Positions 1-64,000 of a stretch of 64,000 bases of DNA are shown in pieces. The notes below the pieces were generated by a model. The model worked only from the letters and a program-made list of their open reading frames with translations, did no database searches and was not told where the DNA came from. Numbering within the stretch: position 1 is the first letter of the stretch; every line of letters begins with the position of its first letter. Source of the DNA: Squalus acanthias (taxonomy: Eukaryota); NCBI GenBank assembly GCA_030390025.1, contig CM059432.1:30010001-30074000 (forward strand), written 5' to 3'. A program made the translations under genes and the position numbers.

Positions 1-18
1 CGACTCAGGAGCAGTGAC
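1..18 (-). CDS. zc3h3: 5' part of the next ZC3H3 exon (runs off the window)
   Basis: Strong acceptor tttctcctttctttcctcacag| at 19-40. AG|G TCA CTG CTC CTG AGT CG gives R-S-L-L-L-S-R, matching recalled human 'RSLVLNR' directly after the previous exon. Phases are compatible. Confidence 0.8.
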
Positions 19-859
19 CTGTGAGGAAAGAAAGGAGAAAACCTCAACAAAACAAGAATGGGATGGGATGCTGGTGAAAAGCCAGTTCCAGTTAAAATTA
101 CCTCTATCAGTCTCAAATTTGTGCTCCATTGATCTGTGCCTCTAGCAGAGTTTCTTTTTATCTATTTAATCCAAAAACCAGCTCAAGGTTTTATCGCTAT
201 TGCAGGACGTGGAAAAGAAAATGACAGTGTATAGTAAGAAGCGAATCACCACCTGCCTTCATACAGCTGCAAAGTATCTTTAGGAAAAATGCACAGTAAG
301 TGGAGGATGAAACAGGAAACACCTGATTCACACTACAGACTCATACCATCTCAGTCACCACAACTGCTGTATGCTGATACCATTTATAAAGATGCATCCC
401 CACCCCAACACCAAGTAAGACCCCCATTCTATTGATCCCCTCTCCATTTCTCCTAGTCTCCCCACAACCAGCACCATTTCTGGCTGACAAGGTGAAGAGG
501 TAACAACCTGCCTCCATTTGCTCCAAGACCAGATACTGGGAGGCCCACTGAGTACCGTCCAGGGCTCAACTTCCCTCCGATTCCCCTTTCACCTGTAGTC
601 AGATGGGCTCTCTTCACCACATCCCCATAGCGGTATGGCCGAGATCAAACTTTCAATGCGTAAGGAAGAAACTTCAAAAATTACAAGCAGCCTTTTAAAA
701 TGTTCTTATATTGGTGATATCAGGGAATCAGTGTGGGGAAGCTGGATTGACATCAGTAGAGCACAGCAGTGGACAGTACCTTCTCTCGCATCAGGTATTG
801 GCTGACAGGTGTGACTGACCCCAAGTGTGTGAAGGAGCTGGATTATCAGCAGAGACATT

Positions 860-1596
860 GGCCCAAAAATTAGTCCCGCTACGTGAGAGTACGCACTGCG
901 TACTCTCGCGTATTCTGTCTCCAATTGCCGGTTTTCTGCATGCACTGTGCATGCGCTGAAAACCGCCACTTGGTGAATGGAAAAGGGAGCGGGTCCTAGG
1001 TGCACCGCGTGCGCGCTACAGGCTGCGCGCACGCTGTGCACTTACTGGTTTCAACGCGCAGGTAAGTACGGAAGATTCTACACATAAAAAGAGTAAGACC
1101 CACTTTTAACAAGGTAAGTAGTGAATTAAGTATTATTTTGAATTTTTTTTAACAGGTATATCTTTTTTAGAGACTTTAAAGACAGGTAAGTTTATTTTTA
1201 TAACTTTTTAAAAGATTTTAAATTTTTTCAAAAATTTAATTTTTTATTTAAAATGGTTAATTTATTTAACTATACTTATTTTATTAATGTGATGGTTTTT
1301 AAAAAAAATTAATTGAGGTTTAGCGGTTCTTTTGGGGGGCTATAGTATTCATAACTTTCACAGCACTTATGTGAAAGTTATGAATGGAAGATGGTGTGCT
1401 GCCATTGGCTCTAACTGAGTCACGTGATCCCACAGCTCGCACGAATTAACTACGCCAGTGGGATACGCAAGCCCAGCACAGCAGCTGTCCAGAACATCAA
1501 GTTCGTGCGAGCTGGAACTGAAAAAGCCAACGCGCAGTGAGAGATCGCGGGGAGGCCTTACCCTCGCACGAAGGCTTCCTCACGAATTTTTGGGCC
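860..1596. mobile_element. MITE (PIF/Harbinger-like non-autonomous DNA transposon)
   Basis: TIR ggcccaaaaatt...aatttttgggcc, 3-bp TSD ATT/ATT, GC-rich palindromic arms around an AT-rich centre. Confidence 0.8.
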
Positions 1597-1639
1597 ATTG
1601 TTGTTTACACTGGGTGCTGCTTGGGAGGAGTTGGAAAGA

Positions 1640-1860
1640 ACTTTAATTTACATAGTACCTTTCACCTTCTCAGAAGGTCCCTAAACACTTCACAGTCAAT
1701 TAATCAATTTTGAAATGCAATCCTTATTGTTTAGTAGTCAAACATGGCAGCCAATATGTGCACAGCAAGGTCCCACAAACAGCAATGCAATGAATGACCA
1801 GCTAATCTGGTATGGTGCTATTGGTTGAGGGATGAATGTTCGCCAGGATAACGGAAGAAC
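1640..1860 (-). mobile_element. Deu-domain SINE 3' fragment (SacSINE1-like)
   Basis: Reverse complement of the Deu core and tail seen in the fuller copies (e.g. 60120-60595). Confidence 0.65.
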
Positions 1861-2109
1861 TCTAGCGAAAGGAGCTGGATAACCACAGCAACAGTCAGTA
1901 ACAGAGTGCTGCGTGAAGAACCTAGTAAATTGACAATTCAAGGGAATGCATTAATATTAATAAATATAGTCACCAACACGGTATCAGCTGGGAGAATTTG
2001 CTGTGCGAGGGAGCTACATTCACCAATTCTAGCATGGCATTCTGGAAGGATTCAAGGCTGCTATTCTGAAATTTTGAATCAGCCGGTAAAGTGAGTAACT
2101 GAGTCATAA

Positions 2110-3000
2110 CAGAACATATGGTTCAAAGTTTGATTCCCATCTGTGCTCAGTTAGCTGATGTCAGCTGTGTTGGCAATATGGGCGCTACTATTGGCCTTTA
2201 AGATGTCAGCCTTGGCTCAGTGGTAGCACTCTCGCCTCCGAGTCAAAAGGTTGTTCGTTTAAGCCTCACTCCAGAGATTGAGCACGTAATCTAGGTTGAC
2301 AGTTCAGTGCAATACTGAGGGAGCAGTGCACTGTCGGAGGTGCCATCTTTCAGATGAGACATTAAACCGAGTCTGCCCTCTTAGGTGGACGCAATAATCT
2401 CTCAGCACTTTTCGAAGAAGAGCAAGGAAGTTTTCCTGATTCCCTGGCCGACAAACCTCAACCAACATCACTAAAGAACAGATCCTATGTACATCATTTC
2501 CCACCATTTTCCAGGCACTACCACCCCGTTTCCACTGGAAAAGGCCTCAAAATCCCTCAGAGCGAGTGGACATTAGGCAGATTGAATTGCATGCCACCAC
2601 TCACTATCTAGGCTCGCACATGAAAAATGGCCTTTTGGCAAGATACTGGAGGGCTGCCAGCACCCATGGACATCCAACATAAGTCAGCCACTCCAGGAGA
2701 GGAAGCAGGGAAGAAAATTAATGTAGATTTATTGGTCCAAGTGAAAAGCCCCCATCTATGCATCAATATTCGCCTTTCAGATGAGACAAAAACCCCAAGA
2801 GATGGATGTAAAAGATCCCATGGCACTATTCAAAGATGAACAGGAGAGTTTTCCCTGGTGTCCTAACAAATAGTTATCCCTCAACCAACATTGCTAAATA
2901 AGATTATCTGGTCATTTATCTCACTGCTCTTTGTGGGAACTTGACGAGTGAAAATTGGCTGCCACATTGCCTACATTACATAAATGACTACACTTCAATA
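2110..3000 (+). mobile_element. LF-SINE-like fragments interleaved with Deu-domain SINE pieces (about 2205-2490 and 2750-3000)
   Basis: LF-SINE-like motifs tcagttagctgatgtcagc and ctaggctcgcacatgaaaaatggcc. tRNA-like head ggctcagtggtagcactctcgcc. Deu motif gtaaaagatcccatggcactatt. Confidence 0.65.
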
Positions 3001-3004
3001 AATA

Positions 3005-3485
3005 TACGAGCAGGAGTAGGCCATTTCAGCCCCTTGGACCTGTTCCACCATTCAATTAGATCATGACTGATCTGTATCTTAACTCCATTTACTGACTGGA
3101 TTCCACATCCCTTAATACCCTTACCCAACAAAAATCTATCGATCTCAGATTTGAAATTTTCAATTGACTTAGCTTCAACAGATTTTTTTTTGGGAGGGAG
3201 GGGGGAAAAGAGAAAAAGTTCTAGATTTCCACTGCCCTTTGTGTGAAGATGTAATTCCTGACATCACTCGTCAATCGCCTAACTTTAATTTTAAGGATAT
3301 GTCCCCTGTTCTGGACTACCCCATCAGAAGGAATAGTTTCTCGCTATCTCCCCTATCAAATCCTTTAATCATCTTAAACACCTCAATTAGATCACCCCAT
3401 AATCTTCTATACACAAGGGAGTACAAGCCGAGTCTATGCAACCTGTCCTCACAATTTAACCCATTTAGCGCCGGTATCCTCTCAA
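3005..3485 (-). mobile_element. CR1/HER1 LINE 3' fragment, decayed
   Basis: gagcaggagtaggccatt 3' terminal module and degenerate ORF2 C-terminus. Confidence 0.75.
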
Positions 3486-6400
3486 ACCAGTACATTTAAC
3501 AAACTATCATGCATTTATTACATGAAGATACAGCTCCAAAAAATACAAGCTGATACACTGGGCAAGTCAGAAATATCAACCGACAGCATGAAACATAAAA
3601 AAGCAAGTCAGTAAAATGTCTTGTCGGACAACTCCCAGAGATATTATATTGGATCAATTCAATTATGAATACAGCTAATTTAGAGGGAATTCTTCAATGC
3701 AGAAGCAGAAAACTGACGCAGCTTGACCCAAAATGAAGTCACTTTGGAATTCTACAAGATGACAGCAGTATCATGGGATGGAGAAGCTGAGGATCCAATT
3801 CCAGCATATGACAGATTGATGGGGCAAGTCGAGGAGATTCTACAGAGGTTCCTAGTCGGGTGGAAGTGCCATCCCAAGAAGAATTATCGACTGGTCTGAA
3901 CAGGATAGTGGAACTGAGATGGAACAGAATATATTATTCAAGCATTAGTGCAACTAATGTATGAGGTTCTTCACTTCCTGTATTACATATTAACGGATGT
4001 TTAAAGTTGCTGCTCATACAAGAAAGCATAATGGATAGTTAGAAGTTATTACAAGACAGCTAATAAAGGGGTTCTGCTGGTTCATATATGAAATAGTGGA
4101 TAGCTGGAGCTGGTTACAAGATGGAATCTAGTTGAGAGGTGGTTCAGATGGCTTTGTATAGACACCTCAAAGTGAATTACAGGATGTAATCTAATCCAAC
4201 TAATTCATATAGATACTGCAAGGCAGCAAGCTAACTGAGGGATTCAGATGGTTACATGTAAATTATTATTTGGGTGGTTATGTTCCTTCTGACTGCCATG
4301 TTAGACATCGGTGGGCAGTGCTACAATTCCTATGATGGTCTTGATTGTTGTAGTTGACATATGGTGCTACCTCATAACTTTCCTGACTATAGAAGCTGCA
4401 CCTGGACAGAAAGTGGATCATATCCGCAATTTCATGAACGGCGAAGAGAAGCATGAAACTGACAACTTGCTGGTTTCTACAGGAGGTATTATCTTCAATC
4501 CATATCTTGCTAAAAAAACCATGCAGGATTCTTTAAATGCAGGGATTCAATGAATGAAAAAGCCACTGGTGAAAGTATCTCATTCTCATGGTGGTACCAG
4601 CCAGAATTCCTGCTCCAGAAAACGCAACTGCCATCATCAGCTTCCAAGAAGCCAGCAAAAATAGAAGAATCCCATGAAATGGCTAACAACCACATTAGTT
4701 TTGACTGTCTGAGTATGTGGAAATGTGCTAGACTCTTTTCCAAAAAGTATGCTCATGCACGATGCAAAACCTTTTGACTTGTGAGGGATACAAGTCAAAT
4801 TGGTCGATTACCTGGCTGAAGAGGTACTTAGGACTGCCAGTGTTGGCATATTGAAGTGTTGGTGATGCACACAGGTGTTTTCAACTGTTTGGTACTCTTC
4901 ATCTTCTCATCATATTGATAGGCAGCATGGTCAGGGGGCACACTGAATATATCTGAGTCACGTACAGACAGATGAACAAAATTCCATGAGGAATGTGCGG
5001 AGGGTACTGCAAATGATTCATATCCAACATTTATGAAGATAATTATAGCTTAAGCATTTATTAAAGTAATTGTGTATTTGCTTTGCCAAAAATTGTTTTT
5101 CTGATTAAATCCTTATTAAACCCAAAATGTTCTAATCATCAAAATGTTATTTTATACATTCGGTATGCTGTAAAAAATTCCAATACATTCCCACAGTCCT
5201 ATTATCCTCATCATAAACTAGGCAAAATCAAACTAACTTGGAATGCACAGATAATAAATTTAAAAACACCATATGTAAAGTTCTAAGTAAATACTCTCTG
5301 ATCGACAAAGGTAAGGAAGAAAGTGCCAGAATATTCTTCAATCCACACATCTTCACAATTCAATTCTGGTCTACTGTGTGCTAGACAAAACCCTCCTATC
5401 CCAACCATCGCCTGGTTCACATCTTTAGAATCATGTCCCCTATTCCCCTTCCCAACATGTCCAGTGGAGTATTTAATCATCTCAGTCAAATACTTATCTC
5501 GAACAATGAATCCCATTCCTAAATAGTTACTTATCCAGCTGCTTTGAGAAATAGTTAATCATCTCAGCCTCAACTGCTTCTGCTGGGAGTCTGTTCCAAA
5601 CATCCACCATTGTGCAGGGGAAACAAAGGTTTTTTTTCCTGATCTCTCATCTCATTTGAAGCTTGTTAGCTTTAAACCTGTGTGTCCTCCAGTTCACGAA
5701 TCCAGTTGAATAGTCTGCTTACATCTACGCAACATTCTGAATCAGAAAAAATATTTTATATTGAGACAAACGTTCCCTAAGCTGAATGAGTCTGTTGTGA
5801 GCACTGGGACATCTGCAGTTAGCTCTGTATCTTTAAGCTAATTGTGCTCTAGACCATTTCGACAAGGTCACAAGAATAGGGGCAGGCATTCTGAAGCTGA
5901 GCATCACTTTTTATTCAAACCAGTGTCAAACTAATCCACTAAATTGTTGCCCTAACTCAGGGAATGAAATTTCTAAACAAACTTTATTATATAAAAAAGG
6001 AGTATAAAACTAACGATATAATAGGAAGGGCACAGATTCGGAGAGTTCTCCCAGTCTCGACATGGTGTGTCCTGTCATTTCTTTTCCATGAAAACGAGTT
6101 GTGCAATCGAAAGGCTTTAGTTAGCAAGACATGTTTCTGTGGGAAATTTCATTAAGGGACAAAAAGGAAAGGTATTAAGTGCACATAATGAAGGCTGGAG
6201 TGTGTACACTGCCTTAAGACACTTCTCTTTGCGCAGTGTAATGGGAGGCATGAACTCTAACTTCGAATCCATTTCTAATCCATTTGAAAGACTGCAGCAA
6301 ATTATCTGCCTTCAATGTGAAAGCACCAAACCAATTTCCTCAGAATAGAAGTGACAATACTGTAGAATTTATCACCATAACCTTGACTCCGAGGTTGTGT

Positions 6401-7019
6401 GGCAAGCTGAAACCCTACACAAAGAGCGTCGAATAAGGGTCGGCGATAATAAACACAAGGGGAGACTGGGTAAAAATGATTAAAAAAAAGCCAGAGGAAG
6501 AAAAAAAAAAATTGTCCCAGAGCAACATGTATCTATCACTTTGCAGTTTGCGGTCAATAGCAGTCAAAGTGTATGAGGGAGTTTCAATTCATTTCACTAC
6601 TGGAGTCATTAACTGCACAAATAACCTCTAATGTCTTGTGACAGTTTAAGCCTTTTGAGTACTAATTTTTTTCCGTGTGCCTGCATATGGTAGTTAGCAG
6701 CACAGTGAAAGGTTTCTGAATGACAAAATGACTAACATTATACTGCAATTTAAACCAATATTCATATCTTAAATGATAGCTTTTTCATGGTCTTATTAAA
6801 TGTTTTTTGTAAACCATGCCACAGGGAGGTGCAGGCAGTGTTATGAATGCAGTGATGATAAAAGGATGGATGATACTTGAGGATTTACATGTGTAAACTC
6901 AGACAAATTACACAACAAAATTTCAACTTCAATTTTTCTGTCATTCAGCTCATTTTGAGCGTTTAACGGCAATATTCATCATAATCCATCTATTCCTTTT
7001 AGGTTCTTATAAGTGATCA

Positions 7020-7520
7020 TAGGAACAGGAGTAGGCCATTCAATTAGATCATGGCTGATCTATACCTCAACTCCATTTACCCGCCTTGGTTCCACATCCC
7101 TTGATACCCTTACTAAACATAAAAATCAGCTTGGCTCAATGATAACACTTTCCTTTGAGTCAGACATTGTAGGTTTAAGTCTCATTCCAGTATGTGAGCA
7201 CATAAGCTGAGCTGACATTCCAGGCAGTAGTGAGGGAGTGCTGTGTTGTCCAATGAGATCTTAAACCAAGGCTCTATCTGCCTCTATACTGTGTTCCAGG
7301 TAGAAGTTAAAGATCCCATGACCATTAGAAAAAGATCAAGGGATTCTCATGGTGGCCCAGACATAATCCTTCCTCAACCAATAATACCAAAAATATAACC
7401 TAACTATATGTGAAATAGCTGCTGTGTTTGCCTACACAACACCTCTAAGAAATTTCTCATATGTGAAGTGCTTTGAGATGTTTCAGATATGTGATAATGC
7501 ACTATATGAATGCAAGTTCC
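7020..7520. mobile_element. Short CR1 3' end (-) followed by a decayed Deu-SINE (+)
   Basis: aggaacaggagtaggccatt...; ttggctcaatgataacactttcc...aaagatcccatg. Confidence 0.6.
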
Positions 7521-7857
7521 TCTTGCTGAATTTCTCTCCTTCCTCTTTCTTGAGCCTCCCATCTTTAGTCCACCGGGCAGATGGCCAATTCCCAGGAAGC
7601 ACTGATGCTGCTCTGAATCCTATTGCAGAAGAAATGTCTTCTTTCCCATCCCAACCACCTTGTCTTTGATGCAGCTCAAATTTGTATGGAGGATCTAATA
7701 AATGCAGAAAGAACTTGCATTTGTATGGCACCTTTAACATCCTCAGGGCATCTGAAGGTGATTCACAGCCAATGAATTACTTTTCAACTGGAGTCACTGT
7801 TGCAATGTAGGGAAACGCGACAGCCAATTTGCACACAGCAAGGTCCCACAATCATTA

Positions 7858-8404
7858 CATAGGATATACGGCACTGCAACAGGCCATTCAGTCCAACCAG
7901 TCCATGCCGCCGTTTATGCTCCACTCGAGCCTCCTCCTGTATTTCCTCATCTAAATCTATCAGCATAACCCTCTATTCCCTTTTCCCTCATATGCTTGTC
8001 TAGCCTCCCCTTAAATGCATCTATACTATTTGCTTCAACCACTCCCTGTGGTAACGAGTTCCACATTCTCACCACTCTTTGGGTAAAGAAGTTTCTTCTG
8101 AATTCCCTATTGGATTTCTTGGTGACTATCTTATATTGATGGCCTCTAGTTATGTTCTTCCCCACAAGTGGAAACATTCTCTCTGTATCCACTCTATCAA
8201 AACCTTTCATAATTTAAAGACCTTTATTAGGTAACCCCTCAGCCTTTTTTCAAAGAGAAGAGAGACCCAGCCTGTTCATCCTTTCCTGATATGTATACCC
8301 TCGCATTTCTGGTATCATTCTTGTAAATCTTCTCTGCACCCTCTCCAGTGCCTCTATATCAATTTTATAATATGGCGACCAGAACTGTACGCAGTATTCT
8401 AACG
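7858..8404 (-). mobile_element. CR1 LINE 3' fragment inserted in a minus-strand Deu-SINE (about 7705-7855 and 8405-8555)
   Basis: ORFs contain LEYCVQFWSPY..LERVQRRFTRMIP and FFTQRVVRMWNSLP. SINE halves resume on both sides. Confidence 0.85.
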
Positions 8405-10407
8405 TGGTGAATGACCAGATAATCTGTTTTGATGTTGGAAGAGGGATAAATATTGGCCAGGACACCAAGAGAACTCTCTTGGTGCTTCTTCGAATAATGC
8501 CAAGGGATCTTTCACTGCCACCTGAGGGGACAGACAGGGCTTCAGTTTAACATTCCCGGGATTTCACCTTGAACCGTTTCATACAAATCCAACGTGCAAC
8601 GTTACAGTAGTACAGATTGTCTTATGTTCAGTCCACTGTGGAAGACTAGCCCTGCTAATGGTCATAATTCACATCACAAAAAGCACCGAATGCCAAATCA
8701 TTTCCTATTCGTGATTTAATATCCAGTAGGAGTGAATAGATCTATTACCGTTTAATAATGAAATACATTAAAACCTATTGAAATGGAAAACCCATCTCTC
8801 AGACCCCATTACAAAAAGTAGTGTGAGTGACATCTCTGTAGGAGAATAGGCTAGAATTGCAAAGTAAATGGATCCTACCTAACCAATTTCAAATCAATTT
8901 CAAAGAGGAAAGTTTTAAGTATGTCTCCTGCTCTGCACGATTCTTGGGTGCAAGAATCAACACAGATCATCTCATTTGGGCCCAGGTCTGTTAATTCATA
9001 CGTAGGGACCAATGCAGTTCTATGTCTTAATAGGGTTAAATCTAATAAATAAAACATTTAATTCTCCCCCTTCCCAGTTCCTAATTTCCACTGCATTTGT
9101 ACTTTGAGGGCATGATTCAGGAGATCAGCAAAGGATGAACCGGAGATTTGGTTATTTTTGAAGAAGAAACTGGCTGAAAGGCTAAGGAACAAGGTCCCAG
9201 CAACCATCAAAATTGAAGAGTAGGATAAAACAAACAGTGGATTAGAATCGCATCATAAAAGGACACTTCCTTTCTGCAGGTCACTATGTGGTATCGGTAG
9301 ATGCTATCGTGAAAGATCTGGTCCCCACTGTCCTACCCTTTGAGGTAAAGGAGGAAAATAAATGAATAAGTAATGTTTAGATGATGCCTAGCTTGCGTTT
9401 TAAAAGCCTGAAGGTTGTAGGAGAAAAACTGAAGGAGGTAAGAAGTGCTACAGTTTTGAGGTCCTCCAAAGAATTAGTTAAAGTAAGAGACAGTACAATA
9501 AAGTCTTGATGTCTACACAGTAAAGATGCAGAAAGAAGGTAGGGAGAGCATGCAGGATGCTGTACTTAGAACTTAGAAGGAACAAAAGTGGAAAGTTCAG
9601 CGGAGCAATAAGTACAGGTTTATTGATAAAACTGAGAAAGACGAGGAAGATTGTGACAGAAAGAGAAAGGTTAAAGACTTTAGGTGAGAGAAGATCACCT
9701 ACCAGGCAAATTTTTATTTTGTATCCTGTACAGGAATTTGGAAGTGTGCTGGAGGAGCTGCCCTTGAAATTGGGAGCAGTATTCAAGTCTTGACGAGCCT
9801 TGGGCTTTATAGAGTTAAGTGAAATTAAGAGGAAAATTAGTGTTTGGTCAGTGAAGATCTAGAGCGCTTTCAGGTTTCAAGATATCCCAACACTCTCCCT
9901 GCCACCCCACTTGGTGTTGTATAGCCTGTGGTTAGGACTTTCCAATACTTCATTAGAAGTACAAACACTGGAGTTTTACATCAATATAAACAGTACGTTC
10001 TTACTTAGTCACCCAGTTGTAAAAACACTATGCTCTGGATGCCCTACAGGGAAGCCTCAATTGTTTACCTAGACAAACTAGAACAACGACGACAACTTGG
10101 ATTGATATAGCGGTAGAGTTGCTGGATCAGGAGCCAATTTAGGTTAACAAGTACGAGGGTAATGGGTGAGTGGGAGTTGTTATAGAGGTAGAAGTAGGCA
10201 GTCTATAGGAGAGAGAGGATAAGTGAACCTGTAACTTTAAAAAAAAACTTAATTCTCCCTAAAACCAGAGCAGCTATTAGTATTTCCTGTGACACCATTC
10301 CATTCAGTACTTCATTATTGTACCATCATCTTATGCTTCAACAAGCAAAAAAAAGAGCAAGATGAGTTGAGAACACTAATTTTTGGTGAATAAAAAAAAA
10401 TAAACTT

Positions 10408-10700
10408 CTTGCGTATGAGGTGAGTACGCACCCGTAGGGGCCGTGCAAGTTCCAAGTTTAGGCATGCGAAGCGCATGCGCTAAAACCCAGAACTTGCGAT
10501 GTCAAGAATCCTTGACAGATTCTCCACATCCCCGGGAGAAGGGCCTCTGTGGGTGGAGAGTTGCGCTATTTGCCCAACTTCCACCTGCTGAATGCCCGTG
10601 AAATTCTTACGCCTGGTAAAAGGCCTGCTTTTACCAGCATAAGAGTTTTAAAAAATAGAAAAATAAAATTTATCACTCCTCCGATCGCAAATTTTGGGCC
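10408..10700. mobile_element. Truncated MITE related to 860-1596
   Basis: Shared gagtacgcac and gcatgcg..gcgcatgcgct motifs; right end aaattttgggcc. Confidence 0.55.
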
Positions 10701-10912
10701 CTTGTTTTTGTAAAAATGTCTGTCAATAGACAAGTGATCCTACTGGAGTACCTGATAACCTTTTGAAGACCTCTACTGATCGCTGTTTATAGGTAGATGT
10801 AAAGCAGGCATGTGCTCAGAAATAAAACAGCTCTTCACCTGGGCCACTGATTGTAAATGCAGGATTGCAATTAATGGGCTGTAGTTAATTAGTGCTGGGT
10901 GGTGGGGAAAGA

Positions 10913-11345
10913 GAAACATAGAAACATAGAATCTAGGAGCAGGAGTAGGCCATTCGGCCCATCGAGCCTGCTCCACCATTCAATACGATCATGGCTGATC
11001 ATCCAAATCCAGTACCCTGTCCCTGCTTTAATCCCCACAGTACACATATCCCACCCTACCCCCGTAACCCCACGTATTTAATTCCCCCTAACATATCCCA
11101 TCCTATCCCCATAACCCCACATATTTAATCCCCCCCTAACACTAAGGGTCAATTTATCATAGCCAAATCAACCTAACCCGCACATTTTTGGACTGTGGGA
11201 GGAAACCGGAGCACCCGGAGGAAACCCACGCAGACACGGGGAGAATGTGCAAACTCCACACAGACAGTCACCCGAGGTCAGATTCGAAGCCGGGTCTCTG
11301 GCGCTGTGAGGCACCAGTGCTAACCACTATGCCACCGTGTTGCCC
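10913..11345 (-). mobile_element. HE1-type V-SINE, full length, young
   Basis: tRNA-like head, V-domain (gtttgcacattctccccgtgtctgcgtgggtttcctccgg), CR1/HER1-derived tail with (tttctatg)n, probable TSD aaaga; nearly identical to 54295-54728. Confidence 0.9.
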
Positions 11346-12341
11346 AAAGATGAACAAAGATGAGGGGGAAGAGAGAGCAACAAAGATGAGGGGTTAAGAA
11401 GAACAAAGATAAGGAAAAAGATTGGAGTGACTGATCTTTTCTAGTTTAATATTTTTAAAGAGACCCCCCTCCATTAGAATTTTGTAGTACAGTGGTATTC
11501 TCCCAGGTGGTTCATTTAAGATTTAAAGTGTGGTAAACCTTTTATGTATAATCCCAGGAGTTTACCTATAAAAAGCAACAACTTGAAGAGGTGGGGGAAT
11601 AAACCAATGCACAAGGAGTTCATCAATAATCCTGATCCATGTCCTTTGGGGAAAAACACGTCAACTAAAAGAGCACCTGAAAATAAGCTGCATGTGAACT
11701 TTTTTCTAAAAAAGGGCCATTATTGACATATTGAGGAGTTTTCAGACAGGCAAAGATCTTGAGAAGTTAGAAACGCCTGCACAGTTCTGAAAAAAGCATA
11801 CAAGCACTGCTGTGATGGTTACCAGGGCAAATGTTAGCCACAGTGGAAATTGAACACGCTGCATTGTAAACATCTAAATTTTTACAATACTCCAACAACA
11901 CAGTTTCTAAAGAATACAAAAGAGCAATGCAGCGAAGCCATGGTCTTTGAAACGGGGAAGCAGAGGTAAGGGCTATATTTCAGCACGCCACCAAGGCTGA
12001 AAAAGGGTAGGAGATAAGATAATGTTAATTAAGAAGTAGTGGTTTGGTGATGACAAACATTAGTTTTAAATCGCTTTCGATTGTAGGAGGAAGGTAACAT
12101 GTGCTGCAGGTTTTTATGCATCACTAAATATCATTGCATGCTTATATATGTATAGACTCTGCAGTGATTTAGAGAAGATTTACAAGGTGACCCAGCCTCT
12201 TTAAAAAAGCATACCTATTCATGTGACACTAGAAGCTAACCAAAGCAATTGTAATCTAAAACCAGGGGATTAACCCTTTAAATGGAGGATTGAAACCTCA
12301 CTGAAACAAATAACCACATTAGTCAAATAGTATTTTCTCCT

Positions 12342-12479
12342 AAAATAACAGAAAATGCTGGAAACACTCAGCAGGCCAGGCAGCATCCGTGGAGAGAGAA
12401 ACAGAGTTAACGTTTCAGGTCTGTGACCCTTCGTCAATTATTTCAGATTTCCAGCATCCGCAGTACTTTGCTATTGTAT
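12342..12479. mobile_element. Minimal Penelope-like insertion: inverted pLTR piece plus 3' tail
   Basis: Homologous to 44342-44947; flanked by degenerate direct repeat tagtattttctcct / tagtatttttttcct. Confidence 0.7.
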
Positions 12480-12789
12480 TAGTATTTTTTTCCTCCCTCT
12501 TGCTCAAGTGATTCCAAAAGCAGTTTGCCTGGACAGGTAATGCTTAAACAACAACTGTCCCAGCTAAATTGGACACATCTAGTCAGACTATCAAAAGCAA
12601 TTGCGCAAATTCTGACCAACAACCTGTGGTTGTGTAAATGTACAAAAGTCGTTTGCATCCATGTCATACCACAGGTGAGCAATAATAAGCTGCAGTTATT
12701 TACATGGTCGTCACCAATCAAGATGATGCCTAAACCCTGGAAAACAAAGCATCAGCTGCGTAAGTGGTCTGTCCATTACAAGGCTGCTC

Positions 12790-13110
12790 CAATGGCTCAT
12801 TAGGTAAATGCACTGTCGTACTGAGACATACAGAACAGAAGGGTTCCAGGTTCGAACCATAGACGGTGCTGAGTTAGCCGGTCTCAGCTGGGGCAATGGT
12901 TGAGCACCCTGGGGTATGGAAGCGGAGGAGGAACTGCTGGGATCCCGCTCCACATTACTTATATATCTACCTCTTAACAGGAGTCATCTGCAACTGGTTA
13001 GCTACATGTACTATCGAAGCTCAAGTACAATAATGGCTACTTGGATGAAGTAGCAGAGGGTAACTACCCATGAGGGAGTCAAAGAAAAAAAACTTGAAGG
13101 GGGAAAAAAG
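12790..13110 (+). mobile_element. LF-SINE-like element, decayed
   Basis: tggctcattaggtaaatgcactg...ggttcgaacc...gctgagttagccggtctcagctggggc. Confidence 0.6.
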
Positions 13111-13429
13111 ACAGGTGAGAATTATTATAATTTTAAATTTCAAATGACAATATTTGAACTCCCAGGTGATATTTTCTTATCTTTACTCCCACTCTTTACA
13201 TAAAGAATATCTGGCTTATGATAAGCACTGAAATAAATTCTGACATTATGGCTTCACAAATCCTGGTGTACAATAGAGTTTTTTGTCAAGTCACGTGATT
13301 TTATGTTGGGAGCCATCTGCCCGTCCTTCCGGTCATGTTATCCCTCCCACAGAAACAGAAAAGGATGCAGACAAAGGTCGATGTTTGCGCTCATTGCTAC
13401 AGGACTGATAGCAGGCATTTCCACTCGGT

Positions 13430-13690
13430 CCATCTGCCTGTTGAGCTGGACGCAAAGATCCCATGACACTATTCGAAGATGATCAGAGAGTATGCCTGGA
13501 TAACATTGCTCTCTCAACTGATACCATCAAAAACAGATCAACTGGTAATTCATTTTTTTGCTGTTTGTGGGACCTTGCCATGTGCAATTGGCTGCTGAAT
13601 TTGTCCACATTACAGAAGTGACTATACATCAAAAAGCAATACTTTGAGATTTCCTGAGGATGTGAAAGACATTATATAAATGAAAGTTCT
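13430..13690 (+). mobile_element. Deu-domain SINE fragment
   Basis: aaagatcccatgacactattcgaag...ctgtttgtgggaccttg...tatataaatgaaag. Confidence 0.7.
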
Positions 13691-13787
13691 GCCCTTTCAG
13701 TTGTTATAAGGCGGCCAAGTGTCATAGGAAAGGTATACTGAACTCTGCAGCACCTGGCTGTGATTAATTTACTTGAAATATTGGTAA

Positions 13788-14122
13788 CCCTTCCCTATCT
13801 CTGTAACCTCCTCCAGCCCTACAACCCTTCAAGAACTCTGCGTTCTTCCAATTTTGGCCTCGTGCATCCCCGATTTCCTTCGCCCCACCATTGGCGGCCG
13901 TGCCATCAGCTGTCTAGGCCCTAAGCTCTGGAATTCCCTCCCTAAACCTCGCCGCCTCTCTCTCCTCCTTTAAGACACTCCTTAAAACCTACCTTTGACC
14001 AATGCTTTGGTCACCTAATATCTCCTTGTGTGGTTCGGTGTCAAATGTTGTCTGATAAGCGCATCTGAGCCTAGGAACGCTTTACTATGTTAAAGGCACT
14101 ATATAAATGCAAGTTGTTGTTG
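13788..14122 (+). mobile_element. L2 LINE 3' end
   Basis: ccctatctctgtaacctcctccagccc...ctctggaattccctccc...tatataaatgcaagttgttgttg; same family as 56097-56658. Confidence 0.8.
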
Positions 14123-15839
14123 CAACACGTACAGTAAATCCGTTTTGCTGAACACTGGGGCTGTGACTAGCCTTGGGTGCTCATGCACCTTCAATAGGAA
14201 CTGATAATGGATACCAATGCAGTAACACTAATTAGTATCTGGAAAAACCAATATCAATTTTACACTTAAAACAATTCACCATCTAATCTTTATATAGCTT
14301 CATATTGTAGATAATAAAAAAAACACACACAAAAACACCCAAGGCATTTTAAAGTGAAGATAATAAGGCTTCCAATCTGTGCACTTCACCGATTATTGTG
14401 TTAGATACCAATAAACAAATAGGGAGATAAAATTGTCTGCAAGATGATAGGTAAAAATAAAAAGGTTTCACACCTAAAGCTGTCAGTTCAGATTCACGAT
14501 GGACACAGTTATGTTATGCTACTGTATATACAATCATCTCACTCCAACCCATATTAGGGCCAGCTGGATGTGGGCAAAAATCAAATGATACCAATCATAC
14601 AAGTTTTGACTTAAAAATATTTAAGATGACAATAGTTCTCATTCCACATTTAAGTTTGAACTCTTTTGATCCTAGCAACATCTTATCCAAAACACTAAAA
14701 TTGAAACTGAATCGGGAGGGGGAGAGAGAATTTAAAAAAAAAATCAATCTTAAAAACAGAGACACACGCAGACAAATAAGTGCGCTTGGCTGAATGAAAG
14801 CAAAACCAAATGAAATTGGAAACTAGGCAAGACCCACACTAAAAATTAAGTACTGTATTACTATGTTGGAGCAATTACCTTCAATTTCATATCCTGTTTA
14901 AATCAATAATAAAGCACTAAACTGATTAAGCTGAGTCTTAAGGTGCCCAGTAAAGTAGACACAAATTATTAGGTACAGTCTGTGTGATTGCTGTTTCCAT
15001 AATGTAAAACATGCAGATCAGCCCTGCTAATTCAGCCTCATAACACTAACAGTAATACGTGCAAGCTGAATTTCTGGATGGCTGTAGAAATTATGTGCAG
15101 GCAAGAGGGAGGGATGTAATTTATAATCTTCTGACCAATGTTTTATGGCTCTCTTAATTCAGCTTCTGCTACTATTAATGTAGTTAATGTTGAGATTATA
15201 TCTATATTTTTGAAGTCAGGGGAGTGATTTATGGGTCCCATTTTTCCGGTCCCAGCTCCCTCGCTGTTAAATCAAGTATCTTACCAATTAAGTGCTGACT
15301 ACTCCAGTGTATGTGATCCGAACAGATAGCTTAACCACAAATTAAACCACTGGCTATTACATCCTACAGCTTATTACAATCAAGTGTTCAGCTTCTTGTA
15401 TTTTATCAATCTCTCTGTCTTGCTCGCTTCTACTCACCCCCTCCCCCCTGCTGAAAGGGAAAGACAGCAGGGGGTGGGGGAAAGGAGGTGAAGAAACTGA
15501 CCAGAAACATACTTCATATTTATTAGTGATGAAAGTAGGAGTCATGAAAAATGCACTTTTTTAATGACTCAAAGTGATCGGTAAGCCTAATTTCACTGTG
15601 TAGTAATATTTTATGTGATCGTGGAGTGGTTTTAATTGAAAAATCCAGCCAAATCAGTATTTACTGCATTCTCCACACGATGAATAGCAAGTCTTGAAGC
15701 TCCCAGCTTTCTCTTACTAAAAATACACACATAAATATATATTATATATATATATATAACGAAAAAAGCTCAAAGCTGTACCATGAATTTGTCCCTTCCC
15801 TTCTTCCACTAAAAAAGCAGATGTCAGTTGTAAATACAA

Positions 15840-17720
15840 GTCTTGCAACCCACTGAATGAAAGCTAGTGTAATCCAGATATTCAAAAAAGGGGCAGTCAA
15901 CGAATTATAGACAAGTGAGTCTAAAATCAGTAGTAGTCAAAATGCTTGCATAAAAAGTAAAATTAAATAGTATTTAAGTCATCGTTCAGAAACTCAAAAG
16001 ACTAAATATCACAAAAGTAAGCCATTGGACCCATTATATCTGTGATTATATCCTGTACATAGGCAGCATGATATGTGTTGATTGCTCGTGAACCTTCGGT
16101 GGATGATGATATATAGGCCCGATAGTAACGTGCAGGTGGGAAGGGTGCGGGGAAGCCCAGTAGCGGGCGAAGAACCCAGCAAGGCCAGGGATGTGGAGGC
16201 CTTACCGATCTTAATGGTAGGACCTCATTTATATAAATCAATGCAGACTCCCGCCCAAAAGCTGGCCATATCAACTGCCTAGCCGGAGGGCAGGAGCAGA
16301 AATTAGGGGCAGGAGGCCGCATCTGGGGATTGTGGTAAAAGGCCTAGTCAGTCAGTAAGGGGAGTGGAGGTGTAGGCTCGGGGCCGCGAGCGAGAGGAGC
16401 CAGAGAGGTGGGGCCCGTGATCAGGAATCAGCCTGAGAGGTCGAGGCTGCGATCGGGGGAGGAGCCTGAGAGATCGAGGCCGTGATTGGGAGTTGGGGGG
16501 GGGGTGGTGGGGGGAGGGGGAGAGCCTGCAAGATCGAGGCCGCGGTCGGAGCTGGGGAGGCTGATGGTTTTCTTGTGAGGCCTGGCGGGAGCACTCCTGT
16601 TCCTTATGGCTCACAAGAAGTTTAAAAGCAGGCAAAGTTTTAAAACTTACCTGGGCCACTTCTGGCCAGTCGTTTCCTCCCGCCTTGTTGGTGCTGCCGG
16701 GCAGCAGACAGCGCGGGACTCCCCCGTGGTAAGGTTAAAAATAAGTTGCGGCACCAATGACATCATCAGGCTGCTAATTTTGCATGTTACGTAGGTCCCC
16801 ACCTGATTATAGCGGGAGCCTCGTCCAGGGCCTGAATCGCCGGTGTAAATATTATGGTGGCTGGGAATGGGTTCAGGTTGCTCGATCCCGATACTTTAAC
16901 CATCCCCACCCCCAACGCTCTTTAGCCCGTCGGGGGAAGGGTTAAAATCGAGGCCATAGTGTCTAGAGGAGAGAGGGGTGAGAGGCAGAGGGGTGTAGGG
17001 AGGGAATTCCAGAAGATAATTCAGGAACAACAATTTCCTATATTTATCTTCTCTCCGCAGAAATTAAAAAAACATATATTCAAGGAGTCAAAAATGCAAC
17101 TGACTCAATTTCTAGGACATTTTATTTTAAATCAGAACCGATAGAAAATACTTAGAAAATCAATGGATAATCAGTTCAGAATGTTTATAATATCTTCACA
17201 AAAAATAAACAACTTAATTTACTTGTGGTTAAGTGAACTAATAATGGACTCTACTGGGGAAGTAAAGGGATATGAATATCAATATGAAGGACAAGGTGCC
17301 AGTACTGTACCAGAAGACTGAAGATTGGTATGTCGGTTTGAAGGACAATGCTGCATAAACGTAAACAGACCTTCAGTGAGGCTGCGATCCTCAATTTCCC
17401 AAAAATAACTGACAGCATTTTACAGGACATTATCTGATCATTAAGGGTATGGAAAGAATAAATCTAGAATATTACTTCAAATTAAATTGCAAGAGTAGGA
17501 TAAGGAGACACAGATACAAACAAGTAAAAAGTAACTTTTAAGACTGATTTTCAGGATGTTCTCCTTCACAGAGTAGAATGCACCTCTAGAGTAGTGGAGG
17601 CAAAAACACTGGAATTATTTACAAATCAATTAGATGCTGTAATGGAGGTCTTTTTGGGTGCATGAATTAAGACGGCCAAATGGTCTGCCTGATTTATAAT
17701 TGTTTTATGATCTGAAGCAC
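15840..17720 (+). mobile_element. Very old CR1 remnant interrupted by the MITE at 16116-16955
   Basis: aattatagacaagtgagtctaaaatcagtagta resembles the NYRPVSLTSVV motif; degenerate 3' end near 17560-17700. Confidence 0.45.
16116..16955. mobile_element. GC-rich MITE (PIF/Harbinger-like)
   Basis: Imperfect TIR ggcccgatagtaac...gttaaaatcgaggcc, 3-bp TSD ATA/ATA, internal tandem units gagcctgagagatcgaggccg. Confidence 0.75.
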
Positions 17721-18009
17721 ATAAAGGCCACAAAGATTAGTTAGCATGACATTCGAAGCAATCGGCCATGCCTCATTGATACTGGGATTCTCTGAAGGAC
17801 TGAAGCAGAAAAGGGTACTTCCTGCTTCATGACATTTGCTGTTGACATCGAACTGTCTGGCCAGGTGACAGTGTGGGAAGACTTTATTTTGCAAAAGGAT
17901 TTTGGTGGGGTGGGGGGAGGGGGTGGCAAGAAACATATTATTTAAAGGGGTACAGGCAAATTAAGTGAATGAAAAATAAGCTTATAACATGTAAAAATAT
18001 AAGATGGTA

Positions 18010-18604
18010 TCTATTATTAAGGACGTGGTAACAGGGCACTTGGAAAATCACAATCTGATTAGGTAGAGTCAATATTGTTTTATTTAAAAGGAAAATCATG
18101 CTTGATAAATCTATTAATAGTTTTTTGAGGGTGTAACTAGCAGGGTAGATAAGGGCGAACCAGTGGATGTTGTATATTTGGCTTTTCCAGAAGGCAATCG
18201 ATAAGGTGCCACACAAGATTAGGGTTCATGGGATTGGGGGGTAATATATTAGCATGGATTGAGGATTGCTTAACGGACAGAAAACAGAGAGTAGGAATAA
18301 ATGGGTCATTTTCGGGGTGGCAGGGTGTAACTAGTGGAGTGCCATAATCAGTGCTTGGGCCTCAGCTATTTACAATCTATATCAATGATTTACATGACGG
18401 AACTGAGTGTAATCTATCCAAGTTTGCTGATGATATAAATCTAGGTGGGAAAGTAAGCTGTGAAGAGGACGTAAAGAGGCTGTAAAGGGATATAGACCGG
18501 TCAAGTTATTGAGCAAAAAGGTGGCAGATGGAGTATAATGTAGGGCAATTATTCACATTGGTAGGAAGAATGGAAAAGCAGAATTTTTTTTTTTAGAAAG
18601 GTGA
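18010..18604 (+). mobile_element. CR1 ORF2 reverse transcriptase fragment (frameshifted)
   Basis: Remnants of VDVVY..FQKA.DKVPH and SKFADD motifs. Confidence 0.85.
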
Positions 18605-18915
18605 GAACATAAGAATTAGGAGCAGAAGTAGGCCATACGGCCCCTCGAGCCTGTTCCACCATTCAATAAGATCACGGCTGATCTTCGACCTCAACTCCAC
18701 TTTCCCATCCTATCCCCATATCCCTTGATTCCCCTAGAGTCCAAAAATGTATCTATCTCAGCCTTTAATATACTCAATGATTCAGCATTCACAGCCCTTT
18801 GGGGCAGAGAATTCCAAAGATTCACAGCCCTCTGAGTGAAGAAATTCTCTCTTATCTCAGTCCTAAATGGCCGACCCCTTACCTGAGACTATGCCCCCTA
18901 GTCCTAGACTCTCCA
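18605..18915 (-). mobile_element. CR1/HER1 3' end
   Basis: gaacataagaattaggagcag... tail; closely similar to 40665-41160. Confidence 0.85.
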
Positions 18916-19089
18916 ATGTATTTATTGCACCCAGGTCATGCAACATGCCCAGTAAAATCTATCCAAATTAATCTGGCAATTTGTGGGTCACCACCATCGT
19001 CAACAACAACAACTTGCATTTATATAGAATCTTTAACATAGAAAAATGTCCCAAGGCACTTTACAGAGGCATGAGGAAAAGAAAATGAC

Positions 19090-19360
19090 TATGAAAGCTG
19101 CAAGATTGTTGTATAAACTCAAGTGGATCCCTAATGTCCTACACAGAAGGGAACTTGTTACCACTATCCAGTCTGGCATAGCTTGACTCTAGTCCAATAC
19201 TACATGGTTGACATACAGTGCCCTCTGAAGTAGCCTAGAAAGCCATTCAGTTGTAAAATAAAATACAACTGCCACCATCTTCTCAGGGCAACTAGTGATG
19301 GACAAAAAAAAGCAGCCTTGCCAGCATCGCCCACACCCAGAGAACATATTATAAATTAAA
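19090..19360 (+). mobile_element. Decayed copy of the SINE family at 61610-62056
   Basis: Tail cagccttgccagcatcgcccacaccc shared with that SINE and with the 3' end of the LINE at 28485-29520. Confidence 0.55.
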
Positions 19361-21112
19361 ATTGCATCCATTCAATGCTAGATATCGCATTGGTCAGTGG
19401 CAACTAAATGCATGGTTACCAAGGACCAATCCACAAGTCCAAGCCTCTTTCCCACCTGAGTGGCTTCAGTACAGAACTGTGTGTTTTGCCTCTATTCGCC
19501 AGATCCACATCACGGATAGCCTCTCCACACGTGGTCCCTGGTTATGCTGCCCAGCCTCCCTCCACCCATGATTCTTCCGAACCCCCTCCCCCACCTAGCT
19601 CTGCACAATGCAGGCTTGAGCACCTTGCTCCGCTCCAGTCCTAGGCCCCGGTACCCAAATGGCAGCTTCTTCCTTCCACCCAACATTTAAGAATGCATCA
19701 GTGTAATTTAGGACATTGGTTCCAGAGCTAATGAGACTATAAGAGGAAGATCATCTGGTTTAGGACAGAAGTATGCAAACCAAATTACAGAACTGAGAAA
19801 AGCCGATGAACAGTTAAAAAAATAATCTGATAGCACAAAAAGCAATGTAAAACTAAAAACAGCATTGAATAAAAGCCCTGTGACCAAGGCCAATGCTTCA
19901 AGGTGACTGAATAACTTAAATGTCTTTTTATTACAGCACCTGCTCATACAGGAGCCTGGAAAACAGCTGAATCAGGTGTCACCTAAATCCACATGCTTCA
20001 CTCACTGTTTTATTTCTGGTTTGTTTTTGCTTCTGGCAGAATGCTACCCACCTCGCCTCCTGTGTGTGAGACAGCACAGGATGGGCTGGCACTCCGCCCC
20101 AGTGGCCACTCGTATGGATCAAACCATGTCCCTCTTCACAGCTCTGTGCCACAAAACTAGCGCAGCACTGCAAGTCTACGGCTGAATTTACTCCTCAAAC
20201 TTTGCCCCATCATGCTGATGAAGCCATTGACAGTATCTTTGGCATAGAGAGACAGAGGAACGTTTCATGCCACCGAGTAGAAACAGGCTGGTAGTGCTCT
20301 GAAAATTCATGGTGGGGTATGACTTACCTCCTCGTTTATGTATATATAAAACACATAGGATACTAGATCTATACAGCGGCTGGTACATCATTGCAAATTG
20401 TTTTGTTTCAACTCTATATTCTTGGGCAGTTAAAAAATTACAGCTTTCCTGCAAGTGATATACTCCCCTTGGGGCCCTGCCTTACCAGAGTCTGCACACT
20501 TTCTGCAAATCCTAACCTGAGGACCTTCTGCCAGTAGAGCTGCAGCCATGGTAACAGTGCAATTGGCAATCCATGGCAATAAGCACTCTGGAGAACATGC
20601 ACCCTACCTGATGGAGTCACCAGACAGTACGTAGCCATGGCACAAGCTCACCGTTTCAGAAAGTTGGTGATATTGACATGACAAATGATAAAGCGGGTGG
20701 GCTGTGGTTGAGTGCACACCTCCCAGCCCTACACAAACATGAATGCGGACTGATGCGGGTGAAATAATTTCTTGAGGCTATCACAAAATCTGGGCTCCAG
20801 GAGAGAGAAAAAAGGTGAGTGAGAGACAAACGATTGAATATGATAAAAAAGGCATTCAAGAGAGAGGAGAGTGAGAAAAGGTGTAGATGATAATGTGCGA
20901 GAGGAGAGATGGAGAGCGTGGAGTGTGAGAAATAGAAAGAAAAGGAGACAAGTAGAGAGACACAGCTACAGTCTTTAAAAAAAAATGTAAGTGAGCAACA
21001 CCCTGGGAAATCAACTAGTTGTACAAAGCCTTGGTCAGACTCAATTTGAAGTACTGATTTCAATTTTAGGCACTACACCTCAGGAAGGATATATTGGCCT
21101 TGGAAGGGGCTT

Positions 21113-22980
21113 AGAGAACATAAGAATACAAGAACATAAGAAATATGAGCAGGAGTAGGCCATTCGGCCCATCGAGCCTGCTCCACCATTCAATAAGATC
21201 ATGGCTGATCTTCTACTTCAACTCACTTTTCTGCACTATCCCCATATTCCTCGATTCTCTTAATATCCAAAAATCTATCGATCTCTGTCTTGAATATACT
21301 CAATGACTGAGCCTCCACAGCCCTCTGGGGTAGAGAATTCCAAAGATTCACCACCCTTTGTGTGAAGAGATTTCTCCTCATTTCAATCCTAAATGGCTGA
21401 CCCCTTATTCTGAGACTGTGACCCCTGGTTGTAGACTCCCCAGCCAGGGGAAACATCCTCCCTGCATCTACCCTGTCAAACCCTGTAAGAGTTTTGTATG
21501 TTTCAATGAGATCACCTCTCATTCTTCTAAACTCTAGAGAATATAGGCCTAGTCTACTCAATCTGTCCTCATAGGACAATCCCCCCATCCCAGGAACCAG
21601 TCTGGTGAACCTTTGCTGCACTCCCTCTATGGCAAGTATATCCTTCCTTAGGGAATGGAGACCAAAACTGTACACAATACTCCAGGTGTGGTCTCACCAG
21701 GGGCCCTATATAATTGCAGTAAGACGTCTTTACTCTTATACTCAAATCCTCTTGTAATAAAGGCCAACATACCATTTGCTTTCCTAATTGCTTGCTGTAC
21801 CTGCATGTTAACTTTCAGTGATTCATGTACAAGGACACCCAGGTTCCTCAGAACACCAACATTTCCCAATCTCTCACCATTTAAAAAACACTGTGCTTTT
21901 CTATTTTTCCTACCAAAGTGGATAACTTCACATCTCTCCACATTATATTCCATTTGCCATGTTCTTGCCCACTCACTTAGCCTGTCTATATCCCCTTGAA
22001 GCCTCTTTGCATCCTCCTCACAACTTACATTCCCACCCAGCTTGGTATCATTAGCAAGCTTGGATATATTACATTTGGTCCCCTCAACCAAATCATTGAC
22101 AGTAGATTGTGAATAGCTGAGGCCCAAGCACTGATCCTTGCGGTACCCTACTAGTTACAGCCTGCCAACCCGAAAATGACCCATTTATTCCTACTCTGCT
22201 TTCTGTCCGTTAACCAATCCTCAATCCATGCTAGTATATGACCCCCAATCCCATGAGCCCTAATTTTGTTTAATAACCTCTTGTGTGGCACCTTATCGAA
22301 TGCCTTCTGAAAATCTAAATACACCACATCCACTGATTTTCCCCCTTATCTATTCTGCTAGTCACTATTATTTTCTAAGTACCCTGTTACCACATCCTTA
22401 ATTCTAGCATTTTCCCTACTACTGATGTCAGGTTAACTGGTCTATAGTTTCCCGTTTTCTCTCTCTCCCTCCTTTCTTAAATAGTGGGGTTACATTTGCC
22501 ACCTTCCAATCTGCAGGAACCGTTCTAGAAATCAATGGAATTTTGGAAGAGGACAACCAAGGCATCAACTATCTCTATAGCCACCTCTTTCAAAACCCTA
22601 GGATGTAGGCCATCAGGTCCAGGGGATTTATTGGCTTTCAGTCCCATTATTTTCTCCAGTACTATTTATTACTAACACTAATTTCTTTCAGTTCCTCATT
22701 CTCACTAGACCCTTGGTTCTCCACTATTTCTGGGAGGTTTTTTACATCTTCTTCCGTGAAGACAGACACAAAATATTTGTTTAATTTCTCTGCCATTTCC
22801 TTATTCCCCATTCTAATTTCTCCTGTCTCAGCCTGCAAGGGACCCACATTTACTTTCGCTAATCTTTTCCTTTTTACATACCTACAGAAGCTTTTACAGT
22901 CTATTTTTATCTCTCTCGCTAGTTTACTCTCATATTCTATTTTCCCTTTATCAATTTTTTGGTCCTCCTTTGCTGAATTC
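21113..22980 (-). mobile_element. CR1/HER1 LINE, about 1.87-kb 5'-truncated copy with disrupted RT ORF
   Basis: DVVYLDFQKAFDKVPH, ISKLANDTKLGG, LVRPHLEYCVQFWSP, FTQRVVNLWNSLP; (ttcttatg)n tail; inserted in a plus-strand CR1 (about 20990-21112 and 22981-23445). Confidence 0.95.
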
Positions 22981-23445
22981 CAAAAGGGTTAAAATACGAG
23001 GACAGGTTGCATAAACTTGGCTTATATTCCCTTGAGCATAGAAGATTGAGGGGTGATCGGATTGAGGTGTTTAAAATGTTAAAACATTTTTTTTTTTTTT
23101 TTTTTAGAGAGTTGATGTGGAGAAACTATTTCATCTTTTAGGGGAATCTAGAATAAGGGGACATAAACTTAAAATTAAAGCTAGGCCATTCAGGAGTGAA
23201 AACAGGAAGCACTTTTTCCACACAAAGGGTAGTAGAAATCTGGACCTCTCTCTCACACAAAGGGCTGTGGATGCTGGGACAATTGGAGCTATGAAGACTG
23301 AGATAGATAGATTTTTGTGAGGTAAGGGTATCAAGGGTTACAGAGCAAAGGTGGGTAAATAGAGTTGAGGTGGAGATCAGCCATGATCTAATTGAATGGC
23401 AGTGCAGGCTCGAGGGGCTGAATGGCTTACTCCTGTTCCTAATGT
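22981..23445 (+). mobile_element. CR1 3' fragment (host of the preceding insertion)
   Basis: RGHKLKIKARPFRSE; gatcagccatgatc...3' module. Confidence 0.85.
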
Positions 23446-23534
23446 TTCTAACTAGTATAGGTTTTATATATATTTTTTTAAAGTTATATGAACATGTCGA
23501 TAGAAATGCTTACAAGGATAAGTATGGATGCAAA

Positions 23535-24050
23535 TCATAGAAACTTACAAAACAGAAGGAGGCCATTCAGCCCGTCATGCCTGTGCTGGATCTTTGAAAG
23601 AGCAGTCAAGTTTAGTCCCACATCTCTACGTTTTGTCTGTAACCCTGCAAGTTCCTCATCCTCAAGTCCTTGTCCAACACCCTTTTAACATTTTTTAAGG
23701 AATCAGCTTCCACCACCTTTTCAGGTAGAGCGTTCCAGACCCCGACAACTCAGTGAAAACATTTCTCCTCAATGATTTTGAATCTATGACCTCTAGTTAT
23801 TGACCCACTCATCAGAGGGAATAATTTTTCTCTATTCACTATATCAAAACCTCTCATCATCTTCAAAGCCTCTATTACGTCACCTCTTGTGCTTTTTAAA
23901 CCACCATATCAACTTGGCCTGCCACCTTTAAGAATTTGTGTATATGGATACCAAGGTCTCTCTGCTCATCTAACACTTTTCAATATCATACCATTTATAG
24001 GATCCGGTCTTTCCATATGAGTCCTCCCAAAGTGTATCACTTCACACTTC
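23535..24050 (-). mobile_element. CR1 3' fragment, second subfamily
   Basis: acagaaggaggccattcagccc terminal type, also seen at 41322-41680 and 60735-60936. Confidence 0.7.
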
Positions 24051-24219
24051 TCCTGAGTATAAATGATTCAAACTTGCACAGAACTTCAGGTCTATTTAAT
24101 TAGTAATTAATATAAATTTGAAATTTAGTGCAGGAGTTAAGTATTAGAACCTAAGAAAGGACAAGGTCAAGAAAAGGCAGTGTAATATCCAAGCTGATCC
24201 CTCTCCTACTCTAATATAA

Positions 24220-24360
24220 TAACAGAAAATGCTGGAAATACTCAGCAGGTCAGGCAGCATCTGTGGAGAGAGAAACAGAGTTCATGTTTCAGGTCGATGA
24301 CCTTTCGTCAGAACTGGAAAAAGTTAGAGATGTAACAGGTTTTAAGCAAGTACAGAGGCA
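24220..24360 (-). mobile_element. Penelope-like pLTR fragment with mutated hammerhead core
   Basis: aacagaaaatgctggaaatactcagcaggtcaggcagcatc...tttcaggtcgatgacctttcgtcag. Confidence 0.75.
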
Positions 24361-24399
24361 TTCTCGTTCTCCCATTATAGTATCCAAATGCAATTGGAA

Positions 24400-26990
24400 A
24401 GTATCTAAATTGTTTGTCTCTATTGTCCTGCTGGGCAGATTCTTCCAAGTAGCTATCACACTGAATAATAAAGTTCTTCCTAATAACAGTTTTAAATTAA
24501 CTTTTCAATAATTTCAAATCTCTGCTGGTGCTATTTTCTTAGTTCACTTTGAAGTAAAATTCTGGGTTTAACTTATCTATACCATTTAACATTCAACAGT
24601 CTCCTTGAGATTTGTTTAATTACCTCAATGAGTTGAAGGGGAATTTCCCAGAGTTTTTCCTGAACTGGTCTTAGAATATTTTTGCCTCTAATCATTCATT
24701 GGCATATATGGCTACATGATGTCTGGTTGAAGCTAGCTTGATGGATCAGATGATCTTTTCCCACCCTTTTTATGTTTGGATAGCTGAATGATGTTGCCCA
24801 TTTCCTACCTTCTTACTAGACTGTAAGAGCTTCAGGTTCTCTAATCTTTCCCCTCACATTTGTGACCAATCTGATTGCTCTTCTTTGTACCCTGTCCAAT
24901 TCCTGTATGTTTTTTGTGTCACAGTGACTAGAACTGAAAATGACATTCGGAGTGTGGTCTGACCAGTGCATTGTAAAGCCTCAGGATAACCTCCGTAGTC
25001 TTGTACTCCAATGTTCACAAGATAATTATGGATGAGGAAGGCCACTCAGCTCATATTAATTCATCCATCCAGAGAGATCCTAACATCATCAATTGTAGCA
25101 TCCAATTGGATAATTACTATTTTATGCTCATCCTCAGATCAAGCACGTTTACATCTTTTATAGTTTTCACCTCTTCTCTGACTGGCCTCTTGCTATTGTG
25201 GTATTGAAATAATTTTTTATTGTTAAGTTTACTATCAGCTGCTATGCTTTTTTCTTGGTCTCTTATTGCTCTCTGATTACCCTTTTAACGTGTTTCGGCA
25301 TTTTCTTGTATTCATGCCAGTGAGACCCTTCTCCTGGCAGGATTTGTAGAAGCCTATGTCCTCATTATCTTATTTTTAAGATTTATTAAACATTGAGGTA
25401 ATTTTGATTAGTTTGAGCTTGTTGGTTTTAGGAATGTATTTATCTTGCATTCTCAGCATTAGACCTTTAAAAGTATTCCACTTTTCTTTTACTCAAGTGT
25501 TGTTGAAGATCTGTGGAGTTTGCACATTCTCCCCGTGTCTGCGTGGGTTTCCTCCGGGTGCTCCGGTTTCCTCCCACAGTCCAAAAATGTGCGGGTTAGG
25601 TTGATTTGGCTGTGATAAATTGACCCTTAGTGTTAGGGGGGGATTAAATATGTGGGGTTACGGGGGTAGGGTGGGATATGTGTACTGTGGGGATTAAAGC
25701 AGGGACAGGGTACTGGATTTGGATGATCAGCCATGATCGTATTGAATAGTGGAGCAGGCTCGACGGGCCGAATGGCCTACTCCTGCTCCTAGATTCTATG
25801 TTTCTATCTCCCCCCGCCCAATCTACTTACTTTAATTGTTCCCTCATTTCATTGAATTTAGTCCTGGCTCCTGACCTTGGGTATTTTTGACCCTCAGATC
25901 ACATTAAACATGATCATTCTGTGGCCGCTGTCCCGAGGGGTGCTATAACTTTGATTTTGTGTACATTTTCTGAGTCTTTTATGAATACCAGATCAAGATG
26001 AGCACTGGCTCTCGTGGCTTCCTTGACGAACTGGGTCAAGAAGCAATCATGCACTACCATCTACTGACTCTAAACCACTTGGGTTTTCCCAGTTTATATT
26101 AAATTGGTTGAAGTCTCCCATTAAAATAGGTTTCCTGTTCTCATATCCTTACTCTCTTCTAGAGCAAATTGCCTTCCTCCCTGCACTGACTTGGGGTCTC
26201 GACCATATCCCAAGTGTTACCTTGGATTCCTTTTTTCTTTAGAGATGTCTAACCAGCATAGTTCATTTTGTAGCTTCCAACCTTCCACAGGATCAACTTA
26301 ATTTACCTTCCATGTGTCCCTGACATATAGGGCTACACCCATCGTTTTTTTGTTCACTTTTTTTCGAAACACGCTATACCCTTGATATATTTATTTCCAT
26401 CCTCTGGATTTAGCCATGTTTCTAATATTCCCAATATATTGTAGTTCCCCAATATTACAACAGCCTCCAGTACTGACACCTTATTTCTAATTCTTCCAGT
26501 GTTCGTGTACATACATTTTATTGTAGATTTGTCTCCTCTCATGTCTCCCTATTCCTGGTCTCCAATTTTGTGTGTTCATCTATATATCTAAGCTCCTACC
26601 TATCTGTTGTACGCCTTCTACCCCAAGATCCGTCTCATCTCTGATCTGGTTTGCTTGCTGCCCTTCCCCCCACCTAGCTATTTAAAATGATTTTGCTCTA
26701 CTATTTCAATGCTCCTTTCAAGTCTCTGACTTAAGTGTAGCCCATCTTGTACTAGTCCATTTTTTATTCAGGAAGGATTCCCAGTTATTTATGAAGGTAG
26801 CCTAGTTGTTCTGCTACTAGTCACTCATTGACCTTCTCAACTCTTTTCCCCCCTTTCCGAAATATTAGAAGTATAACTAGAGAACGTTACTTTGCAGCCT
26901 CTACTTGAGTTTTGAGCCAATCCTCATTTGCCTCTAAGTCAACTACTACCTACCACTGGGTCCCTACCTGTTCCCTTCAGTATCTCTTCT
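24400..26990 (-). mobile_element. Ancient, internally deleted CR1 retaining ORF1 esterase and ORF2 endonuclease remnants
   Basis: D-G-L-H-L at 26732-26746 (-); IKCMYTNTGRIRNK..YNILGILETW (APE N-terminus); degenerate 3' portion at about 24700-24990. Confidence 0.6.
25511..25806 (+). mobile_element. HE1-type V-SINE, 5'-truncated
   Basis: V-domain plus HER1 tail; reverse complement of 10913-11260 with one internal unit instead of two. Confidence 0.9.
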
Positions 26991-28139
26991 AACCTTTCCT
27001 CAAGTTCTAGTGACACATTCCAGCATTCTGCTGGCTTTTGAAATTACTTTCCCACATTAACTGTACGTTGAAAGAGATGAGTCTATGATTACTCCCAGAT
27101 CCCTTTCTAAGTCTCATTATGCTCATCAATTTGTTATTTAATAGTCCTGTTGTACTACAGTATAAGTTTGACAACAGTAACTGATGCGAATAACAGCAGC
27201 AAGTTCATACTGCTTGCTCTGCATTACACCTGTCAGAGACTAGAGCTCTGCATGCAGACAACTCCACACACTGGCATCCAACAGCCTGCTACATTTGTAA
27301 TGGGAGCCAAAAGCCAATGTCTCTACGCTACCATTAAAAAGTTGATGTTAAGAAAGTTCCCAGGTGGTCTTCCCTGATCGTTGGGACAACAACAGAACTT
27401 AGTGCTTGGGGTGTCGGGAGCACAAATCTGTATTTTAACAGTCCACGACTCAACAAACATAGCATTCCTCAAGCCAATCTAATTCTAACTGTTACAGGTT
27501 CAATTATATCAGATACACAGAATAAGAAGTTGGGTAAAAGGGGTGTTACATAGTGCCACCTTTAGCATCATTTTCTGCTATGTTGCTGTGCAAATTTCGG
27601 TATTATCTGGGAGAGCAGAGAGGTGTACTTTTATGCAAACAGAAGTGCTGATGACATCGGGGGGAACTGGCTGAGACAAATTGTTGAACCCTCAGTGTAC
27701 AGTAACTGAATTAACATTAATTCAGGATGCTTCATCGATCCAGTCATTTCAACTATGTGCATGTTAATTCATCTCCTTTACACAATACTAAGTATTCCTG
27801 GCCAGTTCCCCCGACATACCATCAGTACTCACTGTTAACCAAAATATTAGAGAGAAATGAATGGAGACAGACAATAGGAAGAAAACAAGACAATTATATT
27901 AAGGTAAATCATAATCCTTTTAAATTCTTGATTTTTGAAAAGGGTTCCTGATGGTAAGACTATCTGTAATCAAATCCATATAATTAGAATTAAAAAGATA
28001 CAAAGATACTTTAAAAAAAGTTTTTAAAAGTAATAAATATTCTAACAGGAAAACATAGGCTGATTGATCCATATATCGTGAACCACATCATTAGAATATT
28101 TGTACACAGAATACCTGTCCAACAGAAAAAAGCCATAAG

Positions 28140-28382
28140 GAGAAAGGGAGAGAAATAGGGACGGGGAAAAAGAGAGAATAAGAAAAGGAGAGAAAAAGGG
28201 GGGGGGGGGGGGGGGGGGGAAGAGAGAAAAGAGAGAAAAGGGATGAAAGAGAAAAAGGAGTCAAGCAAGGGAGAGAGAGAAGTAGGGAGAAAAAAGGGGC
28301 AGAGCAAAGAGGGGTCTGGCAAGGGGAAGGAAGGAGGGGAGGAGGAGAGAGAAGTGGGGAGAAAAGAAAGAAGGAAGAGAAT
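28140..28382. repeat. Purine-rich low-complexity tract with poly-G
   Basis: Almost pure A/G; G run of about 20 nt at about 28197-28219. Confidence 0.9.
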
Positions 28383-28484
28383 CCAATAATTTTTTTTTGC
28401 TGTCCTTTTTGTATTCCTCATGAGCATTTCAGTTCCAATAACATGGTGGCTGGTTCACGGTCTACCTTATGTACCATATTTTTT

Positions 28485-29520
28485 TAATTAATTCACGGGA
28501 TGTGGGCGTTGCTGCCCATCCCTAAATGCCCTTGAGAAGGTGGTGGTGAGCCGCCTTCTTGAACCACTGCAGTCCGTGTGGTGATGGTACTCCCAGTGCT
28601 GTTAGGGAGGGAGTTCCAGGATTTTGACCCAGCAACGATGAAGAAACGACGATATATTTCCAAGTCAGAATGGTGTGTGACTTGGAGGGGAATACTCAGC
28701 TTCTGACATGCTCTTGTAGCCACAGTATTAATATGGCTGGTCCAGTTACGTTTCTGGTCAATGGTGACCCCCAGGTTCTTGTTGGTGGGGGAGTCAACGA
28801 TCGTAATGCCATTGAATGTAAAGGGGAGGTGGTTAGACACTCTCTTTGTTAGAGATAGTCATTGCCTGGCACTTGTGTGGCACGAATGTTACTTGCCACT
28901 TATCAGCCCAAGCCTGAATGTTGTCCAAGTTTTGCTGCATGCGGGCATGGACTGCTTCAGTCTCTGAGGAGCTGCGAATGGAACCGAATACTGTGCAATC
29001 ATCAGCGAACATCCCCACTTCTGACGTTATGATGGAGGGAAGCAGCTGAAGATGGTTGGGCATAGGACACTGCCCTGAGGAACTCCTGCAGCGATGTCCT
29101 GGGGCTGAGATGATTGGCATCCAACAACCACAACCATCTTCCTTTGTGCTAGATATGACTCCAGCCATTGGAGAGTTTTCCCCTTGATTACCATTCTCTT
29201 CAATTTTACTAGGGCTCCTTGATGCCACACTCGGTCAAATGCTGCCTTGATGTCAAGGGCAGTCACTCTCACCTCACCTCTGGAATTCAGCTCTTTTGGA
29301 CCAAGGCTGTAATGAGGTCCGAGCGGTCCTGGCAAAACCCAAACTGAGCATCGGTGGGCAGGTTATTGGTGAGTAAGTGCCACTTGATAGCACTGTCAAC
29401 GACCCCTTCCATCACTTTGCTGATGTTTGAGAGTAGGCTGATGGGGCTGTAATTGGCCGGATTGGATTTGTCCTGCTTTTTGTGGACAGGACATAGCTAG
29501 GTAATTTTCCACTTTGTTGG
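28485..29520 (-). mobile_element. Non-LTR retrotransposon fragment (CR1/L2 group, lineage distinct from HER1)
   Basis: GEVRVTALDIKAAFDRVWHQG, GVPQGSVL, MFADD, NLDNIQAWADKWQVTF, SWNSLP. Confidence 0.9.
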
Positions 29521-29940
29521 ATCACTGCTAAAGATCAGATCCAGCCACTTATTGTTGGCTGTTTGACAAAGTGAGTAAGAAAGTAATTTTGCATCACCTC
29601 CAGAAGACTGCAGTCCTCTTTAGTTTTTCCTTTGTCTGCTTTCTTAGTGAATATTCAGCGAACTGAAATCCCTCAGAAAAGAAAGCTTGCCTTTCTTTAT
29701 ACTGCGTCTTCCACATCTTGAGGACATCCCAAAGCACTTCACAGTCAATTGTTGTCACTATTATGATGTAGGCAAATGCAGCAGCCAATTAGTGCACAAC
29801 AAGGTTCCATAGACAGCAATCACATGAATGGCCTGTTAATCTGTTTTATTGATGTTGGCTGAGGAAGGAATGTTAGCAATATCATCAGAACTCCCTGCTC
29901 TTTCGAAAACAAAGTGCCATGGGATCTTTTATATCCACCT

Positions 29941-30315
29941 CATTGAAACATAAGATTCTGAGGGGGCTTGACAGGGTAGATGCTGAGAGGCTGTTTCCCC
30001 TGGCTGGAGTGTCTAGAACTAGGGGGCATAGTCTCAAGATAAGCGGCCAGCCATTTCGAACTGAGATGAGGAGGAATGTCTTCACTCAAAGGGTTGTGAA
30101 TCTTTGGAATTCTCTACCCCAGAGGGCTGTTGATGCTCAGTCGTTGAGTATATTCAAGGCCGAGAACGATAGATTTTTGGACGCTAAGGGAATCAAGTGA
30201 CATGGGGATCGGACAGGAAAGTGGAGTGAGGTTTAAGATCAGCCATAATCTTGTTGAATGGAGGAGCAGGCTCAAGGGGCCGTATGGCCTACTCCTGCTC
30301 CTATTTCTTATGTTC
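29941..30315 (+). mobile_element. CR1/HER1 3' fragment inserted in a minus-strand Deu-SINE (about 29685-30355)
   Basis: KILRGLDRVDAERLFPLAG..FTQRVVNLWNSLP; TSD cacct. Confidence 0.9.
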
Positions 30316-30355
30316 ACCTGAAGAGGCAGACAGGCCCTCCGTTTAACATCTCAGC

Positions 30356-30765
30356 TGTGCTCGCTGACCAGCATTGGCGCCCTGTTTCCCAACTCTTCAA
30401 ATATAAAATTCTCATCCTTGTGTTGAAATTCCTTCATGGCCTTGACCTTACTATCTCTGTAACCTCCTCCAGCCCTACATCATCCCTTCCAACTCTCAAT
30501 TCCTCTGACCTCTTGTGTAAGCCCCTCTCCCTTTTCCCCACAATTGGCGGTTGTGACTTCAGCTGTCTCAGCATCATGCTCTGGAATTTCCTTCCTAAAT
30601 CCCCCAACCTCTCTTACTTTAAGACACTCCTTAAAACCCATCTCTGACCAGCCTTTGGTCACTTCTCCTAATATCCCCTCATGGCTTGGCGTCCATTTTT
30701 TATTACATCTCTGTGATCCACTTTGGGACATTAAGGGCACTATATAAAAGGCAAGGTGTTGTTGT
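30356..30765 (+). mobile_element. L2 3' fragment
   Basis: LADQHWRPV..FKYKILILVLKFLHGL; L2 tail. Confidence 0.8.
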
Positions 30766-30797
30766 TCTTGCCCAAAATGGCTGCCGTGTTTGCCTAC

Positions 30798-31440
30798 TGT
30801 TACGAACGTGGGACTACCACAGATATCAGCTCAGGTACAGTCGTGTCAGTCACTCCCTTAAGAGGTCTGAGTGGTTATTTTATATAAAAGTTGACTCCCA
30901 CTACCCTCTATATACTTGTGCAGTAGAGGGACTCAGGAGTGTAACAATCAAATTCCCTTGTTATCTGGACCGGATTTCCGTGGTTTATAAAGGTGGTTCC
31001 TTCTATCTCTCCCAAAGCAACACTGGTCCGAACTGTAAACTACTTTATTGCAGAGTGGATAAAACACACAGCACAATGAGTAATGAGAGTCGCTTGATAA
31101 AAATTGGTACAACTTCTGTCTGCGTGCTGTTAAAAAAAATACACGAGCACGAGCTCACACTGGTGGATTATCGAATTCAGTTTAAAAGCAAAGTCTCTCT
31201 ACCTTATCCCACCGCCCAGTTTTCTGCTTTCGACACTCTTGATGTTCTGACGTGTGTTCTGATTTGTAAAAGCTTCTCTCAGCCCCCAGAGATCAAAATA
31301 GGTTTCCAACACCAAAATACAACCCATCTTCTCTGAATAACCAGACATGGCCAATTAATTTTCCATTGTTTGACCTGAGAGAAACAACTTCCTATCTCAT
31401 ATTGTAAATGATTTTTTCTAAAAAAACACAATTCGTAATA
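30798..31440 (-). mobile_element. Probable solo LTR
   Basis: Termini tgttacgaa...ttcgtaata (8/9 inverted), AATAAA on minus strand near 31044, CpGs retained, interrupts a SINE tail; no clear TSD. Confidence 0.45.
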
Positions 31441-32014
31441 ATGCACAATATAAATACAAGTCTTTCATCTTCCCTACTGCAGGCGAGTTTTCCTTTCCGC
31501 AAAATGAAGACCTGTGGAAAGGAGCGCCTGAGACTCAGCTGAGGCTTGCACCTGACAAGAAACTATGTTAAGTAAACAGATGCGACATAGCTGTACATTT
31601 ATGGAGTAATAAAGAGATCTACAACTTGAACCGGGTGCCTGTTTGTCGGATAATTTCAATCAGGAAGCACAGGCTGGCAGGCAGATAAGGTAGCTCGATT
31701 CCCAGAGAGCCTTTGACTAATGGCCTCATTAGAGTATAGAGTATAAACAGTAAAAAAACTAAAAAGGGTAATAAATGCAAACTTGAGCGAGTGAGCAAGA
31801 CAGCATTTATGCATACACAGTGCAATAAAGAAAAGACTTTGCCTTAGCTCAATGCCTTCAATATTAAATCGATTCCACAGGACCTTCAATAAATGAGGTG
31901 AGTGTAGGTATTACATAAAATATTCACAAAACACACTTTGTACTCGATAAGATATCAATGCTGGGAGTGGAATGCCTATTAAGGGCACCCAGTGTCAGTG
32001 GTCTTTAGGCTTCG

Positions 32015-32340
32015 CCCCCTCCCTATCTCTAACCTCCTCAGCCCCACAACCCTCCAAGATACGCGCACTCCTCCAATTTTGGCCTCTTGCGCATCCCTGA
32101 TTTTAATTGCTCGACCATTGGCGGCCGTGCCTTCAGCTGCCTTCCCTCCCTAAACCTCTTCGCCTCTTTACCTCTCTTTCCTCCTTTAAGACACTCCTTA
32201 AAACCTAGCTCTTTGACCAAGTCTGTCCTAATATCTCCTTATGTGGCTCGGTGTCAAATTATGTTTGATAATGTTCCTGTGAAGTGTCCTGGGACATTTT
32301 ATTACGTTAAAGGTGCTATGTAAATGCAAGCTGTTGCTGT
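32015..32340 (+). mobile_element. L2 3' fragment
   Basis: Homologous to 13788-14122. Confidence 0.8.
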
Positions 32341-32406
32341 AATAAACCAAACAACTCCATCCCAACAAAATGCCTCAACACAGCGCTCCCTAATGCATCA
32401 ATGTGA

Positions 32407-32927
32407 TTGGGGGGGGGGGGGGGGGCGGGTGGGGAAAGAGACAGTCGGAGGTCGCAGGAGGGTCAGGGGAGAGGGTTGGAGATTGTAGGGGAAATCGGGG
32501 AGAGATGGGGGGGGGGGGGTAGTCGTGGGAAGATTGTGGAGGTGTGGGGGATTTACAGGGTTAGCTTATTGGGCCTGAAGGAAACATTCCTGCTCCTCCC
32601 GGCCCACAAACAGTGCTGCAAAGACACTTACCTTATGGATACAGCCCTTCTCGCCTCCTTTTACCTGCCGGGTTTCCTGAGGCTAGGGAAGCCCGGTTAA
32701 CATGTTAAAAATAGAAACCATGTTAAGGCGGAAGCAGGCAGCCTCCATAAAAGGTTTCAACGCCGATCCGCCTTCTGAGAGTGGATTAGCCGCCCACCCC
32801 TCGTCCCGTCTCCGTTAAAACCGGAAGTGGGCATGTTCGAGGTGGATTGGGTTCCTGTTCAGGTTTTTAATATTTAACCTCCCACCTGAACCAAACCCAC
32901 CCACTTTTGGGTGTTAAAATTAAACCC
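32407..32927. mobile_element. Right portion of a GC-rich MITE related to 16116-16955
   Basis: Shared cctgctcct..ggcccacaa..acttacc block; end gttaaaattaaaccc. Confidence 0.55.
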
Positions 32928-33019
32928 AAGGCTTCTAACCACATATTTCACAGTAACATGATCAAACACGCTCATTTTACAAAACTTATTTTACATTTTG
33001 GGTAAAAGAGCAGCAACAA

Positions 33020-34065
33020 GTACAGTGTAAGTATTAAGATTCTTAAAAGAGTGGAGCAAAAAAAGAGAGATCTAGGGTGCAGATACGTGGTAGGAGTGCA
33101 GGTAGAAAAGGCCATTAAAAAAGGCAAATGGGATTCTGGGTCTTATACATAGTGGCACTGAATGTAAAAGCAATAGAGTGATGTCGAACTTGCACAAGAC
33201 ATTGGCTAGGCCACAGTATTGGGCACCCCATTATCAGAAAGATATTAAAACCATGGAATGGTACTGGAAAAATTCACGAGAATATAATCACAAAAATATA
33301 ATCAGGAATGAGAAGTTACAAAGGCTGAAAAATGGGGGCTTTTTTCACTAGTATAGAGAAAGTTAAGGGGGAAACAAAATAGACATTTTCAAAATTAGGC
33401 AAGGGTTTGTTTGTGAGGACAAACAGTGGAAATAGTTTCCACAAGTTGTTTATTCAGTGCCATGGGGAACATAGACTATAAGATAGAGTACAAATGCAAG
33501 GAAGTTATGATGAACCTTTATAAAACACTGGTTTGGCCTCAACTGGAGTATTGTGTCCAATTCTGGGCACCACACTGTAGGAAGGAAGTGAAGGCCTTCG
33601 AGAGGATGCAGAAAAGATTTACGAGAATGGTCCCAGGAATGAGGGACTTCAGTTACGTGGATAGATTGGAGAAGCTAGGGTTTTTCTCCTTGGAGCAAAG
33701 AAGGTTGAGGGGAGATTTGATAGAGGTGTTCAAAATCGATAGAGAGAAACTGTTCCCATTGGTGGAAGGGTCGAGAACCAGAGAGGACAGATTTAAGGTG
33801 ATTGGCAGAAGAACCAAAGGGGTCACGAGGAAACGCTTTTTTTTTTTACACAGCGAGTGGTTAGGATCTGGAATGCACTGCCTGAAAGGGTGGTGGAGGC
33901 AGACTCAATCATGGCTTTCAAAAGGGAACAGGATAAGTACCTGCAGGAAAAAAAATTGCAGGGGTACGGGGAAAGGGCGGTGGAGTGGGACTAGCTGAAG
34001 TGCTCTTGCAGAGAGCCAGCATGGGCTTGATGGGCTCCTTCTGTGCTGTAACCATTCTATGATTC
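33020..34065 (+). mobile_element. Two adjacent CR1 3' fragments (old, about 33020-33470; younger, about 33480-34065)
   Basis: LYKTLVWPQLEYCVQFWAPH..LEQRRLRGDLIEVFK; attctatg tail. Confidence 0.85.
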
Positions 34066-34127
34066 TAATCACTAGAGAATGAAGGAGGGACATTTCCTCC
34101 TCCGGCCCTCCCCCAAGTTATTAAAAC

Positions 34128-34588
34128 ATGCCGTATGAGGAGAGGTTTGGTCGACTAGGCCTGTATTCACTAGAGTTTAGAAGAATGAGAGGGGATCTCA
34201 TTGAAACGTATATAATTCTGACAGGGCTAGACAGACTGGATGCAGAGAGGATGTTTCCCCTGGCTGGGGGGTCTAGAACGAGGGGTTACAGTCTCACGAT
34301 ACGGGGTAGGACATTTAGGACTAAGATGAGGAGCAATTTCTTCACTCAGAGGATGGTGAACCTGTGGAATTCTCTACCACAGAAGGCTGTGGAGGCCAAG
34401 TCACTGAATATATTTAAGAAGGAGATAGATAGATTTCTAGACACAAAAGGCATCAAGGGGTATGGGGAGAGAGTGGGAATAAGGTATTGAGATAGAGGAT
34501 CAGCCATGATCATATTGAATGGCAGAGCAGGCTCGAAGGGCCGAATGGACTACTCCTGCTCCTATTTTTCTATATTTCTATGTTTCTA
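34128..34588 (+). mobile_element. CR1/HER1 3' fragment
   Basis: 120-aa ORF2 C-terminus plus 3' module and tttctatg tail. Confidence 0.9.
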
Positions 34589-37261
34589 ACATGGAAGGCT
34601 TTAGCACAAATAGCTATTGAAGCAGAGACTGCAACATCAATTAAAATGTAATTGGCTCAGTAGTCGAAAAATATACAAGGAATAGTTGGAAAGAAACAAG
34701 CAAATGGGATTAAAATGTACACATCAGGCTGAACAGCTATCACTAGCATAGATGCAATTGGTCAAATGACCTTCTGTAATTTCTGGTTCTATAAACATGT
34801 CTTATGTTTGAGTAGCTTTATTGATGTTTTTTTAAGTGAAGGTCAAAATAATGGGTTGCTGTTAATATTTTGACCAACAGCTATCATTCTGTTAACTTCA
34901 GAGAGATGCCGCAGTCTGAGCATGCACAGTGTGCACAATCTTCCACCGAGTATCAGAAGAATTCTCTCACTGGAAGCCACCGTTTGTCCTGCGACAGAAT
35001 TGCTGACTTTCTTTGGTCCAAATCATTTCAAAACACAAATTTTCGGTTGTTTTCTTTAAGTAATATTTGCACCCCTACCTCCACAACATCCCTGGCTGTC
35101 AGCCTAGAAGCTGGCCGAAAACCTGTTTTGAACATGAGAGGTACTTTATAAAACTATTTGCCAACTACAACCCAGCACAGTTGGCAAATACAGCAACAGC
35201 AGATTTTTTACTTAAAAACTGGCTTCAGGCCAGGACCCTGGCTGATGGTCAGGAACTGTCTGGGTGTGCAGGAGGCCACATTCTCCTGTTGCTCATCTCC
35301 CCCCAATATGGCCAGAACCCCATGTCAACCACTGTGCTCATACCCCCTCCCGAATGCCATCAGATCCTGTTACCTCCCCGTGCTGCCATAAATTCTCTCC
35401 ATTGTTGGCAGACCAAGTCCTCCTTGAGGTGCAGCCAGATGTGTGCCCCTCAACATAGTGCTCCAGACCCTAGTGCCATCTCTGGTGTTGTCACATCCTG
35501 GGACCCTCCAACTCTAGTATTGAGAGAGCTTGGTATTGCCCACGACTGCTCCTAGACCCAGGGACCTCCATCACCTCAATGCTTCAAATTCCCCCTCTCC
35601 CCAGAACTGCCAAACCCTCTTCCCTTCCCCACCACTCCTTTTCTTAGACCACAGGAACCATCCAGTAAATCAAACCAAACATTCCACTTCCTATTGCTAC
35701 CTATTCCAGGTTCCCTCTCTGTACTGCTAGCTTACGCAAGAACCAACTCCAAATGCTATAAAAGACTAGCAACCCCATAATTGAGGCTAACCACCTCTCT
35801 TGAACTACTGTTAAACCCCACATACCCATTTCAAATCTGCTGCATGTTACCTTGTTCTTATCTTGAGCATTACAAAAGGCAAGAGATAAAAACAAAGTAA
35901 ATAGCCTAAGGAATATAAAATAACCATCAAGGCCTCCTAAGACCAGAACATGGATGATGGACACTGCCTACTGGTAGGAAGTCATGAACAGTGAGGGCAA
36001 CGTGAAGGGCCAAAATGGGCAACAAACTGCTCAGGGGAAGGGGGACAGATGAAAACGTGCAGGGGGCCAAGCAGGTCCAGCCTCTTTTTGTGTCCATTTG
36101 ATGTTAACCGATACTTATGCCGACACTCCCTCACAAAATACTTCCAGATCTTGCCACTTCTTTAATGCCCTCCCTAGTCTTGCTGTACCTCAGGACATTC
36201 ATTCTCAATGCTTGACAACCTGGATATTACATCTCAGGATACCCCTCACTGTGCTAGCAGACTCCGGAATCTACCCCGCAGGATCCTACCAACCTAATTC
36301 TACCAAAAGCCAACACCTCAATAAGTACTGCTGAACCCCACATATTGACCTCTAATCTTCCACATGCTGCCTACCATCTTCCTTTGTATCATAGCTAATG
36401 CACAATCAAGGTCACTAATTTACTGACTGCATGGAAAAATAAATTGAAGCGTGAAATTATATCCCCAAAATGCCAAGAATACCATGTAATAAAGACAGAA
36501 TTTTACTTATTCAGTCACTATAAATCAGTATCCTTATAATACATTGTAAACTACATGGCATAACACTCCTCATTCTAATAAACAGCTTATTCCACAAATC
36601 ACCATGCGTGACATTATATATATGTATATATATTTATTCTTGCATTGGGCACATCTATCATGCCTGAAAGCATTGGCTACATTAACACCTGATTATGAAT
36701 ATAAATTTTGAGCCAAACAGCAACAAATTACAAACGAATGATCTAAACTTTTCTCAGCAACAGTGATTACCCTCCAATTACCTCAGTTTGTGCCTACTTA
36801 GAACACTCCCCCACTCAGATGACATTTCAAGGCATTAAAAAGGGACAGGCCAGGCAAAACACATTTCTAGCTTAGCAACAGACAGCCTTTCTTCAAGGTG
36901 GTTCCTTTACACCTATGAGGAAAGGGCTTCCAAGACGGAAACCACTGAGTTACTGTGTCATACACTGTGCGGTATACAGTACGATGCTCCTGTTATCGCA
37001 AAACATCACCGGAGTTACTGCGAGCAATGCTATGGGTGATCTGAAGGTTCCTTTCTAAATGTTGTACCTTGCCTGCTTATTGCTAATTGTTAGGGGTTTC
37101 ACTGTTTTCCTCTTAAATTGCTCAATTGAAAGTTTCTGATTATATTCAAATTTTTTTTAGTACTGAATTCCCACCTTGCTGTATTACTGCGGTTGCTTAA
37201 TTCAAATTATTGGATAATTCCATTTTTTAATATTCAAAAATGACTGAAGTCTCAGGATCAG

Positions 37262-38229
37262 GGAGTCGGATGCAGCATTTCCAAATTTGCAGACGACACT
37301 AAACTAGGAGGGGGGGTGGGCTCAGAGGAGGAGACCAGGAAGCTCCAGAGCGATTTGGACAGACTGGGTGATTGGGCGGATAAATGGCAGATGCACTATA
37401 ATGTGGACAAGTGCGAAGTTATCCACCTTGGGTGCAGGAACGGGAGGGCAAATTATTATTTAAATGGCAATAAATTGGGAGAGGGGGAAGTACAGAGAGA
37501 CCTGGGTGTTCTTGTACACCAGTCACTGAAGGCGAGCATGCAGGTGCAACAGGCGGTCAAGAAGGCAAACGGTATGCTGGCCTTCATAGCAAAAGGGTTG
37601 GAATACAGGAACAGGGATACCTTGCTGCAGCTGTACAGGGCACTGGTGAGACCACACCTCGAGTACTGTGTACAGTTTTGGTCGCCTCATCTGAGGAAAG
37701 ATGTTCTTGCCATGGAGGGGGTGCAGCGGCGATTCACCAGGCTGATACCAGGAATGGTGGGATTGACCTATGAGGAGAGACTATGTAGTTTACGGATGTA
37801 CACACTGGAGTTTAGAAGATTGAGAGGGGACCTCATAGAAGTGTATAAAATTCTGACAGGTCTAGACAGACTAGATGCAGAAGGAATGTTTCCCTTGGCG
37901 GGTGAGAACAGAACTAGAGGACATAATTTAAGGATAAGGGCTAAACCATTTAGGACAGAAATGAGGAGGAATTTCTTCACTCAGAGGGTGGTGAACCTGT
38001 GGAACTCATTGCCACAGAGGGCAGTGTACGCCAGCTCATTAAATATATTTAAGAGGGAATTAGATATATTTCTACAGGCAAAAGGGGTTAAGGGTTACGG
38101 AGAGAAGGCGGGGACGGGATACTGAATTGGAGGATCAGCCATGATCTCATTAAATGGCGGAGCAGGCTCGAAGGGCCGGATGGCCTACTCCTGCTCCTAT
38201 CTTCTATGTATCTATGTATCTATGTATCT
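37262..38229 (+). mobile_element. Young 5'-truncated CR1 with uninterrupted ORF2 C-terminus (37262-38125)
   Basis: Open frame GVGCSISKFADDTKLGG...LVRPHLEYCVQFWSP...NLWNSLP..stop; (tatctatg)n tail. Confidence 0.95.
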
Positions 38230-38879
38230 GTAATTGACTGGTGTTTTGCCATTTTGATTTGCTATAGTTTTATTTCTGCAAAACTTGTACAAATATACAA
38301 CAGTTTATAAAAAGAGGGATACCTTGAAGAATAGAAATAAACCATGTTTCAAAGGTGAAATTAAAGCAAATGAATTCAACTTAACAGGAAATACTCATTA
38401 GAAGCACCACGACTGATGCCCAAGTAACCAACCAGTTAAAAAATTTCAAGGATCACCACATAGCTGAAGCAGCAATTACAGTAAGGGGTTGTGAGTTTGT
38501 AATACACACGTTTTTACAGGGATCAACTTCACTCAAATGACTTTTACAGATGGAATAATATGATTCTCATTTCTGTCTGACCTCATCACTGGGGTTATTT
38601 TTTAAAGGGCATCAAAAGAGAGAGAGGGAGAGAAGTTTGATTACTTTATGCTGTTTATTACAGGTTAATGCAAACGAGGAAGGATCAAGGATTTGAAAAG
38701 ATTCCCCATCAAGGAGGATTTGATGCATATTGTTCTGTTAAAAAACATTAATATCATGCCTCATAGAAAATTAATGTTTTAGTTGGCCAGAAACTATTAA
38801 CTGAACCATAATCACAGAAAATGAATCAAAATGCACGTTTGGTACAGCTAAGGAGTGCTAGGGTTTGGGGAAAACTTCA

Positions 38880-39135
38880 AGGGTCAAGTTGGGTTATGAA
38901 GATCAGATGCAGAAGTCCTCTCAATATCTGAATGAGCTGATCTGATGAGTAAGTGACCCGGTTCAGTTAAGCTCAAACACTGCAGCGGTAGGGGTGTTAC
39001 AATTGGGCATAGCGGCCCTGGGACAGGACAGAAAAAAAGTGTCAACCGGAGGTCCTGCTCCTGATTGCGACTCAGCACCTGCTGCTGGAAGTACATGTGT
39101 GTGGACCGCAGGTGAGGTCAGGGTTGTGTGATGCC
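38880..39135 (+). mobile_element. LF-SINE-like fragment just beyond the ZC3H3 exon donor
   Basis: ttacaattgggcatagcggccctggg...cctgctcctgattgc..cctgctgctggaag..gtgtggac..ggtgagg. Confidence 0.55.
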
Positions 39136-39244
39136 TTTTCTTTGCACTATTAACATCTTCAACCCATAAGGCACTGAAGTGAATACAGTAACCAGCACTT
39201 GACTAAGCCATGCACGCTCAATTAGTTTTGAAACACAAGATTAC

Positions 39245-39410
39245 CTTGAGCTGGAGCTGAAGTTGTTGACCTTCCTGGTCTTCCAGGAGACACTGTATGA
39301 GGCTGCTGGCAAAGAACTATTCCAGCCTGCATTTTTCTTCACTATTTTATACCTCGTATTGATTAATTGGTTGTTTGAAGGGCTCTTCGCAGAGAACGAG
39401 GAACTTAAAC
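39245..39410 (-). CDS. zc3h3: Internal coding exon of ZC3H3 (CCCH zinc finger protein 3), 166 bp, phase 1 to phase 2
   Basis: Acceptor tttttgatgtttgtgcag| and donor |gtaatc. Encodes (G)LSSSFSAKSPSNNQLINTRYKIVKKNAGWNSSLPAASYSVSWKTRKVNNFSSSS(R). This resembles my recollection of human ZC3H3 '...VIKTRYRIVKK...SWRARRLSLSR'. It splices in frame to the exon at 1-18. Confidence 0.85.
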
Positions 39411-40597
39411 CTGCACAAACATCAAAAAGCATTTTATGAATAAATAACTTCAATAACACACACACATTAATGGAGTAATTGCACTGTCTCCAATTCTCCC
39501 ATTCCCCTCAGTGGCCTTACAGATTCAGCTCAGATGAAGGTTCCCAATTCTCTCCGAAAATTCATTATTGACTGATGTACTCCCATCATGTTGTTTTGCT
39601 TTCAACACTTCCAGTTTTTTTTACATAATTTTGGAGATTGGAACCTTACTGCATGGGGAAATTGTAAATGCAAATCTGTGCCTTACATTCTAGACCAGTG
39701 TTTCAATGGAGCAACAGGCCGACCAACCAGATGACATATTTAAGTGTCAAAAATGGGAAAAAAATTCATATTTAGCAATCATAGTCTGAGATGTAATGAA
39801 TTCCTCACTCAAACATTTCACCGAAAAAGCAAAAGGATTTTTACAAACAGGAAGAGGTCATGAGGCCTGACAGATCCACCCATTTTTGATTGCTCTCAGC
39901 TTTCCCCCTCACCACTTGCCTTTTTTAGTCTTATGTCAGTGCAAGATCACAAATCAGATGCAGACTCCCTCAGAATCAATGGTAGATGTCTTGTCTGGTG
40001 GAGGATGGAGCCCTGTACAAGTTTGGTTTTTCTGGCTGTTTTATATACTAGAGGGGATCCATATTTTACTGAATTGTTGCAGAATTCAATTATTATAAAG
40101 AATTTTTAGGAACAGGAAACAAGCCTGTCCTTTTCTCACAAAACTCCTATTTTTCCCACCTTCTTGCCATATCCCTCAATTCCTTTCCTCTCCAGAATCT
40201 AATTATACTGTCTGTTTCAATGTCCTTCCTTGATTACTTATTTTTACCATTTTTAACTAAAACTTCCTTTTTTTTTTTAAACCTCCTTACCGTGGTACTT
40301 GAACAGTTTGCTGAACAATTTGCCTTGATCAACTTTGTTCTGTTTATAATCTTGAAAACTTTAAAATAGATCATCTTGAAAAAAGGCAATCCTCAACTTC
40401 TTTGACCTCTCCTCACAACTGAACTCCTGAGGTTCCTCTAATAGTGAATTTATGAAGAAGCTAAGCAAGAGAGACCAGGAAGGGTTCAGTCCCCAGTTTA
40501 TGCCTATTCAAGTGATCTTGGCTGGGACAGCAGTACGGAACCTACAATTGACCTCAGCACCCGGGCTAGGGAGGGGCAGGCCAGCCAGGGTTCCCAC

Positions 40598-41261
40598 CAA
40601 TGTTCCCTCTAATTTTGTTTTGGCCCGCGTGGCCCCTTTAACAGGCTGCGCGGGCTGTTCAAAATAAGAACATAAGAAATAAGAGCAGGAGTAGGCCATA
40701 CGGCCCCTCGTGCTTGCTCCGCCATTCAATAAGATCATGGCTGATCGACCTCAACTCCACTTTCCTGCACTATCCCCATATCCCTTGATTCCCCTAGAGT
40801 CCAAAAATCTATCTATCTCAGCCTTGAATATACTCAAAGACTCAGCATTCACAGCCCTCTGGGGCAGAGAATTCCAAAGATTCACAACCCTCTGAGTGAA
40901 GAAATTCCTCCTCATCTCAGTCTTAAATGGCCTACCCCTTACCCTGAGACTATGCCCCCTAGTTCTAGACACTCCAACCAGGGGAAACAACCTCTCAGCA
41001 TCTACCCTGTCAATCCCCTTCAGAATCTTGTATGTTTCAATGAAATCACCTCTCATTCTTCTAAACTCCAGAGTGTACAGGCCCAATCTACACAATCTCT
41101 CATCATAGGACAGCCCTCTCATCCCAGGAATCAATCTAGTGAACCTTCACTGCACCGCCTCTAATTCCGTGCATGCGCGGTTTTTCTATTTTAAAGCCTG
41201 CTTAAGGGCTGGGAGGGAACTGCTGAGCGGTGAGCAGCCGCGCAGCTTAAAGGGAACGTTG
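40598..41261. mobile_element. hAT-type MITE
   Basis: TIR caatgttccctctaa...ttaaagggaacgttg; perfect 8-bp TSD gttcccac (40590-40597, 41262-41269). Confidence 0.9.
40665..41160 (-). mobile_element. CR1/HER1 3' fragment nested in the hAT MITE
   Basis: 127-aa intact ORF2 C-terminus and tail. Confidence 0.95.
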
Positions 41262-41321
41262 GTTCCCACTCCTGATTGCTATCCAGTGACTGCTGATGGA
41301 AGCGTGTGTGAGTGTGTGTGA

Positions 41322-41680
41322 ATCATAGAATCATGGAATGATATAGCACAGAAGGAGGCCATTCGGCCCATCGTGCTTGTGCCAGCTCTCTGGTAGAGTT
41401 ATCCAATTGTTCCCACTCCCCTGCTCTTTCCCCACAGCCCTGTAATTTTTTTCCCTTCCAGTATTTATCAAATTCCCTTTGAAAGTTACTATCGAATCTG
41501 GTTCTACCACCCTTTCAGTCAGTGCATTCCAGATCAAATCAACTCTAAATTTTTTCCCCCTCCTCTCACCTCTGGTTCTTTTGTCAATTACCTTAAATCT
41601 GTGTCCTCTGCTTATCGACCCTTCTGCCACAGGAAACAGCTTCTCCTTATTTACTTTATCAAAACCGTTCATGATTTAAA
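41322..41680 (-). mobile_element. CR1 3' fragment
   Basis: GFDKVNKEKLFP..RGHRFKVI..WNAL; attctatg tail. Confidence 0.85.
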
Positions 41681-43649
41681 TGTTGAGTGAGGACAGGATT
41701 GGGCTTGATGGTGATACCCCATACCATCAGGATTTATAAATGAATAACCACTCGAATGAGGTACTGGAGGAGACTGGCTCCTGTGGAATTGCAGCTGAGC
41801 AATAAATCAACACCTCCAGGAATAGGGAAGGGAGAAAATTTGCCAAGAAAACAATTTCCTGATAGCTGCTCATCTTACTATGATAATTTGGCACCCTCAG
41901 TATCTGGCTGGGTTAAGTACTATGAAGGGCCAGTACTTGCTTGGTTAGGCTTGTCTAAAGCCCGTCATTAGAAATTGAATGTTCCATTAAAAGCACTTGT
42001 ACATATGGTTAAGGTGTAAGCCTGGGGAATGCCACTTTCCTATATTTGGTACCAGCCTCCGTATGGGACAGCTCTGGAATCAGAAACCAGCTTAATTGTG
42101 TATACTTCAGCGGGCAGTACCGTTCTGTAGACTGCGTGCGCACAAATTACCGGCACTGTGGCATTCGTAACTGACACCAGAATACAAGCGCTCTCAATCT
42201 GACTCAGAACATTTACTGGGTCATCCAAGGAGCTCCAGAAACGGACGGCAACAGGTGACCTAGCAAAAACCGAGTCTCTACCGACGCTAGATCTGGGAAG
42301 ACTGGGGAGTTTACCTTCAGTAGTGGCGCTGGTGGAGCGGGATCTGCTCGTTGGCAATGACTAGCTCAGTGCAAGAGAACCTCAATGTGACAATTATTGT
42401 TTATAAAAGGCTCCAATTCCGCAGTGGCACATATCACTCTAACCAAGCACTCACATTTTTATTACCAACAACATTCTGAGCTCCCCTGTTATCAGCCAAC
42501 AACACACCACAAGCCACCGAGGTCAAGGCTAATGACTAATCGATCTCATTAGATTCCCCTAATTAAGAACATTATTGTAGCAAGAGTGGAAGAGCAATAC
42601 CGTGCTAGTGTTATTTGAACATGTTATGAACACTATTCATCATGACGAAAAAAAAGATCTGTGGTCCATAAGTGGGCAAGAGAAAAACTGCTGAAACCGC
42701 ACATTGAGAGCAGTATCCAACCCACAGGCTGTTGCTTATAAAGCTGCACTGCTGTCATCACCAGACTGACGCGGCCCTCGTGACTCTGACAGATGCATAC
42801 AGAAAGTTCAGCTAAATAATCACCACCCCGGATAGGGGATTAAGCATCCAATGGTCCAAGCTCTGTGGTCCTTTGCTCTCTGGGGCCCCGAATGACATGA
42901 TCCATCCAAATTATTCACCATTTGAATGAGAGTTAAAAATTATGGAGCTAGAAGCAAGATGGAAGGCAGAAGGAACTTTTTCACCCAAGTACATTTGTCG
43001 AATATAGTGGCAGGTAAAGCCACTGAAGCAGACATAAATAAAGAAAGATGATCAAGAGGCAATTAGGTCTGTTTTGGAGAAACAGTGATTGAAAGATACA
43101 GTGGGTAGCTGGGGTTGAGTGCTATCAAAAGGGGACAAGTTTATTCTGCCTAGGGGCCTTTTCCTATTCCTAAAAACGTTTGTACTCTAAATCCACGGGA
43201 AATGCAACGTAATTGTGCCTTTTTCAAATTGCAGGAAAAATTTAACTGATCTGCTTACAATAATAACAAATACAGATCTAAAGCACAGATAAACGAAGAG
43301 AAAGAATACAGGGTAATTTATTGAAATATTAAAATGGAAGTAGGGAGAGAGAGGGAAGAACAAGGATTAGAGTATACTGCCTAGACAGCATAAAGCCTTT
43401 TGCCATTCGACTGAAGGGATGAGAGTCTTCTCCGCCTGAAAGGGTGCTTTGCGAAATTACTTTGCTCAGTCTCAACCCATTTCCTCAGGGGCAAGGGTTT
43501 ACAGCACAAAACTGTTCACAATTTGGCATCCTCACTCAGACAGGCCGATGGAACGGTCACATTCCACAGTTACTGTAAGCAGATCAATTCGGTTTTCCTG
43601 CAGTTTGAAAAAGCCTCAATTATGCTGCATTTCTCGTGGATTTGGTATA

Positions 43650-44341
43650 TAAGTATTTTTAGGAATAGGAAATAGCCACTAGGTCTAACAAACCTGTCTC
43701 TTTCTGAAGTTGAGGGGGGTAAAGCACATTATTGAGGTAGAGGAAAACAAGAGCTATACGCTGCACACACACTATGGCTTTACTGTCCTTTCTGTTCAAA
43801 GCTGCATGCAGTACTTAACTGTGGCATAACCAATGTTTTGTATAAATTCATAATTACTTCTTTACTCTTGTACTCTATGCGCCAATTTATAAAACCCGAA
43901 ATGCCATTGGCCTTTTAATGGTTTTATCTACCTGTAGGGAATTATGTACTTGAACCCCTAGGTCTCTGTGTTTATCCACATCCTCCAGTGCCTTTACATT
44001 AAGTGTATACTCCCATTATTTGTTTTGCTCCTAAAATGTAACACCTCACACTTATCCACATTAAATTACAAGTGGATAAGCGTGAGGCAATACATCTTGG
44101 GGGACACCGACCGGTCTGCCCATTCTACTAACCTATTTGTCTTCCAGAAGTTTTTTTTACAGTCCTCCTCACTGTTTACCAAACCTCCTACTTTGTGTCA
44201 TTAAGAAATTTCAAGATTGTGCTCCCTATATCCAACCATGAAACATCTAAATATACCATGAACAAAAGTGGACCAGGCACTAAGCCCTGGGGTAAAATAT
44301 TCATCCAGTCCAAGCTATACCCATTTACCATAATTCTTTAC
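43650..44341 (-). mobile_element. Old CR1 remnant (host of the Penelope-like insertion)
   Basis: Degenerate RT-region sequence; 3' end is an inverted match to about 43130-43180. Confidence 0.5.
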
Positions 44342-44441
44342 AATAGCAAAATACTGCGGATGCTGAAATCCGAAATAACAACAGAAAACGCTGGAAAAAC
44401 TCAGCAGGCCAGGCAGCATCCGTGGAGAGAGAGAGAAACAG

Positions 44442-44478
44442 AGTTAACGTTTCAGGTCGAAGACCTTTCGTCAGAACT
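44442..44478 (-). ncRNA. Minimal type I hammerhead ribozyme motif (host sense strand)
   Basis: AGUU-CUGACGA-A-AGGUC-uuc-GACCU-GAAAC-GUU-AACU. Confidence 0.7.
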
Positions 44479-44848
44479 GGAAAAAAGCAGGAAATGGAAT
44501 AGATTTTAAAGCAAGTTTAGGGGCTGGGAAAAGGGGGAGGGGATGAAAGAACAAAAGGGAAGGTCAGTGATAGGATAGAAAGCAGGAGAGATTAAGAGAC
44601 ATTGAGAGACATTAAGAGATATTCAAGGCAAGAGGAGGTGGTAATGGGACAGGTTAAGGAACAAAGGATGGCTCTAGATGAAGTGTGAATTGGGCTGGCA
44701 GAATGAAGGACAGCTGCCAGCTTCTGGGAGGGAAGACAAAAAGGGCCAAACAAAAAGTGTGGATAAAAAAAAATGTTCTTTCATCCCCTCCCCCTTTTCC
44801 CAGCCCCTAAACTTGCTTTAAAATCTATTCCATTTCCTGCTTTTTTCC

Positions 44849-44885
44849 AGTTCTGACGAAAGGTCTTCGACCTGAAACGTTAACT
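44849..44885 (+). ncRNA. Minimal type I hammerhead ribozyme motif
   Basis: agtt ctgacga a aggtc ttc gacct gaaac gtt aact: CUGAnGA and GAAA cores, stem II, stem I AGUU/AACU, palindromic AACGUU. Confidence 0.7.
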
Positions 44886-45029
44886 CTGTTTCTCTCTCCA
44901 CGGATGCTGCCTGGCCTGCTGAGCTTTTCCAGCGTTTTCTGTTGTTGTTTACCATAATTCTTTACTCGTTGTTTGTCAACCAATACCAATGCTGCTACAT
45001 TTCCTCTTGCATCATATGCTGAAGTTTTA

Positions 45030-45465
45030 TCAGCCTTGGTTCAGGGTTAACACTCTTGCCGCGGAGTCAGAAGGTTGTGGGTTCAAGTCCCACTCTAAAG
45101 ATGAGCACATAACCTAGGCTAGCACTACAGCTCAGCATTGAGGGAGTGCTGCACTATCGGAGGTGCCGTCTTTGAGATGAGACGTTAAACCGAGGTTCCG
45201 TCTGCCCTCACAAGCGAATGTAAAAGATCCCATGGCACTATTCTACTGGTGTCCTGGCCAATATTTATCCCTCAACCAATATCACTGAAACAGCTCATCT
45301 GGCCATTTATTTCATTGCTGTTTCTGGAACCTTGCAGTGTGTAAATTGGCTGCCACATTTCCTAGATTACAACAGCGACTACTCTTCAAACGTACTTTAT
45401 TAGTTGTGAAGTGCTTTTGGACATCCTGAAGTCGTGAAAATATATAAATGCAATTTCTTTCTTTA
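45030..45465 (+). mobile_element. Deu-domain tRNA SINE (SacSINE1-like), near full length
   Basis: A/B-box head (ggttcaagtccc), Deu core, L2-like tail. Confidence 0.85.
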
Positions 45466-46106
45466 CCTATCCAATTGGTCACTTCTTCAAAACTCAATTT
45501 CTAACATGGTTAAGTAAAGCTAGAGAAAGCTTCAACAGCACAGCGTCAACAGGTCTCAGCTGGTAGCACTCTCGCCACTGGATCAGAAGGTTGCGGGTGT
45601 GATCGCACAATTTAGGCTGACATTCCACTGCAGTACCGAGGAACTATCCGAGGTACTGTCTTTTTGATGAGATGTTAAACCAAGATCCTGCGAACATATA
45701 AAATCCAATAAACGGAAATTCTTCATCCAAATCTATTTAAATCTCTAATCTGACAACACAACATATTGTGCAATATTCTTATATGTAAAAGTATCATTTT
45801 TACCTAATATTTCAGTATGACGTCATCAGTCTGTTCAGAAAGGTTTTAAAACCTTGTAAAATAAATTTACTGAGGGGGGGGGGGGAAGAAAGACACAATA
45901 ACCAATGGTGAGTTTTTACTGTTCTGCCATCAAGCTTTAATATATTTTATTTGCTACTCTTGTAACTACCCCTCTCATGAGAGAAGGCAAGCAGGTGGCC
46001 TGCTTCCAGTCGCTGCCAATATTGCTCTCCAAATGACCACAAAGAGGTGTTTGAATAGTCCAGGGGTCACTTATTCGCTGACTCTACTCTATTCTCCTCT
46101 CCCCCA

Positions 46107-46107
<1 letters not shown>

Positions 46108-46142
<35 letters not shown>
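46108..46142. repeat. (CA)n microsatellite
   Basis: About 17 CA units. Confidence 0.95.
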
Positions 46143-46146
<4 letters not shown>

Positions 46147-47639
46147 AGCCCAACCATGGTGGGCAGCCTCCCACATCACAAAATCTACACACTCCCCCAC
46201 AGTGCAGCTGCGCAGGAACACTAACTCTTTGCATTCTAAATGGAAACACAAGTGAACTGGACTTTTTCAGTCAACAGAGCAGGTACAGGAAAGGGTTAAA
46301 TTCACAGAAAGCTGATACCTAATTCACCAGCCGCCCATTAATGCAGTAACACATTTCCAGTCCAGAGAGATGATAAATAGGTGCTGTCAAAAAGCCATGT
46401 ACAGTACGGCACAGAACCCATGTAACTCTGCTTTTCAACTCTCCTTCCTGTTATACGCCACTTAATGGCAATACAGTTGGACAAGACAAAGCCACTTGGA
46501 GCACCTGTCAGAGACCTATTAAGGGGAAGATTGAGATCCTACTACATTCAAACTTACTGAAGCAACGCAACGGTTCTGGTTTTTGATAATTATTGCTAGA
46601 GATCAATCGATCGGTCTGTGACATTTTACCTATCTGCACAAAATGGTAGTGCTTTGCAGTCTGACAGTCGCAATAGATTATCTTGCAGTGGTAAGCCTGT
46701 GTTATCGTGAGCCTGTGTTATCGTGAGCGGGGGGAAGGGGCCACTGCAAACTCAAAATGGATGGACAGCGAAACAACACGGATCTTTCATTGTGCTGACA
46801 TCACAACTTAATCGTGGAGTTGTGGTTAGTTGTTTGGCAGCCATTTGGCAGAGTGGCAGCTTTCTGATCCATTGCACGCCACATCTATGCGTGCCATGCG
46901 TGCGGTCCTTGGTGCTGAGCAGCATCCGCTGTCAGCGGGATGTCAGTCTGTCGTGATATACGATGGGTTTCATATCACCATTCACATGAAGCTGTATGAA
47001 ATTCATGTGCCTGAAATTCATCCTGCGACATGTACAAAAATTGTCCCATAGTGACCATCACCCATCTGTCATCGTCACTGCTGTGACGCGACAAGTGGTT
47101 CGATAACTTGTTAGCAGGAAAGACGGGTCAGTCAGATCACAGCTTTTTGGCCACAAGTTTCTCTGGCAAAAATCACGTTTTAAATTTGGAACCTCTGAAT
47201 CTTGACCACTCAAACAGGGAGGTCCAGTACTCTCAGCAACCCCCTTTGTGAATAAAGTCACTAACTATGATTGACTTCAATGCCTTTTTTCTTGTGCGTG
47301 CTGTTATTTTTCTCTATACAGAATTTGTTCATCAAGGGCACAAGGCTGGAGGAATAACAAGGCTCAACAGTGCGATGGAGATGAATTATCACTACATGTA
47401 GTTATTAACCCAGGAGGGATTTCAGAGATCCTGTTGCTTTAACTATGTGTTGTCAATTCCACTTATTTGAACTAGCAAGTTCAGCAAATTCACGACAATT
47501 TTCGCCCCCATTATTTAAGGGGCAGCAAAGTTTGTGCGTGGCTGGGGTGCAAAGTACTTGCAATTTGAAGCAGTCTATCTCTACGTCAAACCTAGGTTAT
47601 GTGCAATAAAAATGTTTTTTTTTTAATTGTACCTTGCAA

Positions 47640-48585
47640 GAAAAAAAACATACATACATATATCATATTTCATGTCCTCAGGTTTTCCCAACACACTGCA
47701 CAGTGAATGAATTATTTTTTTTGAAGTGTAGTCACTGTCGCAATGTAGGCAAACGTCACTGCAAATTTGCGCACAACAAATGAGATAAATCACCAGTTAA
47801 TCTGTCCTTGGTTGAGGGACAAATGTTGGCCAGGAAACTGGGAGAATATTCCTGCTCTTCTTCACATAGTGCCGTGGGATCTTTTACATCCAAATGAACT
47901 TATGGAAGGGGTTTCAGTTTAAGGTCTCATCTGAAATACAGCTCCTCTGACAATCCAGTACTGCACTAAATTGTCAGCCTAGATTATGTGATCAAGTCTT
48001 GGGCTTGAACCCACAATCCTCTGGCTCTGAATCCGAGTGCTACCAACTGCACCAAGTTAACACAGATGTTTTTAGTTTAAAGATTTCCTCCTTGTGGACA
48101 TTAAAAAAAAGAAAGCCTTGCATTTATATAGCACCTTATATGACCTCATAACATCCCAAAGTGCTTTACAGCCAATTAAGTACTTTTGAAGTGTAGTCAC
48201 TGTTGCAATGTAGGAAATACAGCAACCAATTTGAACACAGCAAGCTCCCACAAAGAGCAATGAAATAAATGACCAGATCATGTGTTTTTAGGTGTTGGCT
48301 GAGGGAGAAATATTGTCCAGGACATCAGGGAGAATGCCCCTGCTCTTCTTCAAAATAGTGGCGTGGGATCTTTCACGTCTACCCGAGAGGATGAATTTCA
48401 AGCACGTGAATTTCGTACAGCTTCATGTGAATAGTGATGTGAACCCCATCATCCAAAAGATGGTACCTCAGACAGAGCAGCACTCCCTCAGTACTGCACT
48501 GGAGTGTCAGTCTCTGGAGTGGGACTTGAAACCACAACCTTCTGACTCTGAGATTAGAGTGCTATTCTTCAGCTAAGGCTCAAAG
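47640..48585 (-). mobile_element. Two tandem Deu-domain SINEs (about 47640-48060 and 48105-48585)
   Basis: Each has tail, Deu core and tRNA head in reverse complement. Confidence 0.8.
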
Positions 48586-48911
48586 TAACTCCATTTCAAG
48601 AGTTGGTTCCATCCCTTCCTCAGTACCACCCCCAACGGTTCATGAAAATTATTCACTGAATCAATTTCAGGTCTAAAAACACCAGTAAACTACTGATTCG
48701 AACACTGCATTTTTACTTAAAATAACAGCAGAATCTTGATGCAAATTAAGTTTTATTCCCCCCTCCAAAAAAAATTTGAGCATACATTTGCTCCAGTTAA
48801 TGCATTTGCTCCAGTTAAATGCACAGTCAGGCTATTTGGACAAGTTACCCCTTAGAAGAGCTTGTGCCTATGGTATTAGTGCTTGGGAGGGAGAGTGGGG
48901 AAGCCTACAAT

Positions 48912-49663
48912 GGCCCGGAATTTGCCAGTGGGCAGCGTTTGTCATCATTTCGCCTTTGAAACTGACTGCAACTCGGGATTTGGTGCAGGCGGAAATTCCG
49001 AAGTTGCGGTCAGTCGTTGACAGCTCCGAAACAGGCTGCGCTGTGCACCCCCCACCACCCCACCGAGCCGACAATTTGTGTAATCACTCAAATCATTGAA
49101 ACGGACGAAAACTTCGGCTCTTCCACAGTAAGTACGCTGTTAAATTCCCCACTAAAAGTTAGACCAAAGGGATTAGGAGTAACTAGGGTTTTGACAGCAT
49201 TATTACTGCTAAACAAATGTTAAGGGCCTGGAAAACTAATTTTAATTTTGTGCAGCGTGAAATTTGTCCATTTTAATAAAAATTTAAATGAAGAAACTTT
49301 TCAAAAAATGTTTAATTTTTAAAATAAAGTTTGTCCATCTTTATTTCAAGTTTCCCTTTTCCCCATGCGAGAGCCCCATCTTTGTTTTGCTCGCTAAATT
49401 TTTTTAAAAGTTCAAATTTTAAGAGCTTACTTACTTCCTTGTTCGCTGTTTGTGAGAATTCTACGTTTTGACTGGCTGCTTAGACAGCCTGTTGACGTCA
49501 CAGCAGTTCGTACAAAGGAATCCCCACTAACTTCCGTTGATTTGAATTGAAGGTCGGAAAACCCAAAGTTCTCGACACAGTGATCGCGAGATCCTTGTGC
49601 CAAGCGTACTTCGGGGCCAGCAGTGAACACCTTCGCTTCGCTGCTGACCATAAATTCCAGGCC
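48912..49663. mobile_element. MITE with GC-rich arms and AT-rich centre
   Basis: TIR ggcccggaattt...aaattccaggcc (11/12 match). Confidence 0.75.
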
Positions 49664-50780
49664 TAAATGTCAATGAGCTGGGACTACCAGAGTTGTCTGT
49701 CACTCAAACTTTCCTACCTTAATTGGACAGGTTTTGCTGGTGCACAAGCAGTCAAGTCTTTTTTTTTGGGAGGAAGGTGTGTACTGAGGGATTCCTGCCT
49801 GCTTACGAGACCAGTTAAGTGCTAAGGCAACAGCAGTTGTGAAGCAGCCTTTGGACAGAACAGCCCACCATCTCAACATACGCATATGTAGTAAAACTTT
49901 ACAACCGGTCATCCTTATTCCTGCTCTTGCAACTCCTAGAGGGGAGAAAAACAAGGAACACGCTGCTCCTCATCAGCAAACGGCTGAAGCTTGCTTGAGC
50001 CTTTCTGGTATCTGGATCATTTTCATCTCCGTGAACTTGATACTATGCAACACTTTATACCGCCCTTGGGTGTGCACGATACCACTGCAGCCGTTGTCAG
50101 AAACTCTCGCTCTATCTAGGGCACATCTTCGGGAGCACCACAGGCCTTTCAGAACGATGGCCTAAAATGGTTCAAGCATGTTGCCAAATAGTCTCCTGCT
50201 ATGATATGCTGCCCAGCACATTTAAAAACAGCATTCCAGCTAATCAGGAGAGCCTTGTATACCTGGGGTGATCTCAATACTCCATAGCTGCCAACATGTG
50301 TCAAATTGCTTCATGCCCAAATTGAGATCTGATTCATTTTTTTTGTTAATTGGGAAAAGCCGCGTATAAATCCAACCAAAGCAGAGACTTCAGATTCACT
50401 CAGAATTTGACTACTTGCTCAGGTTTTCTTTCAGAGATAGCAGAGGACTGGGCAGCATGTAAATCCAAACAAGTTATGCAATTTATTAAGTTTTGTTATG
50501 CAGTGGTAGTAAAAATGACAGATGCCAGAGTAAGTCGACAGGTAACTGCTCACTGATCCGTAAAACCAGAAAGGTCTACTGCAGTGTTGTTCTATCTTTT
50601 CGTCAAGGGCCATCCCAATCCTTATTTTGCTAACTTTGCTGGATAGCAAGAAAAGGGGGAACCGACTCCCTGTTTGGACAGTATCCTACAGCAATCAAAA
50701 AAGGCACAGAGGCGCATGCAGCAACAACCATGCTAGTGGCCACAGGGGAGGGAGAGGCACGGCAAATTGTCCCAACTACT

Positions 50781-51055
50781 AAAGGGGGAGGGAATGAAAG
50801 AACAAAAGGGAAGGTCAGTGGTAGGATAGAAGGCAGGAGAGATTAAGAGACATTAAGAGATAATCAAGGCAAGAGGAGGTGGTAATGTGACAGGTTGAGG
50901 CTAGATGAAGTGTGAAATGCGCTGGCAGAATGAAGGACAGCTACCAGCTTCTGGGAGGGAAGAAAAAAAGGCCCAACAAAAGGGTGGATGAAAAAATAAA
51001 AGAATATATATATGTGTGATAGGGGCCGGGGTTATGATCTGAAATTGTTGAACTC
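50781..51055 (-). mobile_element. Penelope-like fragment: ORF end plus 3' region
   Basis: Matches 44530-44770 and extends into ...EFNNFRS*, which I recognise as a typical fish/shark PLE ORF terminus. Confidence 0.7.
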
Positions 51056-52742
51056 TAAGACTTTTGAGCAGTGGTAATACGAATAAAGTTTCACGCAACA
51101 GACTTGTAGAGAGACTCTCCTCCCTGAGAGGAGATACTCTGCATTCTCTTGAAAAAGCAGACTGTTGGAGAGGTTGATACAGTAGTGTATCAGATAGCTC
51201 CATCTTCGGATGGCTGCCATTGAAGGGGCTGAAATGGACATCCTGCTTGGTCCTGGATGGTAATCCGGCCATCCTTGGATACACCTTAAAAAGTTCACCA
51301 CCCGTCGAGGCTCAAATACCACCAAATGTTGAATGCTTTAATTGCATTCAGGAGCTGAGGCCTTCGTGTGATGCTGTGAATACACGGTTCCCTATACAGC
51401 CTCAGAGCAGCCTACCCAATAATAAATGGAAAAAAAGTAGTTATTCCACTTTGTAAAAATTCCAACTCAGTAGCCCCCTATTGGATGGCATTCTACCTGT
51501 ACAATGAGTGTGTCCTCACCTAATATCCACACATGCATATATTTCCAGTGTGAATTACCATGTAGTGATCAGCAGTAGGAATTCCATGGATACCGTATCT
51601 TGCTGTAAAGCCCATGGCTCATTAAGATCAGAACACAGATTCAAGCTGGGATCTCCCTGGTTGGCATGGCTCAATGTCAGATCAGATTTCACATTTTATA
51701 CAATTCAATTAAGTGTATAAAGAACTCTGCGCTGCACAATATTCACTGGGATCAAAGACAGGTGGAGAGGTTACTCTTGACCTAAGCTTTAGGGTTAACA
51801 CCAGGGCAGGAGGAACTAATGCTCCACAGCTTTCTTTCCTTGTTGTGGAAGAACCCTCTGTTTTCCCACGGACAATATGTCAGTATGGGAACAACTACCC
51901 CTCCACCCCCCCCCCCAGCAATCCTACCTCCCTTTCACATGGCACAACATGCCAAGAGTTCTAGTGCCCCATGTAAATTTATCATTTTTGTTATTGCTTT
52001 GATTTGGTCCAGAAGTGTCACCATGTTCTTATAGTGAAACAACTTGACATGCAGCTTCCCATATGCCACCTTCTAGTGCTTAAGTTCTTCATGTGTATGG
52101 GATCCGATTCATTTTTTGTCAATCAACCAATGCCCACAGAGACTAATTAAATGAGTTTGCAGCTGTTTTGGAAAGTGTTTTTTGTTGGTCACAAAAGTTA
52201 ACGTGTGCTGTCTGTGTTCCCTCCCTCCTAATCCTGAAACATTAGTAGACTCTGCTCAGCGTCTCTAGTCAAAGATGAATCGGATCCCATACCCATGAAG
52301 AGCTTCAACACTGGACGCTTGCTATTCTGGCAGAGTGGAAAAGTTCACACACAAAGATTCATCAGAGTTATTCACTGATTGTACTTGGACCACCCTCTGG
52401 GAAGGCATCTTATTACCAGCCACAAATAGAGACATAAGAACCTAAGAATTAGAAGCATGAGTAGACCATACGGCCCCGAGATGGTCACATCAGGAAGGCT
52501 GCCACGGAGGTTAGATACCCTGCATTAAGCATGCAGAAGAAGAATAGACTGATCTGTGCTGCATTTTATGGAGCTGCATACTGTTAAATAAACAGCAATT
52601 GACTTAAGTTCGGAGACCCAGATTAGGAGATCTTCATGGAGCTGGGACACTGATGTTACATTTCAATCAGATCACAATTGAATACAATGGAAATGCATAT
52701 TGGCACAACCGTGCTTAAGTTGGGCGATGCTACGCTTTTAAT

Positions 52743-52996
52743 GGGCCAGAAATTCAGGTCTCCACGGGTCTTCCTGAAGATTCCCTGCTCCGATTGGCTC
52801 TTCATGGCCCACGTGATCCCAGGGGACGCTTCGAACTAGTTGCGCCGCTGGGATACGCGAGCACTGCGCGCCGGCAGCTGGAGGCGGCCCAGGAGCTGAA
52901 TTCCACGCGGGCCCACAGCACAACGGCAGGCGCGGTATCCAAATGCAGGTCGGGGGCTTGCACCCGCGGGAAGCCCCCGACCCGAATTTCTGGCCC
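52743..52996. mobile_element. Short GC-rich MITE
   Basis: Perfect TIR gggccagaaattc...gaatttctggccc; shares ctgggatacgcgagc and gagctgaa motifs with 1440-1530. Confidence 0.8.
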
Positions 52997-53413
52997 ATTA
53001 TAAAAATTTGTGCTCAAAAGTGCCGTCCGGTCCAACTCTCAGCCCTGAGTATTACCACGAAGTTCCAAACCTTCACTATTTTTTTGCTTTCTTAAAGGAT
53101 AGTCCCACTCATCAGAATAAGTCAGTAATTTAATCTAGTTGTTGAAAATGAAAAAGTACAAGCCTCCTTTTTGATCAGGTTGCTGGGCTTTCAGGGAACA
53201 GTGGCCGCATTCTCAGAGTTACGAAGCAATGGCAAATGGCCGTCACATAGTACCGCAGCACATAAGTTCAACAAACAGCCTCAATAAGTGGATGTAAACC
53301 TGCCAAACAGCACAATGCCAGTGAATGGGTGATAACTTTGCTGATGAGGAGGTAGCACTCTGCTTTTGGGGGGGGGAAGAAGGGGGCTATTTCTAGGGTA
53401 CTTCACTTGTAAC

Positions 53414-53536
53414 GATAGCAAAATACTGCGGATGCTGGAAATCCGAAATAACCAACAGAAAACGCTGGAAAAACTCAGCAGGCCAGGCAACATCCGTGGA
53501 GAGAGAAAGAGAGTTAACGCTTCAGGTCGATGACCT
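53414..53536 (-). mobile_element. Penelope-like pLTR 3' end (hammerhead truncated)
   Basis: Near-identical to 44342-44467. Confidence 0.8.
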
Positions 53537-54294
53537 TATCTGTGCTTACATTTGAAATAAAACATAACCGACCAAAGTATGTTTGAAGAACATTCCAATA
53601 CACAGAAAATAGAACGGACCTCTGGCACCTCTTAGAAATAAGCAACATTCCATGTGGGTGGGGTGGGAAGGAGTGGCAGAGAATGTTCCTTAAACCCAAT
53701 TTACAACTGGTTTGATGCAACTGCTCAGAAGTGTTCAGGTCACTATGCGAGTTTTTCCCCTGTTCAGCTCCCCTTCCCCCGCTTCAAGGCTGCTCACAAT
53801 CCACTTTTACTTTTTATATTAGTAAACATTTGAAACAAGAAAATACAACACTTTGGCGAGTAAGGCAGCAGGATTAGTTTTTGGATTGCTGTAGCACAGA
53901 GCCACTTGCATGCAAAGGATGGGCCGAATGGCATCCCTCTGTGCTGTAAACTTCTATGGTTAAAAGAAATGCTCTCCATTGCTTTCCAACCTTCTTTCCT
54001 GAACATACACTGCAGCTGTGCTGTTGTGCTTGGGGCATTCCCTCATGGGAGGGTAGATTTCAGCTTATAATAGTCCAATTTCTGGTAATCAGGGTGTTAA
54101 AGAGCCTCATCGTTTCCTTATGCACAATCCTGCCTCACGTGTGCATCGAGGCTGCACGTAGAAACACACACACACACACGCAGCTAAATCCCCAAACTGC
54201 AACTTGCTCCACCAGACATGACACATTCACATCAAACTTGATAAACCCTCAACCTCAATAAGCAAAATCAGCACAGTCACAAGTGCTCAGATTA

Positions 54295-54728
54295 TAGAAA
54301 CATAGAAACATAGAATCTAGGAGCAGGAGTAGGCCATTCGGCCCATCAAGCCTGCTCCGCCATTCAATACGATCATGGCTGATCATCCAAATCCAGTACC
54401 CTGTCCCTGCTTTAATCCCCACAGTACACATATCCCACCCTACCCCCGTAACCCCACGTATTTAATTCCCCCTAACATATCCCATCCTATCCCCATAACC
54501 CCACATATTTAATCCCCCCTAACACTAAGGGTTAATTTATCATAGCCAAATCAACCTAACCCACACATTTTTGGACTGTGGGAGGAAACCGGAGCACCCG
54601 GAGGAAACCCACGCAGACACGGGGAGAATGTGCAAACTCCACACAGACAGTCACCCGAGGTCAGATTCGAACCCGGGTCTCTGGCGCTGTGAGGCACCAG
54701 TGCTAACCACTATGCCACCGTGTTGCCC
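54295..54728 (-). mobile_element. HE1-type V-SINE, full length, young
   Basis: Nearly identical to 10913-11345. Confidence 0.9.
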
Positions 54729-55338
54729 AATAGGCAGAACTTCCTTTGGAGTCATTCACATCGATAGGCAGCAGGCTTTTTCCCCATTACCTCTTCACTC
54801 AGAAAATTTACTTACACTCTTTCCTTGCCTTTGGGAAAAAAAAGCGGTGATGAAGTTTACTGAATTAGTCCTCATTTATCTATAGATCCATATAAAGGTT
54901 TTGAGAGGGTCAGTCACAATTCAGATGTCACACTTCAATATGTCAAAAGTGTACAGAAAAGGGCATACTGAGAGCAGTTACAGTCCAAGTTCTGTTGGTA
55001 AAGGAATCGGCGGATGGATTTGAATCTTGCAATTTAAAAGCATCTAGCAATCTGTAAATTTCCCTCACTAACAGCAATGAACTTGTAACTGATCTAATAA
55101 CTACTTCACCGCACTCAATGGCCACATGTGGACCATGACGATAGATCGGACACCGCTGGTTTAAGGCTATAATCTGGCAGCACCGTCTCAGTTGCACTTA
55201 TATCCCTTTTTTTTTACTAGTTTGCCCTGGTTGAACTTTCTGGAGCTTTGGAAAGAGCTGATCTTAATACTTCAGAATACCAAGATCTGTTAGCAGCAGC
55301 AGTTTGAGTTATAATGTGAACAAGGGTTTAAACTTCAT

Positions 55339-56016
55339 GGCCTAAAAATTCGGTTGCTTTGCGCCGCCCGTTAGCACCGAGAGGGCGCTAAAGGGGCGCC
55401 AAGCAACTAGCGCCCGGGCGCGGCGCCACCAACGCCTCCTGCGAAATTCAGCGGGAGGTTAGCGGCGGCGGTAACCGTTAGCGCCCCGCAGTGCTGTGCC
55501 GCCGGCGATGACGTCATCGCCGTGCGCAGCGCCCTGGCTGCGATCTTCGGTAGCGCCCCCTGACTTACCGCCGGACACTATGTCCGACGGAGTCAAGGGG
55601 GGGCCTACCTGCGGCCGGGGCGGCGCTAATTAAAGGCGAGGTGCCGGGCGGCCATTTTTGTTGCTGGCCGCCTGCCAGCACCTGCCCCCATTGCCGTCCC
55701 CGGCCACCTTACCCACCCCCCCTGCCGAGTGCCGGCTGCGTTCCATGAGCCCGGCACTTCTCTTGAGTGCCGGGCTCTTTTGCTGGCACTCCGATCCCTG
55801 GTGGCCCAGCTGGGCCCCGGGTCGCGCTGCGCAAGGCCCCTCCCCTTTAAGAAGGGGAAGAAGGTCTGCAGTACTGCGGCGCAGCGCCCCAAGAGGGAGG
55901 CGGGGCGCTTCCAGTAGAGCCCCGCTACCGATGAATTTCGGCTGTCGGGGCGCTAATTTTTTCGGGGCGCTTGGCGAAGTTAGCGCCCCAAAGGTGGCGC
56001 GACTCAATTTTTCCCC
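55339..56016. mobile_element. CpG-rich MITE, young
   Basis: Ends ggcctaaaaatt / aatttttcccc; repeated tagcgccc motifs; paralogous to 63075-63833. Confidence 0.85.
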
Positions 56017-56096
56017 ATATATGTGGCCCTGTAACTCCAAGGTATGCACCTAAGTAATCTACAAAAACAGAAAAAGTTTGAATACTCCTGCCTTAA

Positions 56097-56658
56097 ACAA
56101 CAACAACTTGTATTTATATAGCACCTTTAACATAGTAAAACGTCCCCAGGCGCTTCACAGGAGTATTAAAAAACAAAAAATTTGACACCGAGCCACATAA
56201 GGAGAAATTAGGGCAGGTGGAGCTAGGTTTTAAGGAGCGTCTTAAAGGAGGAAAGAGAGGTAGCGAGGCGGAGAGGTTTAGACAGGGAATTCCAGAGCTT
56301 AGGGCCGAGGCAACAGAAGGCACAGCCACCAATGGTTGAGCGATTATAATCAGGGATGCTCAAGAGGGCAGAATTAGAGGAGCGCAGATATCTTGGGGAG
56401 GTTGTGTGACTGAAGGAGATTACAGAGATCAGGAGGGGTGAGGTCATGGAGGGATTTGAAAACAAGGATGAGAATTTTGAAATCGAGGCGCTGCTTAACC
56501 GGGAGCCAATGTAGGTCAGCGAGCACAGGGGTGATGGGTGAACGGGAGTTGGTGTGAGTTAGGACACGGGCAGCAGAGTTTTGGATGACCTCAAGTTTAT
56601 GTAGGGTAGAATGTGGGAGGCCGGCCAGAAGTGCATTGGAATAGTCAAGTCTAGAGGG
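56097..56658 (-). mobile_element. L2 LINE 3' fragment
   Basis: SRLDYSNALLAGLP..KLEVIQNSAARVL..ITPVLADLHWLPV; (gtt)n tail. Confidence 0.9.
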
Positions 56659-57146
56659 ACAGGTCAGATTAGCAGCTAAATAAACATCATAGTCATGCTC
56701 CAGAAACCAGACTTGTACATTAGTTACACTATGGCAGATCAAGTAGTTTAAAATAAATCTCCCCCTCAATGATAAACTCCAATAAATGGTCTTTTGGTAA
56801 CAAATTTCCATGTAGCTTACTTCACTGAGCGAACATTAAGGCCTAACTCATGTTGACAGAACAAAACGTTAAGCAGGATGCGGGAAGCAAGATGTCAAAA
56901 GTAAGAGGGTAGGGCCAAAGATGCTATTGGGTATGTATCTTCTAAATAATTCTACTTTAAATATGGGGTCAGTTTTGCTCTTTCATCCATTTCATATATT
57001 TTTGACTGCAACAATTAAGACAGACAAGTGACTACTATCCTAGCCACAGGTACTATTCACAGACTGCCATTTTGGGGTGGCCCATGGTTTAGTATTAAAA
57101 CTTAATCTGAAAGCTTCAGAAATAAAATGTTTAGCAAAGAGTTATT

Positions 57147-57285
57147 GGGGGCAATTTTGACTTTGGGCAATAGAGTAAAACAGGCGATATTGATTCAGCC
57201 GCCCGTTATACATCTCTTCCAATTTTAAATTAGGAGCGATATACCGCCTTTTTTTTACATCATCACTCAAAGCAAAATTACCCCC
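57147..57285. mobile_element. Very short MITE
   Basis: TIR gggggcaattttgactttg...caaagcaaaattaccccc; flanks att/aat. Confidence 0.65.
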
Positions 57286-57344
57286 AATGTTTTTTTTGTT
57301 TTCATCAAGGTAAGGGATATTACTGCTGGAGAATGGAGCTATTC

Positions 57345-57725
57345 CCATTTCAGAGATCTGTCAGCATCAAGCACTCCCAAGTCAGGTAAGGAACAGCCAG
57401 ATACAGATTAAAGCACCCTCTACTCTGCCTTAACAATGTGCCTCATCCAATCTCAGAGAAGCACCCCTATTGCACCGGCGTGACATTTTTTGCCCCATTT
57501 TCCACACCAGCCATCTTCTGGCCTCCCTGAATGGGATTACCAAATGGTACCGAATTAGGGACAGATTTGTGCTGTAAAATCCTGAGCGGTAGGAACTGCA
57601 CTGAGACTGCCCAAACTCATTTCACACAGAACCCTTATGTCCAGCAGATAGAGAAGACTTCCATCCAATTAGTCTGGGCTGGATTTGTTCCCAGGTCGCA
57701 GAGGTGAGAAGCCGGTGTACCATCC
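57345..57725 (-). mobile_element. Decayed tRNA-derived SINE of another family
   Basis: Minus-strand head caccggcttctcacctctgcgacctgggaacaaatccagccc. Confidence 0.45.
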
Positions 57726-60119
57726 AGTTCTTTAGCTTAACAGTTGTAAAACAGCAATTATTTCTATTCCAGCAGTTACAGCATCATCTCTAACTACCCA
57801 ACGGTGAGATACTGATAGCCCATTATTTAACTGAGAAAGCCAGGAGTTAATATGCAGGACAGCATGAGGGTTGAAAAGAGAAGAGATGAGTGGAGATTAA
57901 GTATCGCCAAGCATTAGTTTAAAAAATTTGAAGATTGTAGGAGGAAGGTAATAATGAGGGAAGTAAGTGCTTCACAAAGGTCCTGGAAAAGAATGGGCTA
58001 GAAACAGGCAGAGTGTAATGCATTTAATGCTGTAGTGACAGAGGGAGATAAGGTGCTGGGTGTTTGCACTTGTCTGCATGGCATTTGGTAGTGGTGGGGA
58101 CATCACAGGCATGTTAAAAACAGGGAGAAAAACAACACAGAAAATAAGCAGAAGCATTTCACAGTTGCTGCTCTGGTACCTGGTTTGTTAGGTTCATAGC
58201 AAATAGCAGTGGGATAAAACTCTCAGCATCTATTACTGAAATTATGTATGTGTGGGGAGGGGGACAAGGGGGGGAGGAGTAGACGCAGTGAGAGCACTGA
58301 CAGATTAAAGCAGCTCAGGATTAATTTCACTGGCAAGTGGACAAGTCATGGCTTGTGCTGAACATCAGCACAGCCCATCAATCTCTCCGGCTGACTCCCT
58401 TTCTATTGCTTCTGTTCAGAGTCCATTTCCAGCTCATTACTTCACACACCTCCAGCGCTTTATTTACCAGCTGTACCTCCATCAGGCACTACATTAAGTA
58501 CACTTACACCAACAGATGAACTGCCTGTCCCCATCTTTCAACACCTGTCTTCTGGTTAAAAGTCAAAGTGTCACCAGCTTCCTGTGTCAAAGCGTCCAAA
58601 AAGATTCAATGCATTTAAATCATTCCATTTTTAAATATAAAGAAATGTGCCCCTGGGTTTTCCATTGTTTTCCGATGGTGACAAAAAGAAAACCCACAAG
58701 GCTGAAATAGAATTAAAAAAAAGTGGAAATACGGAGCAGTGAGACATTTGATGGAGAAAGGCAGGCTAAAAGTTTGTTCATACTCCTTCATCAGAACAGT
58801 TCTGTTGACGTATCTCAACCAATACATTAATATGTCATGAACAACTAACCTGTATTTCTCTTTCTAGAGAAGCTCCCATTTATAGAATGCTTTCTATGTA
58901 TTAGAACATTTCAGTGTGGCTTTCAAAGAAGGGGTCAGGGATGCCAAGCAGAGTATTTGGTGAAGGGAAGATCGAATGCATCATTGGAGAGGTAGGCTTT
59001 TAAGAGGCTTTTGAAAGCAAGACAAAGATGTGCATAGGGGAGGGGGAGGAAGGCACGCTCCTTGGCCTCAAGGTAGCAGCAAGATGACAAGCCCGAAGAT
59101 GGAACTGAGCCCACCAAATAGGTCTGCAGTACTCCAGGGCACCATTGATAACTGACCAGCCAGCCTGGCTCACTAAAGAAACCTAGAAAAGTAGACATGC
59201 CAATAGGTGCTGGGATTCTTCCACTCAGCTCTAGATAAATCAGAAAACCAAATGCCTAATGGGTAGGGTGGAAGTGGGAAGCTCAGCAGTTCTCTGTACT
59301 GCTAATCATGACAACTTTAACTGGCTCAACTCCAATACTAGCTCTGCACACACTTGGGGTCCTTAAACCTCAGCTCTCCCAACCTGTGCCTAAGTGCTTT
59401 GAATTTAGGTCAGTGAGGTGTGTCTCTAAAGGGAGACAAGGATGAAAGTTTCAACGGTGCTGATTGATGTAGGGGTATCGTCAGGCAGGTGGAAGATGGG
59501 GGTCTTGTTAACTGACCAGATGTGGTAATGAAAGCCACTAGCACAAGTACCTAAAATAGGGTGTTGCCATGTCAGGTTTCAGTCTTGAAGTGGACATCAT
59601 TGTCAGGTTCACAAATTCCACTGCACAGTCCAAGGGAAGGAGAGTTGGAGACAGGAGGTCAAACATGTACCCACAGATGGGAGGTGAACAATGATGAAGC
59701 CCACTCCCCATCTCAGGCAACACTAAATATATTGGAGAATATCCCAGATTTTGTATATAATACAAGTGCAGTCAAGGGCAATTTTCTCCATTTACCCACC
59801 GTCAGCCCCACTTCGCAATGCCATCTTGTTCTGGCTCTAGTGCAAATCCACTTTTCATGGGTCTTCAGGAGTGTTGCTGGACTTGCAGGCTCTGCTTCTG
59901 CCTGGCATCTGAGAGAGAATACCACCAGGTGGAAAATTAAACAGAGGGACCAGTAGGTCCCGAAATAGCTGCAAATAAGAAGGACCTTTACTTGCAAATT
60001 GGGCAGACTTCCTCTTCACAGGGAGATATAGAACTTTTACAGGGAGAAATAGAACTTTTAAACAAACAGTTATGTAACACCATACCAAAGTAAGAATTAT
60101 ATAGCACCTTTCATTTCCT

Positions 60120-60595
60120 CAGCAGTGGCTTAGTTGGTAGCACTCTCGCCTCTGAGTCAGTCAATTTTTTAAAAATTTGTTCACATTGTCCCACTCCAGA
60201 GACTTCAGCACATAAAGCTAGGCTGACACTCCAGTGCAGTGCTGAGGGAGCGTTGCACTGTCGGAGGTCCCGTCTTTTGGGTGAGACGTTAAACCGAGGC
60301 CCCGTCTGCTCTCGCAGGTGGATGTAAAAGATCCGATGGCACTATTTCGAAGAAGAGCAGGGGGGTTATCCCCAGTGTCCTGGATAATATTTATCCCTCA
60401 ATCAACATCTAAAACAGATCATCTGGTCATTATTACATTACTGTTTGTGGAAACTTGCTGTGCGCAAATTGGCTGCCACATTCCCTACATTACAACAGTG
60501 ACTACATTTCAAAGAGCACCTCAGTGGCTGTAAAGCACTTTGGGACGTGCTAAGGTTGTAAAAGGCGCTATATAAATACAGGTCTTTCTTTTTAT
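60120..60595 (+). mobile_element. Deu-domain SINE
   Basis: Head, ggatgtaaaagatccgatggcactatttcgaagaagagcag core, tail. Confidence 0.85.
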
Positions 60596-60936
60596 CTTTT
60601 TTCATGGTTAAGTGATTACATTTGAAGTACAATCACTGTTGTTATGTAGGCAAACATAGCATCCAATATTTGCATAGCAAGATCTAAAACAAAATTAGAT
60701 ACATGACCAGATAGTCTGTTTTTAGTGATTGTTGAATCTTATGGCAACAAAGGAGGCAATTCAACCCATCATTCCTGTGCCAGCTCTTTGAAAGAGCTAT
60801 CTAATTAGTTCCAATCCACTGCTCTTTCTGCATAGCCCTGCAAATTCTTCCTTTTCAAGTATATATCCAATTCAGTTTTGAAAATTACTATTGAATCTGC
60901 TTCCACCACCCTTTCAGGCAGTGCATTCCAGATAAC

Positions 60937-61401
60937 GGGTGAGACTAGAACTAGGGGACATAGTCTTAGAATAAGGGGCTGCTCTTTCAAAACTGAGATG
61001 AGGAGGAACTACTTCACTCAGAGGGTGGTAGGTCCATGGAATATGCTGCCACAAAAAGCTGTAGAAGCTACAACATTAATTAAATTTAAAACAGAAATAG
61101 ACAGTTTCCTAGAAGTAAAGGGCATTAAGGGTTACGGGGAGCGGGCAGGAATTTGGACATGAGTCTAGGTTCGGATCGGTCATGGCCCTGTGGGTAGTGG
61201 AGCGGGCCCAGGGACCGTGTAGCCTGATTCTGCTCCTATTTCGTGTGTGCAATTCTGTTAGATGCAGGAGATGGTTCTGTGATAGATAGTAGATTGGCGG
61301 TTAGGATCAGATCAGCCATGATCTTATTGAATGGCGGAGCAGGCTCGAGGGGCCGATTGGCCTACTCCTGCTCCTATTTCTTATGTTCTTATGTTCTTAT
61401 A
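60937..61401 (+). mobile_element. CR1 3' fragment with a doubled 3' module, inserted in an older minus-strand CR1 (about 60735-61480)
   Basis: TSD ataac; RGHSLRIRG..FTQRVVGPWNMLP; (ttcttatg)n tail. Confidence 0.9.
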
Positions 61402-61609
61402 ATAACAACTGCATGAAAAAAATTCTCGCCATCTCTCCTCTGGTTCTTTTGCTAATTACCTTAAATCTGGTTAGTGACCCTCCCAACAGTTCACTTCAAA
61501 CGTAATTTGCATGAAGCTCTTTGGGACACTTTTCAGAGATGCAATTAGGTGCAATACGATTTTTTTCCCTTCCCATTCCATGCACTCTACAGCCAACGGT
61601 CAGTCAATT

Positions 61610-62056
61610 TTTTTTAAATTAGTTCACAGGATGTGGGCGTTACTGGCAAGGCCAGCATTTATTGCCCATCCCTAATTGCCCTCGAGAAGGTGATGGTGAG
61701 CTGCCTTCTTGAACCGCTGCAGTCCTTGTGGTGAAGGTACTCCCACAGTGCTGACTTTTGTCATAGTGGATTGGTACAACTGAGTGGCTTGCTAGGCCAT
61801 TTCAGAGGGCAGTTCAGTGTCAACCACATTGCTGTGGGTCTGGAGTCACATATCGTGAACCAGTTGGGTTGTTACAATCCGGTAGTTTCATGGCCACCAT
61901 TACTGATACTCGCTTTTTAATTCCAGATTTATTTTATTAACTGAATTTAAATTCTCCCAGCTGCCATGGTGGGATTTGAACTCACGTCTCCTGGATTATT
62001 AGTCCAGGTCTCTGGATTACTAGTCCAGTAACATAACCCCTATGCTACCGTACCCC
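61610..62056 (-). mobile_element. tRNA-derived SINE sharing its 3' tail with the LINE at 28485-29520
   Basis: Head ggtacggtagcata..gagttcaaatccc; 61620-61752 matches 28492-28600. Confidence 0.75.
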
Positions 62057-63074
62057 TAGTAACGCTACTGATCCTATTACTTTGGACAGAGTCGTAGTGT
62101 AATCTTTCTGCAAGAGAAGGTAAAGGCACCAGGTAGTCCATATTGAGCCCTGCAGATTACACCCCTCCAAAACAAACAACCCAATCACCAACCAGGAAAA
62201 AACTAACTCTGTGATACAGTTGCCATGACATGCACTCCACTACAGACACCTAAAAATAAAATTTAACACAATAAACATTAACAATTTAAGGGGGTGTGTG
62301 GGAAATCACAAACCATATCCTCCAACCAGTCCCACAAATTTCCCTCCCCTAACACACAACTCAATCAATGTACCCCACAGAGCCTCATGAATATGTGACT
62401 TTGGGTACATGTCTTCCCTTTCATTCACACTCCAGTCTGCTCAAATATAGCCTGATGATCTGATCAGCTCCCAGGATACCATGGGGCTCAATCTCCATTT
62501 CAACACGACCGAAGAGTTCAATTTACTACGAGACTGTTGCGACATAACTGAGCAACCAGGCTGCAATTCTGAGAAGCCATCACACGACCCCAGCCTTCTC
62601 AGCTCACATCTCCTCTGATTAATAGCACCGCGAATATTGTAGCACTCCCTCGGCACTGCACTGAAATGTCAGACCAGATTATGCGTTTAAGTTTTGAGCG
62701 GGACTTGAACCTATGACCTTCTGATTCGGAGGCAAGAGTACTACCACTGACCCTAACAGAAAGAAAGAATTATGAAGAGAGGATAATTGCAATAAGTACA
62801 AAAAGAAACTCAGGATTGAAAGCAAAATATTACAAGAGAAGAAATGTTAAAAAAAATAAACTGATATGAAAAGCAATTGCACAAAGAATTAGGGAATAAT
62901 GTAGATTACTTTGAATATTTTGCTTCATATTTTAAGATTTTGTTTACTATTTTTGTCTGAGCAATGCCACGAGTGATCTAGTTACTTTTTAAACAATCAT
63001 TCTGGAGCACCTCCCGATGACTCAGTTGGTGCATGCACTGCCCTGTATGGTAGTGAGTCCACTAAAGAGACTTG

Positions 63075-63833
63075 GGGGGGAAAAGTTCAGTTGGTTTGCA
63101 CCTCCCGTTAGTGCCTTAAGAGGGCGCTAATGGGGCGCAAAGCAACTAGCGCCCGGGTGCGGCGCTGCTCGCGAAATTCAGCAGGAGGTTAGCGGCGGTG
63201 CTAACCGGTAGTGCCGTGGCGCTGCGCCGCCGGCGATGACGTCATCGCCGAGCACAGTGCCCCGCTCACGCTCCTGCCTCGATCTTCGGTAGCGCCCCAT
63301 GACTTAGCGCCGGACACTATGTCCGACGGAGTCAGGGGGGCCTACCTGCGGCCGGGGCGGCGCTAGTTAAAGGGGAGGTGGCGGGCGGCCATTTTTGTTG
63401 CTGGCCGCCTGCCAGCACCTGCTCCCTTTGCTGTCCCCGCCCCCCGTGAAGCCCCCCCCGCCCCCCGCGAAGTGCCGGCTGCACTCCAAGAGCCCGGCAC
63501 TTCTTGAGTGCCGGGCTCTTTTGCCGGCACTCCCGATCCCCGGGGGCCCAGCTGGGCCCCGGTTCGCGCTGCACAAGGCCCCTCCCCCTTTAAGAAGGGA
63601 GGAAGGCCTGCAATATCGCGTTGCGACGTGCCACAGCGCCTGGCGCTGCAGCACGTAGCGCCATGATATTGACTCGCAGCGCCCCAAGAGGGATGCGGGG
63701 CGCTTCCAGTAGCGCCCCGCCTCCCTCTTGGGGCGTAACCACTCAATTTCCGGCGCGGGGGCGCTAATTTTTATGGGGCGCTAAACCCGGCGAAGTTAGC
63801 GCCCCAAAGGGGGCGCGATGCAATTTTTCCCCC
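63075..63833. mobile_element. CpG-rich MITE inserted in a Deu-SINE
   Basis: TSD TTG/TTG splitting the SINE motif gagacttgagc; ends ggggggaaaagtt / aatttttccccc. Confidence 0.85.
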
Positions 63834-64000
63834 TTGAGCTCATAATCCAGGCTGACACCCCAGTGCAGTACTGAGGGAGTGCTGTACTGTTCGGGGTGCC
63901 GTCTTTCGGATGAGATGCTTAACCGAGGCCCAGGCTGCTCTCTCGGATTCCACATAAAGGATCTCATGGCAGTATTCGAGGAGCAGGGGCGTTCTCCCCA
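63834..64000 (+). mobile_element. Deu-domain SINE (continuation after the MITE)
   Basis: gctgacaccccagtgcagtactgagggagtgctg...aaaggatctcatggc. Confidence 0.8.

What the first reader, a model, noticed from the sequence alone, without database searches (positions are those of the whole stretch)
44324..44965. Hammerhead-bearing Penelope-like hairpin element inside the ZC3H3 pre-mRNA
Seen: a 606-bp insert with an 18-bp TSD and two nearly identical inverted arms of about 175 bp. One arm has an extra tail of about 35 nt. Each arm holds an intact minimal hammerhead core (CUGACGA, stem II AGGUC/GACCU, GAAAC, palindromic AACGUU, stem I AGUU/AACU). Established: Penelope-like elements have inverted pLTRs and carry minimal hammerheads thought to cleave as dimers through a palindromic stem III. 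Inference: a ribozyme sits on both strands, so host transcription produces an RNA that could either fold the ribozyme or zip into a long dsRNA that masks it. That would be a self-limiting cleavage switch in an intron.
Basis: partly seen in the sequence, partly recalled or inferred. Interest (0 to 1): 0.72.

Follow-up and report, generated by a model that had tools for sequence, protein, structure and literature searches.

The report
Head-to-head Penelope stub in shark intron
This is a recent, non-coding, back-to-back double copy of a very common shark jumping gene's end, sitting in a ZC3H3 intron; its two hammerhead-ribozyme motifs are real but predicted to be locked in a long hairpin, so it is likely ordinary transposon debris of a published kind, not a regulatory switch.

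Summary
In detail: a 606-bp insert, an exact 18-bp target duplication, 181/177-nt inverted arms (2 substitutions, one 4-nt indel), a 31-nt tail (not 35) and a minimal hammerhead on each strand. ZC3H3 is confirmed on the minus strand, with an exon 4.9 kb downstream. One related species has the empty site directly and two more by inference, so the insertion is young. The layout is published for Penelope-like elements: inverted pLTR, optional 31-bp tail, TSD, and paired minimal hammerheads on opposite strands. The 'switch' is not supported. Either transcript holds only one sense ribozyme, so no cis dimer can form. Its perfect complement is always transcribed first. The ribozyme stems have predicted pairing probability below 1e-15 (about 64 kcal/mol penalty), and the active fold is only about 0.2% even in isolation. 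Likely origin: both target strands were nicked and each primed reverse transcription at one of the element's two start sites. Not tested: cleavage, editing, transcription of this copy, and a link to an RT/GIY-YIG ORF. The scan found this same kind of insert before elsewhere in this genome (e1-9826309, e1-9837849, e1-9969201). Interest 0.12.

The parts
44324..44341 (.). Left target-site duplication (18 bp). Its last 3 letters also match the family's 3' end, so the nick stagger is 12-18 bp
   Evidence: an X17 contig of another copy follows the element out to 44339 (table 7)
44342..44372 (-). 31-nt PLE 'tail': element 3' end, inferred outer reverse-transcription start
   Evidence: the same tail is in copies at 12437-12478 and 53412-53442
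44373..44553 (-). Left arm: pLTR part of the longer (about 430-nt) 5'-truncated copy, sense on the ZC3H3 strand
44442..44478 (-). Minimal type I hammerhead, sense in the ZC3H3 pre-mRNA; predicted scissile bond between 44446 and 44445
44504..44509 (-). TATA-like TTAAAA at -31..-26 from the first base of stem I (promoter role untested)
   Evidence: mirror of the right-arm site measured; this stretch of the arms is identical
44554..44773 (-). Unpaired 220-nt spacer = further upstream family sequence. It aligns with the copy at 50781-51005, which runs on to a stop codon after EFNNFRS (recalled as a PLE ORF end)
44774..44947 (+). Right arm: shorter tail-less inverted copy, joined head-to-head at 44773/44774 (at most 1-nt overlap)
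44818..44823 (+). TATA-like TTAAAA at -31..-26 from stem I; at -30..-25 in the 24-kb copy despite a diverged spacer
44849..44885 (+). Minimal type I hammerhead: stem I 4 bp, CUGACGA, extra A, stem II 5 bp with A10.1-U11.1, GAAA, ACGU palindrome, U17; predicted cut between 44881 and 44882
44948..44965 (.). Right target-site duplication; its first 3 letters also continue the arm
43798..44341 (-). Decayed LINE reverse-transcriptase fragment that is the insertion target (CR1-type by recall)
   Evidence: tblastx against the window's own LINE frames, E 3e-15, matches at 43798-44255; the broken frame runs across the site. Pfam found no family in the two query frames
39245..39410 (-). ZC3H3 coding exon (166 nt, AG..GT; from aa 621 of the 1025-aa shark homolog P0001)

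Best explanation
The insert is a young, non-coding, head-to-head pair of 5'-truncated 3' ends of an abundant shark repeat that is very likely a Penelope-like retroelement; it was likely made by reverse transcription primed from both nicked target strands, and its hammerheads are predicted to be masked in the ZC3H3 pre-mRNA. Shown: TSD, arms, tail, ribozyme motifs, host exon, and the empty site in a relative. Inferred mechanism: the element's endonuclease nicks the two strands 12-18 bp apart. The top-strand end pairs 3 nt with the RNA at the tail end and is extended about 430 nt. The bottom-strand end pairs 3 nt at the second start site 31 nt further in and is extended about 175 nt. The two cDNAs are joined at their truncation points, and repair fills the duplication. 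Predicted consequence: transcription from outside in either direction makes the antisense arm first, then zips a roughly 175-bp duplex over the ribozyme, so no cleavage and no switch. At most it is a passive intronic double-stranded RNA.
For: Both junctions read from flank into the antisense of the element's 3' end, at two points 31 nt apart, each with a 3-nt match to the TSD end. The copy at 12344-12478 has the same layout (tail-less inverted arm plus tail, imperfect TSD), and the copy at 24216 starts at the same tail-less point. In three other species, 141-394 contigs per listed row leave the element at 44372-44374 into long unrelated flanks (table 7; 24 of 3,310 rows shown). Both arms share the same minority letters (44461/44866: the other letter holds 77-85% of depth in all four runs; table 3), as expected for one template or one source locus. 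Empty site: organism B contig 18 joins 44161-44284 to 44948-45044 with 30 letters between (direct). Organisms C and D show a single contig depth on both flanks (inferred). Flanks differ by 4-5% (tables 3, 8). Folding: stem pair probabilities 1e-43 to 1e-16; penalty 63.6 kcal/mol; freeing only the ACGU palindrome costs 12.1; the active dimer scores -9.7 against -22.9 for the free dimer. Literature: 31-bp tail, inverted pLTR and TSD (PMC3846280; PMC8557442); two RT starts equal the tail and both strands are cut and extended (PMC11167929); dual minimal hammerheads 100-700 bp apart on opposite strands, monomer inactive (PMC4209133).
Against: No RT or GIY-YIG ORF could be tied to this family with tools: the pLTR-frame protein search found nothing, two metagenome scans gave 0 hits, and no genome is held. 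PLE identity therefore rests on architecture, the ribozyme and a recalled 7-residue ORF end. The priming mechanism is inferred from one locus plus one similar copy; Arkhipova et al. prefer self-priming on an antisense template for head-to-head inserts. Folding is equilibrium nearest-neighbour prediction without proteins, editing or tertiary contacts, and the PAc ribozyme is protein-assisted. The arms differ at 2 sites plus an indel, so they are not exact copies. The empty site is shown directly in only 1 of the 3 other species laid.
Confidence: 0.82

Rival explanations
1. Same Penelope-type insert, but the inverted arm arose by self-priming or template switching in one cDNA (for example on an antisense template), with the tail left by endonuclease resolution, rather than by priming from both nicks.
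For: Proposed for head-to-head PLE inserts in PMC3846280 and PMC8557442 (passages). Shared minority letters in both arms fit one template.
Against: I see no clear palindrome at the 44773/44774 junction. Both outer ends fall on the family's two fixed end points with 3-nt matches to the target. PAc cuts and extends both strands in vitro.
Confidence: 0.1
2. Divergent promoter cassette: each arm keeps a TATA-like box and initiator at the ribozyme's first base, so the insert would fire two outward transcripts (one antisense to ZC3H3) that start with an unmasked hammerhead.
For: TTAAAA at -31/-30 is kept in two diverged copies. 51 and 78 contigs of other copies stop at 44849/44850 (table 7). In such transcripts stem II forms (P 0.93-1.0). 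A pLTR TATA/Inr is described in Adineta.
Against: Stem I stays at P<=0.005 and there is no dimer partner. No transcript of this copy was seen. This would be a property of every copy of the family, not of this locus.
Confidence: 0.05
3. One reading: the pre-mRNA alternates between an active ribozyme and a masking duplex and so limits ZC3H3 expression.
For: The core is intact on the host strand; without the upstream arm, stem II forms at P about 0.77. Intronic hammerheads with host roles are mentioned for amniotes (PMC7229834 passage).
Against: The antisense arm is made first; 64 kcal/mol penalty; single sense copy; stem I at P about 0.02 even without the arm; insert absent in relatives.
Confidence: 0.02
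4. A MITE or fold-back DNA transposon with long terminal inverted repeats.
For: Long inverted arms with a TSD.
Against: The arms are asymmetric (tail on one side). The inner ends vary among copies while the outer ends are fixed. Solo single-arm copies occur at 24216 and 53412, and the spacer is family sequence in its own right.
Confidence: 0.01

Closest known systems
Inverted-pLTR insertions of endonuclease-bearing Penelope-like elements (Adineta vaga Pen2a/Pen2, PMC3846280; general scheme in PMC8557442; passages read)
   Same: Inverted 5'-truncated copy next to a direct copy, 31-bp tail on one end only, whole unit within one TSD, arm about 180 bp, TATA-like motif in the pLTR.
   Different: No ORF left here; TSD 18 bp (12-bp core) versus 8-10 bp reported there; no clear palindrome at the inversion junction.
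Minimal type I hammerheads of metazoan PLEs (Cervera and de la Pena 2014, PMC4209133; parts 1-2 of 4 read)
   Same: Short stem I, extra nucleotide between 9 and 10.1, palindromic 15.2-16.2 with no loop 3, and pairs on opposite strands 100-700 bp apart (375 nt between the two ribozymes here).
   Different: A10.1-U11.1 rather than the highly conserved G10.1-C11.1; stem II is 5 bp, against 7-8 bp in Schistosoma; activity untested here.
Poseidon PLE of Anolis carolinensis, PAc (Frangieh et al. 2024, PMC11167929; parts 1-2 of 4 read)
   Same: Two fixed element ends one tail apart; AT-rich target; both strands apparently primed.
   Different: Clade not determined here. PAc's ORF starts in stem II, whereas no ORF start could be shown here.
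Non-LTR retrozymes (bioRxiv 10.64898/2026.07.22.740005, parts 1-2 of 5; PMC7229834, passages)
   Same: Non-coding, PLE-related, type I hammerhead.
   Different: Retrozymes are head-to-tail tandems with two or more same-sense ribozymes; this insert is head-to-head with one per strand.

Membership tests
EN+ Penelope-like element (insertion remnant) | Direct or inverted pLTR arrangement with a 5'-truncated inverted copy | tested here: met
EN+ Penelope-like element (insertion remnant) | 30-40-bp tail on one end only | tested here: met
   31 nt, 44342-44372; same two end points in window copies and in contigs of 3 other species
EN+ Penelope-like element (insertion remnant) | Hammerhead in the pLTR | tested here: met
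EN+ Penelope-like element (insertion remnant) | TSD with an empty orthologous site | tested here: met
   (direct in organism B, inferred in C and D)
EN+ Penelope-like element (insertion remnant) | Family encodes telomerase-like RT plus GIY-YIG endonuclease | tested here: inconclusive
   No ORF in the insert; only a 7-residue putative ORF end at about 51035-51058 (identity recalled); searches were empty; no genome held
EN+ Penelope-like element (insertion remnant) | Clade (Penelope/Poseidon, Neptune, Nematis) by RT phylogeny | not testable with these tools
   no RT sequence obtained
Minimal type I hammerhead ribozyme | CUGAnGA, GAAA, UH triplet, stems I and II, palindromic 15.2-16.2 | tested here: met
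   descriptor scan: 2 hits versus 0 in 200 simulations
Minimal type I hammerhead ribozyme | G10.1-C11.1 pair | tested here: not met
   A-U pair here; G-U in the 12-kb copy. Still a standard pair; PMC4209133 calls G-C highly conserved, not obligatory
Minimal type I hammerhead ribozyme | Self-cleavage as dimer or with protein | not testable with these tools
   only energies: active dimer -9.7 vs free dimer -22.9 kcal/mol
Minimal type I hammerhead ribozyme | Core more conserved than flanks across genomic copies | tested here: inconclusive
   None of the 40 variant rows shown (57 hidden) lies in the core and the main ribozyme variant is in loop II. Of the 3 other ribozyme-bearing window copies, 1 keeps both boxes and 0 pass the full descriptor
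Non-LTR retrozyme | Head-to-tail tandem with at least two same-sense hammerheads | tested here: not met
   one hammerhead per strand
Host-co-opted intronic ribozyme | Conserved at the orthologous site in related species | tested here: not met
   empty site in relatives with flanks 4-5% diverged

The most novel reading that the evidence does not exclude
Head-to-head Penelope stubs act as small divergent promoter cassettes plus intronic dsRNA. Each arm's TATA/initiator would start an outward transcript with an unmasked 5' hammerhead, one of them antisense to ZC3H3. The read-through pre-mRNA would carry a 175-bp perfect duplex that is edited or diced and measurably changes ZC3H3 output in this lineage. 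Because such stubs are very common, they would be a genome-wide source of lineage-specific regulation in sharks.
Probability: 0.05. Interest if true: 0.5.

Novelty: new member of a known kind. Interest (0 to 1): 0.12.

Why it matters
As a locus it matters little: it is one of five pieces of this family in 64 kb, and the scan has already reported the same kind of insert several times in this genome. Its modest value is as a clean, dated example for the still unresolved PLE integration mechanism. It has an empty site in a relative, both ends on the two known RT start points, and 3-nt primer-template matches on both sides, which fits priming from both nicks. If the unlikely regulatory case were true, young PLE palindromes would be a route to lineage-specific control of host genes.

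Tried and rejected
Rfam scan: no hammerhead model matched at E<=10; this says nothing against a minimal variant. No whole genome is held, so copy number and core-versus-flank conservation could not be computed. Two metagenome pattern scans for longer family members gave 0 loci. A protein search with the 42-codon frame across the pLTR ATG and tail gave 3 candidates, none at E<=1, so an ORF start in the pLTR is not shown. Pfam found no family in the two LINE frames used as queries; 'CR1' is a recalled label. Two organism-A runs guessed to be RNA (X17, X18) cover the family but not the unique flanks; they are contigs, so they say nothing on editing, strand or transcription of this copy. Polymorphism in organism A is unresolved: no 44341-44966 joint among the 15 of 80 joints shown for X1/X3, and X5 (55% read) has no cover at 44239-44246. 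X1 and X3 contigs reach only 21 letters past the left junction, under the tool's 31-letter rule, and may be the source sample, so they are not independent support. Summed contig depths were not used as copy numbers. TSD search with at most 1 mismatch found none for the copies at 24k, 50k and 53k, and an 11-nt imperfect one for 12k. No AATAAA or ATTAAA in the insert on the host strand. Lunse et al. 2016 (PMC5785218) is not held; its dimer result is taken from a review passage (PMC6765202). Literature searches (listings only unless stated) showed no title on shark PLE hammerheads or on such a switch; subscription papers, Repbase/Dfam entries and supplements were not seen and may describe this family. 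MITE, retrozyme and co-opted-ribozyme readings were rejected as given above.

Full report
1. Observation. The sequence is as described. An exact 18-bp duplication (44324-44341, 44948-44965) brackets 606 bp; chance is about 3e-8. The arms, 44373-44553 and 44774-44950, differ by two substitutions and a 4-nt (AG)n indel, with 220 nt between them. The extra tail is 31 nt (44342-44372). An identical 37-nt minimal type I hammerhead lies at 44849-44885 (+) and 44478-44442 (-). My descriptor finds only these two in the window and none in 200 first-order Markov simulations. Rfam gives no hammerhead hit.

2. Host gene and target. A minus-strand exon at 39410-39245 has AG and GT ends. It matches ZC3H3 of sharks and rays: 11 significant hits of 21 candidates, 10 of them named, the best 96% identical. 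It begins at aa 621 of the 1025-aa homolog, and no other exon scored in the window. The element is therefore inferred to be in the preceding intron, 4,914 nt upstream. The target is a decayed LINE RT fragment (tblastx E 3e-15; broken frame across the site).

3. Family. Four other pieces occur in the window: 12344-12478, 24216-24359, 50781-51058 and 53412-53537. The 12-kb copy repeats the layout in miniature: a tail-less inverted arm joined to the tail, with an imperfect TSD. The 24-kb copy starts at the tail-less point, and the 53-kb copy has the tail. The 50-kb copy covers the spacer and continues to EFNNFRS-stop, which I recall as the end of fish and shark PLE ORFs; this was not verified (empty). 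Laying four DNA-type runs gave 29,644-81,665 contigs on the stretch at 88% likeness. In organisms B, C and D, 141-394 contigs per listed row leave the element at 44372-44374 into unrelated flank, and 51-78 contigs stop at 44849-44850 (24 of 3,310 rows shown).

4. Age. Organism B contig 18 joins 44161-44284 to 44948-45044 with 30 letters between, so the insert is absent there. For organisms C and D, one contig depth (6.9 and 7.82) appears on both flanks, but the second piece is not listed, so absence is inferred. Flanks differ by 4-5%. Two of those three species come from one study. Presence or absence in other individuals of organism A is unresolved.

5. How it was likely made. At each junction the strand that runs from flank into insert reads the antisense of the element's 3' end, as a target-primed cDNA would. 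The left one starts at the tail end and the right one 31 nt inside. The terminal 3 letters of the TSD match the family sequence on both sides, so the nicks are either 18 bp apart with 3-nt priming matches or 12 bp apart with templated ends; the sequence cannot tell these apart. Both arms carry the same minority letters. The anole PLE protein cuts and extends both strands and starts at two sites that define the tail (PMC11167929). I therefore infer priming from both nicks and head-to-head joining of two truncated cDNAs. The reading was sharpened by unreviewed scan notes e1-8610579 and e1-8597828, which are leads rather than support. The rival is self-priming on an antisense template (PMC3846280).

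6. Does it switch? It is predicted not to. Minimal PLE hammerheads are inactive as monomers and weak as dimers (PMC4209133; review PMC6765202), and the PAc ribozyme needs its protein and had no RNA-seq ends at its cut site. Each strand here offers one sense ribozyme. Its complement is transcribed first in either direction, and the arm duplex is the minimum-energy fold from about 44519, some 40 nt before the ribozyme begins. Stem pair probabilities are 1e-43 to 1e-16; forcing the active fold costs 63.6 kcal/mol, stem II alone 24.4, and freeing the palindrome 12.1. In isolation the active monomer fold has P 0.002 or less, and the active dimer (-9.7) is 13 kcal/mol above the free dimer (-22.9). 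These are equilibrium predictions without proteins or editing. The one escape is initiation inside the arm: a TTAAAA box lies at -31 (at -30 in the 24-kb copy) from the stem I A (lead from e1-8639351). Such transcripts lack the antisense arm, but stem I still has P<=0.005, and cutting them would not cut the pre-mRNA. No transcript of this copy was seen; the two RNA-guess runs cover only the family.

7. Comparison with what is known. Arkhipova et al. describe inverted pLTRs, an optional 31-bp tail and a TSD (PMC3846280, passages). Craig et al. give the same as the general EN+ PLE scheme (PMC8557442, passages; author name recalled). Cervera and de la Pena report dual minimal hammerheads 100-700 bp apart on opposite strands (PMC4209133). 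It is not a retrozyme, which needs same-sense tandems (bioRxiv 10.64898/2026.07.22.740005); in that study about 43% of Xenopus retrozyme copies lie in introns, so an intronic position is unremarkable. It works like, and on four structural criteria belongs with, EN+ PLE insertion remnants; the protein criterion is untested. Five literature searches listed no paper on shark PLE hammerheads or on this switch; repeat databases and supplements were not seen.

8. Verdict. A real feature and a new member of a known kind, found repeatedly by this scan in the same genome. Interest 0.12. The boldest open reading, divergent promoters plus an edited or diced intronic duplex that affects ZC3H3, has probability about 0.05 and interest 0.5 if true.

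Noticed in passing
window 12344-12478: Miniature version of the same layout: 93-nt tail-less inverted arm joined directly to the roughly 40-nt tail, imperfect TSD; ribozyme truncated at C3, with G-U at 10.1-11.1 and a different loop II.
   Followed up: partly
window 50781-51058: Family copy with neither ribozyme nor tail, covering the spacer and running to a stop codon after EFNNFRS (recalled PLE ORF end); no TSD found.
   Followed up: partly
window 24216-24359 and 53412-53537: Solo single-arm copies. The first is tail-less, keeps both core boxes but has a broken stem III palindrome; the second has the tail and is truncated inside the core with GAAG for GAAA.
   Followed up: partly
window 44503-44477 (minus strand): A pyrimidine run ending in CAG falls exactly on the first two bases of stem I on the host strand: a possible cryptic 3' splice site. 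PMC4209133 reports that the D. virilis Penelope intron ends at the 5' end of helix I. Not scored or tested.
   Followed up: no
window 43125-43263 and 43570-43707: Older inverted repeat, 139 nt at 78% identity with about 300 nt between, 600 nt from the finding; unrelated sequence, no hammerhead core found. A second potential dsRNA in the same intron.
   Followed up: partly
window 44030-44101: Hairpin with 30-nt arms (80%) inside the decayed LINE fragment; weak, below-threshold Rfam miRNA hits; covered by contigs of relatives.
   Followed up: no
window 10912-11347 and 54296-54730: Two 436-nt LINE 3'-end copies at 98.6% identity that end within a few bases of each other: a young LINE subfamily with a shared truncation point or a recent duplication.
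   Followed up: no
window 55344-56016 and 63081-63832: Two copies of a GC-rich repeat of about 700 nt (76% identity), not identified.
   Followed up: no
tables 5c and 7, around 44866: Contigs of organisms B and D show sister ribozyme variants with other letters at N7 and a G at 10.1 while the core boxes are kept.
   Followed up: no
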